Virus record (IMG/VR): IMGVR_UViG_3300036772_000294
Span: 15,824-79,823 of that record
DNA: 64,000 bases
Reading direction: 5' to 3' (one strand)
DNA from: a virus
The position numbers were made by a program, and so were the translations under genes. The notes beneath the pieces were generated by a model. The model saw only the letters and a program-made list of their open reading frames with translations. It was not told where the DNA came from and did no database searches. Positions 1 through 64,000 of this stretch are shown piece after piece. The stretch's first letter is position 1; each line of letters starts with the position of its first letter.

Positions 1-19
1 TCGCCAGATTAAGGAATGC

Positions 20-244
20 TTGCGGGCAATGATGCCTGAGGTAAAGGCAGCATTTGATGCACCACTTAGCTCTGTTGAAAGTGCAAAAACGATTTCTAAA
101 TTTTTTAACATCGCCAACCCGGATGTGATTTTTCAACTGATTGTTGAATCAGATGAGCGAGACATTCTCGAAAAAGAAAATGCAAAACTTAAGGGGTCTG
201 GCTTGCATCCAGTAACGACATTATCCGGGAACTCAAGTTACTAA
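20..244 (+). CDS. hypothetical phage protein (probably 5'-truncated by the window edge)
   Basis: ORF abuts the next gene (stop 244 / start 245); no recognisable motif. Confidence 0.45.
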   Translation: MRAMMPEVKAAFDAPLSSVESAKTISKFFNIANPDVIFQLIVESDERDILEKENAKLKGSGLHPVTTLSGNSSY

Positions 245-472
245 ATGATTAATCAAATCAAGCACTGCCCAGAGGGGAATACGCCATCATTGATTCATCG
301 TCGTGCTGGAGGGCCAGACAGAAAGCAGTTTGTTTTGAAGTGCGAGTGCCAATGTTGTCGGGTCGCTGAGGTTTACTGGGATAGCCGCAGCGCTGAGCGC
401 CAGGCAAAACATGACACGATAGAAAAATGGAACAGCGAGGTTGAACGTATTATTCTGGAGAGCAGGGAATAG
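245..472 (+). CDS. small Cys-rich protein, Lar (restriction alleviation)-like zinc ribbon
   Basis: N-terminal CP motif, second Cys cluster (CECQCC) and C-terminal 'WN' as in Lar-family proteins. Confidence 0.45.
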   Translation: MINQIKHCPEGNTPSLIHRRAGGPDRKQFVLKCECQCCRVAEVYWDSRSAERQAKHDTIEKWNSEVERIILESRE

Positions 473-550
473 CTATCTGGGTCCGGCAAAGAGTGGATTT
501 GCCCACAGAGTCGGCGTTAAAGCTCAGTGGGCACAGAAGTCGCGTATACA

Positions 551-1270
551 CTATTGGTTATTGATGGTTGTCTTAACGCTTTCAGTCTTCTGGATAATGA
601 CCTCTTTGTTAAGGCTTGGCGCCGGACTTGATGTCAGGACGGAGATAAAATTTTTCCAGGCTGAACTTACAACGGTGCCTCTGTCGTCTGAAGACAAAAA
701 CTGAGCGGCTATACCGTAAATAACGATCGCAAATGCCAGTGCGGCAAACACTCCCTGAAATCCATTCAGGAACCAACATAAAGCACGATACCAGGCGTTA
801 GCTTTTTTCTTCTCATTAGCGCCGGCAGCTCTGTAAAACTCTACAACGGCCTGAACTTTAGCAGCTTCAATTTCTTTTTTGTGTTGCGTTTCTCGCTCTT
901 CGAGTCTCGCTGTTAACGATTGTATCTGCTCGTCTTTACTTTTTGTTTGAGAGATTTCCTCGCCAATTCGAGCCTCAACCTCGCTGATTTGTTCTTCAAA
1001 GTTGGTATGAATAATTTCTTCCAGTTCTTCCATCAATTTTCGGATCATATCCTCGCCACGTGAGCGATACGAATTGACCCTCATCGGGACATCGATGACC
1101 TGATCATGGAATTGCTGAACTTTGAAATTTATGTCATCAGTACTAAGCCCCTTCTCATGGAGCATTTCGGCATACTGGTTTTTTTCTAGTTTATAGAGAG
1201 CGTAGGCAAATAAGCCTGTATGGTCGTTCTCATCTTCCACTAATGCCGTAAAAACCCATTGCTTGGACAA
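551..1270 (-). CDS. coiled-coil membrane protein (moron)
   Basis: 239 aa; central coiled coil; TM segment GVFAALAFAIVIYGIAAQF; TTG start with GGGGG SD. Confidence 0.75.
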   Translation of the reverse strand: MSKQWVFTALVEDENDHTGLFAYALYKLEKNQYAEMLHEKGLSTDDINFKVQQFHDQVIDVPMRVNSYRSRGEDMIRKLMEELEEIIHTNFEEQISEVEARIGEEISQTKSKDEQIQSLTARLEERETQHKKEIEAAKVQAVVEFYRAAGANEKKKANAWYRALCWFLNGFQGVFAALAFAIVIYGIAAQFLSSDDRGTVVSSAWKNFISVLTSSPAPSLNKEVIIQKTESVKTTINNQ

Positions 1271-1330
1271 GCCATCCCCCTGATAGCAAAACGCCCCAAT
1301 GAAGGGGCGTGGAAATTAAGATGATTCAGA

Positions 1331-1546
1331 CTACCGCGTAGACGATGTAACGGAAGCAAACACTCGACCCAGCAGGCTATTTACGTCACTGGAAGACATG
1401 CTCGCACTGGTAGAATTAGATTTGGCGGACGCAGGACGAGAAGTGTTGCGTTCAGCTGCAGGCGTTGTGCTGCGCTGTGCAATCTGGCGAACGATCTCGG
1501 TCTTACGTGATGCCGAAATAGTTTGTAAAACGATTTTTTTAGCCAT
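1331..1546 (-). CDS. small basic Ser-rich hypothetical protein
   Basis: ATG 1546 with GAGGGAG SD; upstream of and co-oriented with 551..1270. Confidence 0.55.
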   Translation of the reverse strand: MAKKIVLQTISASRKTEIVRQIAQRSTTPAAERNTSRPASAKSNSTSASMSSSDVNSLLGRVFASVTSSTR

Positions 1547-1723
1547 GTTTAATCTCCCTCTCTGATCCATATAATACCAGAAAAAGACCGATTAACAGGT
1601 CTTTTCAGCATGATCAACCCTCTTTTCCTGCTGTTCACTACATATAGGTGCCCTGGTTAAAACCGAGCCCATATATAGTATTTTAGATTCCCTGCTCATT
1701 TTTGATACGTCACAGAGGAAGGA

Positions 1724-1961
1724 TTAACGACAACCTTCACCCTTGGGTTGCGTATTGAAGGATTCCCAAAAACTCATGAACTCTGCGGCTGGAAGAGCAG
1801 GGGAGTAGAAATAGCCCTGTAGAAATGAAACCCCCTTTTCCATGAGATATGACGCCTGAAAATCAGTCTCAACGCCCTCAGCAATTGTCGCCATCCCAAG
1901 TGTTTGGGCCATATCGATTACGCAATCGACCAGTCGTGTAGAGTCGGGATTGTTATTGATT
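1724..1961 (-). pseudogene. C-terminal fragment of an EAL-domain c-di-GMP phosphodiesterase
   Basis: Motifs IAEGVET and LQGYFYSPAL present; N-terminal EAL part missing and replaced by a tandem repeat. Confidence 0.85.
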
Positions 1962-2009
1962 CCTGCACACCTGCACACCTGCACACCTGCACATTTGCAC
2001 ATCTGTAGA
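1962..2009 (+). repeat. 8-bp tandem repeat CCTGCACA (4 perfect + 2 degenerate copies)
   Basis: Read directly: CCTGCACA x4, TTTGCACA, TCTGTAGA. Confidence 0.9.
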
Positions 2010-2016
2010 TATGTTT

Positions 2017-2280
2017 CTATTTCTCCACTGTACCCAGGCGCAGGCTGTCCACCTGCCTGATTGCCTGCTTATCAATATTTTGTTCATGAATCAGGACAAT
2101 CAACGGCTCAAGCCATTCAACTGCTTGCTGATAGGTTATGTCACTGGAGGCAAGGGGATAAGTACGGGTTGCGTCAGATCCGCCGGAATGGGGGAGCATA
2201 CCGGCATTGTACGTGGCAACGAGTGAGTGCAGGCGCTCAGCGTAAATACGAGGAACAGGTTTAGCAGCACAATCCTCAGT
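2017..2280 (-). pseudogene. o-spanin (Rz1-like lipoprotein), frameshifted near 2146
   Basis: Lipobox TLSAC and Pro-rich stretch end at TAA 2136; typical C-terminus (TYQQAVEW...NIDKQAIRQ) continues in the Rz frame; start position approximate. Confidence 0.75.
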
Positions 2281-2529
2281 TTTGAAAACCGTACGGTTAA
2301 TCGTTCGCCAGACCTGGGACTGGCCTGTCTCGTTTTGCTTTGCATTTTTTGCTTCCACTGAAATTGTATTGAGCCGTTGAAAAAGAGCTGATTGCAACGA
2401 AACTTTTGCTGTCAGGTTAAGGTTCTCTTTGTTCAGACTGATATTTTCCGCGCGTGTATCAATTGCCCAGTTAGCTGCGTAACACACCGCTATCGCTCCC
2501 CCCAGCATTAACATGATCTTCCATTTCAA
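2017..2529 (-). CDS. i-spanin (Rz-like), reading through into the o-spanin C-terminus because of a frameshift
   Basis: N-terminal TM, coiled coil and DCAxxPVP motif; follows the endolysin; last ~43 aa look like Rz1. Confidence 0.8.
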   Translation of the reverse strand: MKWKIMLMLGGAIAVCYAANWAIDTRAENISLNKENLNLTAKVSLQSALFQRLNTISVEAKNAKQNETGQSQVWRTINRTVFKTEDCAAKPVPRIYAERLHSLVATYNAGMLPHSGGSDATRTYPLASSDITYQQAVEWLEPLIVLIHEQNIDKQAIRQVDSLRLGTVEK

Positions 2530-2912
2530 GCTGGATAGTCCCTATGTGGGAGCTGAAAATGCGGCCCATCCTTCAGCGTTATCCAGTCCCCACCCCATTC
2601 AATCGGAATGTTCAGATCTTTGGCTGCCTGCTTAACGCTGTTAGCAATTTGCTTATAGTATTTCCATTCCCATGAGCCAGACGGTGTTGGAAAAGCGAAG
2701 ACATCAACGGCATGGCCGGTAATGTGTCGGCTATTCATCGTCTGGCTTTTACCAGCGGCTAAAAGCTCCTTCTGCCTGGCGACCGTTCGCAGACCTTCGG
2801 TAATACCAAAGTCGATAGGGGAGAGCTCTAATGCGCGGCGAACAACTGTAACCAGTTGTGGATTGACGCCTTTGAGGTTTGTTTCGCTTCTTTGGCTGAA
2901 TTTAAATGTCAT
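2526..2912 (-). CDS. endolysin, M15-family L-Ala-D-Glu peptidase
   Basis: SRHITGHAVD and WGGDW...DGPHFQL Zn-peptidase motifs. Confidence 0.92.
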   Translation of the reverse strand: MTFKFSQRSETNLKGVNPQLVTVVRRALELSPIDFGITEGLRTVARQKELLAAGKSQTMNSRHITGHAVDVFAFPTPSGSWEWKYYKQIANSVKQAAKDLNIPIEWGGDWITLKDGPHFQLPHRDYPA

Positions 2913-2913
2913 A

Positions 2914-3657
2914 TCAGGATGGCCTATTGAGTAGTTCGGACTTCACGCTATCGGGTAATAAGGTAAGGGCCGCATCGTTCATCGATCCGCCCTGTGTTAA
3001 AGAGTCCAGAAGGATAATGGTTATCGCGTCATCTTTGGCCGCGTGGGCCGCGTTGACAGAATTAGCGGCATTGCTGGCCAGCTGCTCAACATCGTGCGCA
3101 GGGGTATCGCATGCGGTTATCTGCTGCTGAAGAGCAGTAGTGACGCTCCTTACTTCCTGGATCAGAGCGTCAGATAGCACTGGCGGGACGAGCTTGAGGG
3201 CAGCGTTTACGCGTGCGAAGCATGCTGCAGCGGGCGCGGTATTTATCAGTTGAAGCTGAGATTGCAGGTTGCCGGATTTACGGTCATCGGTAATGGCAAC
3301 GAGAATCTGCGGCTGGGTATCGGACGGCAAATGATTCACCTTGCAATACACGTCCCATCCAATTTGTATGCCGATCAGTTCTGACTTAGTGGCATTGGCC
3401 TCTATCAAGCTGGCAAGCGCAGCGGCGTGCTCACAGATATTTTTCAAGGCCGCCGGAGAGCTTTTTATATAAGTCACTTCAGGTGAAATGCTGGGCGGGT
3501 ATACGACATCGGACGAAATCATTGCCGCCAGCTGCACCTGCCGGCTGGTAGCGAGATCAATGCAGGATGAGGCTGTCTTTAGTGCTGCTGGCTTAATAAG
3601 CCCACCAGTTGCCTGAAGCGCTTGAAAAGCACGTACCTGGTAGTCTTTATCAAGCAT
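2914..3657 (-). CDS. upfB: P1 UpfB-like protein
   Basis: Starts MLDKDYQ, contains IGWDVYC and ends LPDSV..EL, as recalled for P1 UpfB; syntenic with upfC and hrdC. Confidence 0.75.
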   Translation of the reverse strand: MLDKDYQVRAFQALQATGGLIKPAALKTASSCIDLATSRQVQLAAMISSDVVYPPSISPEVTYIKSSPAALKNICEHAAALASLIEANATKSELIGIQIGWDVYCKVNHLPSDTQPQILVAITDDRKSGNLQSQLQLINTAPAAACFARVNAALKLVPPVLSDALIQEVRSVTTALQQQITACDTPAHDVEQLASNAANSVNAAHAAKDDAITIILLDSLTQGGSMNDAALTLLPDSVKSELLNRPS

Positions 3658-3841
3658 GCTTTGACTCCGGGATTGCCTGGAGCATGCATTCCCGGCAAAC
3701 GTATTTGCCTGATGCCCGGTCAAAATAAATGGCTTCACGATTAGAGCAGGGCGCTGAATAACAAAGGCCGTTATAGATGCCCTTTGTGTGACTGCCGCGC
3801 CCGCGTAAACGGCTTTCGCGCGTGGTGGCTGCTTTTTGCAT
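3650..3841 (-). CDS. small zinc-ribbon hypothetical protein
   Basis: 63 aa with CxxxxC and CxxC pairs; fills the gap between upfC and upfB. Confidence 0.5.
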   Translation of the reverse strand: MQKAATTRESRLRGRGSHTKGIYNGLCYSAPCSNREAIYFDRASGKYVCRECMLQAIPESKHA

Positions 3842-3846
3842 AACGT

Positions 3847-4131
3847 TTACTCGATTGTCAGAAAGCCGTCGCCGGTGGCCACCGATGACCCGCAGGAAAC
3901 TGGATCGCCAACGCATACAATTGGTACGCCATTAACAGTGAAGTATGGGCGCGTACTGATAGCCGAACCATCGTGCGAAGAAACGATATCCGCGTGTACG
4001 GCAAACATATTGCCGGCGACTAAAACGGGTAGTCCGTTAACTGTCATAAAGGGCTCATTGGTTACGGCAGGACGCGGCGGAAACCCCCCGTGGCCTGAAC
4101 AAATTGAACTCGCTATCGCGATCGCTGACAT
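3847..4131 (-). CDS. upfC: PAAR-repeat tail spike tip protein (P1 UpfC-like)
   Basis: CSGHGGFPPRP...VNG.P..VGDPVSCGS PAAR signature. Confidence 0.88.
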   Translation of the reverse strand: MSAIAIASSICSGHGGFPPRPAVTNEPFMTVNGLPVLVAGNMFAVHADIVSSHDGSAISTRPYFTVNGVPIVCVGDPVSCGSSVATGDGFLTIE

Positions 4132-4184
4132 ATCTCAGTCTCTATCCGTTGAAGTGGTGACTGGTCATCTTAAGTTGATTGTTT

Positions 4185-4224
4185 TATGACCTTGCATTAT
4201 AGGATAACAAAAAGTTTAGGATAG
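4185..4224 (-). promoter_or_regulatory. two overlapping copies of the 23-bp operator motif over a TATAAT -10 box upstream of upfC
   Basis: Minus strand: CTATCCTAAACTTTTTG TTATCCTATAATGC. Confidence 0.6.
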
Positions 4225-4391
4225 CGAGGGGAGAGTTTAATCAAGAAGAGGGCACACAAAGCAATACAGCCTCCACAGGAATCTGCGGAGGCTGTTATAC
4301 ACGCGGACTGCCAGATGCTTGCATTGCCCGGCATAGTTTCGGGCTGCGGTGATTACATGGTTAGCCTGGAGTTTTTACCTCGTTTAGGCAA

Positions 4392-5381
4392 TTAATAAGC
4401 AATAATTTTCTCTTCAGCTCCACAAGCATTTGCGGGGGAATTTCTTGCTGAACCTATCCAGATTCCAAATGAGCCGTCTGGTTTTTTGCAATAAACACGG
4501 GCCTGCCTTTCACATACAGCACTAAGAGTAGGCATGTCAGTAATTGAAATTGGCGGGCAATCCTTGATCTGAGATAAAGGTTTACCAGTGGTGTTGCTGA
4601 ACGGGAGAGGTGCTGGGCATCCAGGTTTTGGGGCACTTATCACTCCGTTACCCAATAACTGTGGTTCACAATTTTCTGGTGGTGGAGGAGGTGGGGTAAT
4701 TTTTTCAACTTTCTTAGGATGTGGGATATATAACATTGCCCCATTGAAGTTGGTATTTATGATCAAAGTAACAGGGCGTTCACCGATTCTGTCACAACTA
4801 AAATATTGTTCATTCCCGTCAATCTCCTGATCTTTTTCAACCATACTATCGCAAGTCATTCCGATTATTTGAGGTTTTCTAATTATTGTCGTATGAGACA
4901 CTGATCCTACATTCATAAATTTAATTGAGATATTTACCTGAGAATCATCTACAACTTCGCCATTAATTATCAAACCTCCTTGTCTGTTCTTGCATTGGCT
5001 CCATGCATCAATAATTTTAGGGTCTGCAACAAGACGGAGTGCCGAAGTGTAGCCTTGATCGGACATGTCACTCTGATTTTTGCTGCAATACTGATTTTTA
5101 GTGTTATTAACATCACTTGAATTGGAACTACCAGTTAGGCCCAGCCCAATAGAGCCAAGTTGAAGGCTTACACCGCCATCCCAGCCACCGGAGCTACTTT
5201 TATCCTGAGATGTAGAGGAGCAGAATTCGCTATTGAAAATGTTTCTCAGGTTTGATTTGTGCAGATCAGAGTAAGTATTTCTCACGCCTTGCTCAAGTAT
5301 GGCATCACATCCATCTAGGGCATAAGCGTTAGTTGATAAAAGGCCCAAAAGCGATACAACGCATAGTAACTTTGTACACAT
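4392..5381 (-). CDS. secreted Cys-rich protein with Pro-rich linker (moron)
   Basis: Signal peptide ending AYA; many Cys; PPPPPP tract; AT-rich relative to flanks. Confidence 0.8.
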   Translation of the reverse strand: MCTKLLCVVSLLGLLSTNAYALDGCDAILEQGVRNTYSDLHKSNLRNIFNSEFCSSTSQDKSSSGGWDGGVSLQLGSIGLGLTGSSNSSDVNNTKNQYCSKNQSDMSDQGYTSALRLVADPKIIDAWSQCKNRQGGLIINGEVVDDSQVNISIKFMNVGSVSHTTIIRKPQIIGMTCDSMVEKDQEIDGNEQYFSCDRIGERPVTLIINTNFNGAMLYIPHPKKVEKITPPPPPPENCEPQLLGNGVISAPKPGCPAPLPFSNTTGKPLSQIKDCPPISITDMPTLSAVCERQARVYCKKPDGSFGIWIGSARNSPANACGAEEKIIAY

Positions 5382-5522
5382 ATAGCGCCCTTATTTTTTT
5401 AATAGATATAAATCAAGGTAGCAGTACTATATAAATCCTCAATAGATAAGAAGTATAATTTTATTATATTTGATGACCGTCCTCAAAGGAGGCCCAATGT
5501 ATGTTGGGCCTGTGAGTCAGAA

Positions 5523-6452
5523 CTAGATAGGCTGCTGGCCTTTATATTCCCCACCTAAGGCAGCAATAACCTCGGCAATCATTGCTGCAACCTCACTGGT
5601 AAAAAGAAGGAAATCAGCGTCGAAGCGCTGCGCCAGGTCCTCCAGGTCAATATCATCATTTTGATTTAGCAGCGTGTCGCAAAATTTAAGTTTTGAAAGC
5701 ACGCCGTCGTCACTAAGTGAAAAGGTGATACGCTCTTGCCATTCCAACGCCAGCTTCGTCACGACCTTTCCGGCTTCAAGGTGGACACTTATCTCATCTG
5801 AGATCAGGTCTTGCCGTTTGCAGCCTATAACGCCTCCATGCTCAAGGATGGCGGTTAGCTGCGCCTCGTCCTGAATGAGGAAACCAGCTGGTGCATTACC
5901 CGTCTTGAGCCATTCGGTGAGCGTGAGTTCAACTGCACATTCAAACGTGAGGGGAACAACCGGCAAGGAGCCGATAGATTTCCTCAGAAGCGCCAGGGCA
6001 TCTTCTGCGCGTTTTGCGCTGGTGGCATTGATGGCAATCAGACCGGTTGTCGTATCGATCCAGATCTCGGTGCGGGAATACTTGCTGAATGCGCGCGGCA
6101 GCAGCGTATGTAGCACCTCATCTTTGAGAGAATCCTTTTCGGCTTTTTTCAGCTTTCGGCCCAGACTCTGTTGAAGCTTCTCTATTTTCTCCTGCAGGTG
6201 CATTTTCAGCACCGGCGACGGGAGGATCTTCTCTTCACGCTGGACAACCAGAAGAATGTGCCCTGAGCCAGTGTGTATGAGACTATCGCTGAGGTTCTCC
6301 AGTGGCGGCACCCAACCAGCTTTTGCCATGTCCTGGCTGGTACAAGTAACAAAGGCAAAAGCAGCCAGCTGTGCGGGCAGGCTTTCGGCATCCCAGGACA
6401 GATCACGCGATTGACGGTACAGGCAAAGGTTCTTAAAGGGTCTGAATAGCAT
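5523..6452 (-). CDS. rdgC: recombination-associated protein RdgC (P1 HrdC)
   Basis: FKNL..YR start, [29 protein letters not shown] motifs. Confidence 0.95.
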
Positions 6453-6750
6453 CGTCTGCGGCCTCCATAGTCAAGATGAAAGTGGACGCAGCGTGGGCAG
6501 GAATAAAAACGAGCGTAACGCTTTCCAGCCCGATCTCAGCGCAGTAACGCAGACAGCCGTCACTGGTGGTCCAGTATTTGATCCCGCCGCGTGTTTCCTT
6601 AGCCACCAGCTCTAAATCGTCTTTATTAGCGGATTTGCAATAAAGAGCATATTTGTCGGTAGACAGGTCTTTACGGACTTCGAAATTCTTCACTGACTCG
6701 CATTCAATCATCTGAATTAGAGAAAGCTTATCAATTAATCGTTGTTCCAT
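6433..6750 (-). CDS. hypothetical phage protein
   Basis: ORF overlaps the rdgC start; operator motif upstream. Confidence 0.65.
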
Positions 6751-6803
6751 TTGAGGCACACCCCGTGGTGAGAAAGTCAGCTTGTGCCCCTATTGAATCA
6801 CAC

Positions 6804-6826
6804 AATAAAATCAAAGTTTAGGATAA
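6804..6826 (-). promoter_or_regulatory. 23-bp operator motif TTATCCTAAACTTTGATTTTATT
   Basis: Near-consensus copy of the repeated motif. Confidence 0.75.
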
Positions 6827-6827
6827 C

Positions 6828-7448
6828 TTATTTTTTAAACTCCACCGCTGCGCTTTTTGAGCTGAGCATGCCCCCCGCTTTAAGGTTTATGTTGCCCGCG
6901 GCTTCCAGATCTAAATCACTCCCTGATTTTAATTTCATGCCCCCGTCGGCTTGAATAAAGGCATTTTGAGTAGTGATGATGTAGATCTGTCCTGTGTCGT
7001 TCATACCCATCGTTGTATTGCTGGCCATGTGTGTAACGGACCAACTGCCATTAGGGCTGCGGTGCTCGAGCAGTCCGTTGCGGTTGTAAACGAAATCCTC
7101 GGTCGGGGTGTTGGGTGACACGTCAGGCGCGCCTTCTACCGCTGGTGGCTGATAACCTGGCCCTCCCCATGATTCAGGGGGAACATTTGGGGTGCCGCCG
7201 GGAGCATCCTGAGCGGCTCCAACGATAAGAGGGCGACGGGTATCCCCGTTATAGGGGAACTCTACCCACACATAATCGCCGACTTTACACGGGACAAATG
7301 CGCCGCCGATGGGGAGGAGGTATTCCGCCCAGGGGCAGGCTTCATCCGGGACTGCATCCCATGTGCCGACGAGCTTTATCTGTGCGCGCATGAGCTTGTC
7401 AGGATCTATGGTGTTGGTGATTTTGGCCCGCATACGTAAATTAGTCAC
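6828..7448 (-). CDS. baseplate central spike (GpV-like; P1 gp5)
   Basis: OB-fold motif P..GD.VWVEF..GD.RRP.I.G; C-terminal beta-helix repeats; P1 order 5-6-24-7-25-26. Confidence 0.85.
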   Translation of the reverse strand: MTNLRMRAKITNTIDPDKLMRAQIKLVGTWDAVPDEACPWAEYLLPIGGAFVPCKVGDYVWVEFPYNGDTRRPLIVGAAQDAPGGTPNVPPESWGGPGYQPPAVEGAPDVSPNTPTEDFVYNRNGLLEHRSPNGSWSVTHMASNTTMGMNDTGQIYIITTQNAFIQADGGMKLKSGSDLDLEAAGNINLKAGGMLSSKSAAVEFKK

Positions 7449-8430
7449 CGTTGAATACTCCCATTTCAACAAAGCAACGATAATTATCGCCGGTATCGAA
7501 GTGCGTTACTTTCGTGGCAACCATAACAGCGGGCATCGACTCGTCTACACTGCTTTCGCTGTTATCGCGGTGAATGACGCACTTTATCGGGTAGCCTGGA
7601 GTGATGGCACCGAAACCAGGCGTATCAAACTCAAGCGCCGGTGCGAAGTAGTTACGCAGGTTGTTTAGTTGTGCTACGTCCCCAGCTGGCACCAGCCTGA
7701 TAGGGTCGCTCTCGCCTCCCTTCGAGCTGCGTAAGCCTTCGGTCATGGAGTAACTGACGTAGCGCACTTTGTGCTGACGTTCCAGCTCATAATCCTTACT
7801 CAGAATTTTGAAGGACAACATCGAGTGTCGGGCCTTCGCGTTGTTGGCCTCGATAGTGAGCATTGCTGACTGGCCGGATAACCGGGCCATGTCTTTGAAA
7901 TGCAGCTTGCCGCGGGACCACCAGCATAACGCACCATGATCTTTGGCTATCTGACGAAGGAGCTTAGATGGCAGCCCACCAACATTCAGATGATATGTTC
8001 CCAGCCCGTGAAATGTATCCGCGTCGATCGCAGCACCTGGAGCGAGCTCGCGCAGTATCGCGGCGGGTTGCTTTTCAACAAAGAAACGCGTCGTACTACT
8101 TGGCGTCTTAAGCTTGAATGTTGTTTCCGAAAACGCGTTGATCTCAATGATTGGGCCAGCCATTGGCGGCACGACAACGGTAAAGCGTTCTTTGAAGATA
8201 GTGCCCCCCCCATCGGGGTCGCCTAATGACGCCTCTATCAAGGTCCCTTTCTGCACCTTCATATTGTCGTTATACGTATGGTCGTTGTTGTTCAGCCTGA
8301 TTATCAGCTGTGGACCGCTCATGTCCGACGTTTCTATGTATGCCAGCTGGGCAATGCGTTCGACGGGTATTTGCCTACCCGCTAACGTCAGGTGCTGAAC
8401 AAAGAAACTGGTCTGATTGTTATCGCTCAT
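7441..8430 (-). CDS. baseplate hub protein (P1 gp6-like)
   Basis: Synteny, size, LLRQIAKDHGALCW GpD-like motif. Confidence 0.75.
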   Translation of the reverse strand: MSDNNQTSFFVQHLTLAGRQIPVERIAQLAYIETSDMSGPQLIIRLNNNDHTYNDNMKVQKGTLIEASLGDPDGGGTIFKERFTVVVPPMAGPIIEINAFSETTFKLKTPSSTTRFFVEKQPAAILRELAPGAAIDADTFHGLGTYHLNVGGLPSKLLRQIAKDHGALCWWSRGKLHFKDMARLSGQSAMLTIEANNAKARHSMLSFKILSKDYELERQHKVRYVSYSMTEGLRSSKGGESDPIRLVPAGDVAQLNNLRNYFAPALEFDTPGFGAITPGYPIKCVIHRDNSESSVDESMPAVMVATKVTHFDTGDNYRCFVEMGVFNGD

Positions 8431-9214
8431 GCAGGACGCTCCCATAGACGCGCACTGTCGTATTCACCGGCTCTATAAATTCGGCTTCCAGTATCTCGGA
8501 CACAACGTCTATTGCGATGGCATTTGCGTACAAGCGCCCCTCGTCGCGGCTTACTGACTGTGAGGCGAATGAAACCTCCATGGGGAATTCCACCTCAGTG
8601 TTGAGCATGACAGGCGCGCCGCCGAGGCGTGTTTTAGCCTGGAACGTTTTCGTCCTTTTTCGTGTGCTTCGCCGCATATAGGTTGCGAGCGTTGTACTCA
8701 TCATGGAAAGGGAATGTTTTTCATCGGAGATCAGCACGACGGTATAGGTGAACTTCACAAACGATTTGTTAACGATGGCGTAAGCGAGCTGTCTGGCTGT
8801 TCCCTCGGTCCTAACCAACGTACCGATATTCTCGATATCGATGTAGGCGTCAGTGTCGAACATGCCAAAATCGACGCTGCGGCTAACATGGATAACGGGT
8901 AGTGCGTTGTGGTTGATATTTTTGCCGTGTTCACCCTTCCTCCCTTCTTTGGCCTTTGTTATGGCGTTTACCAGGTCCATAGGCGTGTCATATTCGCCTA
9001 CAAATACACGGTCTTTAGGGTCGCGCGCCAGGAAGGCACGGAAGGGATCACTTTCGCGGCGCTGGTCGGTGATTCGTATGCCGGTGAATATCTCCAGGAT
9101 GTAATTCCCAAAGGCTGTATCGACGTCGCTCAGGTCCGTTATTTCCCGCTCACCAGTTAATGTTTTATTGGGGATTTGAAACTGCGCTAAAAGCTCTCTT
9201 GTCTCAGTGCTCAT
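8420..9214 (-). CDS. tail/baseplate protein (P1 gp24-like)
   Basis: Synteny and size; overlaps neighbours. Confidence 0.7.
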   Translation of the reverse strand: MSTETRELLAQFQIPNKTLTGEREITDLSDVDTAFGNYILEIFTGIRITDQRRESDPFRAFLARDPKDRVFVGEYDTPMDLVNAITKAKEGRKGEHGKNINHNALPVIHVSRSVDFGMFDTDAYIDIENIGTLVRTEGTARQLAYAIVNKSFVKFTYTVVLISDEKHSLSMMSTTLATYMRRSTRKRTKTFQAKTRLGGAPVMLNTEVEFPMEVSFASQSVSRDEGRLYANAIAIDVVSEILEAEFIEPVNTTVRVYGSVLHER

Positions 9215-9899
9215 CGGTAATTACTCCCTCAAAACTACGCGAAGGGATGCAGAAGTACAGACTGCCGACGTTGGTCGTACCGTAATTTGCAATACGCAAC
9301 ACGTACCACCAGGCGGTCCGGGTCTGGCCGCCCGCGATATCTTCTTTCCAGGCCAGCACGCTTCCGATCGGAATACCTTTTGAGGCTATCTTCAGCACCA
9401 GTGCGGAGTCACCGATCCCGGCGTTATCGTCTCCGGCATCCATCGAAATAAACGAGTCCATCTCATCGGGCACATCGACAACACAAACCTCTTCAGGGTC
9501 ACTATATGTGAGCTCCTGCTGGTGGGGATCAAGTCGGGTAAATTCAGCTTGTTCGTATGCGCCCGTTTCAAAGCCTGTCTCATCCACTTCTGAGGGGATG
9601 TCGCTTACAGGACGCCATAAAAGAGCATCAAAGCTATCAGGACTGGCTTTTATCAGTTTCATCCAGCTGTCGGCCAGAAGCTCATTAAGGCCGCTTTTAA
9701 CACCGAGAGAGTGGCGATTACGTTCAAGCTTATCGAAATTGCCGGCTACGATAGGTTTTACAGGTAGGACGGGATCGATTGTCGTTTCTCCAATACATTC
9801 AGGCATTGGCACCAATTTATCTTCGGCGCCCCCATTGCCGCTGCTGGATGCGTCAGGCGGCATGGGCTCATAAAATTCACTATAAATTGTCACGGTCAC
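9204..9899 (-). CDS. tail protein (P1 gp7-like)
   Basis: Synteny and size; translational coupling. Confidence 0.7.
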   Translation of the reverse strand: MTVTIYSEFYEPMPPDASSSGNGGAEDKLVPMPECIGETTIDPVLPVKPIVAGNFDKLERNRHSLGVKSGLNELLADSWMKLIKASPDSFDALLWRPVSDIPSEVDETGFETGAYEQAEFTRLDPHQQELTYSDPEEVCVVDVPDEMDSFISMDAGDDNAGIGDSALVLKIASKGIPIGSVLAWKEDIAGGQTRTAWWYVLRIANYGTTNVGSLYFCIPSRSFEGVITDEH

Positions 9900-11098
9900 T
9901 CCTTAAGTTTGTCTCTGACCATTTGCTCAAAGGCCACCAGCGCTTCGGCTTCTGTTTTCCCGCTCATTTTGAATGCAGCTATGACCATTTGCTTTCTAAG
10001 CTTCAGTTCGCTGGCTATACGGGTTTTAAGTAACTTATTCTCGGCGGCGGCTATGCGTGCTTTGTTTTCCGCTTGCTCGGCGCGTGTACGCTCTTCGGCA
10101 CTTTGCTTCCGCGCTCGGCGGAGCTGCTGGCGGATCTTCTCAGTGGAGGCGTGCCCGCTGGATAATTTTTTGCCCATTGCCTCTTGCCGGCGCTTATAGG
10201 TGTCAAATTCGGCGCGGAGTTTCTTCTGGTTAATCTGCGTTGAGCGGTTTCTCTTGAGTTCTTTCTGATCATCAGCATCAAACGTCCGTGACGCGCGGTC
10301 TTCGCCGAAACCCACGCGGGAGGCCTGGCTTTCCATTTGGCGAGCAAGTAGGCGCTGCCATATCGACGACTGCAGCATGACCATGACCTTAAGGACGTGT
10401 TTGCAGCTGGTGCCTTTGAGCTGTTTGTTACGGATCTTCGGATAGGCAAATTCTTTCGGGGGGGCCAGTGCATAGTTGCCGACCGTCGCCATGTAGCGAT
10501 ACCAGTATTGGTGGCGGCCGCAGTCACAATCAAACGATACCCTGCCAGCGCAAACGGCTTTCATTGCCTTCTGGTAGGCCTGCGGTGAATGATCGGATTC
10601 GGTGAGGTGATCGTCCCATTCCTCAAGTCGAATTTGTACACGGTGTTCCTGATGAACCGAGGCGCGGGAGGCTTTTACCCTGAATGTTGCGACGTTTCCA
10701 CGTATGCCTGTCATATTGGCATTCGTGATGCCGGTGTCGTCGCCCGTGCGGTTGTTGGCTCGGTCCACGTCAATTTTAAGCGCGCTGGCCACAAGCTGAG
10801 AATACATGATCCCGCTGGCACTGCCCGCGTGTCTGGCCTTGTGCTTTTGGCGGGATTTATCGAAGGCTTTGAGGTCATCCGCCGTGAAGAAAGTACCGCC
10901 TTGTTTTTTCCCCAGCGCGAGCAAACCTTCTAGTGTTTTATTCTTCATCCCTACAGGCGTTAGCGTTCGCCTGGCCCCGCGGCGGGAAACCCGCTGCGCT
11001 TTGCCAATCATATTGAAAATGGCGTTAAAACCGTGCTCATCAAGGCCTGACGTCAGATAGCGACCGGCGTCGTCGCGCTCGACCGTAACTTTTGGCAT
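9896..11098 (-). CDS. P1 gp25-like protein with SWIM-type zinc finger
   Basis: CDCGRHQYWY...CKH motif; basic coiled-coil C-terminus; synteny. Confidence 0.78.
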   Translation of the reverse strand: MPKVTVERDDAGRYLTSGLDEHGFNAIFNMIGKAQRVSRRGARRTLTPVGMKNKTLEGLLALGKKQGGTFFTADDLKAFDKSRQKHKARHAGSASGIMYSQLVASALKIDVDRANNRTGDDTGITNANMTGIRGNVATFRVKASRASVHQEHRVQIRLEEWDDHLTESDHSPQAYQKAMKAVCAGRVSFDCDCGRHQYWYRYMATVGNYALAPPKEFAYPKIRNKQLKGTSCKHVLKVMVMLQSSIWQRLLARQMESQASRVGFGEDRASRTFDADDQKELKRNRSTQINQKKLRAEFDTYKRRQEAMGKKLSSGHASTEKIRQQLRRARKQSAEERTRAEQAENKARIAAAENKLLKTRIASELKLRKQMVIAAFKMSGKTEAEALVAFEQMVRDKLKE

Positions 11099-11421
11099 TA
11101 CTCGATACCTCCGCCTTCTGAAAAATGCCTGATGCGTTCGCGTATCCAGGTTCGGGAAGGGAGGCGGATCTCGTTACCAACGGGCAGGGGGGAGGCCTCG
11201 TCATCGCCACCAGCCAGGAGGGTAATAACCCAACGTAGAATTTCCGTCTCATAAGCCCTGAATGCAGCGAGGTCTGGGCGGTATTGTTCGTCGGGCTGGA
11301 TGGTATAGAACTTGCCTTCAGCACCGTAGTCGCCGCTTTGCGCAAGAATGGCGTTATACAAAAACGAACGGATGATCGGGTCTTCTAAATTTCTATCGTC
11401 CAGGCGGGAATATTCAGTCAC
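11098..11421 (-). CDS. baseplate protein (P1 gp26-like, LysM/gp53-type)
   Basis: YTI..DEQYRPDL.A.R.Y...LRW motif. Confidence 0.8.
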   Translation of the reverse strand: MTEYSRLDDRNLEDPIIRSFLYNAILAQSGDYGAEGKFYTIQPDEQYRPDLAAFRAYETEILRWVITLLAGGDDEASPLPVGNEIRLPSRTWIRERIRHFSEGGGIE

Positions 11422-12074
11422 AAGATGTTCCCCTTCCCGGTAAGTGGTGAGGCGAGTTTGGCCAGCCTCTCTGCCTCCAGCTTGTCATATGCGCTAAGCG
11501 TGTTCACCAGCGGTGCAATCACTGATGGCGTTCGTTCGCTGCGCCGGCCGCCAAACATTTTTTTGAGGTAGCCGATAGATGAGACGTCGTTGTAGGAGAT
11601 ACCGTAAACGGCCAGAAGGAGGAGGGCGATTTCCGGGGTTACTTCCGGCCAGTTAATGCGGTACATCGCCTCGCCCTTGCCGTCACGGTCCTCATCAACG
11701 ATTGAAGCCGGAATATCGTAACGACCGGAGCAATCCGGGAAGGATATCGCCTGCTGGATGCCCAGCTCTTTGTAGTGTTCAAGTGCCACAACAATTACAG
11801 GCTTGCCGGTGGCAATATCGATTGAACCTAATCGGCAGTGGCTACCATAACGGCGTGAAATACGGGGCTGCGCTTCATCAATCAGAATAATGGCGTCGGC
11901 CATTGCATACCTGGAAAGCTCCTCCTTCAGCACGGCATCCATTTCTTTGCGGGATTTTGGTAATGTTTTGGCCCCCATGAAGTGCAATGTCTGGGATTCA
12001 CTCGCGTAAACAGCTGTGGCGTACTGGCAGGGGGTGGTATTGAGTACAGCGGCAAAAATTGGTTTATTGCTCAT
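11418..12074 (-). CDS. mat: particle maturation protein Mat
   Basis: IP.SIVD....G.GE..YR.NW and YNDVSS..Y match recalled P1 Mat; follows ref. Confidence 0.8.
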   Translation of the reverse strand: MSNKPIFAAVLNTTPCQYATAVYASESQTLHFMGAKTLPKSRKEMDAVLKEELSRYAMADAIILIDEAQPRISRRYGSHCRLGSIDIATGKPVIVVALEHYKELGIQQAISFPDCSGRYDIPASIVDEDRDGKGEAMYRINWPEVTPEIALLLLAVYGISYNDVSSIGYLKKMFGGRRSERTPSVIAPLVNTLSAYDKLEAERLAKLASPLTGKGNIL

Positions 12075-12091
12075 GGCGGTCCTCATATGAA

Positions 12092-12114
12092 AAAAGCCGC
12101 ACTAGGCGGCTTTT
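12092..12114 (-). terminator. intrinsic terminator immediately upstream of mat
   Basis: AAAAGCCGC-N5-GCGGCTTTT, with a T6 run on the minus strand. Confidence 0.7.
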
Positions 12115-12240
12115 GGTATATCTAAGTTTTGGGTAAAGCAAAGAACTACATGGACAAAGGTAATGGCGGCTGGTGAAGAGAAAGTCTGCGCGAGCCCGGT
12201 GTGAATGTAATACAAGTTCCTCTCCCTTTACCAGCATTGA

Positions 12241-12263
12241 TATAATATCTCATTTTAGGATAA
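12241..12263 (-). promoter_or_regulatory. 23-bp operator motif between ref and mat
   Basis: Minus strand TTATCCTAAAATGAGATATTATA. Confidence 0.65.
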
Positions 12264-12269
12264 GAGCAA

Positions 12270-12836
12270 TTAAATTTTTTTGTCGCCTTCAGCAATAGTG
12301 ACAACCATCTCAAGCAGGTCCAGTTGCGATCCGTTAAGACGTTCGAACTCTGCCTTCCCGCCGGTTGCCATATCGGCATGAACCGGCACCAGCCAGGGAT
12401 ATTGTGCTCTCATTGCCGCCGGTGCTGCATGCTGGTGGTGCCATTTGCACAGGGGGAGCTGCTTCTTGTGCGCTCCCGGCCTGGTCCTCCCATCAATGTG
12501 GTGTAAGGATACTTCATGGCTGATAACCCCATGCACGTAGCATGCAATGCACGGTAGGGAACCGATGGACTGAATGAAGCGAGCCTCTTCAGCTGTCGGT
12601 GTGCGGCCCTTAAGCCCCCTGGTACTTTGACTACGCACAGGCAAGGCGTTGAGCTTAGATTTTTTCTCGCGTTGTCGTGTCGCGCGCCGCTCGGCGGCCG
12701 CATATTGTTTCTCATACTGCCGCTTACGGTAATCAGGGTCTGCCAGGCGTTCTCGCTGGCGTTCGATCGCGCACGCCGTTGCTCGCTTTGCTGCCTCTAA
12801 AGCGTTCTGCCGTCGCTCTTCAATTGATTTAGCCAT
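12270..12836 (-). CDS. ref: RecA-dependent HNH nuclease Ref
   Basis: Basic N-terminus; LPCIAC..HG, SLHHIDGRT, PLCKWHHQH. Confidence 0.92.
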   Translation of the reverse strand: MAKSIEERRQNALEAAKRATACAIERQRERLADPDYRKRQYEKQYAAAERRATRQREKKSKLNALPVRSQSTRGLKGRTPTAEEARFIQSIGSLPCIACYVHGVISHEVSLHHIDGRTRPGAHKKQLPLCKWHHQHAAPAAMRAQYPWLVPVHADMATGGKAEFERLNGSQLDLLEMVVTIAEGDKKI

Positions 12837-12984
12837 AACTTCCCGTTTATGATATTTGCGCAATGTTTAAATGCTGTAAGGCGTTTGATTACCCCCTGCT
12901 TTCCCAGGCGGGGGTAATATTTCATACCTGCTCCCACTCAGCGCCGGTGTCGACCGATACTATTCCATGACATACCCTCTCAAA

Positions 12985-13022
12985 GAGGTTTGACGGTCAA
13001 TGATGTAAAAAACCACTTTAAG
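12985..13022 (+). mobile_element. degenerate 38-bp Tn3-family inverted repeat
   Basis: GAGGTTTGACGGTCAATGATGTAAAAAACCACTTTAAG: 38 bp, ends TAAG, overlaps the tnpA stop. Confidence 0.7.
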
Positions 13023-13245
13023 GCGATACTTGATTGTTTACATTGCGGTTTAATGGAGGAAGTTTTCCCTTTAAAATATCTTCCGGTAGCGTGAATGTAT
13101 AATGCCCCAGCATATTGATATGGCCGTGTAGAAGTGGTGACAGCCGGGCAATATGTTCATCCTTCAGTGTTTTACCCGTTGTTGTCCTTATATGCGAAAG
13201 TGCTTCCTGTATGTAGAGTGAATTCCACAGCACCACTGCATTAGA
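13018..13245 (-). pseudogene. tnpA: Tn3-family transposase C-terminal remnant
   Basis: VLWNS.Y...ARLSPL..GHINMLGHY.F motif. Confidence 0.9.
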
Positions 13246-13335
13246 CAGGGAGTTGCATTTAAAACCGTAACGGAGAAGACAGCTATATCGAGACCAACAT
13301 TTTTCAGGCTTAAAAAGAGCGTCAGAGACGCCTAG

Positions 13336-13878
13336 TCATAGGCAGGATAAAATAAATTCTGCGCGTTCTTCTACACCGCAGAGTGGTAATTTGATGAGTT
13401 CGTACCCGTGCCTGTTGTAAGACCCAACCATTTCATTGAATGTCTTAACCGCTTCCGGATATAACTGCTTACGCTCGGTATCCTGTACAAAAATTTCCTT
13501 CCAGGGCGGAGCGATAAATACTGCTCGTGCATAACGGAATAATTCAATTGCTCTTTCCACATGTGCCGGCACTGGCAAGTTTGATAGCGCCAGATAACCG
13601 GCAACGTCGGGAAGCCCTCTGTCAAAGAAAAATGGAGCTTTGCTTTCTTCTGCTGCATGCCAGGAACGTAACTCCCAGTTCAGCATCAACTCAGCAAAAG
13701 CTTCCCGATCTCCCCATGGTAGAGCATTTCCGCCGATTACTACCTGATCCCGGATTATTGCGCGACCGGCCTCAGTTGCAGTTGGGAAACCTTTTGCGCG
13801 CAGAGAGTCCAGCAACTTACTTTTACCTGACCCCGGACCACCGGTAATAATAATTCTTCTTTTGTTTTCAGAAAACAT
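13336..13878 (-). CDS. AAA-family (AAA_28/NadR-like) ATPase
   Basis: Walker A ITGGPGSGKS; FFDRGLPD; PPW.EIF.QD.ER; AGGAG SD. Confidence 0.9.
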   Translation of the reverse strand: MFSENKRRIIITGGPGSGKSKLLDSLRAKGFPTATEAGRAIIRDQVVIGGNALPWGDREAFAELMLNWELRSWHAAEESKAPFFFDRGLPDVAGYLALSNLPVPAHVERAIELFRYARAVFIAPPWKEIFVQDTERKQLYPEAVKTFNEMVGSYNRHGYELIKLPLCGVEERAEFILSCL

Positions 13879-13979
13879 AAAAATGCTCCTGTTTACCGCA
13901 AAAATAGCATGTAGAGAGCAGGTTATTTCATCATAGCCTGACGAGGGCATTAATGATTTTCATCATTAATAACATGAGC

Positions 13980-14264
13980 TTATCTGATTAGCGTGGTTTT
14001 TTTACACGATTGACCTTCAAACCCCTCAAACTCTTCTTTGTACGGAATAGCCGTAGGGTGCTGCTGTCCCAGATAATGTCGATGCCCAGCAATGAACGCA
14101 GCTGGGCATGAGCAATATGAACTGTAGTCAATACCTTCACCTTTACGCGCCGTGCGTACACCGTCTACCCATGAAGTGAGAAAATCCGTTCGATCGGCCA
14201 GCTCAATTGCTGGTGGGGAGCTTTCTTCTACAAGAGTGAGAATGCTGGGATAACGCCTAGGCAT
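13980..14264 (-). CDS. hypothetical protein
   Basis: 94 aa ORF with a plausible SD. Confidence 0.55.
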   Translation of the reverse strand: MPRRYPSILTLVEESSPPAIELADRTDFLTSWVDGVRTARKGEGIDYSSYCSCPAAFIAGHRHYLGQQHPTAIPYKEEFEGFEGQSCKKTTLIR

Positions 14265-14338
14265 TACCTGTCACATCCTCTCCCCAATAGTGGCCAATGG
14301 ATGGGTCGACAAATGAAATGTCCCTGGTTACTATCCGA

Positions 14339-17300
14339 CTAGAAATTATACTTAATACCCAGTGTGGCACTGGTATCACTATACCCTTTATCACCTACCT
14401 GTGTACCGACATTACCCCATAAATTGACACGTGGGTTAATTTGTCCTTCAATGCCCACTTTAACCTCGCCAATATTACGAGCCCCTGCCTGACTGATTCG
14501 TGCTCCGTCCATTGTTGCACTATAGCTACGTGTATTATGCAGCCAGTTCGCTTCAATAAACGGTTCGAACTCTCGCCCTTTTCCTTCATCAATAGCATTG
14601 TGGCTCTTGAGATAAGTCCTTAAGCCAAGGCGCGTTTGAACATTTCCGTCTCCGTCGCTACTGACTCGCGTACCGTTGGCCTCTCTGTGGTCGTCTGCTT
14701 TCACGCCCATCCAAGTTGCTTGTGCTTGAGGTTGAATAAACCATTGGTTCAGAGTTCCATGGCTACCCGAAAACTCCCCCATCTTGAAGGTGTAACCACT
14801 TTCTAATGAAGCAGTGAACCCTTTAGATTTGTAAGATTCTTCAGCAAGTTCCTGTCCGTTCACGTGGTTGTTAAACCAGCTGTACTGGAGCCAGCTATCA
14901 ACATACAAGCCCGCTTTATCAGCATCATTTGCAAACCATGTACCGTAGATGCCTGCGCTGTAACCATTGACGGAACCCTTCGAACTATAATCAGTCACTG
15001 AAGAATGGGTATTATTATGATTATTGCCATAACCAGCCATCAGACCAAGATGACCACGGTCAAGTCCATCTGAAGACCATTGAGCTATATCTCCGCCCAA
15101 TTGTGCAACATAACTATTGCTCTGGGTTTTTAATTGGCTACTACCATCGCGCCAGTTATTATGACTACCGACTTGTCGTAACCACAGGCTGGTGACCTTT
15201 TTTTCACCTGTCAGAGCATCTACGTATTGGGTTTCACCAAGACGGTCATGGAGGGTTGTGTTGAATAGTCTGTTTGCTGCGGCAAGGTTTTCTACGTAAC
15301 TTCCGCCTTCAGGGCGAACATTTGGGTTAACAGGGTCAACAGGATCGACAGGGTCAACAGGGTCAACAGGGTCAACAGGATCGACAGGCTTTGTATTTGT
15401 TAAATACCAGTTGTTGCTATTGCTTCCGGTCCCACGAACCAGAGAATAGTCATAAGCTCCAGCGACTATACGACCAGCCTGTGTAAAAATACCATCAGAT
15501 TTGCCGTTAACATCGATAAGCTCAATACCATTCAGAGTGTAATCACCAGCACCACCGGCATTCGTTACGCTGACAGAGGTGTTTCCTGAAGTATCGCCTG
15601 CGATCACCAGCTTGTCGGTTACAGAGCTATCGTTTCCTAGTGTGGTATTGAACTGTAAATGCCCATTGTCACCGATGTAATTTCCATTCACAGTTAAAGT
15701 GGTACCAGCAACAGGATTATTGTTTGCGTCGTTGTGTCCAATAACAACCGTACCGCTGTTGGTCAATTCTCCAATCTGGTATTGAGATGGCAGTGGTGCG
15801 CCGACTGATGCTCGTGAAACAGCATCATTTTGTCCAAGGTATAATGTTCCCTGGTTATTTACTTTCCCTGTACCGATAGCTTGATTAGCAAGCATTCTAA
15901 CTACACCATCAGAAGCTATAGTGGTATCAACAGACATATCCGAGTTATCGCTACTTATGGTAAGAGTGCCCCCGGTAACGTTAAGACTGCCTTCACCAGT
16001 CATCGCACCGTCAACCTGCCCATTGTTTACTGTCAGAGCCCCTTTGCTAAAATCAAGTGTACTGCCTGACTCAGTGACCAGATTCCTTAATGTTTGGCTG
16101 TAACCATTCATATCCAGATGCGTCCCGTCAGCCAGATTGAGCAAACGAGTGTTGCCCAGTACATCATTGTTTCCCATTTTTAGCCCGCCAGCGGTTACCC
16201 ATGTGGCGCCGGTGTAGCTGTTCCCGCTGTTGGATAATGAAACATCAGTATCTGTATCTATCCTGAGGTCACCATTGCCTACTACCTGAGCACTGAGGTC
16301 TGCTGCATTGCCAGTATTACCGTCTGCCGTTAGTGTTAAAGCATTATCTCCCTGTGCCAACAGCTCAACTTTGGTTAGACCATAATTTATATACAGGCCG
16401 TCACTATTGTCACCGCTTGTAAGACGATAATCATAGGTGCCCTGGGCAACGGTCTCTCCGCCTTGAGTGATATTGTTTACAACAGCATCAGATATTACAT
16501 TACCATTTTGATCTATTAGGTTAAGATCACCGCCGCTACCTGTTATTGTTCCTGTGCTGTCGGCAAGCTTAACCATAACCCCGGCATCATCCTGTTGAAG
16601 TAGAGGACGCGTGCCATCCGGCGCATGAGGTATGTTGTCAAAACTATCGCTGTCAGTAATTTGAATAGACCCTTTGCCAGTTAAGTCTAGGTTCTTACTC
16701 GTCTCTATAAAATTATCACTTGTAGTACTTCCTGGCGAAATATCCCCGAAAACGAGTGTTCCACCATTAAAAGCTAACCCACCGATGTTTTGGGTACCAC
16801 TGCCGACAGTTGTCGTGTTTTCATTTCCAATATGCAGTGTGGCATTTACCAGGGTGGCTGTATTCACGCCATCTAATACAAATTTATTCGTTTCGAGGAG
16901 AACGTCGCCTGAGAATTCATTGCCAACGGAAGATGAAAAATTAAAATCGTTGCCATCATTTTTTGCAGTTAGCTGACCATCGCCAGTAAGTTTATTATCA
17001 AATGAAAATGAATCATTTGTATCTGCAATTAAAGAACCATTTTCGGCAATGTTTATACTACCACTACCAAAATTATCATGGCTATTAGTCGCATTCTGAG
17101 CTGATGTTGCTACACCAACAACATTCCAATTACCGGCGTAGATGCTGTTGTCACTGACGATTTTCGCATCCCCCGAAACGGTTGTGTCGCCACTACCACT
17201 CAGAGTATTGGTGAACTCAGACCCATCAGTATAGGCAATGTCTAAACCTTTAGTTATATCACCAGGGTCAGTATTAACTACCACATCCCCACTTCCCAGT

Positions 17301-18673
17301 GCCTTGCTGTCCGCAATCGAAAGCAGGCCACCATTGATGACCGTGCCGCCATTATAGTTTGACGCGGCGCTTAATGTTGTGTGTCCTGACTGCTGCTCGA
17401 CGCTTCCCGCCCCATCAATTGCCACATCAAATACATAACCACCTGCACCGATTTCAGTTGGTTTATTATTGTTGAAAATGACTTTATTATCGCCATCACC
17501 TGACATAGTGATGCTTTTAGCAGATATGCCTGCCGGAGACCCATATTTTGAATCACCAATATAAAGATTTACGGCACTACCATTCACACTGCTAAGATTG
17601 ATATCTTTCTCACTGGTTACTTTAGCACCATGGCCAAATATTACATCAGTGGTGTTACCACTAACTGTTGATGAAATATTAAAGGCACCAAGAGTGGTTA
17701 CACCGGAACCTCCAGCATTGATGATTTGCAATCCTGTGTTTCCAACATTTTTACCGATCACATTGATATCACCATTGACATTTACAACAGCGGAATAAAT
17801 CCCTGCGGTAGTGCTAACGGAGTTAATATCAGAAGATAATTTAACATTATTTGTTAATGTTAGATCACCGCCAACATTAATACCTCGTGTGCTACTATCA
17901 TTACTAACCAGAAGCGAACCATTGGTTGTGTCGAGATAAAGATTGCCTCCAACATTAAGGTTTGAATTTCCTGCTAAAAGGAAGCTACCCCCGGTCTTGT
18001 TAATGACAGTCATATCATTGACGACATTAATGTCAGCACCTAGTTCTGAATTACTTGGTTTATCAATGAATAAATCGTTTTTGTCAGCTTCAAGATCAAT
18101 ACTATTTGCGTTCAGTTTTGCTGTGGAAGTTGAAGAACCAAACATCCAGATTGTGGCGTCCGTTGCGCCAGGAGCAGTTTTTAAATCACCGATAGATAAC
18201 GTTCCTGCTGAGCCACCAGACTGTTCACTGGTCAACCCCCCAACTTGAGCACCGCCTATTTGTAATAGACTATTGTTGCCCATCTGCAGGTTGCCAGTAT
18301 TGCTAGCAGTTAATGAGCCACCATTGATCCATAAAGAAGTATTTCCCCCACCCGCTGGAGCCATATTCAAAGTAGTGTTACCAGATGAGTTGGAAACAGT
18401 AACATCTGCACCAGCGTCCACTTGAACGGTTGCCGTCGTGTTCCACTGCATACCATCAGTGATTGACGTAGATGAGTTAAAATCTGTATAACCATTAATA
18501 TCAATCGCATAAGCGTTGCTGGTCATTGCAAGAAGTGCTGCTGCGGTTGCGAGGGCCATGGATCTCGTTTTGGCTTTTGAGGACGAACTTTTAGTTTTCC
18601 CTTTTCCAAACTCTGAAACAACAGTCCATGCCATTAAAGAATGATTCCAGACAATATTATAAATGAGATTCAT
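14339..18673 (-). CDS. AIDA-I-like type Va autotransporter adhesin
   Basis: ESPR signal (YNIVWNHS...VVSE), beta-helical passenger, PVD linker, C-terminal beta-barrel ending YNF. Confidence 0.95.
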   Translation of the reverse strand: MNLIYNIVWNHSLMAWTVVSEFGKGKTKSSSSKAKTRSMALATAAALLAMTSNAYAIDINGYTDFNSSTSITDGMQWNTTATVQVDAGADVTVSNSSGNTTLNMAPAGGGNTSLWINGGSLTASNTGNLQMGNNSLLQIGGAQVGGLTSEQSGGSAGTLSIGDLKTAPGATDATIWMFGSSTSTAKLNANSIDLEADKNDLFIDKPSNSELGADINVVNDMTVINKTGGSFLLAGNSNLNVGGNLYLDTTNGSLLVSNDSSTRGINVGGDLTLTNNVKLSSDINSVSTTAGIYSAVVNVNGDINVIGKNVGNTGLQIINAGGSGVTTLGAFNISSTVSGNTTDVIFGHGAKVTSEKDINLSSVNGSAVNLYIGDSKYGSPAGISAKSITMSGDGDNKVIFNNNKPTEIGAGGYVFDVAIDGAGSVEQQSGHTTLSAASNYNGGTVINGGLLSIADSKALGSGDVVVNTDPGDITKGLDIAYTDGSEFTNTLSGSGDTTVSGDAKIVSDNSIYAGNWNVVGVATSAQNATNSHDNFGSGSINIAENGSLIADTNDSFSFDNKLTGDGQLTAKNDGNDFNFSSSVGNEFSGDVLLETNKFVLDGVNTATLVNATLHIGNENTTTVGSGTQNIGGLAFNGGTLVFGDISPGSTTSDNFIETSKNLDLTGKGSIQITDSDSFDNIPHAPDGTRPLLQQDDAGVMVKLADSTGTITGSGGDLNLIDQNGNVISDAVVNNITQGGETVAQGTYDYRLTSGDNSDGLYINYGLTKVELLAQGDNALTLTADGNTGNAADLSAQVVGNGDLRIDTDTDVSLSNSGNSYTGATWVTAGGLKMGNNDVLGNTRLLNLADGTHLDMNGYSQTLRNLVTESGSTLDFSKGALTVNNGQVDGAMTGEGSLNVTGGTLTISSDNSDMSVDTTIASDGVVRMLANQAIGTGKVNNQGTLYLGQNDAVSRASVGAPLPSQYQIGELTNSGTVVIGHNDANNNPVAGTTLTVNGNYIGDNGHLQFNTTLGNDSSVTDKLVIAGDTSGNTSVSVTNAGGAGDYTLNGIELIDVNGKSDGIFTQAGRIVAGAYDYSLVRGTGSNSNNWYLTNTKPVDPVDPVDPVDPVDPVDPVNPNVRPEGGSYVENLAAANRLFNTTLHDRLGETQYVDALTGEKKVTSLWLRQVGSHNNWRDGSSQLKTQSNSYVAQLGGDIAQWSSDGLDRGHLGLMAGYGNNHNNTHSSVTDYSSKGSVNGYSAGIYGTWFANDADKAGLYVDSWLQYSWFNNHVNGQELAEESYKSKGFTASLESGYTFKMGEFSGSHGTLNQWFIQPQAQATWMGVKADDHREANGTRVSSDGDGNVQTRLGLRTYLKSHNAIDEGKGREFEPFIEANWLHNTRSYSATMDGARISQAGARNIGEVKVGIEGQINPRVNLWGNVGTQVGDKGYSDTSATLGIKYNF
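15324..15388 (-). repeat. 9-bp coding repeat (PVD)n in the autotransporter linker
   Basis: About 7 copies of CCTGT(T/C)GA(C/T). Confidence 0.9.
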
Positions 18674-19818
18674 ATTTTGATAAAACCTTCAGAGGATGAT
18701 TATACTGGCCGATGGAGGAGGCGACACTGGCTGAACATCGTAAAGCCATTGAGAACAACAAGGATAGTTCATGTACCACGAAGGTGGTATTCCAATGTTC
18801 ACTAAACATACATTACCTCAATAGTGTAGCCACTATCAGACGTATTCTGTGAACATATAGAACTAAAAAAAAGATCAAAACGCAACTAATTGTCATACAA
18901 ATTAGTCTGCTAATGATTTTTTGGGAAAGGACATCAATAATTAACTAATTGTTTTATTTGATATTACCTCAAGCAACAAGACTAACCGAATATAGGAAAA
19001 AACAATCGTAAACCAATCCATGTGGTTTCAAAAATTAAATTATGTTCTGACTAACCAATCTATTGAGACCATAGCCATGTTGAATAGCATTGTGCATCCA
19101 CCCTGTAGACCCGCACTCTCCGTTGTTAGCAAGCCGAAGCTCTACCCACAAAACTAAACTGTAGTGCCCTATTGGTCTTTTACTCGTCCATCAATTAACT
19201 GTGTGCATAATATCGTTATGTTTTTAATTTTCAAACTTCGCGACAACCAAATTACATCATTTAAGATCTTTCTGGGAAAAAGTCCATTTATTCCTATTCT
19301 CATAAATGATTTTTTTAACGAAATAATTATCTATTTTATCTTACTACTGATAAGGAACAGTGCTTATATCACCTGGTGGCATCCCACAGTGGCCGGAATT
19401 CTGATATTGGTTTGGAGTCTTACAATGATATAACAAATAAGTCGAGAAACATTTAGTATTACTTTATTTCGTCATTTGCATTTTTCTCATTTAAATCAAT
19501 AACATAAGACATTTCATCCCGTAACTAACTATATTTTGAATCTTAAAGATGTTTTTCATTTAATCTTTAAAAATCATGTGATTATGTTCTTTTGGATTTT
19601 GATTGATAACTATTCCCTGAAGGTTTTTGTGATATTGATTTGCATTATTCCTATTTTTTGTTTTTTATATACACCGAACTTTGTTTTTAATTAATGAGAT
19701 TTAACATGCTGAGCCAATGATTATCATCCAGTCTACGAAAAATTATTAACATTGTTTATATCATTTGCCACTTAACTTACGGGGGCCCTCACGAGGCGGG
19801 CTAGTACTTTTAAGATGC

Positions 19819-20379
19819 ATGAAAAACATACTACGAACGAGTGTTGCTATGCGTATCATTTCTGATAATCTGTATCTACACGCAGGACTGTCTTTTTTAG
19901 TCGAAAATTCATTACCAGAAGCCAAAACTAAACGATTGGTATTCATTGATACTACATATTTAGCAGAACTTACTGCTGCTGATTTTGACGGGTTCGTTAT
20001 CTATATCACCCCGAAGAGATTTAATACCGGTTGGGAGACGATGTTCTACACCGAAGTCAAAAAAGGTGAGACCATAGATATGACGATGCCTGTTACAGAT
20101 ATCAGAGAAAAAATCGAAAGGTTTGTATTTTTCGATGATGTACCCTTAGGTAGCATACAGCCTCAGTTTAGATTAACACAAAAGGAGGCATCGACAATAA
20201 AATCCATTGCCTGCGGAATGACTCCTGATAATTGTAGTAAGCTTACTGGCATTAGCATCAAGACTATTAGTTCACACAAAAGAAGCGCCATGGAGAAACT
20301 GGGGCTAAAGACTCAACAGGAATTATTTTGCACCCTAAGGTTATTAATGAAATATACTAAGGCCATGCATGTGAATTGA
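19819..20379 (+). CDS. LuxR-type C-terminal HTH transcriptional regulator
   Basis: LTQKE...G.T......GISIKTISSHKRSAMEKLG; divergent from the autotransporter; start uncertain. Confidence 0.88.
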   Translation: MKNILRTSVAMRIISDNLYLHAGLSFLVENSLPEAKTKRLVFIDTTYLAELTAADFDGFVIYITPKRFNTGWETMFYTEVKKGETIDMTMPVTDIREKIERFVFFDDVPLGSIQPQFRLTQKEASTIKSIACGMTPDNCSKLTGISIKTISSHKRSAMEKLGLKTQQELFCTLRLLMKYTKAMHVN

Positions 20380-20550
20380 CTTAAAATTGCCCCGTCAATC
20401 CTATTTAATTAGTTTTTTAGTTTGCTGAGTCAAACTCACATTCCGTTATTTTCCTCTATTATCATCTCGATTCTGGTAGCCGGGCTGCATCTACGCTTGT
20501 CTGTTGCCGAGCAGGACCGTCGCTGCAGAGGTTAATTGGAGTACTGATAA

Positions 20551-21145
20551 ATGAAACGTTTACGCTTATCACATCCGCCTGCGAACACAGCCTTCTCTCC
20601 GGGCCTGCGCCGTCTAACCTGGCTTAATATCGCCATGCAGGCAGTATTTCCCTTGGCGGTTGCCTTCACTCCAATGATGGCTGGGGCCGGTGTCGCCCCT
20701 GCCGGAAGTGCTCTTGAAAAATGATGCTTTCGCGAATGATATAGCAGAACAAAATAGTGATGAGCAGACACAGAAAGTGTCCGGGTATGCTTAACAGGCG
20801 GGCAGTTTTTTGAGTTCCGGTGCCGCTACGTCCATGGCCCGCGGCATGGCTACGGGAGACGTGGGAGGAGCTCTTCAGCAGTGGCTGAGCCGATTTGGTT
20901 CCGCACGCGTTTAATTGGACGCGGATAAAAACTTCTCCTTGAAGAATTCCCAGTTTGAGCTGCTTCTTCCATTGTATGAGCAGCGACAGGATTGTCTTTA
21001 CTCAGGGCAGTCTGCACCGCACTGACAGCAGAGCTCAGGCTAATTTAGGAGCCGGTGTCCGCTACTTTTATAATTCCTAGATGTTCGAGGCCAACACCTT
21101 CCTTGATTACGGCCTATCCCGCGACCACGCACGGGCGGGGCAGGT
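20551..21145 (+). pseudogene. invasin/intimin-like inverse autotransporter, degraded N-terminal remnant
   Basis: Signal LRRLTWLNIAMQAVFPLAVAF; broken-frame segments QQWLSRFGSARV, NSQFELLLPLYE, VFTQGSLHRTDSRAQANLGAGVRYF, NTFLDYGLSRDHAR; stops and frameshifts. Confidence 0.85.
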
Positions 21146-21193
21146 CTTGAATAATGGGGTTCATGAAGAATTAAATAATCCTGAGCGGTCAGG

Positions 21194-22246
21194 TTAATCA
21201 AAATAGTCCTGCATCATTTTGAACATGGCACCTTCGGCCGCGGCTTGTTTACGTATATAGCGTTGCACTGTTTTGGCATCGCGCCAGCCTCCGGCTTCCA
21301 TGATGAGCGGCTGGGCTACGTTGCTGGCCGCCATATCCTGGGCGGCGCCCACGCGGGAACTGTGGCCTGTCCAAGTCTGGTATCTTTCTCCGGCTTCACC
21401 CAATTCCCCATTTTTGTTTAGCGCCCCCCAGCCCGCGGAGAAAATTGTCCGAAGGCCATCGGTAGTCATCGGCTTACCGCTCGGCATGGCTTTGTTGTAT
21501 TTATTCACCCGACAAAACATCGGCTGCCTCGGCTCATTTGTCAGCTCTGCCAGCATTAGCCAATGCCTGATCAGGTCTACGCACCATTTAGACAGGTATT
21601 TATACTCACCGTCGCCCGAAAGGTTTGTTTTGGTCCGGGCGACATAAAGCAGACCGGTGCCGTCGGGGTTAACGTCCAGATCGCCGACAACAAGCCGCGA
21701 CATTTCGGAGATTCGCAGCAGCGTATGAAAGGCAACAGAGAGAAAGGCCAGGTTGCGAGCCTGCGTGAGGGAGGTTTTGTCATTCCAGACCATCATTAGC
21801 ATTTTGATGTGGTCACGGCGAAGCGGGATCGCCTGGCCGATTGTTTCTCCATTCTCTACTGCGTTGCGGCGAATTTTCTTCAGCACGCGCTGCACCGTCG
21901 GGCTGGCCGTTGCGGGGATAAGTCCGGCGTTCTTTTCTACCATAGCGATTAGCGCCGCGTGGGTTGAAATGCTGTTACTCGCCAGGCGGGTAGATAGCTC
22001 CTCGAGGTAATTTCTGAGCGATTCCGGCTGCACTGGAAGTTGCGCTACGCGATTTCTGACGCACCACGCGGCCCATTGTCCCCAAACATTTACGAGAGCG
22101 CGCCAAGTTTGTTCAGAATATGCACCGCGATCGGACTCAAATGCCTCAATATTTGCCAGCACAGCATTCAATTCAGTCGTAAGTGGTTCGACCACAGGCG
22201 ACTGGCTGCCATCAAAAGGGGCTGGAAGCGTATTTTTAGAGGTCAT
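21194..22246 (-). CDS. cre: Cre-like tyrosine recombinase
   Basis: Catalytic set intact: TLLRISE(R), RTKT(K), GHSSRVGAAQD(H,R), GGW(W), RYIR(Y); 350 aa; lox site upstream. Confidence 0.93.
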   Translation of the reverse strand: MTSKNTLPAPFDGSQSPVVEPLTTELNAVLANIEAFESDRGAYSEQTWRALVNVWGQWAAWCVRNRVAQLPVQPESLRNYLEELSTRLASNSISTHAALIAMVEKNAGLIPATASPTVQRVLKKIRRNAVENGETIGQAIPLRRDHIKMLMMVWNDKTSLTQARNLAFLSVAFHTLLRISEMSRLVVGDLDVNPDGTGLLYVARTKTNLSGDGEYKYLSKWCVDLIRHWLMLAELTNEPRQPMFCRVNKYNKAMPSGKPMTTDGLRTIFSAGWGALNKNGELGEAGERYQTWTGHSSRVGAAQDMAASNVAQPLIMEAGGWRDAKTVQRYIRKQAAAEGAMFKMMQDYFD

Positions 22247-22462
22247 ATCGTTACACCGTCACGTTTTGAGACATAAGGCTTTGAAGAGCGGCTGGCCGTT
22301 CTGGAATCTCTTCCTTTATATAGCTACTCATCAAACTTTCAGAATCAAACTCGCTACGACGTTTACAGAAACGTAACGGCCAGAAATTAAGTTGAGCCAT
22401 TTCTTCACATAACCAAAAGGAGTTATGCGTCATTTATAGGCTGCTGCTAAATCCTGAGATTC

Positions 22463-22496
22463 TTAACTTAGTATAATGCCACTTATACTAAGTTAA
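22463..22496. other. lox-type recombination site TTAACTTAGTATA-ATGCCACT-TATACTAAGTTAA
   Basis: Perfect 13-bp inverted arms around an 8-bp asymmetric spacer, about 220 bp upstream of cre. Confidence 0.93.
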
Positions 22497-22665
22497 AGCG
22501 ATTTTGAATAAAACTTGCCTTTTCCGTACACGTTGTAACATTTGACGCCCATTTGGACATTAAGCGGCATTCGACAGGATTCTGATACGTCCGTCTGGGG
22601 TAACATAGCGTTTCATTATTTCCTTACGTAATGATTCACTTTGTCATTTTTCAGAAGAGTTCACG

Positions 22666-22899
22666 ATGTTCACAACCTTTACACCGACCCAAATTGATGA
22701 GCAGCGCCAAAGACTAAAACTTGCGATTGATGATCCCGACATGTTACCGATGCTAACCGATCATCTCCTCGCCGTTGGAGACTTTAACCCGGGAACCGAA
22801 AAGGAAGCGCGGTTGTTACGAAAGCAGATGGAAACTTGCATCGTTAACTCATACGCCTTAAGCGCAATTGGTGCTCATGTTTCTATCCAGGCCGCATAG
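22666..22899 (+). CDS. coi: probable C1 inactivator Coi
   Basis: Small ORF between lox and c1 as in P1; weak N-terminal similarity (F.PT.ID..R). Confidence 0.5.
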   Translation: MFTTFTPTQIDEQRQRLKLAIDDPDMLPMLTDHLLAVGDFNPGTEKEARLLRKQMETCIVNSYALSAIGAHVSIQAA

Positions 22900-23032
22900 A
22901 CCACGCCAACCGCAAATTGGTGATCCATTCCCATTTTGCGGTTATTTACCCCCGTTAATACGTCCAAACAGGTAATTCGTCCTAAAAATTCCGCCTCCCG
23001 CCACGCAGCACCCCCTCATTTCAAAAGTTTGC

Positions 23033-23090
23033 TTGCTTTACTCACTACACTGCCGATAATGACCATTGGATACTAAACTCCAGTTTTATT
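23033..23090 (+). promoter_or_regulatory. c1 promoter (TTGCTT-16-GATAAT) followed by an operator-motif copy at 23068-23090
   Basis: GGATACTAAACTCCAGTTTTATT matches the 23-bp motif. Confidence 0.55.
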
Positions 23091-23124
23091 CCGTACACAT
23101 TCAAGCAACGACTTTGGAAGAATT

Positions 23125-23973
23125 ATGTCGGTCGATAACACACAAACACTCCAGCAACTTTATGAATCTTTCCTCGAATTCCGAGACGGTTTGATGGCGA
23201 AGGCTATTGAACGCTCAGTGTTTTCTTCAAAAGGTTCCGACGGAGTAGAGTTTCGCCCTGTAGTGATCATTGAATCAGAGGACGATTATCGTTACTGGCA
23301 AGACCAGTTTGCTACATGGAAGTCTTACGCAAATAAGCTTAAAGAAGGCAGGCCGCTGATTTACCACGATACAAACCGCCAGGTTCATCCTCTGCCGGAA
23401 ATTGTGAATAACATCACTGCCGTGACCATCCAGCTCTCGTCAGCAACCAGCTCGAAACGCTGGACAACCGCAGGCATCATTAAAGTGTTGCTGCAGCGCC
23501 GTGATGCGACACTTACGAAGCTCCCGCCGGAGCCAGAGCTGGTGGATGCTTATGAAGCAGAGATTGAGCGCTTTGCCGCCTACGCAGATGATTACGAGTT
23601 CATGCTTCGTCGAACCGGCTACGAGGATACTATTCTTCAGCTCAAAGATAATGACGGCCAGGTCGCGAAATATCATGTGTCCCGTTTCGGCGCCTTCATC
23701 TATAACAACGGCAATAAGATCGTCGTAAGCGAAGCCGCAGCGCGAGCCCGCAAATCCATTTATGACACCCTTGAGCCAATCCCATGCATGGCATTTCTCA
23801 GCGGCGCGCTTTACGCGATTCCTGATAATGAAGCTGCATTGAAAAAATCCAAGCAGGAAGCGGCCAAGGCTGCCGGTGTTAAACGGATGAAACGTAAAAA
23901 CGATGAGAAAGTCGCGTCAGCTAAGGCGGCGCAGTCTAAATCCAACGTTCGTACCGGTGAAGAACAGGAATAA
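23125..23973 (+). CDS. c1: C1 primary repressor
   Basis: 282 aa; QLY.SF..FRD....A..R, RPVV, SIYD.LEPI.C as in P1 C1; convergent with pacB. Confidence 0.85.
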   Translation: MSVDNTQTLQQLYESFLEFRDGLMAKAIERSVFSSKGSDGVEFRPVVIIESEDDYRYWQDQFATWKSYANKLKEGRPLIYHDTNRQVHPLPEIVNNITAVTIQLSSATSSKRWTTAGIIKVLLQRRDATLTKLPPEPELVDAYEAEIERFAAYADDYEFMLRRTGYEDTILQLKDNDGQVAKYHVSRFGAFIYNNGNKIVVSEAAARARKSIYDTLEPIPCMAFLSGALYAIPDNEAALKKSKQEAAKAAGVKRMKRKNDEKVASAKAAQSKSNVRTGEEQE

Positions 23974-24021
23974 CCACCAGCCGCCGTCAATGGGCTCAAA
24001 TTTGTTGAGCCCATTTCAATC

Positions 24022-25527
24022 CTAAGCTGCTCCGTTCAGTTCCGCCTTCAGCCATTCCTCAATATTGTTTCGCTCAGCCGCTACCTCATCATTCAGCACT
24101 TCATTAGCCGGTATATAGTGCGCCAGGTGCGCAAAACAGTGTGTATCCCAATGGTCGGGGGAAGGAATGTTGTGTTTAGCCCGCATTTCTTTTTTCGGCA
24201 TAATTGCCCACTGGCCAAGCTCGTTAATGCCACACGGAATCTTACTGGCCTCACTGATCGTTTTGGTATTGGCGGTTAGCCGATGGCGTCCCTGCTTAAC
24301 GGCATCTCGGGCCATAATGTTTGCGTAAGCCCTTTCATTCTTGAACCGCTTCTTGTCGTCGGTGCTGTGCATTGGCCTCCCCCAGCGTATACGCTGCACG
24401 CGAAGCCCTGAACGCTCGGCTATTGTCGCAGTATCAGCACCTACACCGTCGCCATCGATAACCACCGTCATGTTTGGATACAGCTCTGGGCGACACTGGC
24501 CAACGATATACTGCCCAAAACTGATAGGATCGCAGGTCCCCGGCATTTCTATCTCAGCATGCGGTACAACGCGCCGTTTCATACGATAGCCGCTTACCTT
24601 AAAGATGGAGATAACGCTCTTATCGCGACCGTTCCCCACGTCACAGCATGCAATCCAGCCCCAGCCCCTCTTCAGCCTAACCTGCCGGCGCGCGGCAAGG
24701 TCACACTCATGGCGGCCCAGCAGGTAGCCCGACACATTTTGAGGGAACTGGCCCAATACCTTGATCTGATACTCTGGCGCGTCCCTGCCCCCATATTCCA
24801 CCATCTTATCTTTGATGAATTTTACGGTAACGAGCGGAGACTCTTCCGAGTTGAGCACAATTGCCGTGTACTCTCCGTCCGGGTTCTCCTCGGACTTCGC
24901 CAGGCTGTGATGTGACTCATAGAAATGTCCAGTTGGGCGGGTTGGCTGTGATAGTAGCAGCAGCCGGTTATCAGTTTGGGTGAGCGCGCCGCGCAGTACG
25001 CTTAGCGCCTTGTCTGACAGGCCGCTGGCTTCATCGACAATGATAAGCAAGTGATCGGCGTGCTCGCCGGCTAACGCTTCTTCATTACCCAGGCGGTAGC
25101 CTTTCCCCTGGACGCTCCAGACACCTTTGCGGGTCCTTTCGTAAAACATGGTGTCCGTGACAACAAAGTAATTTTGAAGCCATGGCGCTCGTTTTATGCA
25201 GGTATTCCAGTTCTCTTTGAGGTATTTGAAGACACCCGTTTTAACCTGGTCCAGTTTGTTGGCCACCAGCACGACACGGGCGCCCGGAAAGGAAAGCATA
25301 AAGCACAGTAGCATGATCGATGTCATGTCCGATTTACCGGTGCCGTGCCCGGAGGCTACTGTCGTTCGGCTGCCTATTTGCTGGACCGAGTCAATTATCT
25401 CGTCCTGCTGGAATGTTGGGTATTTACCAAAAAGTTCTGCGGCCGCCAGGTGCCAGTTATAGCGATAACGCCGGACAAAATCGCGGTAACGAATATCGGT
25501 AGTGACACTGCGGATCTTGCGAGCCAT
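24022..25527 (-). CDS. pacB: terminase large subunit PacB
   Basis: Walker A SGHGTGKS, Walker B IIVDEA, RNase H-like CDVG...SPD.WD. Confidence 0.95.
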   Translation of the reverse strand: MARKIRSVTTDIRYRDFVRRYRYNWHLAAAELFGKYPTFQQDEIIDSVQQIGSRTTVASGHGTGKSDMTSIMLLCFMLSFPGARVVLVANKLDQVKTGVFKYLKENWNTCIKRAPWLQNYFVVTDTMFYERTRKGVWSVQGKGYRLGNEEALAGEHADHLLIIVDEASGLSDKALSVLRGALTQTDNRLLLLSQPTRPTGHFYESHHSLAKSEENPDGEYTAIVLNSEESPLVTVKFIKDKMVEYGGRDAPEYQIKVLGQFPQNVSGYLLGRHECDLAARRQVRLKRGWGWIACCDVGNGRDKSVISIFKVSGYRMKRRVVPHAEIEMPGTCDPISFGQYIVGQCRPELYPNMTVVIDGDGVGADTATIAERSGLRVQRIRWGRPMHSTDDKKRFKNERAYANIMARDAVKQGRHRLTANTKTISEASKIPCGINELGQWAIMPKKEMRAKHNIPSPDHWDTHCFAHLAHYIPANEVLNDEVAAERNNIEEWLKAELNGAA

Positions 25528-26663
25528 TACTCACTATCCTCATGCGCCGCTGACGAGTAATACTCGCTCGTTGCCTCATCGTCCCAATCATCATCATCGT
25601 CGTCGTCATCCAGAAGTATTCCTCCCTCATGCAGGAGGCCTTCTGTATTTACGTCACCGAAGCCCTTTTGATCGGATAGCAGCTGAATCTCTTCACGGCG
25701 CTGAGGCAAGAATTCGTTGAGCTGCCTTGCCCGCTTCCGGGCGTATATCTGCGCCTCGTCATCGAGCTGTTCGTCGCTCCACTCTTCCCCCAGATCAATC
25801 TCCGGCTCAATGAGGCGCAGCTCGTTAGCCATCATCTTCTCAAGTGCTGGTGGCACACGTACCCCTTGAGCCTCTATGTATGTGGCCGTATCGATAGCCG
25901 ACCAGTCTTTCTCTTCCTTCAGCCGGAACGCCTCAATGACTACACGCCGATCCAACGCCTTTTGCTCCTCACGAAAGGCTTCCCGCTTTGCTTTGTCCCG
26001 GCTTTGCTTAATCTGGATGAGGGTCCGTAGGCTACCCGCAAGCGGCTCCGCCGTGCTGGCGATCATGCCGAGCTTTTTTACTTCTACCGGCGGGCCACCA
26101 CTATCTGCATCTTTATCGCCACTATCTGATGAGTTATCCAACGCCTCGAGCGCCTCATCCCGGCAGGAAGAAATCAAATGGACGTGGGCCACCAGGTGAG
26201 CGAAAGCGTAATCCTCAAGATTTTCAACCAAACCATTGTCGATCATGGCCTGGGCCTGGAGTATTTCGTCAGGCGTAAGCTGGGTGTATACACCGCTGGT
26301 CATGCTGGCCCGGTTACCTGGCGCGAACGCACGCCCACGGGGGCGGTTCTTTTTTGCAGGGATCAGTTTTGCGCTTTTGGGTATCTGATCCCCTTTCGCT
26401 GGCAGCAGTGTGCCGGATGTGATCTCATCGTTTATTTTGCTGTTTTTTCTGGCTTTTTTAGTTCTTGATAGTTTCGAAAACGAGGGATCATTCTTCGGAT
26501 CATTTACTGGATCAGCTTGAGAGTGATCTCGGTCTGTTTTCCGAAGGTGCTTGCGGGCAGTATTGGCATTGAGTCCGTGCAGCTCAGCATAAGCGGCAAT
26601 AGACAGGCCACCGTTGGCAGCTGCCATGGCTGAGTATTTTTTCTTATGCTCTTCCCAATTCAC
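25527..26663 (-). CDS. pacA: terminase small subunit PacA
   Basis: N-terminal HTH (YAE..GLN.NTARKH), acidic C-terminus, internal GATC cluster. Confidence 0.88.
   Translation of the reverse strand: MNWEEHKKKYSAMAAANGGLSIAAYAELHGLNANTARKHLRKTDRDHSQADPVNDPKNDPSFSKLSRTKKARKNSKINDEITSGTLLPAKGDQIPKSAKLIPAKKNRPRGRAFAPGNRASMTSGVYTQLTPDEILQAQAMIDNGLVENLEDYAFAHLVAHVHLISSCRDEALEALDNSSDSGDKDADSGGPPVEVKKLGMIASTAEPLAGSLRTLIQIKQSRDKAKREAFREEQKALDRRVVIEAFRLKEEKDWSAIDTATYIEAQGVRVPPALEKMMANELRLIEPEIDLGEEWSDEQLDDEAQIYARKRARQLNEFLPQRREEIQLLSDQKGFGDVNTEGLLHEGGILLDDDDDDDDWDDEATSEYYSSAAHEDSE
26361..26528. other. pac site: 3+4 GATC clusters around an AT-rich spacer inside pacA
   Basis: GATC at 26361, 26387, 26421 and 26486, 26498, 26510, 26525. 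Confidence 0.78.
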
Positions 26664-26684
26664 TGTTTTATTGCCTACAGCTAG

Positions 26685-26707
26685 TTATCCTAAACGTTGG
26701 CTTTATT
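26685..26707 (+). promoter_or_regulatory. 23-bp operator motif upstream of pacA
   Basis: TTATCCTAAACGTTGGCTTTATT. Confidence 0.75.
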
Positions 26708-26794
26708 CTATTAGATAAATACCCATGAGTGTGAATAGCGTGGTTTGACGATGTGGCCGGTTCAGTGCAGCGTGAATTTGCTCTAATTAATTGC

Positions 26795-27532
26795 CTAAAA
26801 GTCTATGTCGTCACTGTCTGCTGGTTGTTCCAGGGTAATAGGTGGCGGCGTAGTTAGAACTGGTAACTTTCTATATGTTAAAGCTGAGCTTCCCCCAGTC
26901 TTTGGAAAGAAATAAAACGAGTCATGAAAGAGTTCTGTTGTGTAAAATTCCACCGATTTCTTAGCCATATGATCCATCAGCCCTATGTGAAGCAAATAAG
27001 TCAGAGCCTTATTCAAGTCGGGCAAGGTACAATTTAGTTTGTCGCAAATCGTCTTCTTCCTTGCCAGTGTGTACTCGTATTTATTGTCTCTCGCATACAG
27101 AAGGTACAAGTATGCCTGAAGAGCAATGAGCTCGAATGGATAACGATTGTGCATGGACTGGAACGAATTTATGTTTTTTTCTTCATCTACTAATCCTTTA
27201 AATGGCAACTTGCACCACCCATCATTGAGCTTACCATCTACATCGACGGTATAGATTTTCTTCCTTGGTGTCATACATAGGTTCTTTATAAGCCCCTTTT
27301 TAAAAAGGATTTTTAACCCCTCGCTTACAAGAGAGCGGCTCAGCGAAGCGATCCTGGTAAGCTCAGTGAATGTCAGACAGACAGTCCTAACTCCGTTGAG
27401 CTCTTCTTTACCAAAGAGGCAAAACACAATGTAGATTTTGAGAGCAGCAATCGCCTTCGCTGTATCAAGAGTATTAAACTCAGTGATGCGTGAGCCGATC
27501 CAAAGAGATGGCATTTTTTTCCAAAAAAGCAT
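26795..27532 (-). CDS. winged-HTH-like hypothetical protein (moron)
   Basis: Two wHTH-like segments (LTFTELTRIASLSRSLVSEGLKIL; KKTICDKLNCTLPDLNKALTYL); AT-rich. Confidence 0.7.
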   Translation of the reverse strand: MLFWKKMPSLWIGSRITEFNTLDTAKAIAALKIYIVFCLFGKEELNGVRTVCLTFTELTRIASLSRSLVSEGLKILFKKGLIKNLCMTPRKKIYTVDVDGKLNDGWCKLPFKGLVDEEKNINSFQSMHNRYPFELIALQAYLYLLYARDNKYEYTLARKKTICDKLNCTLPDLNKALTYLLHIGLMDHMAKKSVEFYTTELFHDSFYFFPKTGGSSALTYRKLPVLTTPPPITLEQPADSDDIDF

Positions 27533-28020
27533 TGGCTATCTCCTCAGCGTAATCTGTAAACCAAAAGCAATATTGCTACTGCAGTTACTAGTTGAGTAAG
27601 GGCAGGAGCAATCTGACCGACCCTCTCCAGCAAAGCGACAATTTCTGCCATATGTTTAATCATTTTCTGCCCCATAAGTTGTCTTTGATGGGGTGATTAT
27701 TTCATTGTTTTAATGCTTTGTGTTTAGAGTCTAAGAATCTATCTAGAAAGAAGATATCATGCATATGATTACATATCTAGATGATAAATATGATCATTTA
27801 GTTTCATTATGGTACTACAGGATACTTTAATATGGTTCACGGTGAACCATACATTTTGGAACGAACCTATTTTTGACCTTACCAAGCAAAGCCGTTACAA
27901 ATGATTTATGTCATATTTATGTCACGCCAAACGTTGACGACAGCAGCTCATATTTGCCAGAATGGTTAACGCAGCACAGAAGCTGCGCTTACACGTTTGA
28001 ACATTGCAAAGGACAAACAA

Positions 28021-29127
28021 ATGACTGACAAAATCACGCTGGTTGCTGTTGATGGCGGCTCAGGCAACATAGCTATCCGCTTTAAAAACGGGGCGGGTGA
28101 AGAGCAAGAAAGTATTACCCCCGCAAGAATTCGCAGAGGTGTAACGAAGAAGAATAACCGTGACTCCGTAACAGCTTGGGAAACTGTAAACGGTGAGACG
28201 TATTCGACTGAGGGGGCAGTAAACAATCAGGATGTTATCGATACCTGCGATCCGAACTATCAAACCAGCGATGCTAACCGCGTGTTGGTCATTAACGCCC
28301 TGGCTCAATCCGGGCTTGCCGGCAAAGACATCGTAATAGGCGACACGCTTCCGGCAGCGCAGTTTTATAGCGATACCGATGCTATTAACCGCCCCTTGAT
28401 TGCGGCGAAAAAGGAAAGTCTGCGCCAGCAGCTGAAGAACGTTAGTGGCGACATCAAAGCGCCGGTTATACGGGACGTCATTATTTTTCCTGAAGCTGTC
28501 GCGGCGTATGCGGCTTGCACCACCGACGAACGTGGAAAAACGCGGCCTGAATTTGTAGGTGTTGAAAAAACGCTGGTTGTAGACCTGGGGCGCTTTACAT
28601 GCGATATCGCGGTTGTCACCCCTGATAAAACGATAATCTCCCGGCGCACATCAGAGAATGGCGTCCAGAAGATGATTCAGCGCCTCCATATGCTCTTGCA
28701 GAAGAATGAGGCGGCTCTGGGCCTTACCGAGGCCAAAGAAATCAATCTCACGGCTTTGGACGACTATATCAATCTTGGCTATATAGGTTCGAAAGCCGCG
28801 GCACGGGAAAAGGACCGGATTGATATTAAGCCCCTTGTCCATCAAGCTGCAGAATCCCTCGCTCTCGATGTGTTCAATGACATTCGTAGCACTCATCGCA
28901 ACCTGATTGATATTGACGTCGTGCTCTTCGTCGGCGGCGGCGCCAATTGGCTAGGCGGTAAGCTAAGCTATCTCCCAAACTTCGCAGAAAACTGGCATTC
29001 TTACGTTTATATTCCTGACGAGCCCCAAATGGCTAACGTGCGTGGTGTTTATCGCGAACTGATAGCCTATGAGGACGAAATTATTGCTTCCGTTCTGGAA
29101 AAATCAGAGGGGATAGCCACCAGCTAA
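28021..29127 (+). CDS. parM: actin-like partition ATPase ParM/StbA
   Basis: AVDGGSG, PEAVAA, VVDLGRFTCD, VGGGA, ANVRG motifs. Confidence 0.9.
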   Translation: MTDKITLVAVDGGSGNIAIRFKNGAGEEQESITPARIRRGVTKKNNRDSVTAWETVNGETYSTEGAVNNQDVIDTCDPNYQTSDANRVLVINALAQSGLAGKDIVIGDTLPAAQFYSDTDAINRPLIAAKKESLRQQLKNVSGDIKAPVIRDVIIFPEAVAAYAACTTDERGKTRPEFVGVEKTLVVDLGRFTCDIAVVTPDKTIISRRTSENGVQKMIQRLHMLLQKNEAALGLTEAKEINLTALDDYINLGYIGSKAAAREKDRIDIKPLVHQAAESLALDVFNDIRSTHRNLIDIDVVLFVGGGANWLGGKLSYLPNFAENWHSYVYIPDEPQMANVRGVYRELIAYEDEIIASVLEKSEGIATS

Positions 29128-29137
29128 AAGGTGAACA

Positions 29138-29557
29138 ATGACAACAACAAGGGCAAGAACACTGGTTCAGTTTGATTTTAATGACTACCAGACGCAGGAC
29201 GTTGCTATGGGCCGATTTTATGCCGAATACAAAGGCACCAACCGCCGGTCGTTGAAGTCGAAAATGGCTACTGATGTGCTGCAGGCTGGATCGTTGTTAC
29301 GAGAAGCAGACCTGTGCGCTCTAATGGACCTGATAGACAAGCCCCAATACGCCGCAGCATCAGTGACTGAACGTCGCAAAATGATTCTGTCGATGATAAA
29401 CGGTGCGTTGGGCTTGTTCGGGGATGTTGAGCCACCAGCTACGCCCGCTGAACAACCAACACCCTCAGTAGCGGCTATCAGCAAAAAAGATGAAAGCGAA
29501 ATTAACGAGGTAAATGAAAAACCCGCTCATAGCAAGAAAGGGTTCCTCGGCGCTTAA
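29138..29557 (+). CDS. ParR/StbB-like adaptor
   Basis: Small ORF directly after parM with a disordered C-terminal tail; followed by a hairpin. Confidence 0.65.
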   Translation: MTTTRARTLVQFDFNDYQTQDVAMGRFYAEYKGTNRRSLKSKMATDVLQAGSLLREADLCALMDLIDKPQYAAASVTERRKMILSMINGALGLFGDVEPPATPAEQPTPSVAAISKKDESEINEVNEKPAHSKKGFLGA

Positions 29558-29765
29558 GTTCTGTTTAACCAGCCCCACCATTACTACTAGCGGTGGGGCT
29601 TACTCTCTAACAACCCCACCAGCAACTGATCTACTCACATTAGATTTCTTTTGAGGCTAGCTTAAATTTTTTTGAAATTAAGCTCATAAATATCCTATAG
29701 TCGGATTGTGGACACGAAGTCCCAATTGTGCGGTAAGTGCAATTTTTATCTATGGAGAAATATTA

Positions 29766-29968
29766 TGAATGGTTCAATTACAACCATAACAAAGCATAGC
29801 TATATGAGCTTAGAAAAACGTTTGAAGGAGATAGCTCGTGCCTGGCGGGAGTTGGAAAAATTCGGACGTTCGGTGTGGCGAGATGAATTAATGAGCAAGC
29901 TATTAGCTGAATTCGTTCGTCTAATACCGCAAGCCAAATACTATGGTTTTATTACAGATAAAAAATAG
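29766..29968 (+). CDS. small hypothetical protein
   Basis: GGAG SD before ATG 29766; followed by a terminator. Confidence 0.5.
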
Positions 29969-30111
29969 ATTCGATCTGGTTTTTTAAGGGGTGGAAGCCC
30001 CTTTTTTAAGCATATGAAGACGCGAGAAGCGGATTGACTAACATTCTGCCCAAGCATCGTCTTTGTATGCAGCCCCCATTGGGAGGCTGCATTAGCATTC
30101 TTACCTGAACA

Positions 30112-30192
30112 TTAACGAGCTTCCAGGTAATCCAGGATGGCCATGATAATGACCAACACTGCTTGCACGATTTTTAAAGCTAGTACCACCAT
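30112..30192 (-). CDS. TisB-like type I toxin peptide MVVLALKIVQAVLVIIMAILDYLEAR
   Basis: 26-aa hydrophobic helix, GGTGA SD, divergent sRNA complementary to its 5' leader. Confidence 0.65.
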   Translation of the reverse strand: MVVLALKIVQAVLVIIMAILDYLEAR

Positions 30193-30429
30193 AGTGTCAC
30201 CAATTTCGTGGTTCTCACCTTCCCGTGAAAGCCCTTGGGTTTTCATTCACGGTATGTGTGCATCGTGCTGACAGATACACTCGCGGCTCGAATTGGTTTG
30301 GGCTCAGTTCCCGCATCACCAGGAACTGGAAAATCTAAATACTCTTTTTTTTTAGTCTGTTAGTTCAGCCGAACAAAATAATCCCGCTAAAAGTTTGTCG
30401 TTCTCTGCCCGTATACGTTAATCTTACCT

Positions 30430-30524
30430 CGCTGGCAGATACACTCGCCGAAAGTGACGTTCGAAGCTTTAGCTGGAAATTTCACTTTAAGAAAAGCCTG
30501 GACTCATCATCCGGGCTTTTTTTT
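30430..30524 (+). ncRNA. putative antitoxin sRNA (IstR/OrzO-like architecture)
   Basis: TTGTCG-18-TAATCT promoter; 5' end matches 30267-30284 (17/18); intrinsic terminator 30492-30524. Confidence 0.65.
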
Positions 30525-30859
30525 ATCCAAAATTCCCAACAATGATTCTTTCTTATAGATAAATACTATATATAGGTGTCTAACCCTATGTCATTGCCTA
30601 TATGCTGAGTATTCTAGTAACTAATCGGCTGAGAACAAGTATTAATTTCGCCGGGGATTTGAGGTTGTGACAGGCTGAAATTCGCTAAGTCCACGGCACA
30701 TAAGGCCCGTAGGATTTGTCAATGGGATGCAAAAAAAATGATAATTTTGATCGAATGCTGATTTCTTAAACTTTATGGATAATCGGGTTACGTACTTTTA
30801 CTCAAAACAGTTATTCAAACCTTTCAAATAAATTTATCCATGCTCTCCGGCAATTATCA

Positions 30860-31234
30860 TCAAGCACTTTTCCGAACATTTCGGAGTAGCCGATCCAGCA
30901 TATGCATCATTGGCACATACTCGTCCGGTCGTTGTCTTTTCTTTCTCGGCTTGTTCACGTCCATGGCCAGACGCGTTTTCATGTGTCGGAAGTATTTCTC
31001 TTTGATGGATATCAGCCGGAACTTGTGCGGCCGCCCACTCTGGCAATGACATACCGCGTTCGCGGAAGTTGAGAATTCCAGGCAGCGGTTATAGACCGAG
31101 GCTTGTTGAACCTGGTGATCGGGATACCGAACCTGAAGAATGTCAGTTAGCTGGCGGGCTGTAACGTAATCGCCAAGCTCCAGCATTAGCGCAGATATTT
31201 CCCTGCTTGTAATGTTGGGTTTGCTGACGATCAT
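30860..31234 (-). CDS. lpa: late promoter activator Lpa
   Basis: IT..EI...M......TA..L..IL...YP...V....VY.R and RP.KF, as in P1 Lpa; follows pdcB. Confidence 0.8.
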   Translation of the reverse strand: MIVSKPNITSREISALMLELGDYVTARQLTDILQVRYPDHQVQQASVYNRCLEFSTSANAVCHCQSGRPHKFRLISIKEKYFRHMKTRLAMDVNKPRKKRQRPDEYVPMMHMLDRLLRNVRKSA

Positions 31235-31290
31235 GAAAGCTCCTGGCGGTTTAATCACGGTGGCTAATGTGGGGGTGACAATAATACCTC

Positions 31291-31313
31291 TTATCCTAAA
31301 CATTGAATTTATT
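31291..31313 (+). promoter_or_regulatory. 23-bp operator motif upstream of lpa
   Basis: TTATCCTAAACATTGAATTTATT. Confidence 0.78.
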
Positions 31314-31374
31314 TTGTCAAAATTAAGGCGTAAAAAAAGGCAGAGCCTGAGCTCTGCCTGTGAGTTTATTCCTT

Positions 31375-32538
31375 CTATGCGGCTACCTTACCGTGTTCTG
31401 CTTCCCATTCCTGAACACGCTTTCGGCCCAATGCAATAGCAGCACGCGCTGACGTTTCGCTCATGCCTTTCATCTCGCTCAGCGTAGCCGGTGAATGGGA
31501 CATCAGATAACGCAATGTCGGAATATTCCCCGCCTCCAGCGCGCTAAGTGTTCGTGCTGGCAGGCCCAGGTCGGCAATGTAAATGCTGTCTGCCCACAGC
31601 GCGCGCTCCACCAGCAGCGGGTGCGATTCACTCAGGAGGGACACAATACGGTCGCACAATCCCCCATCAAGTTCTGATGGCCAGTCGCCTTTAAAGAGTC
31701 CCAGGCTTGAACGAACCGGCGTACACCACTCTGTAGGCTGTACCAGTAGATCCACGCCAACAGTGGAACGCACGACAATGTGCCATGGCAGTTTATCCAC
31801 CAGCACGATATCTCTGTCCTGAATACGTGACTTAAGGGCGAACTGGTAAACGTAGATAAAGAATTCAGTACCCTTGTATCCGTAGAAGATCTGGCCGTGA
31901 ACATTCCCCTCCGTTTTTTCCAGATTCGACCAGGCCGTTTTTAGCTTCCCGATAAGCGTTACATTGTGGTCCTGCAATTCGAGATTGTCGGCCTTGAGTT
32001 TGTTATTAGCTTTACGCAGCTCCCGCGCTTCATCGGCCTGCTTATCAATGGTGGCATTTTTCTCTTTAAGCTCTTTGCTTTTACGCGCCAGCTGGTCGGC
32101 CTGCCGTTGCGGATTAAGAGATTTTAGGCTGTGATTCTCGGCTTTCAAATCACTCTCGACCAACAGCTTAACCTTCAGTGCCTGACGAAACTCCTCAGCT
32201 TTATTCAGCGCCTCGTCGCGAGCAAATTCCAGATCCGCTATGCGATCGCATAGTTCCTTTTGGCCTTCATCCATACGTTGCTGGGTGTCGGTGAGCTGCG
32301 CCTGCACGGTTAGCAGCTGGACCTGCAATTTTTCGCATTGCTCCACCAGCTCGTTGTATTCGTCGTAGTCCTCATTTTGACGGTTTATCAGCAGCGCTTG
32401 TGTCTGGTTGATGTGCGTATCAGCACTCTCCAGCACGGCGATTAACAGATCAGACCCTCGGGCTTGGTTAATCGCCAGTTTGATTTGCGCGCGCAGGGGT
32501 TCGAACATCGTAACGATGGTGTTTTCTTCTTGAGACAT
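31375..32538 (-). CDS. pdcB: PdcB-like coiled-coil protein with an RNAP alpha-CTD-like C-terminus
   Basis: Long coiled coil; synteny before lpa; IADLGLPARTLSALEAGNI...MKGMSETS. Confidence 0.65.
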   Translation of the reverse strand: MSQEENTIVTMFEPLRAQIKLAINQARGSDLLIAVLESADTHINQTQALLINRQNEDYDEYNELVEQCEKLQVQLLTVQAQLTDTQQRMDEGQKELCDRIADLEFARDEALNKAEEFRQALKVKLLVESDLKAENHSLKSLNPQRQADQLARKSKELKEKNATIDKQADEARELRKANNKLKADNLELQDHNVTLIGKLKTAWSNLEKTEGNVHGQIFYGYKGTEFFIYVYQFALKSRIQDRDIVLVDKLPWHIVVRSTVGVDLLVQPTEWCTPVRSSLGLFKGDWPSELDGGLCDRIVSLLSESHPLLVERALWADSIYIADLGLPARTLSALEAGNIPTLRYLMSHSPATLSEMKGMSETSARAAIALGRKRVQEWEAEHGKVAA

Positions 32539-32601
32539 GGGCGTGTTACCTTTGAAATATGTTCTGAAGAGCCTTATTCAGGCTCTGGTAAAATGCGGAA
32601 A

Positions 32602-32775
32602 TTAAGATTTCACTTGAGCTGTGGCCGCGCTGAGCATTCCAGCAAGCCCGGTTGATCCAATCAGCACCAGCGCCGCCGAAAGGCCAGTTAACCAATATGC
32701 GTGGATATCGAAGCTAAAGCCCAGCAGCGCGCAACCGGCAATGAATATGGATAAAAGAACGTAAGTAATTAGCAT
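32602..32775 (-). CDS. small two-TM membrane protein
   Basis: 57 aa hydrophobic; AGGAG SD. Confidence 0.65.
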   Translation of the reverse strand: MLITYVLLSIFIAGCALLGFSFDIHAYWLTGLSAALVLIGSTGLAGMLSAATAQVKS

Positions 32776-32917
32776 GTTTACTCCTGCCGTTAAGTGGCTG
32801 CACCTGTCAGAAAAATTGCACCAAAGAGGAAATACCCCCAACCGTTCAGCCCATTGATTGCCATATAGGCAGCCGCTATGGCGCAGATAATGCCTGGTAT
32901 AATCAGTATTCCGGCTT

Positions 32918-33298
32918 TCAACTGGTGAACCCCTGTTTGTATTTGAGGAAAAACTTGTAGCGTGTCTTGTCTTTATCCATGTGGCGGATCGTATTTCGGG
33001 CCAGCATGATAATGTCGTGATGGTTTTCGTTGCGGGCGCCCAGCTCGTCAAGCAGCGAGGCCACCAGCAAAAGTAGCTCTTCTCTCCCCCCGAAATAGTT
33101 ATAAAAACGCTGCCGGGAGTAGCCGTAGGCAATGAGGCATGAAGGGCCAAAATCCAGCGCAGGGTTGTGCTCAAAAAACAGTAGCGCCGCAGTAATCATC
33201 CCCGAGTAGGCCGTCATTGCTTTTACATGCTCTGATACGCCCATATTTGCCAGGAACCTGCGAACTTCCACGTCTGAAATCGCTGTCTGTGCGCTCAT
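32918..33298 (-). CDS. hypothetical protein with a TetR-like HTH motif (paralog of 53210..53617)
   Basis: GYSRQRFYNYFGGREELL; ATGA overlap with the upstream gene. Confidence 0.72.
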   Translation of the reverse strand: MSAQTAISDVEVRRFLANMGVSEHVKAMTAYSGMITAALLFFEHNPALDFGPSCLIAYGYSRQRFYNYFGGREELLLLVASLLDELGARNENHHDIIMLARNTIRHMDKDKTRYKFFLKYKQGFTS

Positions 33299-33873
33299 AT
33301 CTGGCTCCATAATTTATCCGTTTCGTACTCTGGCATTGCTTCATCAGCATCGAGCTCCCAGTACGTCTCCAGTAGCCGGATGGCTTCCTTATGCCCATAA
33401 GCGACCACGCAGTAATAACCTTGCTCCGTAAGTCGGTTGAGGATGGCTTTTTGATTGTCGGAAGGACGGTTTTTGCCGTATTTCAGTTCAAGGCGCATGC
33501 CGAAATACACACCGCGTGGTGCATCGAGAATCGTGTCGGGATATCCTGACTTTTGTCCCTCAGCTTTCATCTTCCCGGCTGTGGCCTTGCTGCGTTTGCC
33601 TCCATTCGGCACAGCGGTTAACAGGTCATATAGCTCAATGTTAAACAGTTCAAAGTTACGGAAGATTCGCGCCTGCTCGTAGTGCTCGGGCTGCTTTTTG
33701 AAGTGCTCTGGGTGTCTTTCCAGATAATTCAGCGCCGCCTGGTGCGGAGAGCTCGTTTTGCTCGCGGCCAGTAGGGCATTCGCAGCAGTTATCCGGCGGG
33801 TTTTTGGTAGCGCCGCTGCACTACGTTGCTGAAAGTCCTTAAGCCATTCATCGGTAAATCGTGCTGATTTCAC
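33295..33873 (-). CDS. VRR-NUC-domain nuclease (P1 PmgM-like)
   Basis: VPNGG.R.......K.EG...G.PD...LELK...PS..Q motif. Confidence 0.88.
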   Translation of the reverse strand: MKSARFTDEWLKDFQQRSAAALPKTRRITAANALLAASKTSSPHQAALNYLERHPEHFKKQPEHYEQARIFRNFELFNIELYDLLTAVPNGGKRSKATAGKMKAEGQKSGYPDTILDAPRGVYFGMRLELKYGKNRPSDNQKAILNRLTEQGYYCVVAYGHKEAIRLLETYWELDADEAMPEYETDKLWSQI

Positions 33874-33895
33874 ATTAACCTCCGTGAAATTACCC

Positions 33896-33918
33896 TTATC
33901 CTAAAACATGATTTTTTA
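33896..33918 (+). promoter_or_regulatory. 23-bp operator motif upstream of the VRR-NUC gene
   Basis: TTATCCTAAAACATGATTTTTTA. Confidence 0.72.
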
Positions 33919-34014
33919 TTGGTTATTAAAGAGCATTACGCACTTCAGGAATGCGTCAGCACCTGCCTTTTGCAGGCACTCAAAAACGCCACCTGCATAG
34001 GTGGCGCTACGAAC

Positions 34015-34197
34015 TTATTGAAGGTTTATCGAATGCTCATAAATAATGAACAGCAGCCATACCGCGGCCAGAATGGCCGGGGCAGCAAGGACCATCTGAG
34101 CCAACGAGCGCAGCATTGTAGTTTTTTTACCGCGAGGAATAGCCTGTACTGTAGGGGTATGTCTGGAGGGGATATCTCGACCGACGTATTGGGTCAT
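34015..34197 (-). CDS. small membrane protein
   Basis: AAGGA SD; C-terminal TM. Confidence 0.5.
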   Translation of the reverse strand: MTQYVGRDIPSRHTPTVQAIPRGKKTTMLRSLAQMVLAAPAILAAVWLLFIIYEHSINLQ

Positions 34198-34311
34198 GGT
34201 ATTATCCTTTTCGATTTGGCATTGGTTGTGTCCGCAAAAACTAGACCTTTGCCGGGTTAAGAAGAGCCAGCGTAATGCTGGCTTTTTTTTATCTCTTTGT
34301 GAGAGACAGTC

Positions 34312-34334
34312 TTATCCTAAACTCTGATTTTATA
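34312..34334 (+). promoter_or_regulatory. 23-bp operator motif
   Basis: TTATCCTAAACTCTGATTTTATA. Confidence 0.75.
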
Positions 34335-34383
34335 TTGATCAAGGAAAATCAGACAAACTGTCTGTATTTGTATAGGCGGGAGA

Positions 34384-34638
34384 TTATTGAGAAGACGCGT
34401 TGAGGTTATGGGCGGCGCTTTTGATCACTTCACGCCACTCATCAAGTGAAATATCGCGGATTCGGGTTATTTGAGTTCCCCGAGCCGTGGCATCGAGCCA
34501 GACCTCTTTGCTCTCATCATCCTTTAGCACCAAAGCAAAAAGATAGTGACCGCCGAACCGCTGCCTTAAAACCACACTGCACCCCCACGTCGCCGCGATG
34601 AGCTGTAGATCTTTGAATTTTGCTGATCGGATAGCCAT
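34384..34638 (-). CDS. lxc: Lxc (Bof) C1 corepressor-like
   Basis: C-terminal RD...DEW..VI...A..LNA resembles P1 Lxc; synteny lxc-ulx-darB. Confidence 0.65.
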   Translation of the reverse strand: MAIRSAKFKDLQLIAATWGCSVVLRQRFGGHYLFALVLKDDESKEVWLDATARGTQITRIRDISLDEWREVIKSAAHNLNASSQ

Positions 34639-34698
34639 TTCTTACCCCAGGTAAAACAGCCTCCAGCGAGGCTGCATGTATTCGATTATTTGCCTATT

Positions 34699-35118
34699 TT
34701 ACATCGCTTTGCATTCCAGGGCTAAGTCTTCGAGATAATATGAATACGTCTCGCCGTCCTCCGTTGGAAGCTCATGGCCAGCATTGTAAATTAGCCCGTC
34801 CTCTACCCGGTTCTGATAGTACAACCAGGCAGCTATGATCGTGTAAGCCTCACGTTCATAGCTATAAATCTGAGCCACGGTATGCTCGTACTCCTCACCG
34901 GCTAACGCACCGTGCCCGCGCTCCACCAGCATACGTTTAATTTCATGCCACCACGGGCCATATGCCCTGTAGGCTTTAGGTTTCTTGTTCAGAATGGCAA
35001 CCAGCCCATTCAGATAGCCCGCGATAAATTCCTCTTCGTTGCGGCCTGCCAGCGCCTCAGTCATAAGGGGTTCTAAATGCTCACTGGCTGGGACCAGCGT
35101 GTTCATCAATGTATTCAT
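34699..35118 (-). CDS. ulx: Ulx (DarB packaging factor)
   Basis: YR.YGP.W.EIK..L.ERG motif of P1 Ulx; synteny. Confidence 0.85.
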   Translation of the reverse strand: MNTLMNTLVPASEHLEPLMTEALAGRNEEEFIAGYLNGLVAILNKKPKAYRAYGPWWHEIKRMLVERGHGALAGEEYEHTVAQIYSYEREAYTIIAAWLYYQNRVEDGLIYNAGHELPTEDGETYSYYLEDLALECKAM

Positions 35119-35149
35119 GGTTTAACAGCCCGCGCTTGCGGGCCTCTCC

Positions 35150-38100
35150 TTATGCGTGAGACTTGATAACAGACAAAACGTCTTCAATGTTGTTACTGGA
35201 GGATACCAGCCACCAGGAGCCTTCAAACTCTTCACCGGCGTTTCTGCCGTTATAGTATTTGGCGTTGAAGCGGTCCTTAAGTTCGTCCTTGGCTTTAAAC
35301 AGGCTGCCGGATTTACCGCGAGAATCCTGAATGCCGTAACACCCCCCTTCGGAGAAATTAATACCCCACTTCGCACGTATTCTGGTTGTGTTCTTTTTGA
35401 CAGACAGGCCGAGATCGTCAATCGACACGTCGACTTCTTCCGCCGCCGTCTGGGCCGCCTCTACTTTCGCCTTGGCCGCCTCGAGCTCTTCGGGAGAAAT
35501 TAACCCAATTTTCAGGCGAATGTCATTCAGGAAGTCTTCCGCACCACCAGCATTGATAGCCTTAAGCTTCTCCACGACTTCACGCATAGCGACGTCATAG
35601 GCATTTTTTGTGGCGAGCATTTTTGCCGTTACAGCGCTTTTTGCAAACAGGCCGGCAAACACCATATCGGCAAAATAGCGGCTTCCGTTCAGCATGCTGG
35701 CAAGCGGCTCGCCGTACTTAGCGGCGGTCCGTTGATAGCCTGACACTACGGCGTATCCGCTTGATTCAGTCCGTTGCATCGCCCGTTGCAGACGCTCGAC
35801 GATCCCGGGATCAATCACGGTCAGGTTGCTCTCAAACTCTTCCATCCAGCGTAAGCCATACTGGTTAACCGCGTTGCGGCAATCATCGATAGCCTGCGCT
35901 GAAAGTTGGTTGACCATTGATTCTATAGCTGCGTTGAAATCCCCTTTATTTGCGAATCGTCCGGGTATGCGTTTGCGCGCTTGGTAACCAAAGTCAGCAC
36001 CTCTTTGCTCCGGCAGCCGGTCATTTGCAATGAGGTAGATAACGTCCCGTTCATTCGCGCCTGAAATGAGCTTTGCAAGCGAGTCATCTGCGCGCATCAT
36101 CGCCAGGGTGTCACTGATGAACAGTGCAATCTCTGATTCTGACGCTTGCTCACCGTAACTCTCCATAACGACTTTCCAGTTTTCTCCCATCACGGCCTGA
36201 ATAAAGGTTTCACCGGCAAATTTCAGCTTATTGGTTAACGTTGGCTCCGCCTCACGTAGCCAGTTCGCCAGGCGGGTTTTAAGAACATCATCGGTCGGGT
36301 CCGGGTAAATAATCTTCATCGAATTGGATTTGAACCAGCCAGCGTCTATGTTCTGCGTGCGTGAGCTGTAAGAGGATGTGGTGCCTGCCCGGACATTGAT
36401 TTCATCGCCGTCATAAAATGGTATGGCCTTGTCATTGAGGGTAAGGGACCCATCAGCGAGGTATTTCTGAAACTGTGATTTTGACAGCCGCTCAGAAATG
36501 GCTTTGGCCCAGACGCCGCTCATCATCCACTGGCGTAGCGATACTTCGCTTTCGCTCACGGTGACGCGCTTACGCAGATTGTCGACGTGAGTCTTAACTT
36601 TCCGGTTTGCTCCAGCGCGATCCGTGCCTGGCGCGTAAATTTGAGAAAGCTCGGCAATACCTGAGTCAAAGTCTATGCTCTCAATGCGGCATAGCGCGGC
36701 ATCTGATTGTATACCTCTGGCCACGTCATAAGCGAAGGTTTCACCAGTGCTGAATTGCCCATTTTTTGAAATATAAAACTCGCTGGCCCGGTCCAGGATT
36801 CGTGCAGGAACTTCTATCAATCCGGCCTCGATTGCTTTGCTAATGGTCGGGCGGAGGCGTTTAATTTCACTCTCTGATTTCTTCTGACGCTCGACCTTGC
36901 GCTCCATTTTTCTTAGCACTGCCTGTGCTTTATTGATGGACTTACTTGCTTTCTCAAGGCTTTCTTTGGCATTACGCATGCGAAATGCTGCATTTTCGGC
37001 GTCGACACGGTAACGGTAGCCAACTGGCGATTCTGAACGAACCTCTATCATTGCCGCATCGTAATCAGCCTGGCCCTGTGCCATTTCGTTCTGCACTTCT
37101 TCAATGCGGGCCTGATCGCGCTCAAAAACCTGCTTTTGCTTCTCAATATCTGCCAGCAGCGTATCCATATCGCCTTTCGCCGCGTGGCTGGCTTTGATGT
37201 AATTCTGCAGATCGATACCGGCGCGTTTCTGGGCTGCTGCCATGGCTTTAGTTTTAGCTTCCTCCATCATTTCCGCGTTTCTGCAGGCGCGCTCTTCGGG
37301 ATTGGCTGCCAACAGCAAACTCATATCAGCCGCATCACTGGCGTCGGCGTTTGCCATGCGCGCCTCGTCGGACGTAAACAGCGTGGTAATCCATTCTTTC
37401 TTGCGCTTAAGAGTAGACAGGCGGAACTCATCAAATGAGCCCTTACCAGCATAGTAATGCACCCTGACTTTGGACTGCTTCGATCCCGTGCGTGCGCCGC
37501 GACCATTTCGCTGATCGATACTGGCCGGCGTCCAGGGTAACGTCAGATGGTGGATATCCGTTGTGCCGTGGTGAAGGTTGATCCCAACTTCCGCCTTCTT
37601 GTTGCAGATCAGAATGCGTTTGCGGCCCTCGTTGTAATCAGCTGCTATGGACTCAATACCTGTCAGGCTGAGCTCGCCACTCTGGGCAATGTAATCCTCA
37701 TACGCCAGCTTCTGCGTGTAATAGGCTTCCATTTCTGCCTCGGTCGCATCCTCTTTCGGCTCCCTTGGGGGTTTGACGGCCTTTAGCTTCTTCTTGCCCT
37801 TTCCTGCAGCAGCGACCGAGGCCGCGTTAATAATGCCGATCTCACTGGCATCAATGCCGAGTTCTGCGCACAGGATACGTGCCAGCTTTTCATGTTGTGA
37901 CTTTTCATCGGTGAAGATGATCTGCTTCCCGCCTTCCTCGTATCCTCGCTTCACTTTCTCAATCAGTGCGGAATATTTCGGCATTATCGGGTGCGATACG
38001 GCGGAAGCATCGATTTTAAACGCCGACAGGCGCTTCATCACTTCGCCTTCATAATCCTCCGGGACCACCAGCTCAATAACTTCGCCACGGAGTGCAATAC

Positions 38101-41100
38101 TAACCTGCGCCTCTACGTCGTAGGTTTCGTCGCTATCTTCACTTACCGCTTTGGTTTTGGCCGGTAGGGCTTCAGCAAGGCCACGAATTGCCGTTTCATA
38201 CTGCGCTGGCAACCTGAAGGTCATCTGCCGACGGTAGAGGTCCAGATCGGTACACACACGATCCATGTCACGAATGATGGCGAAAATACTGTCTTTTTCG
38301 ATAAGGTGGCCATGCGCATCGCGTGATTCCTCCGCGTCGGCTTTCGGTCCGTTCTGGTTCGACAATGCCTCAGCACGCTGGCGTAATTCCTCGTAGATCG
38401 CTGCCTGCGCACCGGTCATCGGTGCCTCTACGGTGTGTTCTTCTAAATCCGGGATTTTTACTGAATCTGAAACATCCTTAACGGACTTGAGATCTACCCA
38501 TCGATGGAAGATCCCGCGCAGGCCAGAAAGGTTCTGGAAGCCTACCAGCCCTTCCTTCTCTTCAACCTCCCCGGACAGTTTCTGCACCAGCACGGTATCC
38601 GTCGCGCCGAAGACTTTTACGAAGTCGTCTGGTGTCTGAATACCCAGCTTGCCCCACTCTTCCATAGTCATGACGTGGGAAAGCATGTTGAAGGCATCGA
38701 TCGGGGAGTTTACGGCTGGGGTAGCCGTGCCCAGCAGCACACCACGTCCGTTATTTTTGCTCAACATGTAAGCATTTTTGACGGCCATATCTCGCGCCGA
38801 CTGCGCAACAGAAGGCGACGGCAAATAGGCGAGCTGCCCGGCTTCCCGGCCCGCGGCATAGCTGTTTCGGTAGTTATGCCCCTCATCGACTATTACGTTG
38901 TCAAATGCCATATCCTCAAAGTACGGATAGTCATGTTCTTTCGCCGTGCCGGTGTCTGAGGCTTTCGCCAGAATTCGGCTTTTTGCATTGGCATCACGGT
39001 GTTTGGTGCCGTCCAGATTGACACGCCCCGCCTCCGCTGCGTTGTAGAGCACATCGTAGGCATGATCCCGGATAGTCTCTTCTTTCATCGGAATCTTCGC
39101 GTACTGCTCTTTAGTCATGACCACCATGCGGTAGTTGGACTGCGGGATCAGGTGCATGCGCTGCTTAACGGTGTCTCCGTCCACAAGCTTCACATTAAGA
39201 CGATATTCTTCTTCTCCGGTGTGCTGGTTAACTCGCGGCTTTCCTTCATCGTCCAGGACCGGTACGCGTTGAGGCTGCCCGTTCTCATCGGAGATGACAT
39301 CCAGGCCAACAAAGAACATCGTTGAGAGCGCTTCGGCACTGTAGAAGTTATGCGCTTCGTGGAACCAGTTCTCATAAACAGCTTTGGGCACAACCGTAGC
39401 GGTACGCTTGGCACGGCCATTCTCAAAGTTAAAAGCTTCCGTCGCCATCATGGTGACGGTTTTGCCGGTGCCGGTGCCATGGCCTAAAATCCCGCGTCCG
39501 TCTTCTGAGGCGCGCCGAGCGGCAGAGTTCTGGTGCGCAGCCGGTATCACTCGCCCTGAAATGCCTTTTAAGCCCAGCGGAGCGTCTGAATACTCAAAGG
39601 GGATGTGGCCATTGAAGGTGTCGTTATATTCCTGGACCAGGTTATCAATTTCGTCGTGCTGGCGTATCCAGTCGTTAAATCCGGCTTCCAGGACTTTAAT
39701 ACGCGCCATGTAATCCGCTGCGTATACGCCGCGTGGCTTGTTGCCGTTGAGGTAGTTTTCCAACTGCTCGAGGAAAGCGTCCTTTTGCTTAACTCGCTTA
39801 TAACTGGACTTCATGATCCCGTTTGTTTTATCGCGGGAAACCACCGTGCCATAGCGGTAGCCGCTAAATACCCCCTGCCGTCCGTGATAGTCGCGATCGG
39901 CATTCATAATACCGTTGTCATCCACGGTCACATCGCCGGTATAGCTAAGCTTGTCGTACCCCTGCTCGGTCAGGTATTCAAGTACAAGGGAACGATCAAA
40001 CCAGCGCGCGTTTAGGTTGAAATCCAGATCGTCGACTTCGGTCCACTTCCGGCGGCGGCGAACTTCCACCAGCTGGCGCAGATAGTTTTGTCGAATGGCC
40101 TCGTTATCGATAACCGCCAGCGCACCATTAAGCGAGCTGGTAAGGGCGCTAATATCGCCGCTGGTGGCGCGGTCCATTGGCATCAGGTCGCCAGAAGCGG
40201 TGATGGCAATACCTTCAACATGGGCCAGGGCAGACAGCGCCTCGTTGTCATCCTCCGGCAGCTCGCCGGTGAAGTGCTGGCGAAAGGCCTCCAGCGTGAT
40301 CGGGTCCAGGTCAATCTGGCTAAACAGATGGCTCACGACCTGCACATGATCCGCGGTGTTGTGCGTAATGGTGCCGCCAATGTCCAATTGACCTTTTAGC
40401 AGCGCTGAAAGGTTGCCGTCTAAATCAGTTGAGGCGGCAAATTTCAGCCAGTTTTTAGCGTGGTTGCCGCGTATGCCGCTCACTTTTCCCGTTGCAGCAC
40501 CGAACCGGCTAACTTCCCGCGCGACCAGGCGGGCCACGTCTGCGCGCAGCGGCTCGATGTAGTCAGGCCTGAGCTTGTTACTTTGGGCATCCTGCAACGT
40601 GGCAATTTGCACGCCGATCAGCGACCCTCTAAAAATACGCTCCCGAAGCTCTACAGGCTGCGATTGTGCCAGTGCCATTGCCTGGCTCAAGTTGGCGTCA
40701 AACAGCGCAGGGAACGTCTGCCAGGCGGCAAGGATATGATCGAATGGCTTACCCAGCGTTGCACTGCAATCTTTCAGCTGGCCGGCAAGCTCGTCGTAAG
40801 ATGCCGCCCCATACTTTGCTTCAGTAATGTCTGATACGCCGCGCGCGTCGTTGATTACCCAGCGTTCATTCTCAAAACGATACCAGACGTCATTGATCAA
40901 GCGATCGTCGCCTTCGGCGTACCGTTCCACCATCGGCTCCACCAGCTCGAACTCATCCCACAAAATGCGGCTATCAAAGCGCTGAGCAAGCTTTGCCTTT
41001 ATCCCTGCAGGTTTAATCTGGTCATTCTGGACACTCATGCGATAGCCCTGGACTACCGTGCCATGCAGGAAGCGCTTGCCGTCGAGATCGAACCACTTGC

Positions 41101-42037
41101 CTTTAATGAAGGTGTCCCACAACACGTTGGTATGCTTCAGGAATGGCGCTTTTTCGGTCAGGATGCGATCGGCCAGTTCTTCGGGGTGTTTACGCAATAC
41201 CCAGACGTCTACCGCCGTGGAGGTGCCGTTATTCTCAAATGTCCCGGAGGGTAGCCGGTGCGCCCCCAAAAATTCGGCCTTACGAGAAACCTGCTCACGT
41301 AATTTTTTGTGCGTTGCGCCGGTCGTCATGCCAAAGGGTACGACGATGCAGATCATGCCGCCGGCTTTGACCTTATCGATAAGGCGCAGGATGAAATAAC
41401 GGCCAATGTTGCTTTCTTTGGCATACGCGGGATCGAGGTTGGCAAACTCGCCTCGGGAATTACCAAAAGGCACATTGCCCACACAGCTGTCATAAGTGCC
41501 GTCGGGCGTGCTGGCGGCCAGCCTTTCAAATGGAGAGGTGATTACGGTGTCTTCGGGATGGAGCAGCTGGTTGATACGGCTGGAGACGTCGCTTATCTCC
41601 GTGGCGGTCATAATAACCCCGGTTGGCTTGGTTTCGTGAAATACGCCGGTGCCGGAGGCGGGTTCTAAGGTGTTGCCGGTATCTGCGCCGTACCCAGCCA
41701 GGAGATCCCAAATTCCTTCCGCAACATATTGGGGAGTGTAATATTCATGCTCATTTGCACCGATCCCCCCCTCCCCTGTATACGCTGCCAGCACCTGCCT
41801 TTCTTCGTCGGTCAGGGTATCGCCTGGCGAGAATTTTCTAAGGAGCGCAACGGCTGCGGCGTTAGCTTCCTTTCGTTCTCTTTCGAGTGATCGTCCTTCA
41901 ATTTTCTCAACACCGAACTGTGCACTCTTGCGCCGTTGGGTAAACAGGTGCAGCACACTCAGTAGAGCGCCGACACTCGTAGCACGGTTAATTGCTTCCA
42001 CCGCGCGCCGCTTGTTGGGCTCAAAATCATCACTCAT
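35150..42037 (-). CDS. darB: DarB antirestriction protein (methyltransferase + SNF2 helicase)
   Basis: 2295 aa; LEPASGTG, GNVPFG, GTGTGKT, DEGH, QRNGRGAR. Confidence 0.93.
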   Translation of the reverse strand: MSDDFEPNKRRAVEAINRATSVGALLSVLHLFTQRRKSAQFGVEKIEGRSLERERKEANAAAVALLRKFSPGDTLTDEERQVLAAYTGEGGIGANEHEYYTPQYVAEGIWDLLAGYGADTGNTLEPASGTGVFHETKPTGVIMTATEISDVSSRINQLLHPEDTVITSPFERLAASTPDGTYDSCVGNVPFGNSRGEFANLDPAYAKESNIGRYFILRLIDKVKAGGMICIVVPFGMTTGATHKKLREQVSRKAEFLGAHRLPSGTFENNGTSTAVDVWVLRKHPEELADRILTEKAPFLKHTNVLWDTFIKGKWFDLDGKRFLHGTVVQGYRMSVQNDQIKPAGIKAKLAQRFDSRILWDEFELVEPMVERYAEGDDRLINDVWYRFENERWVINDARGVSDITEAKYGAASYDELAGQLKDCSATLGKPFDHILAAWQTFPALFDANLSQAMALAQSQPVELRERIFRGSLIGVQIATLQDAQSNKLRPDYIEPLRADVARLVAREVSRFGAATGKVSGIRGNHAKNWLKFAASTDLDGNLSALLKGQLDIGGTITHNTADHVQVVSHLFSQIDLDPITLEAFRQHFTGELPEDDNEALSALAHVEGIAITASGDLMPMDRATSGDISALTSSLNGALAVIDNEAIRQNYLRQLVEVRRRRKWTEVDDLDFNLNARWFDRSLVLEYLTEQGYDKLSYTGDVTVDDNGIMNADRDYHGRQGVFSGYRYGTVVSRDKTNGIMKSSYKRVKQKDAFLEQLENYLNGNKPRGVYAADYMARIKVLEAGFNDWIRQHDEIDNLVQEYNDTFNGHIPFEYSDAPLGLKGISGRVIPAAHQNSAARRASEDGRGILGHGTGTGKTVTMMATEAFNFENGRAKRTATVVPKAVYENWFHEAHNFYSAEALSTMFFVGLDVISDENGQPQRVPVLDDEGKPRVNQHTGEEEYRLNVKLVDGDTVKQRMHLIPQSNYRMVVMTKEQYAKIPMKEETIRDHAYDVLYNAAEAGRVNLDGTKHRDANAKSRILAKASDTGTAKEHDYPYFEDMAFDNVIVDEGHNYRNSYAAGREAGQLAYLPSPSVAQSARDMAVKNAYMLSKNNGRGVLLGTATPAVNSPIDAFNMLSHVMTMEEWGKLGIQTPDDFVKVFGATDTVLVQKLSGEVEEKEGLVGFQNLSGLRGIFHRWVDLKSVKDVSDSVKIPDLEEHTVEAPMTGAQAAIYEELRQRAEALSNQNGPKADAEESRDAHGHLIEKDSIFAIIRDMDRVCTDLDLYRRQMTFRLPAQYETAIRGLAEALPAKTKAVSEDSDETYDVEAQVSIALRGEVIELVVPEDYEGEVMKRLSAFKIDASAVSHPIMPKYSALIEKVKRGYEEGGKQIIFTDEKSQHEKLARILCAELGIDASEIGIINAASVAAAGKGKKKLKAVKPPREPKEDATEAEMEAYYTQKLAYEDYIAQSGELSLTGIESIAADYNEGRKRILICNKKAEVGINLHHGTTDIHHLTLPWTPASIDQRNGRGARTGSKQSKVRVHYYAGKGSFDEFRLSTLKRKKEWITTLFTSDEARMANADASDAADMSLLLAANPEERACRNAEMMEEAKTKAMAAAQKRAGIDLQNYIKASHAAKGDMDTLLADIEKQKQVFERDQARIEEVQNEMAQGQADYDAAMIEVRSESPVGYRYRVDAENAAFRMRNAKESLEKASKSINKAQAVLRKMERKVERQKKSESEIKRLRPTISKAIEAGLIEVPARILDRASEFYISKNGQFSTGETFAYDVARGIQSDAALCRIESIDFDSGIAELSQIYAPGTDRAGANRKVKTHVDNLRKRVTVSESEVSLRQWMMSGVWAKAISERLSKSQFQKYLADGSLTLNDKAIPFYDGDEINVRAGTTSSYSSRTQNIDAGWFKSNSMKIIYPDPTDDVLKTRLANWLREAEPTLTNKLKFAGETFIQAVMGENWKVVMESYGEQASESEIALFISDTLAMMRADDSLAKLISGANERDVIYLIANDRLPEQRGADFGYQARKRIPGRFANKGDFNAAIESMVNQLSAQAIDDCRNAVNQYGLRWMEEFESNLTVIDPGIVERLQRAMQRTESSGYAVVSGYQRTAAKYGEPLASMLNGSRYFADMVFAGLFAKSAVTAKMLATKNAYDVAMREVVEKLKAINAGGAEDFLNDIRLKIGLISPEELEAAKAKVEAAQTAAEEVDVSIDDLGLSVKKNTTRIRAKWGINFSEGGCYGIQDSRGKSGSLFKAKDELKDRFNAKYYNGRNAGEEFEGSWWLVSSSNNIEDVLSVIKSHA

Positions 42038-42076
42038 TTACTACTCTCCTGTCTCTCTATTGTACACTTCGCGCAG

Positions 42077-42099
42077 TTATCCTAAAAAGTGGGTTTATT
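42077..42099 (+). promoter_or_regulatory. 23-bp operator motif between the divergent darB and prt genes
   Basis: TTATCCTAAAAAGTGGGTTTATT. Confidence 0.75.
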
Positions 42100-42116
42100 C
42101 TAGAGGATTGTTAAGG

Positions 42117-43787
42117 ATGAGTAAGACCAAAAGGCGCACAGGCTCGTTGATGGGGGCGTTACAGCAGCTCTTTACGGGTTCTCATGCCGTCGACGCGCAC
42201 GACTATGGTGCAGGTTATGAACAAGGCGGCGGCGGTGCATCCTTTCAGACTCAGGCACCTTCACAATTAACCGATGACGGCATGGCAATGTTGTCGGCGG
42301 CCAGCACCGTTCAGGGAGAAGCAAAATTGCCGACGGCGCGCCGGCAAAAGCTCGCCGTCCTGGAAGAAATGGGAGAATACGGCACGCTTGCCTCTGCTAT
42401 TGATATTCACCTGGCGCATGCCCTGTCCGTAGACAAACAAACCGGTACGATTTTCCAGATCAAACCTCGCGCCCAGGGTGACGGGCAGATTTCCGCGGCT
42501 GACCGCGAGCTTGCCAGCATGCTGATGGGGGAACTCGGCGAGCCTATCAATGAATATCTGCCCAGCTGGATGCGGCCAACCGCAGTATTCGGCGTGAGCT
42601 ATGTACGACCTTACGCAGAACATGGCCTGGGCATTAAGAGCTATGAGAGCTCTTATTACACCCTCCCCCACCATGTTCGCGAGTACGTGCGCGGCGGCGA
42701 CCTGGCGGGCTTCACGAATGAATATTTCTATAAGCCAGACCATAACGGGATTCTATTAGCGGCCCCCTGGGAGCTCATCCCTATCAAAATCCCTTACTGG
42801 TCGCCTTCGGCAAGTCAGGTCCCAATTGGGCGCGGTACACAGCGCTATTCTCTCCTTCAGGAACCGGCAGAACGCACGCCAATCGAAACACAGAACTATG
42901 GCACCAGCCTTATAGAAAACTGTTACGAGCCCTGGTCCAATCTGAGACAGTCGATTAACGCACTGAAGGCCAGCCGCGCAAACGCCAGCCGTATCGACCG
43001 CATACTTGGCGTCCAGACCTCCCAACTCGACCCGGACCGCGCCGCGTCCTACACGCGCAACATCAACAACATTCTGAAAGATGATGCGGAGTACATGAGC
43101 CGACGCGCGCGGCAACAAGGCGTGACTCCCACGGTTGTGAACAGCGTGATCCCGATTATGGGTGACGGCAAAGGCGCGATGACAATCGATACCCAGATGA
43201 TCGGGGCTGATATCGCGCACATTGAAGATATTATGTTCCACATGAAGCAGCTGTGTAGCTCCGCGGGTATTGATGCCTCCATGCTCGGGTTTTCTGACAT
43301 GCTGGCCGGGGGCCTCGGCGAAGGTGGATTTTTCAGAACCGCGATTCAGGCCGCAATGCGTGCGCAGTGGTTGCGCTTTGCCGCTCAGACAGCAATTTAT
43401 CGCAGTATTGATCTGCACCTGGCTTATAAAACAGGCAAGGTGTATCCCGCGCAATCACGTCCCTATTACCTGGAATTCAACTCCCTTAATACCGCGATTC
43501 AGGAAGAAGAAAACTCCGCCCGTGAAAGCCAGGCTAACTTTGCATCAATGGTCGTCACCGTCCTGGATCAGATGCAGAACGGGCAGCTGGCCCATTCGAA
43601 AACGCTAAAAGAAATCGTGCTGGGTAAGCAATTCAAATTCTCTGACAGTGAGGTACAAAACGTCATTAAAGAGCTCGCTGAAGCTCTACAGAAATCCGAT
43701 ACCGAAAACGATATGTACGAGTCGTTACGCAGGCTACCAGCCTCTGATGTGGAAGAAATGCTGCTCGAAGCATTCCGACAAAAATAA
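42117..43787 (+). CDS. prt: portal protein
   Basis: Divergent from darB as in P1; YG.SL, GGLGEGGFF motifs; ATG 42117. Confidence 0.88.
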   Translation: MSKTKRRTGSLMGALQQLFTGSHAVDAHDYGAGYEQGGGGASFQTQAPSQLTDDGMAMLSAASTVQGEAKLPTARRQKLAVLEEMGEYGTLASAIDIHLAHALSVDKQTGTIFQIKPRAQGDGQISAADRELASMLMGELGEPINEYLPSWMRPTAVFGVSYVRPYAEHGLGIKSYESSYYTLPHHVREYVRGGDLAGFTNEYFYKPDHNGILLAAPWELIPIKIPYWSPSASQVPIGRGTQRYSLLQEPAERTPIETQNYGTSLIENCYEPWSNLRQSINALKASRANASRIDRILGVQTSQLDPDRAASYTRNINNILKDDAEYMSRRARQQGVTPTVVNSVIPIMGDGKGAMTIDTQMIGADIAHIEDIMFHMKQLCSSAGIDASMLGFSDMLAGGLGEGGFFRTAIQAAMRAQWLRFAAQTAIYRSIDLHLAYKTGKVYPAQSRPYYLEFNSLNTAIQEEENSARESQANFASMVVTVLDQMQNGQLAHSKTLKEIVLGKQFKFSDSEVQNVIKELAEALQKSDTENDMYESLRRLPASDVEEMLLEAFRQK

Positions 43788-43839
43788 CCCGCCCTCCCCT
43801 GTTTCGATCAGCTGCGCGAGCCGATGGAGATAACAGAGC

Positions 43840-44868
43840 ATGAAATACGATTCGCTGGAGACTGTTACTGACCGTTTCAGCATTTTCCGTAACGCACGGA
43901 CGACCAGAGAAAATGGACGCAATTACATTATTGTCTCAATTAAGAACACCCTGGCTTCGGAGGCTGTGCAGGAAGGGATACGCCTGGGCGAACTGTTTGG
44001 ATTCTGGGGCCACCAGCGCCGGGAGTTAAACGGCAAGCTGGATGTGCCCGAAGAATCAATCATCATGGTCGACGGCAAACCCGTTCTGACGCAAAACGTA
44101 CCGTCCAACCGCACCGTCAATATTGAAATCGACGACGATGGCGTGATCTCTCATTCGGAGGAAATCCTCAAGACTGACCCCGGTAATATTGTCAGCAGCA
44201 TGATCGCGTCCAGAGCTGGTGGCTGGAGCTGGGCAACCGGCGGCCCGGACACGACCCGCGCCTCAGTGGTTCGACGCTTCAAAGGGTGTGATTACGTTCT
44301 GCAGCCCAACTACATCAGTCTGGACCACCCGGCGATGATGCTGGAGTCCGTGCATGATCGCCACCAGCTAATGCTCGAGTCGTTAAGGAGCAAAGGTTAT
44401 TCTGAGCAGGGAGCTCAAACCATCATCGAGCACTTTGAAGCGATGGGCGACACCCATGAACAGCTGGCCATTGTTCAGGATGATGTTTTGCTGCTTGAGG
44501 GGCTGCTTTCTCATGAACGGAGCCAGTCAGTCGAGATCCGCCTGGCTAACGAAGAGCTTACCCGCCTAAACGGCGAACTCGATGCGCTCCAGCGCAATCG
44601 GGAAATGCTCATGACAGAGGTGCTTCAGCGCATGCCGGTGCATGCTACTGAAGAGCAGCGCGAGGCGTTCCTTAATCCGAAGACGAAGGCAGATGCCGAG
44701 CTGGTGACAATGATGTTTGAATCCATCATGAAGACGGATTTCACGCAGTTGCCGGGTAAACATGCCGGACAATCCCGCGTCTACGTACCGTCACATTTTG
44801 AACAGTCAAAAGTGAAACCATCTCGCGTCGTTACTTTTGGCAATTCTGAAGTGCCGAAGTTTGATTAA
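43840..44868 (+). CDS. pro: head processing protease
   Basis: GH..R, GGWSWA, DYVLQPNY; MLES cleavage-type motifs; follows prt. Confidence 0.88.
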   Translation: MKYDSLETVTDRFSIFRNARTTRENGRNYIIVSIKNTLASEAVQEGIRLGELFGFWGHQRRELNGKLDVPEESIIMVDGKPVLTQNVPSNRTVNIEIDDDGVISHSEEILKTDPGNIVSSMIASRAGGWSWATGGPDTTRASVVRRFKGCDYVLQPNYISLDHPAMMLESVHDRHQLMLESLRSKGYSEQGAQTIIEHFEAMGDTHEQLAIVQDDVLLLEGLLSHERSQSVEIRLANEELTRLNGELDALQRNREMLMTEVLQRMPVHATEEQREAFLNPKTKADAELVTMMFESIMKTDFTQLPGKHAGQSRVYVPSHFEQSKVKPSRVVTFGNSEVPKFD

Positions 44869-45010
44869 TGCTGTTGAGGGCGAGGTAGTCGCTTCGCCCT
44901 TACTCTCCCCATTCGTAACCCCTCTCACACTACGAATATTCACCCATAGCCCACAGCGTGAAATGCCGATAAGATGTTAAGTAACAAGGCAATTATTCCA
45001 GGAGCAAGAA

Positions 45011-45805
45011 ATGGATATTCGAGAATTTCTTCAGGTTTTTAACAACAAAATGACCCCTTCCGTCTACAGATTGGATTATGCAGACGCCCTTAACCATGAC
45101 ATGTATACAACCTATATCGAACCTTATCCGGGTGCATTCCATCTTTTTCAGAGCTATGAAAATGGAGTTGTAAAAACAAAGAAATGGAGTGATTACGACA
45201 ATGACTATTCGACCCATAGCATATTGAAAGCTGACGATCTTAAAGCTGAAAATTTCTCCGGGGCGTATATGTATAAAGCGCACACTCTTTCTTTCTCTTC
45301 ACTCAAAGACCTCTCACCCTGGAAAATTAAGCGGTTCAGGCTAACCGCATCTTTGGATAATTTGGTTGATGGCCGCATTAAGTATGCCAAGCGCAGATTA
45401 CGACAAACAACTCAGGATGGAATGATTATCCTGAATGCTGTGACACAGCGTTATTTAGCTCACGGTGGTGAAGGTGGGGTACACATAGCAGCGATTCTTT
45501 ATGATGTCCGCCCCGTGCTGGATTTTCGCAATGGCAACTGGCCTGCGGTTCAACGGGAAGTTAACCTCATTCTAAACGGCTTCGTTAGCAGCGGCGAGCT
45601 TCGTAAAGGAGATAAATCTACGTATATACCGGAAGGGAAGGCGATTCTGACACAAAATCTCTACCTCAAAGAATTAGATAAATATAAGGAGTCTACTCGG
45701 CTCCAGAGGAAGATGTTTTGGGTTACCTTTTTTGCCGCCATATCAGCACTAGGAAGCGCATTAGCAGCATTAGCGCCATACCTCACAAAATTAATGCATC
45801 AGTGA
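45011..45805 (+). CDS. hypothetical protein with a C-terminal TM (moron)
   Basis: 264 aa; AGGAG SD; hydrophobic C-terminus. Confidence 0.75.
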   Translation: MDIREFLQVFNNKMTPSVYRLDYADALNHDMYTTYIEPYPGAFHLFQSYENGVVKTKKWSDYDNDYSTHSILKADDLKAENFSGAYMYKAHTLSFSSLKDLSPWKIKRFRLTASLDNLVDGRIKYAKRRLRQTTQDGMIILNAVTQRYLAHGGEGGVHIAAILYDVRPVLDFRNGNWPAVQREVNLILNGFVSSGELRKGDKSTYIPEGKAILTQNLYLKELDKYKESTRLQRKMFWVTFFAAISALGSALAALAPYLTKLMHQ

Positions 45806-46045
45806 GCCCTCACTGCGTGTGTCACGTCCAACGCGCATTAATCAGGGGAAGCAGCTTCCCCGCTAGCAACACAAAACTCGCCACCCGGTGCATAAATTAC
45901 ACGGTTCGTAGAGTTAGAAGGTGCCAAAGGTTATTTTATCGGCTAGAATACAAACATATAAACATATTGTCATAAGTAATACTTTTGCACTTGCACAAGT
46001 GACACCTATGCCTCTATGCTAACGTTATGTTTGTAATACTTTCTC

Positions 46046-46693
46046 ATGGAGAGTCAGATGATAACTATCATAGGTTGCAACAAAGGCGGCGCAGCCAAAA
46101 CGACGACCGCTGTTAACGTTGCTGTAGGCCTGGCTTTGCGCGGGCATGACGTTTGCCTTGTCGATGCCGATCCCCAACGCTCTTCTTCACAATGGTATGC
46201 AGACCGCGAAGAGGCCGGAATTAAACCAGCAATCACTCTCATCGAAAAACGCGATAATATTACCCAGACCTTGCGGAATTTAGATGAGAAATATGATCAT
46301 GTTATCGTTGACGTGTCTGGCCGGAACAGCCGGGAATTATTAACGGGTGGTACAGTGGCGCATCAAATTATCGCCCCTCACCAGAGCTCCCAGCTCGATT
46401 TAAACACCCTCGTTGAGCTTCAAAATCAGATGCAAGGCTGGCATGACTTTAACCCTGACCTGAAGGTATTCGTTTATCAGTCAATGGCAACAACCAACCC
46501 AATACTTCAGGGCACCGAGCGCAAGGAGTTTCTGGACTTTGTGGCCGAGTTTGAAGGCATGCAACCACTGGAATCAGTAGCCTGTTACCGCAAGGTGTAC
46601 CGTGATGTCATGTCCGAGGGGAAATCTGTACTCGAAACAACTAACCAGAAAGCGATTAGCGAAGTTACCAGCTTGCTGGATGAGGTATTCTGA
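46046..46693 (+). CDS. parA: type Ib ParA ATPase
   Basis: KGGAAKTT deviant Walker A; VDADPQ; no N-terminal HTH. Confidence 0.92.
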   Translation: MESQMITIIGCNKGGAAKTTTAVNVAVGLALRGHDVCLVDADPQRSSSQWYADREEAGIKPAITLIEKRDNITQTLRNLDEKYDHVIVDVSGRNSRELLTGGTVAHQIIAPHQSSQLDLNTLVELQNQMQGWHDFNPDLKVFVYQSMATTNPILQGTERKEFLDFVAEFEGMQPLESVACYRKVYRDVMSEGKSVLETTNQKAISEVTSLLDEVF

Positions 46694-47010
46694 TGGCACT
46701 AAAAAAACCAAGTCAACGACCGCCGATTACGCCTGAGCAGGCCGATGCCTTTGCCAATCAATTTGCTGATAGACCTTACGCCGGTATAGCGGCAGAAACA
46801 CCCGCTCCCACTCCACCAGCACAGCCAACAAAAGTAGCTAAGGTTGCAGCTGAAGAGAAATTGGTCAGGACGACAATGACAATTCCTCCGGCACTGCTGG
46901 AAAGAACTGAAGATCTGGCGATCAGAAATAAGCGTTCGGGTATTGAGCCTAAAAACGTCAGCGCCATCGTACGTGCAGCCCTGGAAGAGTATCTGGCGAA
47001 GCACGAATAA
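46693..47010 (+). CDS. RHH centromere-binding protein (ParG-like)
   Basis: Flexible N-terminus; VRTTMTIP...NVSAIVRAALEEYL. Confidence 0.82.
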   Translation: MALKKPSQRPPITPEQADAFANQFADRPYAGIAAETPAPTPPAQPTKVAKVAAEEKLVRTTMTIPPALLERTEDLAIRNKRSGIEPKNVSAIVRAALEEYLAKHE

Positions 47011-47100
47011 TAACTCTCTAAGAGAGTGCTACTCAAAAAGACCGGCCACTCCGGTCTTTTTTATTTCAAGAGGTCGGCAGGTTTACTCAACACCGGATAA

Positions 47101-47373
47101 TCACGCCCTGCGAATAAATTTGAACACAAGAGAGTAGCCATTTTTGGTTCTGGGGATTAGGTCTGTTGCTTCGCCGACTTTGAGCTCCTCCCCTCCTGCT
47201 TTTGCTATTTGAGTTGCCCGGAAGGTTGGCGTACATGCCCCTTGACCAAACACTTTGTTAACCTCCCCCGCACTGCTGAAAGTTGCAAATGGGCCTCCGC
47301 TGCTTGCCACTTCAACCGTATACCGTCGCTTCTTCATTTCTGCTGCCAAAATTGGCTCATAAAGATTGGTCAT
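47101..47373 (-). CDS. hypothetical protein
   Basis: 90 aa with AGGGG SD. Confidence 0.55.
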   Translation of the reverse strand: MTNLYEPILAAEMKKRRYTVEVASSGGPFATFSSAGEVNKVFGQGACTPTFRATQIAKAGGEELKVGEATDLIPRTKNGYSLVFKFIRRA

Positions 47374-47569
47374 TTTTTCCCCTGAGTTGAGTTTGTATCA
47401 TCATTCAAAGATGCCTCTCTATGATAGAAAAGATAGTGCTGATATCAAGAAAGGTATTACTTTCATACGGGCATAAATACATACTTTCATACATAACGAA
47501 TGAGGTTGCATACTCAGAAATGACAAAGCCACCCTTACGGTGGCTTTGTTACATCATGTTATGGCAGAA

Positions 47570-47920
47570 CTAAGCGGCTTCGCTGCTACTTTCAGCCTGC
47601 TTGTCTTTCTTTGCCATCATTTCATCTAGTGTGATTATTCTACTGATTTCTTCCTGGGTCCGCGTGTCGTTTTGAACTTCCCATATATCAACATTCGCTT
47701 GTAGATTTAGCCAAAACTCAACACTCGTATCAAACGCTCTTGCGAGCCTAAAGGCCATATCGGTAGTGAGCTTGCAGTTGTTGTTTACAAGTTTACTTAC
47801 GGTATTCCTGTGAACTTGCAGCATCTCTGCAAGCTCATTGATTTTAATGCCGGTCGGCTCAAGGTATTCGTATAACACTACATCACCAACAGACGTGGGT
47901 TTACGTTGTGCCTGGACCAT
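47570..47920 (-). CDS. higA: HigA (VapI-type) antitoxin
   Basis: EYLEP.G....LA..L.V.R..VS.L.N...T.DMA.RLA.AF.TS.EFWLNLQ. Confidence 0.9.
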   Translation of the reverse strand: MVQAQRKPTSVGDVVLYEYLEPTGIKINELAEMLQVHRNTVSKLVNNNCKLTTDMAFRLARAFDTSVEFWLNLQANVDIWEVQNDTRTQEEISRIITLDEMMAKKDKQAESSSEAA

Positions 47921-48114
47921 GTACTTCCTCTCTATAGTATCTTTGTTCAAAACACCCTTGAAAGGGGGTTCTGAAGACAGGCTATCAGCCTCTAGCAAAA
48001 GCCATGCGGCTTTGCGGTTATGCAACCTAATGATGCAGTCGTAGGGACTAGTCATCTGCCTGACAATGCTGCCAGGTCTTTAAGGTCTGGCCCCGCTAAG
48101 GGCCAGACTTTATC

Positions 48115-48429
48115 TTATCTGTGCTTCTTATACCCGTGGTCATCAAGGTACAAGTCACTCGCTTTTCCGTCCTTCCAGATGAAAATCAATCTGTACTGGT
48201 CATTCACCCTTATGGATGAATATTCGCCCAATGGAGGGTTAAGCTCTTCGTAACGATTTGCAGGTGGAGATCGCAAATCTTTGTAGGTCGTTGCTGCGTT
48301 AATCAGGTCAAGCTTTCTGGATAAAACACTATGTATATCAGTTGGAATCTTTTTGTTGTGCTTGGCATACAAGAAAAAGTCCTCGAGCCATGACTCCCTG
48401 AAGCTATCAATGCTTCGCTTTCTATCCAT
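48115..48429 (-). CDS. higB: HigB (RelE-like) toxin
   Basis: DLRSPPANR.E.L....YSIRVNDQYRLIF.W. Confidence 0.9.
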   Translation of the reverse strand: MDRKRSIDSFRESWLEDFFLYAKHNKKIPTDIHSVLSRKLDLINAATTYKDLRSPPANRYEELNPPLGEYSSIRVNDQYRLIFIWKDGKASDLYLDDHGYKKHR

Positions 48430-48789
48430 TCATGACGCCCTTCCTCCTCTGTTATTCGATGCGGTAACTATATCACTGCACACTCGCACTGTGCAAGGGT
48501 GCGAATTGAATAATCGAAACTCGCAGATTCTTTGACTGCTACTGCTTTTACCATAAGTAATACTTTTGCATTTTCCTATAAGCATATATTTGTATTTCTG
48601 CCTTCGATACAGATACCTTTGACCGGCGCTGTGCCAGTCGTTTATGCCCCCTCCTCTCACTCTCAACTGTCCTGAGCATCACCAAAACCCACCGAATATC
48701 ACTATTTACATTAAAATATAACTAATTATATTGCATGGCGATCTAATTTAGTTATAATTCTTCTTGTCATCCAACGCGAGGGAATCGAA

Positions 48790-49053
48790 GTGCCGGAGAT
48801 ATCATGGTCAAAGGCGGCAAGGAAACAGCTTCTCCGCATAGATAGCCGCTACCGCGAGGCAGTTTTTGAAAAGGTTAGCGAGCTAGTGTACTTCCCCGAT
48901 GTGCAACTAGATTTAAAGAAGCTGGAAGGCAGTAAAAAAAAGGAATATCGGGTGAGGGTGGGAGTTTACCGGGTGTTGTTCACTGTGATAGACGGCAACC
49001 CAACAATAATCGAGATTGACGAGGTAGCGCGCAGACAATCAAAAACATACTAA
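48790..49053 (+). CDS. relE: RelE/ParE-family toxin
   Basis: I.WS..A.KQL...KKL.G....YR.RVG.YRVLF. Confidence 0.88.
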   Translation: MPEISWSKAARKQLLRIDSRYREAVFEKVSELVYFPDVQLDLKKLEGSKKKEYRVRVGVYRVLFTVIDGNPTIIEIDEVARRQSKTY

Positions 49054-49155
49054 GGCGAGGCGGGGCAACCCGCCTTCTCCGAGGGATTAGACCAACTAAT
49101 CCCGACCAAAGAAATTAGCCCATCTAATTTCTAATATTTGCGAGAACCCGTGAGA

Positions 49156-49530
49156 ATGAGAAACATACAATTTTTGACCGACGAAAACGGCGCTCGCCAG
49201 TCAGCCGTTATACCGATTGACCTGTTTAACAAACTGATAGCAGCAGCAGACCTGGACGAATTTTATGAGCCTGTGGCATACGTGCCAGGCCCTGACGACG
49301 ACGAAACAATCCCTCATGAAGTATTAGGGTTCCAGATTAAAAAGGGCGTGACCTTACAGGCCGCCTGGCGCATGTATCGTGGTATGTCTCAAGAAGCCGT
49401 AGCAGAAGCGCTCGGCATCTCCCAGGCGGGCGTAGCAAACATGGAGAAGCGCGCAAAACCACAACGCGCAACCCTGGATAAGCTCGCGAAACTGTATGAT
49501 TGCCGCGCTACCCAGCTCATAGACGACTAA
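49156..49530 (+). CDS. XRE-HTH antitoxin
   Basis: IQFL.D..G....AVIP N-terminus; AWR..RG.SQ..VA..LGISQ HTH; follows relE. Confidence 0.85.
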   Translation: MRNIQFLTDENGARQSAVIPIDLFNKLIAAADLDEFYEPVAYVPGPDDDETIPHEVLGFQIKKGVTLQAAWRMYRGMSQEAVAEALGISQAGVANMEKRAKPQRATLDKLAKLYDCRATQLIDD

Positions 49531-49606
49531 AAACACGAAGCCCGCGAAAGCGGGCTTTTTTGTGATACTTGCATAGATACAAAAATAATACTTATGTGCG
49601 TGCTAC

Positions 49607-50302
49607 TTAAAATGATGGAGGAAAGCGTTTAGTCGGATCTTTATGAACGTTGGCAGTTATGGCTTGATTGAAATCATTCACCTGTATAACCCGAAGGTTT
49701 GCGCCAAGCGTCCGAGTCTTGTACGCAACGTAATCGGTATAATTGGCGTAGTTCGGATCGCCGGCAAGTGTCAGCGCCTTGTAGAAAAGCGTATTGACCG
49801 CACGGATATTCATAAGCGCTGGAGGGTTTTCTAAATTCCGCTCAAGCGTGCGAAGGATACCGAATGCCTTGTTAGTGCTACTGGTGATATCAGCTAACGC
49901 TATATACATACTCAAAGCATTCCAAAGCCGCTTCATTATTGGGTCAAAATTCTGAACACGCCCACCAGCGCCAGGGCCTGGGCCTCCACCATTTACTCCG
50001 CCCCGGTTATGTTGCGACAAAGGGTTAAAAATCGGCACCGCATCCTGACCGGAAAGTTCCAACCAATGCTCTGCTATGTCATAGCCGCACAGGAAGCTAC
50101 CAAAGTTACCCGTAGACCTCTCCTTAAACTCAAAGCAGTAATACTCCCTGGTTAATGGCTGGCCGAGGTAATTTTTTTTCTCTTGGTTAGGCAGCAAATA
50201 AATGTGGGATATCGCTTCAACTTCAAAATATTTATGCGCTTCCACCCTCACATCTGGTCCAATTTTGCAGTAAATCTCAGGCCATTTCATATAGTGGGCC
50301 AT
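49607..50302 (-). CDS. hypothetical protein (moron)
   Basis: 231 aa; Gly-rich linker; AAGGG SD. Confidence 0.7.
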   Translation of the reverse strand: MAHYMKWPEIYCKIGPDVRVEAHKYFEVEAISHIYLLPNQEKKNYLGQPLTREYYCFEFKERSTGNFGSFLCGYDIAEHWLELSGQDAVPIFNPLSQHNRGGVNGGGPGPGAGGRVQNFDPIMKRLWNALSMYIALADITSSTNKAFGILRTLERNLENPPALMNIRAVNTLFYKALTLAGDPNYANYTDYVAYKTRTLGANLRVIQVNDFNQAITANVHKDPTKRFPPSF

Positions 50303-50389
50303 ACATTTTTCCCTTATGAATCAATCAATATTGCAATCCATATGAAAATACAAATATATTACATATATAAATAATACTTTTGTATTAAA

Positions 50390-50719
50390 TCAGTTAACTA
50401 CTTCCTGAAACTCATCGATTTCATCGCCCAGGCTGTTCCGGCCAAATTTATACGTAAAGATTCCTGTCTCTCCACTGGAAAGGTCATATTTCCCCTGGCA
50501 TACGAGCTGCTCAATACCGTGCGCTATGGTCTTCTGATCGTAAGCGTCAGTGGCTGATTCATCTTCTCCGTCGAATACGGAATTAAACGACTCCATGAGG
50601 TATCTGCGCGTGTCGACACTGTTGCAATCGACATCGGAGAAATCAATCTTCTGATAAGCAGATGCGGAAGCGCAGAGGGTAAGGGTGATAAACAGGCAAG
50701 CGCTTTTAAGCAGCTTCAT
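50390..50719 (-). CDS. small secreted/periplasmic protein, paralog A
   Basis: Signal peptide ending ASA; 2 Cys; similar to 51842..52192. Confidence 0.75.
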   Translation of the reverse strand: MKLLKSACLFITLTLCASASAYQKIDFSDVDCNSVDTRRYLMESFNSVFDGEDESATDAYDQKTIAHGIEQLVCQGKYDLSSGETGIFTYKFGRNSLGDEIDEFQEVVN

Positions 50720-51039
50720 GGCAATATCCTTATATTGAAAAGCCGTTCCATTGTAAGGTCTTACCACTTCTAAAAACTGGTGTTAGCCCACATTTTTCAT
50801 GTGGTACTTAGGTGCGCAAATAATAATTAATACATATGAAAGTAATACTTTCATATGTATTATCTTTTCTTACATAACGTCCCTGATGCCTGATGTGCTT
50901 TCATCCTGTTCTGTGCAAACCCAACATGACCACATTGACAGCATTAGACGGATACGAGGAGCATTCAATGTGCCTACATAGAATTTCTATCGCATACACT
51001 TCGAATGCTCCTTGCTGGTGAAGCAATTGAAAAAAAACC

Positions 51040-51459
51040 TTAAATGAATAGGTCTGGCCTGACTCCAAATCGTTCTGATAGCGCTTTTACGTGCGCGATG
51101 GTAAGCGACCGGTCACCGGCGAGAATCCGACATACCAGCGACTTAGAGCCAATCTCTTCCTTCAGGTCTGCATATGTTAGCTTATGTTGATCTATCAACA
51201 CTCTCAGTGCGGCAACGCCGGTCGGCATGTCTTCAATAGATTTATTAAATTCAGCAAATCTAGGGCTGGCCCTTTCGTACTCAGCAATTTTGACACTCAG
51301 AAAATCGATTAAGGGGTTGAGGTCATCGTTCTCAATGAGGTAATCAACCATATCCAGGGCATCCCTGTAATCTTTCTCAGTGCTGCTGCCCCCCAGAAGG
51401 GGGACTGCGTTAACTAACTGCCTGGTGGCCTCTAGTGCTTTAGTTGCTTCTCTAATCAT
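51040..51459 (-). CDS. higA: HigA (YgjM-type) antitoxin, orphan
   Basis: NPLIDFL..KI..YE...VA.LR.L.DQ..L...DL..EIGSKS.V..IL.G.R.LT. Confidence 0.88.
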   Translation of the reverse strand: MIREATKALEATRQLVNAVPLLGGSSTEKDYRDALDMVDYLIENDDLNPLIDFLSVKIAEYERASPRFAEFNKSIEDMPTGVAALRVLIDQHKLTYADLKEEIGSKSLVCRILAGDRSLTIAHVKALSERFGVRPDLFI

Positions 51460-51525
51460 TCGTTGTTCTCCCGGCGCTGCCTGGTGATCTTGTCATACTC
51501 TGCGTGGGTAACGATATCCTTCACA
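51456..51525 (-). pseudogene. C-terminal remnant of the cognate HigB toxin
   Basis: VKDIVTHAEYDKITRQRRENNE* overlaps the higA start (ATGA). Confidence 0.78.
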
Positions 51526-51597
51526 TGTGTGTAGACATAAAACCCCCGTTAAGCAAAGGCTACGGGGTTATTGTGATCATTTGAAGGGGAAAGGTAG

Positions 51598-51777
51598 CTA
51601 GTCCGGGTTGCTGAAATGCGCAGAGCGTAAAATGACCATTTCCTGTTTGCACAACATAGTTACTGCCACTCGAGCCCTCACTCTATTGCTCGTAAAGTAG
51701 CGTTTAACTTCCTGGCGCTTTGCGCCTGCCTTCAACATCTCCCGCCCACGAAGAGAGAGGCTATTGCAATTGGCCAT
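51598..51777 (-). CDS. small basic hypothetical protein
   Basis: AAGGA SD; followed by a hairpin. Confidence 0.55.
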   Translation of the reverse strand: MANCNSLSLRGREMLKAGAKRQEVKRYFTSNRVRARVAVTMLCKQEMVILRSAHFSNPD

Positions 51778-51841
51778 CTTGAAATCCTTCACAACTGCAT
51801 AAGTAATACTTACGACAATTCATACTTACGAAAACACATAC

Positions 51842-52192
51842 TTACCATTCAGAACTGATAACTTTCAGGTTCTTAAATGAGGTGATTGGTTCGCCAACAC
51901 TGTTGAGCTGGTATTCATACGTGTATTCAACTACTTGACTAGTTGAAAGCAGATATTTCCCCACACAGATGAACTTATCAACACCGCGCCCCAGCGTTTT
52001 CTGGTCATACGCATCAACCGCCCTGTACGCTTTGTCACGGAATACGTAATTAAAGCCTGCCATGAGCATTTTACGCGTCTGTATCTCGTTACAGTCCATA
52101 TTGCTGAAGTCCATTTGCTCAGCTGAGTGGGCTATGGAGGTCCCGGCAAGTAGCATCCCTAAGCCAAGAGACAGAGCCTTTAAACGATTCAT
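51842..52192 (-). CDS. small secreted/periplasmic protein, paralog B
   Basis: Signal peptide; DFS..DCN...TR..LM..FN.VF...DAYDQKT shared with paralog A. Confidence 0.75.
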   Translation of the reverse strand: MNRLKALSLGLGMLLAGTSIAHSAEQMDFSNMDCNEIQTRKMLMAGFNYVFRDKAYRAVDAYDQKTLGRGVDKFICVGKYLLSTSQVVEYTYEYQLNSVGEPITSFKNLKVISSEW

Positions 52193-52435
52193 AGAATTGC
52201 CTGAAAATGAGATTTATGCGCGCAAGTATAACGACTTAAGGAAAGGGGTAAATTGCCATATCTCATAAAATTTATGGGTCGGGGAGGGCGCCCACCTCAA
52301 TAAGTATTACTTACGCTTGTAATATGTTTGCATGTGCGCAATTTCGTACTTATGGGCTAACGCTGGTAGACGGCCCGGGATCGCAATCAACACCCTTCGC
52401 GTTTTTGTGTGTAAAATACCCCCTCTCCCAAATAA

Positions 52436-52517
52436 TGGTCGGCTGTACGGGGGAGCCATCAGGCTCGCCGGTTTGCTTGAGTGTCCGGTTGTTGCAACCT
52501 CGCACAGCTGACCACCA
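52436..52517 (+). ncRNA. C4-like antisense RNA copy 1 (a' loop UUGUUGCAA)
   Basis: Closing stem TGGTCGGCTGT/ACAGCTGACCA, GAGCC hairpin, CCGG-b'-CCGG, 3' CCA. Confidence 0.8.
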
Positions 52518-52523
52518 GCAATT

Positions 52524-52605
52524 ATGGCGGGAAGAGTAGGGGAGCTTAATCGCTCGCCGGTTTGCTTGAGTTTCAGGTAGTCTCAACCCTTCTTTTCCTG
52601 CCACC
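52524..52605 (+). ncRNA. C4-like antisense RNA copy 2 (a' loop UAGUCUCAA)
   Basis: Closing stem TGGCGGGAAGAG/CTTTTCCTGCCA with compensatory changes, GAGC hairpin, CCGG-b'-CAGG. Confidence 0.75.
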
Positions 52606-52770
52606 CTCTTAAAATCCATACACATTGTATTGACGACACATTGTCTGAAACTGTATGGTTTAAATGCTGCCGCAAAATCGGTGGTCGGGTTTCGCACCCC
52701 GTGACCTATTCAAGCGCATAAACCGCGCCAGCGGTTTTTTTATGTGTAAAATACAGCTACACCCAAATTA

Positions 52771-52850
52771 TGGTGGGCTGGATGGGGCAACCGAAAGGTT
52801 GGCCGGGTCTTGAGTAGCCGGTAGTGCGAACCCTGTTCAGCTCACCACCA
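52771..52850 (+). ncRNA. c4: cognate C4 antisense RNA (immI)
   Basis: Cloverleaf-like fold; a' GTGCGAA matches TTCGCAC near 52690 and 52859; b' TCTTGAGTAG matches CTACTCAAGA 52889-52898. Confidence 0.88.
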
Positions 52851-52909
52851 GTCTGAGTTTCGCACCTCTTTGGTGGTGATAATATTCACTACTCAAGAGG
52901 CTGCCATTC

Positions 52910-53209
52910 ATGGCTACTACCCCTGCTGTTCTTCACCTCAAAGAAACATCGATGTTAGCCGTGCTTTTGTCCGGTATACAGCCAGAAACCGCGCTGTATT
53001 TCGCTGAGCAAGGCCGCTATGAAGTCGATGACCTGACGACCGAACCCAATACACCTTCCCTGGACGATCCCGCTTATCCGGCTTTCATAACGGAGCATTT
53101 GCTACGTCTGTTGCCTGGCGAAGTTGCGGAAGCGACCGATGACCAGCTCCGCCTGCATAACGAGATTATGCTGCTGGTGGCCGTTCATAGTGGATGGTGG
53201 GCAAACTAA
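52910..53209 (+). CDS. icd: Icd-like protein (first gene of the C4-controlled operon)
   Basis: MATTP N-terminus; SD overlaps the b2 target. Confidence 0.6.
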   Translation: MATTPAVLHLKETSMLAVLLSGIQPETALYFAEQGRYEVDDLTTEPNTPSLDDPAYPAFITEHLLRLLPGEVAEATDDQLRLHNEIMLLVAVHSGWWAN

Positions 53210-53617
53210 ATGAACGATGTTTCGGACGAGCATATTGAGGCCTGGCTGGACAGCATCGATGTATCGCGCAGGCTTAAGCGCTTTACGACGTATGCAGGTT
53301 TAATCCGGGCCATGCTGTGCTTTTTCGATAGCCATGGGGCACTACAATTCGGGACATCAAGTCTTTCGGGGTACGGGTATTCCCGGCAGCGGGTACACAA
53401 TTACTTTGCCAATGCGGAGGAAATAATACTGGTAACGGCTGCGTGCTTACGTAGTTCCGGCACAAGGAACCAAAGTTATCAGGACATCATTGCGCTGAGC
53501 GAAAACCTTCAGCGCAATGAACCTGGGAGACGACTTAGATTCCTGCTCAGCTACCCAAAAGCATGTACAGATTATGTTCAAATCAGACGGGATGCGGTGA
53601 CACACTGTCTCAACTAA
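53210..53617 (+). CDS. TetR-like-HTH protein in the antirepressor position
   Basis: Coupled to icd; GYSRQRVHNYFANAEEII; paralog of 32918..33298. Confidence 0.72.
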   Translation: MNDVSDEHIEAWLDSIDVSRRLKRFTTYAGLIRAMLCFFDSHGALQFGTSSLSGYGYSRQRVHNYFANAEEIILVTAACLRSSGTRNQSYQDIIALSENLQRNEPGRRLRFLLSYPKACTDYVQIRRDAVTHCLN

Positions 53618-53620
53618 CGC

Positions 53621-53643
53621 TTATCCTAAACTTGTAATTTATT
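53621..53643 (+). promoter_or_regulatory. 23-bp operator motif upstream of repL (Op53 equivalent)
   Basis: TTATCCTAAACTTGTAATTTATT. Confidence 0.78.
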
Positions 53644-53907
53644 ACAGTATTGATCATGTGAATGATCACACGTAGGATCATCTGCACGAAAACGACGCGC
53701 TTGCGCCCTTAAACAACGAAAAAAGCCACCCGGAAGGTGGCCTTAATCGGAGACAGAACATGTAAACATGAACAGCTTCACGGTGTGTTTTGTTCACAGC
53801 AAAAACACCGAAATTGTTGCGACTATTTTCCGAAGGAGGATTTAGTCATTGATGCCAGATTCCATAGGAATGATGGACCAATTTCCTATTACCAAAAAGG
53901 ATAGGAC

Positions 53908-54855
53908 GTGCATATTATCGCCAAAAATAATCCGTTTATCAAGAAGAACGGACACATAACCAGCAACGGATTTGAAGAAATATTTCGCCAGCTGCCGCCC
54001 TCGATTCTTGCCCGGTCTGCTCGCTCGCTGATGCTTAGCCTGGCCGATACCTTTGCCTGGAATTCTGACCACAAAATCTGGTTCTCACTCGATACGATTG
54101 CTCAGAAGGGGGCTTGTAGCCGCTCAACGGCGCGCCGAAATCTCGACCTGGCGATTCGTAGCGGCGTGCTAACCCGTACCGAAGTGCGTAAAGAGAACAA
54201 CGCACAGAGCACAAACGAGTACCAGTTAACGCCAGAATTTATTGGGATGGCCAGAGCTATCTGTCTGGAGTTAGCCAAAGGAATTAAGTCTGCAGCTCTC
54301 ACAGCAAAACTTGCGCCTGAGTTCGAGAAGTTCATGCTGTCGCTGCGCTCAGGCATTAAATCGGGTGTCCGAATCGTGGACGTCATTATGAAGAAAAAAG
54401 CCATACGAAACGGCAATTTACCTGATAAAGGGGGGTGTCAAAATGCCACGGAGGGGGGGTGTCAAATTGATACCCAATACCTTGAAGTTCTCTTTGATGC
54501 CCAGAAGATTAAAAGATCCGTTGCCAGCGCTCCCGCTGCCATCCGGTCAGGGTTAAAACTTTTCAAAGAGGCCAAAGCCGAGCGCGCATCAACGAAAGCG
54601 AAAGACCGCGCCGAAGTGCTGGGCGAGCGTCAAAAGAAAAAGGCTGGTCTACTGAAATACTTCAGGGGGAAGCCGGTCGTTACACCAGCGTTCAACTCCA
54701 GACGGCTAACGTCAGAGGGTGAGCTTGCGGATCAGCGGTTTGATGAAGCGCGCAATGCGCACCTGGCGGCCCTGGCAAAGGGGCACGGTGACGCCGGCAA
54801 AGCTGCTATCCTAAAACACTTCGGTCGCAAGTGTGCGGCCGCAGTAAATTCGTGA
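53908..54855 (+). CDS. repL: lytic replication initiator RepL-like
   Basis: wHTH (SLDTIA....CSRSTARR..D.....G.L), NEY.L motif, internal GGGGGGTGTCAAA direct repeats near 54430-54466; P1 position after immI. Confidence 0.72.
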   Translation: MHIIAKNNPFIKKNGHITSNGFEEIFRQLPPSILARSARSLMLSLADTFAWNSDHKIWFSLDTIAQKGACSRSTARRNLDLAIRSGVLTRTEVRKENNAQSTNEYQLTPEFIGMARAICLELAKGIKSAALTAKLAPEFEKFMLSLRSGIKSGVRIVDVIMKKKAIRNGNLPDKGGCQNATEGGCQIDTQYLEVLFDAQKIKRSVASAPAAIRSGLKLFKEAKAERASTKAKDRAEVLGERQKKKAGLLKYFRGKPVVTPAFNSRRLTSEGELADQRFDEARNAHLAALAKGHGDAGKAAILKHFGRKCAAAVNS

Positions 54856-55162
54856 GGTAGGTATGTTCGACGCGTTTTCTCCATTTGAGTTAATGGGTAT
54901 TGGTTTCGCTCTCGGTGTAGCATTCACATTTGCTTCATTCAGGCTGGCAGGCTCGCTAAACCGGGCTGCCGGCCGCAATGAAGAAAAAGATAGCTTCTCC
55001 AGAAAGAACCGTTAGCTGAAAGTTCGACACGGTATCGTGTGTTGATATACGCGTTTCCAAACAGAAGAATAAAAACATAAAATTTTTAATAACCGGCTAT
55101 TGCTAACCCGTCCAAATGGTCGTAGTGTCCCGTCGACTCCTGTTGTGAATCTGAGGGACCAA

Positions 55163-55453
55163 ATGCAAAAAAAACCAGCTCCAGCGCTAGTTAAGGCCGT
55201 TCGCCTACATGCCGGATTTACTGCCGAAAGCTGCTCAAAAGTTATGGGTTATACCCTGCGCGCATGGCAGCGAAAAGAAGACTCAGGGAAGGAAGGACGA
55301 TCTCTTTCAGTAGGGGAATTTAAGTACCTCCAGCTGCTCGCCGGTGTACATCCTGAATACATCCTTACTCCACGCGATCCTGAAGAAGCAAGGCGCTACA
55401 AAGAGGCGGAGGCCGCAAGTGATGCTGATGCTTCGTCTACTGATCAAGTTTGA
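55163..55453 (+). CDS. XRE-like HTH regulator
   Basis: VKAVR..AG.T...CS..MG.TLRAWQ.KE. Confidence 0.7.
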   Translation: MQKKPAPALVKAVRLHAGFTAESCSKVMGYTLRAWQRKEDSGKEGRSLSVGEFKYLQLLAGVHPEYILTPRDPEEARRYKEAEAASDADASSTDQV

Positions 55454-55465
55454 AGATTTCCATCC

Positions 55466-55802
55466 ATCCACTGTAATGAGTAGCAACCACTATAAAGAGT
55501 AAAATCCACTGTAGTGAGCAATAACCACTATAGTGAGCAAGTAACTACCTGACAATTGTTAGTGAACACTAACGTTAGTAATTATGCGCCATGCGAGGTT
55601 AGTAACCACCAGGGCGGGATGAAGTAACCACTGTAATGAGCATCGTGTTTGTCAAAACACAAACACAACCACTGTGCAGAGTAGATCCACTCATTACAGT
55701 GGTTGCTGGGCTCTTTTAGGTAGGATGTTTACTGACTACAGTGGTTGTAACTCTTCGCAGTGGATAGGCGCTCATTACAGTGGTTAGCTCTTTATAGCGG
55801 TT
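55466..55802. repeat. incA-like copy-control iterons (about 11 copies of A(A/T)CCACT(G/A)TARTGAG(C/T), both orientations)
   Basis: Read directly downstream of repA. Confidence 0.9.
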
Positions 55803-56811
55803 ACTTTTTGCTGCCGCGCATGCTCTCCAGCAGCGCTAATTCTTGTTTCGTCAGCTCTGCAACGACCTTTTCTTCATGCTCTTCTGGCGGCAAATCATCT
55901 TCAGGTAGATCTGGTAAGCCGGCGGGGATGTGGGCAGGACGAAGCTTCGGCCTTCTATAGTGGATATGGAAGTAAACGGCTCTGCCGCGCTGATATTCCG
56001 TATAGTCCAGATAACCAATTTCTTTAAGCTGTCCCATGGCCTTACGAACAGTTGCGTTCTGCGTAATTGCTCTGGACGTCAAATTTAAGCGCGCTCTGAG
56101 CCGCGACATCGAGATAGGCTTGATATCCTGGGGCAAACTCTCGATGTACGTGTAAAGCGCCTGTGCGCTCTCCTTGCGGGCTAATTCATTGATTGCTCTG
56201 AGCTGAAGAAGCACCTTCCTGTCGAACTGGTAAAGTTCGAAAAGCTTAGGATCGGCCTGGAGGATCACAACGTCCTTTTTCATGTCAAAGTAAGCAGACT
56301 GCACCAGGTGCGTATGATAAGCCTTGTCCTTACTGGTGAAAGAAAGGGTATTGGTGGCTATCCGCTGTAGTGAGGAGTCAATACGCTTACGCAGAGCGGC
56401 TGAGGAGCGGCTTGAAGGGATGCCGCAGAGCTTAGTGAACTCTACAAACGGCAGCGTTACCTTGTCACCTATCACTTTGAATTTAGTGAAAGCATGGATG
56501 ATGCCTACCCAGGTCTTAAAGTCATTATCCATGTCCAGACGTGCGCCGGTTATCTGGATATTCTCAAATCCCTCTGAAGTTACGAGACTGAGTTGCTTCA
56601 ATTCTGTCGTGGCGTCCATTGTCGCCATCTGCCCCTTTCTGCCGCGCGCTGTGGATTTCAACGTTGGGACAAAGAGCCCGAGACGCATCAGAGCCACCGG
56701 CTGCACTGTGTTATTGCTGTTAGGAACCAGGTTAACAACTTCACCGGTCCCTTTGTTAACCTCAGTGAAAGCCGCTGTTATCTCTTTGATAGTTTCGTCT
56801 TTTTCAGTCAT
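55801..56811 (-). CDS. repA: plasmid replication initiator RepA (P1/RepFIB family)
   Basis: [44 protein letters not shown]. Confidence 0.95.
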
Positions 56812-56851
56812 TGAAGGGTTCCGGTCTTTTCCACAGCCAAAGGCATCATTT

Positions 56852-57065
56852 ACTAACTGTAGTGGATAGTATCACTCACTGTAGCGGTTATTATACCCCT
56901 CATAGTGGTTGATTTACTGTTTATAGTGGATGATTTACTTATTACAGTGGATAACGATCCCCCATGAGGCCTTGATACAAGCGGGCTACAGCGATCCGGT
57001 GATCTCTTTTGGCCTTTATTGGGCATATGTGATCTTATTATTGGATCTACTCGGTGGATAAGTTT
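56852..57065. other. oriR-like unit A: 5 iterons + GC spacer + GATC region
   Basis: Iterons about 21 bp apart (56852-56952) followed by GATC repeats and a GGTGGATAA DnaA-like box. Confidence 0.8.
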
Positions 57066-57106
57066 AAAAATTAAAGGGTTATTGAGCCTTACTCTACAGA
57101 TCGTTG

Positions 57107-57356
57107 TTATCCACACTGCAATCAACAAAAACTCACTATAGTGGTTAACCTCTGCTGCATATAGTGGTTGCAATGCCCCTTATAGTGGATAGAAAGCTCT
57201 CTATAGTGGATGCTGTACTCATTACAGTGGATAGGAGCAGACGCTAAGGCCTTGGGGCACTAGGGCTGAAACGAACCGGTGATCTCTCTTTGATCTTTGT
57301 GGTGATCATCTATTGATCTAATTATTAGATCTACACGGTGGATATGTTGATAACCA
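57107..57356. other. oriR-like unit B: DnaA box + 5 iterons + GC spacer + 5 GATC + DnaA-like boxes
   Basis: TTATCCACA 57107-57115; iterons 57131-57232; GATC x5 57281-57331. Confidence 0.85.
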
Positions 57357-57373
57357 ATTGAGAAAATGACGTT

Positions 57374-57694
57374 TTGTCCGGGATGTTGCTCATGTATGAC
57401 CGTGTTTTAAATAATTGCATGTTCGATCAATACAACAATCACTGTAACGCACAGCAAAACTACCCATGCGAAGCCTTTATCAAGGATGGGACCATGACAG
57501 TGAGCTATAAACATTGGAAAAACGGCAAACAGTATGTCTACAGAGGCATCAAGACAGAAGCAGGATACTGGGACCTGAAAACGAAGTCAGATCCCGACGC
57601 GTGGGCTACGCTACACGAAGACCTGCCAGGCTCATTCACAGGCCGCTGGCATGACGGGAATGAATTCGGGGCCTGGGTGCTGAAATACGAATAA
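57374..57694 (+). CDS. hypothetical protein
   Basis: Trp/Gly-rich ORF; start uncertain. Confidence 0.55.
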   Translation: MSGMLLMYDRVLNNCMFDQYNNHCNAQQNYPCEAFIKDGTMTVSYKHWKNGKQYVYRGIKTEAGYWDLKTKSDPDAWATLHEDLPGSFTGRWHDGNEFGAWVLKYE

Positions 57695-57724
57695 AAAAAG
57701 CCGCCCCGTAGGGCGGCTCTCTCG

Positions 57725-57844
57725 CTACTTGCCTGAGACGTTGATCGTCACATTCAGCGAATTGTGAGTGAATTTCCACCCTTCGCCAGATGTAGAGAAC
57801 AAGGCCCCAGAAACAACGAGCAATACACATAGGTATTGTTTCAT
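57725..57844 (-). CDS. timP: TimP-like type I toxin MKQYLCVLLVVSGALFSTSGEGWKFTHNSLNVTINVSGK
   Basis: 39 aa; C-V-x-x-x-VSG-x-L and NS-x-x-VT-x-NV match recalled Salmonella TimP; terminator follows the stop. Confidence 0.72.
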   Translation of the reverse strand: MKQYLCVLLVVSGALFSTSGEGWKFTHNSLNVTINVSGK

Positions 57845-58199
57845 TGGAACGGTTCTTATTAGAAAACCGCTGTTTTACTGCTACCACCGGCGATAGAAAT
57901 AAAACTACAAGCACTCGTACGTGCCTGCGTGTACGGCATTAGAAAATCCTTTTCAGAAACCGGTGCCTGTGTGCGAGACAGCGAAAAGGTCCTCAGTTGT
58001 CATGATACCCGATAAATAATACGTTGTATGGTAAGGTATTTAGAAGATAGGCGGGTGTCTAAGTTGTGTCATAATTTGCTAGCAAAAAACAAGAAAAGAC
58101 TGTATGAATAACCAGTTTGTAAAAAGTGATGCCAGCAAAAAAACCACAAGCTGTGGTGAAACCTTTTGACAGAACTCTCTTGACGGGTAAAATTAAACT

Positions 58200-58304
58200 T
58201 ACTCGTACGTGCTTGCGTAAGTTATATCCGTATAACTGACGAAAAGCTGGAAAGACCGCGAATCTGACCAGCACAAAGAAACCGCCTATTCCGGCGGTTT
58301 TTTT
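58200..58304 (+). ncRNA. TimR-like antitoxin sRNA
   Basis: TTGACA-16-TAAAAT promoter; 5' 18 nt match 57913-57930 (17/18); terminator 58279-58304. Confidence 0.72.
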
Positions 58305-58317
58305 GTTTACGACATAG

Positions 58318-59631
58318 TTAGAAAAGGTCCACTGTTAGAGATTCCAGGCCCAAAGCATGCTCGAGCTCTCTATCAGCAGCAGCAATGACATCAGCAAACG
58401 TCATTTCATCGCCACCGAACATATCGCCCACGGCAGAGCCGCTTTTCAAAAGCTGGTTGTTTATCTCTTTTGCCAGGATTTTGAACGCTTCTCCCATTCG
58501 TTTTGCCGACCGGTTATTACGGATGATGAACATGGCTAAGACTGCCGTCTCAGGCGCTACATCCCCGAATAACCCTTTTTGACGAACGATCTCATCAATG
58601 GACTGGCCGCTATACTTTGCACTGCGCACCAGTTCCGTTGCTTCGACTAAAGCGTTCATAGCTTTCTTATCCAGCGTCTCGACTGAATCGGCCAGCGAAC
58701 TCACGACCTGTTTGTGAACTTCACCGGACAAATACTGCATTTCTACGAAATCAGGCGCAGCCATATTCATCGCAGTGAGGACGTTCCTGATTTCAGGGTC
58801 CGGCTCTTCAGCCACTAAACGCACCAAACGTTCATTGCGATATGCCTTGGCGAAAATGGCATTTTGCATGCGGTCCACCAGCTGCTTCGTTGGCCTCCCG
58901 TCTGGCGTGACAAGCCCAGCGGTCGCTGTATCGCCCAATGCCTTCATGAAACCCTGCACAAAGGCCTGGTTAGACCTGGCTAACAGGTTTCCGCCTTCGC
59001 TTGGCTGAAAGGCCGCCATTAGCTCTGTATCGATGGATTCAGCGTCGAGCCAGGCTTTTTCACTCGCGGCCATTTCCTGCAAATCAGACATATTGGAGTC
59101 TTTAGCAAACTGAGCGCGATCCACTGCATCCAGCCGCACCCGGACGAGTACAGGGGCATTCATTGCTGAAATATCCGTGTCGTTCAGGCCATAAGCTGAG
59201 GCGTTCGCAATGAGAAACTGCCTGTAAGACGATGCGCTTCCTTCAGCATAGGCTTTCAGAATGCCCATCGACCTTCCGTTACCGGATTCAACTACCTGAT
59301 CAGGTCCAATAATGGGGGCACCGTGGCTAGATAAACCAGAGTCTGTTAGCTGCGCGGGTCTGAGCTCGTTAGCTATTTTTCGTACCTGCAGAAGGCTTGT
59401 CATTCGGGTTCGGTCCCGAGGTTGCAGCTCTTGAGGGAAATTAGGGTTTATTCTTCCGTCCAGGGTATTGGAAATTATGAGAGAGGTAGCTTCCACTACC
59501 TTAAAGGCGGTTTTTACTTCATCCCCCCGCGCCGTCACGACAAACGTTGTTCTACCCAATTTTTGAGTCAAAGTGAGGAGGGCGCTTATCACGCCCTTGA
59601 CGTCGGTTGCTGCACTGATAGCGGTATTCAT
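58318..59631 (-). CDS. ddrB: DdrB-like protein (ParB-like nuclease domain)
   Basis: ELQPRDR, GAPII....VVESGNGR; synteny in the dar operon; shorter than P1 DdrB. Confidence 0.8.
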   Translation of the reverse strand: MNTAISAATDVKGVISALLTLTQKLGRTTFVVTARGDEVKTAFKVVEATSLIISNTLDGRINPNFPQELQPRDRTRMTSLLQVRKIANELRPAQLTDSGLSSHGAPIIGPDQVVESGNGRSMGILKAYAEGSASSYRQFLIANASAYGLNDTDISAMNAPVLVRVRLDAVDRAQFAKDSNMSDLQEMAASEKAWLDAESIDTELMAAFQPSEGGNLLARSNQAFVQGFMKALGDTATAGLVTPDGRPTKQLVDRMQNAIFAKAYRNERLVRLVAEEPDPEIRNVLTAMNMAAPDFVEMQYLSGEVHKQVVSSLADSVETLDKKAMNALVEATELVRSAKYSGQSIDEIVRQKGLFGDVAPETAVLAMFIIRNNRSAKRMGEAFKILAKEINNQLLKSGSAVGDMFGGDEMTFADVIAAADRELEHALGLESLTVDLF

Positions 59632-59638
59632 TTTGCTC

Positions 59639-59974
59639 CTATGCAGCTATAGCTTCCGGGTTTTCTTCTATCCAGGAGACTGCGCCAGCCTTTATTTCAT
59701 CGAGAGAGATAAACTGATCCAGCCACTGGCCAACTTCTTCGACGGTCTTACAGAATGCTACTGCTGGCTGCTTTCTGAAGGCGTTCGCTTTAAAGTCGAG
59801 GACCAGTTGAGGGACCGTCACATCACGCTGTGAGGCTCCGAGCTGGTTAATGATCTCGACATATTGCGATTGAAGTTCCAGACGCTCCATTAGGTCGGTG
59901 GTTTCGCTGATTTTAGTTATCAGCTCAACCCCGCTTTGCTGCAGGTCAAGTTTTTCTATCAGGCTAAGACTCAT
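59639..59974 (-). CDS. ddrA: DdrA-like protein
   Basis: Synteny darA-ddrA-ddrB; size. Confidence 0.7.
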   Translation of the reverse strand: MSLSLIEKLDLQQSGVELITKISETTDLMERLELQSQYVEIINQLGASQRDVTVPQLVLDFKANAFRKQPAVAFCKTVEEVGQWLDQFISLDEIKAGAVSWIEENPEAIAA

Positions 59975-61743
59975 GCGGCCTCCTGGCGTTTCATGGTGCC
60001 TTGCATGAGCTCGGTAATATGAGCTGAGGCCTGGCTCATGAGATCGTCATAGGTGCTCGCCTCTCCGGCTTCCTGGATGGTGACAAGCGCGGAACGCATT
60101 TTGCCTATAATTTCTTTAAGCTCGGCGCTGCTGGCCTCTTTAACCTTGATTATGTCATTGAGGATTGCGGCGGCGGCAACCACGGCTGCGTTCTTCTGCT
60201 GGGCCTGCTCGTCCACCTCCGGCTCCGTTGGCTCCACTTCTTTCCCTACAGGCTTATTAGCGTGCTCGTTTCCCCTGATAACCTGGTTCCAGATGTCGGA
60301 AACATCGCTTGCAGAACTGTACCCGGCCTCGGCCATTGCCTTTTGGAATTCTTTCGGGGCATATTTCCCATTTGCATCAACAAACGGATTGAGATCAACC
60401 ATGGCGCCGGCTGGCTTGATGTAGGTAGTGAAGAATGCCCCTGCATCTTGAGCTGTGTCGGTTTCATATGCTTGTTTCATCAACTCACGTAGCAATTCAA
60501 GTTTTGCCGCACGGCTGGACGGTGTTTCTACGTTCGCAAAATCCACCAGCTCAAAATTGCTGATTTCGTCTTTGCTCAGTGGGGCCGGATAAACAATAAC
60601 CCCGTGCCGGAATAAGTCGGAGTCAGTTATGCCGTTCAGAGAAGGCACTTGCTTAGACACTTCTTGCGGTTGAATTACAGCTGTCCAGCCGTCGGGCACA
60701 GCGCCGGGGCTTACCGGGCGAGCTTTCAGACCATAGTAATAACTCTTTAACGACTCACTTGGCATGTTGTTAGCCATCTTCTCAGAAGCGGGTTCTGGAA
60801 TAGCTGAAGAAATATCTTTTTCGGCTGGGTCGGACTGTTGAGGAGTGTTCGGTGAGTTTTCAGGGCCATCTAATACGATATTGCTACGGAGTGCCTTCTT
60901 GCGGGCTTCGATTTGAGCGCGGAGATCGTCGTTCGTTGCCGCCTGCTTGTCTGCCAGCTCGCGATAATTTGTTGCGTCAGAATTCAGGAGCGCAGCTTTG
61001 TTCTGTAGCTCATCACCCTCCTCGATTAGTTCACGCTGCTGCGTGGTTAGTTTTTCTGCCTCATCGGAAAGATCGTTGATCTCAACCAGCAACTTTGCAT
61101 TTTTATCTTTCGACGCCTTAAAACGCTCTGAGTTGCGTTCTACGAGGTTTGCAAGTGCGAGGCATACTTGTTTTAACGAAATGTCTTTTCCGCGGGCAGG
61201 GGCTACGACGTGCGTTATATCGCGCTTATTCAGCATGAATCTGAATGCCACCAAAACGTCATTCGCCTTTATCTTCTCAGGATCGTTAGACGGGCTGTGG
61301 AAGATTACGGTTATGCTCTGCCCGTCGCTAAGAGGTATGCGAGCAGGGATAATGGCAAAGCCTGATGTCTTGCGAACTCTGCCAACCTCTGCTCCACCGA
61401 TCACGGTCGCGTCTTCAGCGGCTTCACCCTTGTCAGAAACCCCGGCGGTAATACCTGACGCGCTTAATTGGGCATTGAGTGCCCGGTTAAAAGCTTTCAT
61501 CGTATTAACAAGCCTGACGCGGGAGGTGGTAATAGCTTCCAGCATCATCGATTCGCTTTCACAAAGCTGGGTATCGACAAAGTATGTGGCCACGATTTCT
61601 TCAAGCGTCACCGACTCGAGCATCATGTGACGTCCGCGGTCATCGTAAAGCTCAGCAATTGTTTCGTCTGAAATATGGGTGGTGAAGCGATCGACAACAT
61701 CAACAACGGGAATGCGCTGCTGAATACTAAATTTCATGTCCAT
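59971..61743 (-). CDS. darA: DarA antirestriction head protein
   Basis: MLES/MLEA processing motifs; LSDGQSITVIFHSP; LNKRDITHVVAP. Confidence 0.88.
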   Translation of the reverse strand: MDMKFSIQQRIPVVDVVDRFTTHISDETIAELYDDRGRHMMLESVTLEEIVATYFVDTQLCESESMMLEAITTSRVRLVNTMKAFNRALNAQLSASGITAGVSDKGEAAEDATVIGGAEVGRVRKTSGFAIIPARIPLSDGQSITVIFHSPSNDPEKIKANDVLVAFRFMLNKRDITHVVAPARGKDISLKQVCLALANLVERNSERFKASKDKNAKLLVEINDLSDEAEKLTTQQRELIEEGDELQNKAALLNSDATNYRELADKQAATNDDLRAQIEARKKALRSNIVLDGPENSPNTPQQSDPAEKDISSAIPEPASEKMANNMPSESLKSYYYGLKARPVSPGAVPDGWTAVIQPQEVSKQVPSLNGITDSDLFRHGVIVYPAPLSKDEISNFELVDFANVETPSSRAAKLELLRELMKQAYETDTAQDAGAFFTTYIKPAGAMVDLNPFVDANGKYAPKEFQKAMAEAGYSSASDVSDIWNQVIRGNEHANKPVGKEVEPTEPEVDEQAQQKNAAVVAAAAILNDIIKVKEASSAELKEIIGKMRSALVTIQEAGEASTYDDLMSQASAHITELMQGTMKRQEAA

Positions 61744-61745
61744 GG

Positions 61746-62372
61746 CTATTGTTGCTCCCCGGATAAGTTTGCCAGCTCTTGAGTAAGCGTTACTGTTACA
61801 GCTCGCTCACTCTCCAGGCGTTTCTTCTCCTTATCGATGTCATTTTTAGCCGTGGCTATCGCTTCATTTTGCGTCGATAAAATTTTGCGAAGCTCATCGA
61901 TATGAGTTTGCAGCTGCTCGACAACGGCACGGCCCTCGCGCGCGCGCTCCCGTGATGTTTTGCTTGCCGGTCGTGCAGCTACCCGATTCACAACCTGCTT
62001 AGTTTTACGGGCCAGGCTTTTAGCGAAACGAGGCGCTTCAGCTTTTATTGCCGTTGCGAGTGATTTAGCGTAGGCATTGAGTTTTTCAGATTGTTGAATG
62101 GGGATGATTTTGCCATTCAATTTGGTTTGGATGATGTCGCCGGCATCCCCGACCAGTATCGCTATCTCCTGCTGATCTTCGCATCTGAGTACAGCAATTT
62201 TGGTTTGAAGGCCGTCTTTACGCCGTGCTCGGTTGTCGGCTTCAATTCCAGCAATATTCACCTTGTTGCGCTTCAGAGCTGTAACCAGCTCCTTTAGACC
62301 TTTCTCAGTAATCTGATCAAAGGTCAGGAGAGCATAACTTTTGCCATTTTTTGAAAAGCGTTCATCAGCCAT
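61746..62372 (-). CDS. hdf: Hdf (DarA-homologous fragment)
   Basis: D.Q.I...V...GDI....LNGK.IP; synteny. Confidence 0.85.
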   Translation of the reverse strand: MADERFSKNGKSYALLTFDQITEKGLKELVTALKRNKVNIAGIEADNRARRKDGLQTKIAVLRCEDQQEIAILVGDAGDIIQTKLNGKIIPIQQSEKLNAYAKSLATAIKAEAPRFAKSLARKTKQVVNRVAARPASKTSRERAREGRAVVEQLQTHIDELRKILSTQNEAIATAKNDIDKEKKRLESERAVTVTLTQELANLSGEQQ

Positions 62373-62796
62373 GAGTCAGGTCCTCCGGGTTAATTCTTAC
62401 AGCGAGGGATTTGGTGTAAGTGAGAGGGAAAATTTTGTAGAGCGGATTCCACATCGAGTATCCATAGATGACCTTGATGTAGAGCTCCCATTGGCCAGCG
62501 GTTGCAATCTGATGTTTGTTTATCTCCAGGTATTCATTGTTCGCGCCGACAGCTGAGAAATCGAGCGTTCGGCTCTTGCCCTTAATGACGGTTTTTGGCT
62601 GGTTTTTATCTCGTAAAGAGTAATCAACCTGCGCGCCATGCAAGCGGTAGCCAATCGTATGAAACGACAGCTCAAAGCGAATTGCTTTTTCGCTACTGCT
62701 GGCACGTTTAACAGAGATAGTCTTAATCTTTTTTCGGCGCAGAATTGCACGGTCGAAAAAGACCAGGGCTAAAAATATAAGAAAATACATGGTCAT
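62365..62796 (-). CDS. lydB: antiholin LydB-like
   Basis: N-terminal TM; S.WNPLY.IFP motif; synteny. Confidence 0.78.
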   Translation of the reverse strand: MTMYFLIFLALVFFDRAILRRKKIKTISVKRASSSEKAIRFELSFHTIGYRLHGAQVDYSLRDKNQPKTVIKGKSRTLDFSAVGANNEYLEINKHQIATAGQWELYIKVIYGYSMWNPLYKIFPLTYTKSLAVRINPEDLTHG

Positions 62797-63110
62797 GATT
62801 TTGCACCTCTGATGTATGCGATAAACGCATCTCTAGCATTGCTAATGAATTTTTTCCCGGCGTGAATGACTTCGATTCCGTTATTGCTACAGCACAAAAC
62901 AGCGAGAAACATCGCTGGGTCTTCCCAACCCTTGTATTGCCCGAGGTAGAACCCACTGAGGCCGCCGATCTGAGCTAGAACAAGCTCTGTAGTGAGATCA
63001 AGCCACCCACCTTTTAACCGGCCCGTTCGTCGACCATAGAGGTAGACGCCCAGGCCACATAAAAAGGACAGGCAGATGGTTGTCAGTAGTTGTGAAGAAA
63101 TTGAAAGCAC
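62793..63110 (-). CDS. lydA: holin LydA-like
   Basis: Three hydrophobic segments; SNNG.E motif; synteny. Confidence 0.8.
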   Translation of the reverse strand: MLSISSQLLTTICLSFLCGLGVYLYGRRTGRLKGGWLDLTTELVLAQIGGLSGFYLGQYKGWEDPAMFLAVLCCSNNGIEVIHAGKKFISNARDAFIAYIRGAKS

Positions 63111-63222
63111 CCCTATTTACCTCCGCGCTTTAGCCGCAGCGAATGTAGCAACAGGGTGCATTGTGGAAACAGGAGTAGAGGGGTTGTTTCTGAGATAAAA
63201 CTAGATTTTATTATGAATTAGT

Positions 63223-63807
63223 TTAAGGCATGTCTTTTGCAGCAGGAGATCGTGATACAGGGTGCAGTTTATAGATGGTTGATACTGCTACACCATAAAT
63301 AAGGGCTACTTCACGGCGCGAATGGCCATTTGCCAGGAGACGTCCGGCCTGAGCTACTTTGTCATCGGTCATTATTTTTCTTCTTCCGCCGATTCGGCCT
63401 TCTTTACGAGCCGCTTCCAGCCCAGCTTTTGTCCTCTCGATGATCAATTCTCTTTCCATTTCGGCCAGCGCCGACATGACATGAAAGAAAAACCGGCCGC
63501 TTGTTGTCCCTGTATCAATATTATCGGTAAGGCTACGAAAATGGATGCCGGAATTTTGTAAGCCAGAGACAAGAGTTATCAAATGTTGAACACTACGGCC
63601 TAGTCGATCTAGCTTCCATACGACTAAAGAATCACCTTCCTTTATAAGCTTCAGGGCCTTTTTTAAACCGGGTCTTACAGCGACCTTACCGCTCATTTTA
63701 TCTTCAAATATTAGTTCACATCCTGACCGCTCAAGTGCTTCACGTTGTAAAGCAGTGTTTTGGTCATTTGTTGACACCCTAACATAGCCAATTTGCATAA
63801 TATTCAA
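63223..63807 (-). CDS. cin: serine DNA invertase (Cin/Gin/Hin family)
   Basis: IGYVRVST.DQ, VWKLDRLGRS, ALAEMERELI.ERT..GL..AR. Confidence 0.95.
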   Translation of the reverse strand: MNIMQIGYVRVSTNDQNTALQREALERSGCELIFEDKMSGKVAVRPGLKKALKLIKEGDSLVVWKLDRLGRSVQHLITLVSGLQNSGIHFRSLTDNIDTGTTSGRFFFHVMSALAEMERELIIERTKAGLEAARKEGRIGGRRKIMTDDKVAQAGRLLANGHSRREVALIYGVAVSTIYKLHPVSRSPAAKDMP

Positions 63808-63861
63808 CCACTAATTGTTCAGGTAATTCTTCGTGCGGGTATGGTCGTAGATTCAGCCTGC

Positions 63862-63887
63862 AAAGGCAAAACGTTGGTTTAGGGGAA
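63862..63887. other. cix/gix-type invertase crossover site
   Basis: Minus strand TTCCCCTAAACC-AA-CGTTTTGCCTTT, just upstream of cin. Confidence 0.8.
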
Positions 63888-64000
63888 TCAACTTTTGGTT
63901 TTCAAAACTGCGCCACTTTTATTGATGCCGGGGTCTATGAATGGTCTGTACCTGATGCTGTCAAAAATGGTCGGCGATGTCGGGTTATTGTGAAAGGCGG
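63870..64000 (+). CDS. silent variable tail-fibre cassette (Sv'), 5' part, no start codon, runs off the window
   Basis: Open frame NVGLGESTFGFQNCATFIDAGVYEWSVPDAVKNGRRCRVIVKG starting at the cix site. Confidence 0.7.

Follow-up and report, generated by a model that had tools for sequence, protein, structure and literature searches.

The immI control regions of P1, P7, D6 and SJ46 comprise Oc4, P2c4/P1c4, a1 and b1, the c4 RNA, a2 and b2, icd, and ant1/2. C4-type switches decide prophage silence, and their loop sequences define immunity groups. Maturation by RNase P is common to polycistronic tRNA precursors and the CI immunity RNA of P4. In tRNA operons, RNase P resolves head-to-tail units with short spacers, while P4 CI works by transcription termination at seqA/seqC, not by occlusion of a ribosome-binding site.

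A related control logic was shown in Gifsy-1 of Salmonella: the IsrK RNA, short and terminated, works in trans on the read-through mRNA and thereby allows translation of orf45-anrP, in which a short ORF is coupled to the antirepressor. The description of this system comprises a single module (Hershko-Shalev et al. 2016, PMC4825925). Some antirepressors are documented to work in trans and to cross-induce other prophages (PMC3121763). Here, we describe an immI-type control region in which one C4 gene is embedded in such a layout and two further C4 genes precede it.

Genomic Context and Rarity

The window, a stretch of DNA of 64,000 nt analysed as a whole, is part of an 80.9-kb contig; the enterobacterial genome to which this contig belongs was assembled from a metagenome and is 78% complete in 324 contigs. 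The host was probably an Escherichia, as a second, ordinary C4 cassette on another contig of the genome was 98.5% identical to E. coli chromosomes. Because the window encodes a DarB-like protein of 2295 residues, PmgS-like and PacA/PacB-like proteins, P1-type tail proteins, a Rep3 initiator and ParA, the element is, judged by its encoded proteins, a distant and divergent P1-like phage-plasmid. The region had no DNA-level match in phages, plasmids or complete E. coli genomes, and the lineage had no close relatives in the collections searched.

The two C4 genes upstream of the operon promoter, here called orphans, were never found side by side in phages, plasmids or 5,426 complete E. coli genomes by megablast and blastn, which returned single C4 cassettes only. 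DNA searches within the family (400 genomes) and the genus (15 genomes) likewise gave single C4 cassettes and no orphan pair. No other head-to-tail pair was present among the C4 matches listed under strict filters for 61 + 151 (about 210) Enterobacteriaceae genomes, nor among 82 C4 matches in IMG/VR loci. Control regions with more than one C4 gene are not rare: complete cassettes were found 330-660 nt apart (L048/L086 and the P1-like L049/L092). Single orphan C4 genes occurred in L068 and in L025, a locus on a 95-kb P1-like contig with the same a' as C4-1. Within a limited coverage of the literature, no description of tandem or orphan c4 genes or of stacked cassettes was found.

Organisation of the Control Region

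The original prediction placed three C4 antisense RNAs in this region, and Rfam cmscan at the gathering threshold returned three matches to C4 (RF01695) on the + strand, at 52431-52519 (C4-1), 52520-52608 (C4-2) and 52766-52852 (C4-3), agreeing with the predicted positions within a few bases. All three exceeded the curated gathering score of 45 bits, with C4-3 at 75.5 bits (E 6e-13), C4-1 at 70.9 bits and C4-2 lowest at 57.8 bits. The scores on R1, our own covariance model built from 27 C4 genes, were 87.1 (C4-3), 86.7 (C4-1) and 64.5 bits (C4-2). A permissive Rfam scan of 51500-53500 gave nothing further beyond a sub-threshold c4-a1b1 match on the C4-3 leader. The copies followed the C4 plan, in which a long closing stem (helix P1) surrounds hairpins P2 and P3, with b' in the loop of P3, and is followed by a single-stranded a'. 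The features of the region are given below; the mature ends of the orphans were predicted from those annotated for P1 c4 (5' UUAU/GG, 3' CCACC).

52396..52436, + strand: short leader before C4-1 (T-tract, GTGTGTAAAATAC, CCCAAATAAT), homologous to 52731-52771 before C4-3
52437..52516, + strand: orphan C4-1, predicted mature RNA of ~80 nt (RF01695, R1, canonical MFE fold)
52517..52525, + strand: 9-nt spacer AGCAAUUAU, from the predicted 3' end of C4-1 to the predicted RNase P site of C4-2
52526..52605, + strand: orphan C4-2, weakened copy, predicted RNA of ~80 nt (RF01695, R1)
52630..52659, + strand: predicted sigma-70-like promoter (TTGACG, 18 nt, TATGGT; 9/12 in a consensus scan)
52653..52745, + strand: IsrK / c4-a1b1 leader with intrinsic terminator (RF01394 isrK, RF03163, terminator scan)
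52772..52849, + strand: cognate C4-3, predicted RNA of ~78 nt (RF01695; no bad pair on R1)
52859..52898, + strand: target sites a2 (TTCGCAC, 52859-52865) and b2 (CTACTCAAGA, 52889-52898), from complementarity to C4-3
52910..53617, + strand: putative regulated operon, orf99 (52910-53209) and orf135 (53210-53617), from the ORF list

The Cognate Switch

One complete, internally consistent C4 switch is present in this immI-type control region, and it is built around C4-3. Its promoter follows C4-2 and precedes the leader, standing immediately in front of the IsrK-like RNA as in other cassettes. The isrK model (RF01394) matched 52666-52741 with 67.6 bits, between C4-2 and C4-3, and the c4-a1b1 model (RF03163) matched 52653-52705 with 32.1 bits, under its cut-off. 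This leader contains a1 (TTCGCAC, 52691-52697), b1 (CTATTCAAGC, 52706-52715) and a terminator stem (52720-52737) followed by a T-run to 52745. The loops of C4-3, b' (GUCUUGAGUAG, 52807-52817) and a' (AGUGCGAA, 52823-52830), had been described as matching targets that flank the RNA and reach the SD, and this was found for a1, a2 and b2 in full and for b1 in part. The a' loop formed duplexes of -10.0 kcal/mol with both a1 and a2, and b' formed duplexes of -14.3 kcal/mol with b2 and -11.0 kcal/mol with b1. The b2 site overlaps the SD AAGAGG (52895-52900), covering its first bases, ahead of the ATG at 52910. A 7-nt a2 and a 10-nt b2 lying downstream, with b2 on the ribosome-binding site, were found for C4-3 only.

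The promoter would make a short terminated IsrK/a1b1 decoy RNA, and read-through would yield C4-3, whose a' and b' would pair with a2 and b2, occluding the ribosome-binding site of orf99. The stop of orf99 and the start of orf135 abut (TAAATG), and translation of the two is probably coupled. Neither protein had a match in Pfam, PHROG or NCBIfam, and the Atlas gave nothing usable; orf135 matched itself alone among 5.8 billion clusters, and orf99 had no tblastn match in phages or plasmids. Comparison of both with the P1 region, including icd, ant1 and ant2, and with the ORFs of other cassettes revealed no similarity, and orf99-orf135 may be called an antirepressor operon by analogy, not as a finding.

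Anatomy of the Orphan Copies

The orphans sit head to tail upstream of the cognate operon promoter. C4-1, with b' (UUUGCUUGAGUGU, 52472-52484) and a' (UGUUGCAA, 52490-52497), had one non-canonical pair on R1 and a canonical MFE fold. C4-2, with b' (UUUGCUUGAGUUU, 52561-52573) and a' (AGUCUCAA, 52579-52586), had one non-canonical pair in each of the helices P1, P2 and P3 on R1, and in its MFE fold b' was paired with a', so that both loops would be hidden. The observation that the stems differ in sequence and still pair was borne out: among the four C4 genes of the genome, 96.3% of cells paired and 10 of the 27 pairs were changed on both sides. None of 500 shuffles reached the observed value, and slid controls paired at 31-52%; the compensatory changes in the C4 stems are real.

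Neither orphan had a1b1 hairpins, a2/b2 sites or a gene to regulate, and no terminator was present between or after them; the single a1b1/isrK leader, at 52653-52745, belongs to C4-3. C4-1 retains just the final ~41 nt of a leader, which were identical to the C4-3 leader at 29 of 41 positions from the T-tract on. The array had been described as standing behind a shortened copy of the immI leader, and this description holds for that identity, but the shared stretch is short and nothing similar was found in 52200-52399, where comparison with the cognate promoter, leader and a1b1 gave no significant similarity (local score 14 vs a shuffle mean of 15.4). The segment 52320-52400 was also considered as a degenerate promoter with an a1 hairpin, a candidate that comparison with the cognate promoter and leader did not support. 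The sole promoter-like site upstream of the orphans was a weak 9/12 match inside the start of the divergent gene. No RNA run was listed among the runs holding the stretch.

Relative to P1 c4, the 5' context AAUUAU/GG was kept and the CCACC tail conserved, and the C4-1/C4-2 dicistron folded as two separate C4 modules (z = -4.5). The 9-nt spacing and the kept RNase P context look well suited to processing, and by this analogy the suggestion that a single precursor would be cut by RNase P is a sound one.

As had been noted, the orphan a' loops differed from the cognate a' and had no target pair nearby. Neither C4-1 nor C4-2 had an a/b target pair in the window, on the contig or, in a ribosome-binding-site context, in the 78%-complete genome; the scan recovered both true C4-3 sites, and for the genome the antisense strand of the orphan genes themselves was set aside. 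A thermodynamic scan of the contig at loose thresholds gave noise only, and a stricter scan of the genome gave no site in a ribosome-binding-site context.

Modularity of the C4 Copies

In an alignment of P1, P7, D6 and SJ46, the scaffold was invariant and two modules were exchangeable, with a' common to P1 and D6 and to P7 and SJ46, and b' common to D6 and SJ46. In every case, a1, b1, a2 and b2 changed to match the loops, which agrees with the statement in the original prediction that specificity lies in a few loop bases. By their sequences, the C4 copies of the window are mosaics of the same kind. The closing stem of C4-1 was 76% identical to that of C4-3, with which it also shares its leader, and 47% identical to that of C4-2, with which it shares 92% of its b' loop. 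A 20-nt block around b' was identical in both orphans (52463-52482 and 52552-52571). Among 68 comparably divergent pairs, b' identity had a median of 0.40 and a next best value of 0.67, making the orphan pair an outlier. Of all the observations, this shared block hints most strongly that either a common b site has been under selection or gene conversion has taken place locally. A core of CUUGAGU was present in b' of all three copies.

Loop Classes in Natural Use

The a' of C4-2 (type 2, GGUAGUCUCAAC) was found in approximately 36 distinct C4 genes in IMG/VR and that of C4-1 (type 1, GGUUGUUGCAAC) in four. As almost all of these genes had an a2 (GATTGAGACC or GATTGCAACC) and a b2 that fit the a' and b' loops of the same gene, the orphan a' loops are, by these sequence matches, specificity classes in natural use in other prophages.

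By contrast with a', the orphan b' loop (UUUGCUUGAGUNU) had no counterpart in any other C4 from IMG/VR, from 185,579 species genomes (one per species) or from JGI metagenomes. Scanning IMG/VR with a 17-mer of this loop gave seven matches, none of them a C4; the pattern GCCGGTTTGCTTGAGTNNCNGGT had no match in the species genomes and five chance matches in the metagenomes; and a looser orphan-b' pattern retrieved one unrelated C4 from 400 genomes. The nearest natural class was one of E. coli, with b' UUUCCUUGAGCG vs b2 GCUCAAGGAGG. Where this class reads UUUCCUUGAG against b2 CUCAAGGAGG, the orphan b' reads UUUGCUUGAG, and therefore has a G in its anti-SD core, with the anti-SD CC lost.

The main checkable expectation had been that natural elements would carry the a site TTGCAAC or TTGAGAC together with a matching b site. 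This expectation failed, as no natural cassette combining either a site with the b site ACTCAAG(C) was found in IMG/VR or the species-representative genomes. Scans anchored on the C4 3' end gave 25 matches in IMG/VR and 16 in the genomes, none beside a C4, and two broad IMG/VR scans for a/b sites gave, among the matches listed, chance matches only. When tested against 32 natural cassettes that carry the right a site, the orphan b' paired weakly, with medians of -6.6 to -8.2 kcal/mol, vs -12 to -13.9 kcal/mol for the cognates. The exception was the L063 type, in which ACUCAAGU at codons 3-5 paired at -11.6 kcal/mol; this pairing, 1 in 29, may well be due to chance.

Origin and Possible Function of the Orphans

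We give about even chances to the reading that the orphans are relics or neutral by-products of cassette recombination, that is, repressor-only C4 genes; a working immunity array with several specificities is slightly less likely in our view. The orphans would have arisen by the modular recombination typical of such cassettes and would have no present target in the element or its host, with C4-1 still intact and C4-2 decaying. If they were read through from upstream, RNase P would release them as it releases tRNAs from a polycistronic precursor. Any benefit would be conditional: the leader gene of an incoming relative would be silenced if that relative chanced to carry matching a and b sites.

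This reading is favoured by the composition of the locus, in which three C4 matches are accompanied by just one a1b1/isrK leader and one good promoter, each situated downstream of C4-2, and by the scan that recovered the sites of C4-3 and none for C4-1 or C4-2 in the genome. C4-2 has a bad pair in each helix, the lowest score and loops hidden in its MFE fold. The orphan b' has a G in its anti-SD core and was found in no other C4, and no cassette with matching a and b sites was found. The copies are mosaics, with a'/b' reshuffling of the kind seen in P1, P7, D6 and SJ46, and single orphan C4 genes exist elsewhere (L025, L068). Several observations argue against it. C4-1 is intact and scores like cognate copies, and both orphan a' loops are letter-perfect copies of classes in use, which is easier to reconcile with recent acquisition or selection than with long drift. 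The outlying 20-nt b' block would be explained by a shared target, although local gene conversion would explain it too, and the 9-nt spacing and RNase P context are kept. Because the lineage has no close relatives in the collections searched, a matching relative could also be unsampled. If the orphans are relics, they still document the way in which immunity specificity changes. Here, as among P1, P7, D6 and SJ46, the scaffold, a' and b' act as modules that can be exchanged independently.

A working multi-specificity array, a narrowed form of the function originally proposed, is a tentative alternative. C4-1, and perhaps C4-2, would be transcribed from the upstream divergent intergenic region and cut by RNase P. 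In trans, they would then target incoming phages of their own lineage that have the b module in common with them and carry the a site TTGCAAC or TTGAGAC, silencing their leader/effector operons and so protecting the resident from induction or displacement. Because the specificity of P1-family immI is modular, three a' types on a related CUUGAGU core are what would be expected of a multi-type array. The outlying b' block, the a' loops of natural classes, the canonical fold of C4-1 and the separate folding of the two modules (z = -4.5) are also consistent with it, and pairing of the orphan b' with the resident b1 and b2 is comparable to the annotated 7-8 bp sites of P1. The documented antirepressors that cross-induce other prophages (PMC3121763) would provide a selective rationale.

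The searches for targets, however, argue against such an array. No natural two-site target was found in IMG/VR or the species-representative genomes, and the orphan b' paired poorly with the 32 cassettes that carry the right a site, the one exception being a possible chance match. Upstream of the orphans, neither a consensus promoter nor similarity to the cognate promoter was found. All three helices of C4-2 are weakened, its loops can be hidden, and the anti-SD CC of the orphan b' is lost. The term "guide-RNA array" overstated a pair comprising one intact and one weakened orphan. The proposed silencing of relatives has further points against it: the orphan b' was absent from every other C4 in the three collections searched, no credible promoter was found before the pair, and C4-2 looked partly decayed. 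Nothing in the analysis pointed to P4-like satellites as targets.

A more specific form of this proposal, in which a processed, polycistronic, repressor-only array confers RNA superimmunity to other immI types of its own lineage (same b, different a), seems rather unlikely. Were it true, the b' block would have been kept by selection on the common b site, and heteroimmune antirepressor-type operons would be kept from inducing or displacing the resident. By means of RNA alone, the extra repressors would then simply broaden superinfection immunity and confer resistance to cross-induction by the antirepressors of neighbours, and the locus would exemplify, in nature, a programmable antisense array processed by RNase P.

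It is improbable that the orphans instead modulate the resident switch through b' alone, by binding the decoy b1 or the mRNA b2 and thereby tuning the free decoy or partly masking the ribosome-binding site. The duplex of C4-1 b' with b1 (-11.7 kcal/mol) at least equals that of the cognate (-11.0), and that of C4-2 b' reaches -10.4 kcal/mol; with b2, C4-1 and C4-2 reach -10.3 and -9.0 vs -14.3 kcal/mol for the cognate. The trans action of IsrK in Gifsy-1 indicates that decoy titration is a real control point (PMC4825925). However, the orphan a' does not pair with the resident a1 or a2, its duplexes being of -3 to -6.5 kcal/mol vs -10.0 for the cognate, and in the P1 family both modules always co-vary with their sites, implying that both contacts matter; comparison with other loci lent this mode of action no support.

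That the tandem copies come from a chimeric assembly of strain variants is hardly credible, even for a metagenome-assembled genome in 324 contigs and 78% complete, as the copies are too different (47-76% identical in the stems) for collapsed or expanded repeats, and two Logan assemblies of soil-metagenome runs from two studies, runs that may be the source sample, were without difference over the 1.3 kb around the array (contigs of ~34 kb, word depths 96 and 50).

Comparison with Known Systems

The resident switch resembles the P1-family immI region in its layout. C4-3 has an a1/b1 leader, a processed-type antisense RNA with a predicted length of ~77-80 nt and a2/b2 sites. Its b2 covers the ribosome-binding site of the first gene, which is short and probably coupled to its neighbour, and a divergent gene lies upstream. 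The genome is P1-like (DarB-like, PmgS, PacA/PacB), and the loop modules co-vary with their sites. Unlike P1, P7, D6 and SJ46, which have one c4 each in the stretch compared, this locus has two siteless C4 genes before the promoter. The regulated genes, unlike those of P1, are not icd/ant homologues. Beside the array, no C1 operator of the P1 type was recognised.

The isrK match at 52666-52741 with its terminator and the logic of promoter, short RNA, read-through and coupled ORFs are similar to isrK-orf45-anrP of Gifsy-1, which differs in having no extra target-less C4-type RNAs. The stacked cassettes L048/L086 and L049/L092 also combine several C4 genes with different loops, and their hosts include P1-like phage-plasmids; there, each C4 has its own promoter, leader, a2/b2 and gene, whereas the orphans are bare and 9 nt apart. 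The orphans resemble polycistronic tRNA precursors in their head-to-tail order with a short spacer and in the tRNA-like acceptor-stem mimic of C4 with its 3' CCACC tail, and the array is predicted to be processed in the same manner.

A possible partner for C4-2

The orphan gene C4-2 was compared with complete cassettes, those in which a C4 is accompanied by its own leader and target sites, and one recurrent type provided a candidate partner:

L063:5559-5651, L063-type cassette, identical in L078, L084, L094, L100, L112, L115 and L116

The a2 site of this cassette was a perfect match for C4-2, and its first gene carried ACUCAAGU at codons 3-5. The duplex computed between the b' loop of C4-2 and ACUCAAGU had an energy of -11.6 kcal/mol, equal in strength to the cassette's own b'/b2 pairing. 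This pairing was a single case in 29, and it may have arisen by chance.

Orphan, stacked and truncated C4 copies

An orphan and a truncated C4 copy were also seen elsewhere:

L025:9791-9885, single orphan C4 on IMGVR_UViG_2600254917_000001, a P1-like contig of 95 kb
L052:311-405, C4 with unrelated sequence in place of the 3' closing-stem arm

The L025 orphan was preceded by a terminator-like hairpin and had an a' loop identical to that of C4-1, the other orphan of the window, with a different b' loop; no a2/b2 sites were found downstream of it. Also on this contig was L109, a complete cassette whose a' is that of C4-2. With its arm replaced, the L052 copy is a truncated one.

C4 cassettes stacked at a spacing of 330-660 nt were found at L048:4670-5424, L086, L049:2913-3559 and L092. 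Every cassette in these stacks came with sites and small ORFs belonging to it, and two of the contigs were P1-like. At L068:13663-14085, an additional weak C4 lay upstream of a complete cassette.

Two further C4s were recorded:

G000:C198:16071-16157 (= L003:1501-1587), fourth C4 of the metagenome-assembled genome containing the window, within a complete cassette, a' AAGACCAA
L374:1300-1750, minus strand, C4 with b' UACUUGAGUAGA, matched by its b1

The former cassette was followed by a Ner-like gene. Several E. coli chromosomes matched it at 98.5% identity, and of the 5,426 complete genomes of this species, 2,630 contained cassettes resembling it. At L374, no obvious b2 was seen in the region ahead of the start codon.

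Other genes of the window

The genes downstream of the cognate C4-3, orf99 and orf135 (52910-53617, plus strand), were ORFans, and a search of orf135 against 5.8 billion protein clusters returned only itself; orf135 occupied the location of icd/ant-type genes in other cassettes. The sole relatives found for orf315 (53908-54855), at 32-34% identity, were on two Enterobacter P1-like plasmids, one of them from Enterobacter kobei (NZ_CP156932.1, L024). In both plasmids the relative directly followed portal and head-processing genes; in the window, approximately 9 kb (44868-53908) holding ParA, HTH regulators and the C4 region separated those genes from orf315. One further Rfam match was present, in this case carried by a phage-plasmid and not by a chromosome:

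57693-57994, minus strand, full-length Rfam match to ryfA, 162 bits

Loop modularity in P1-family phages

Alignment of P1, P7, D6 and SJ46 (L379:900-1180, L399, L400 and L401) showed an invariant c4 scaffold in all four phages. Four combinations of a' and b' occurred among them as modules independent of each other, and in every combination a1, b1, a2 and b2 had changed to match.
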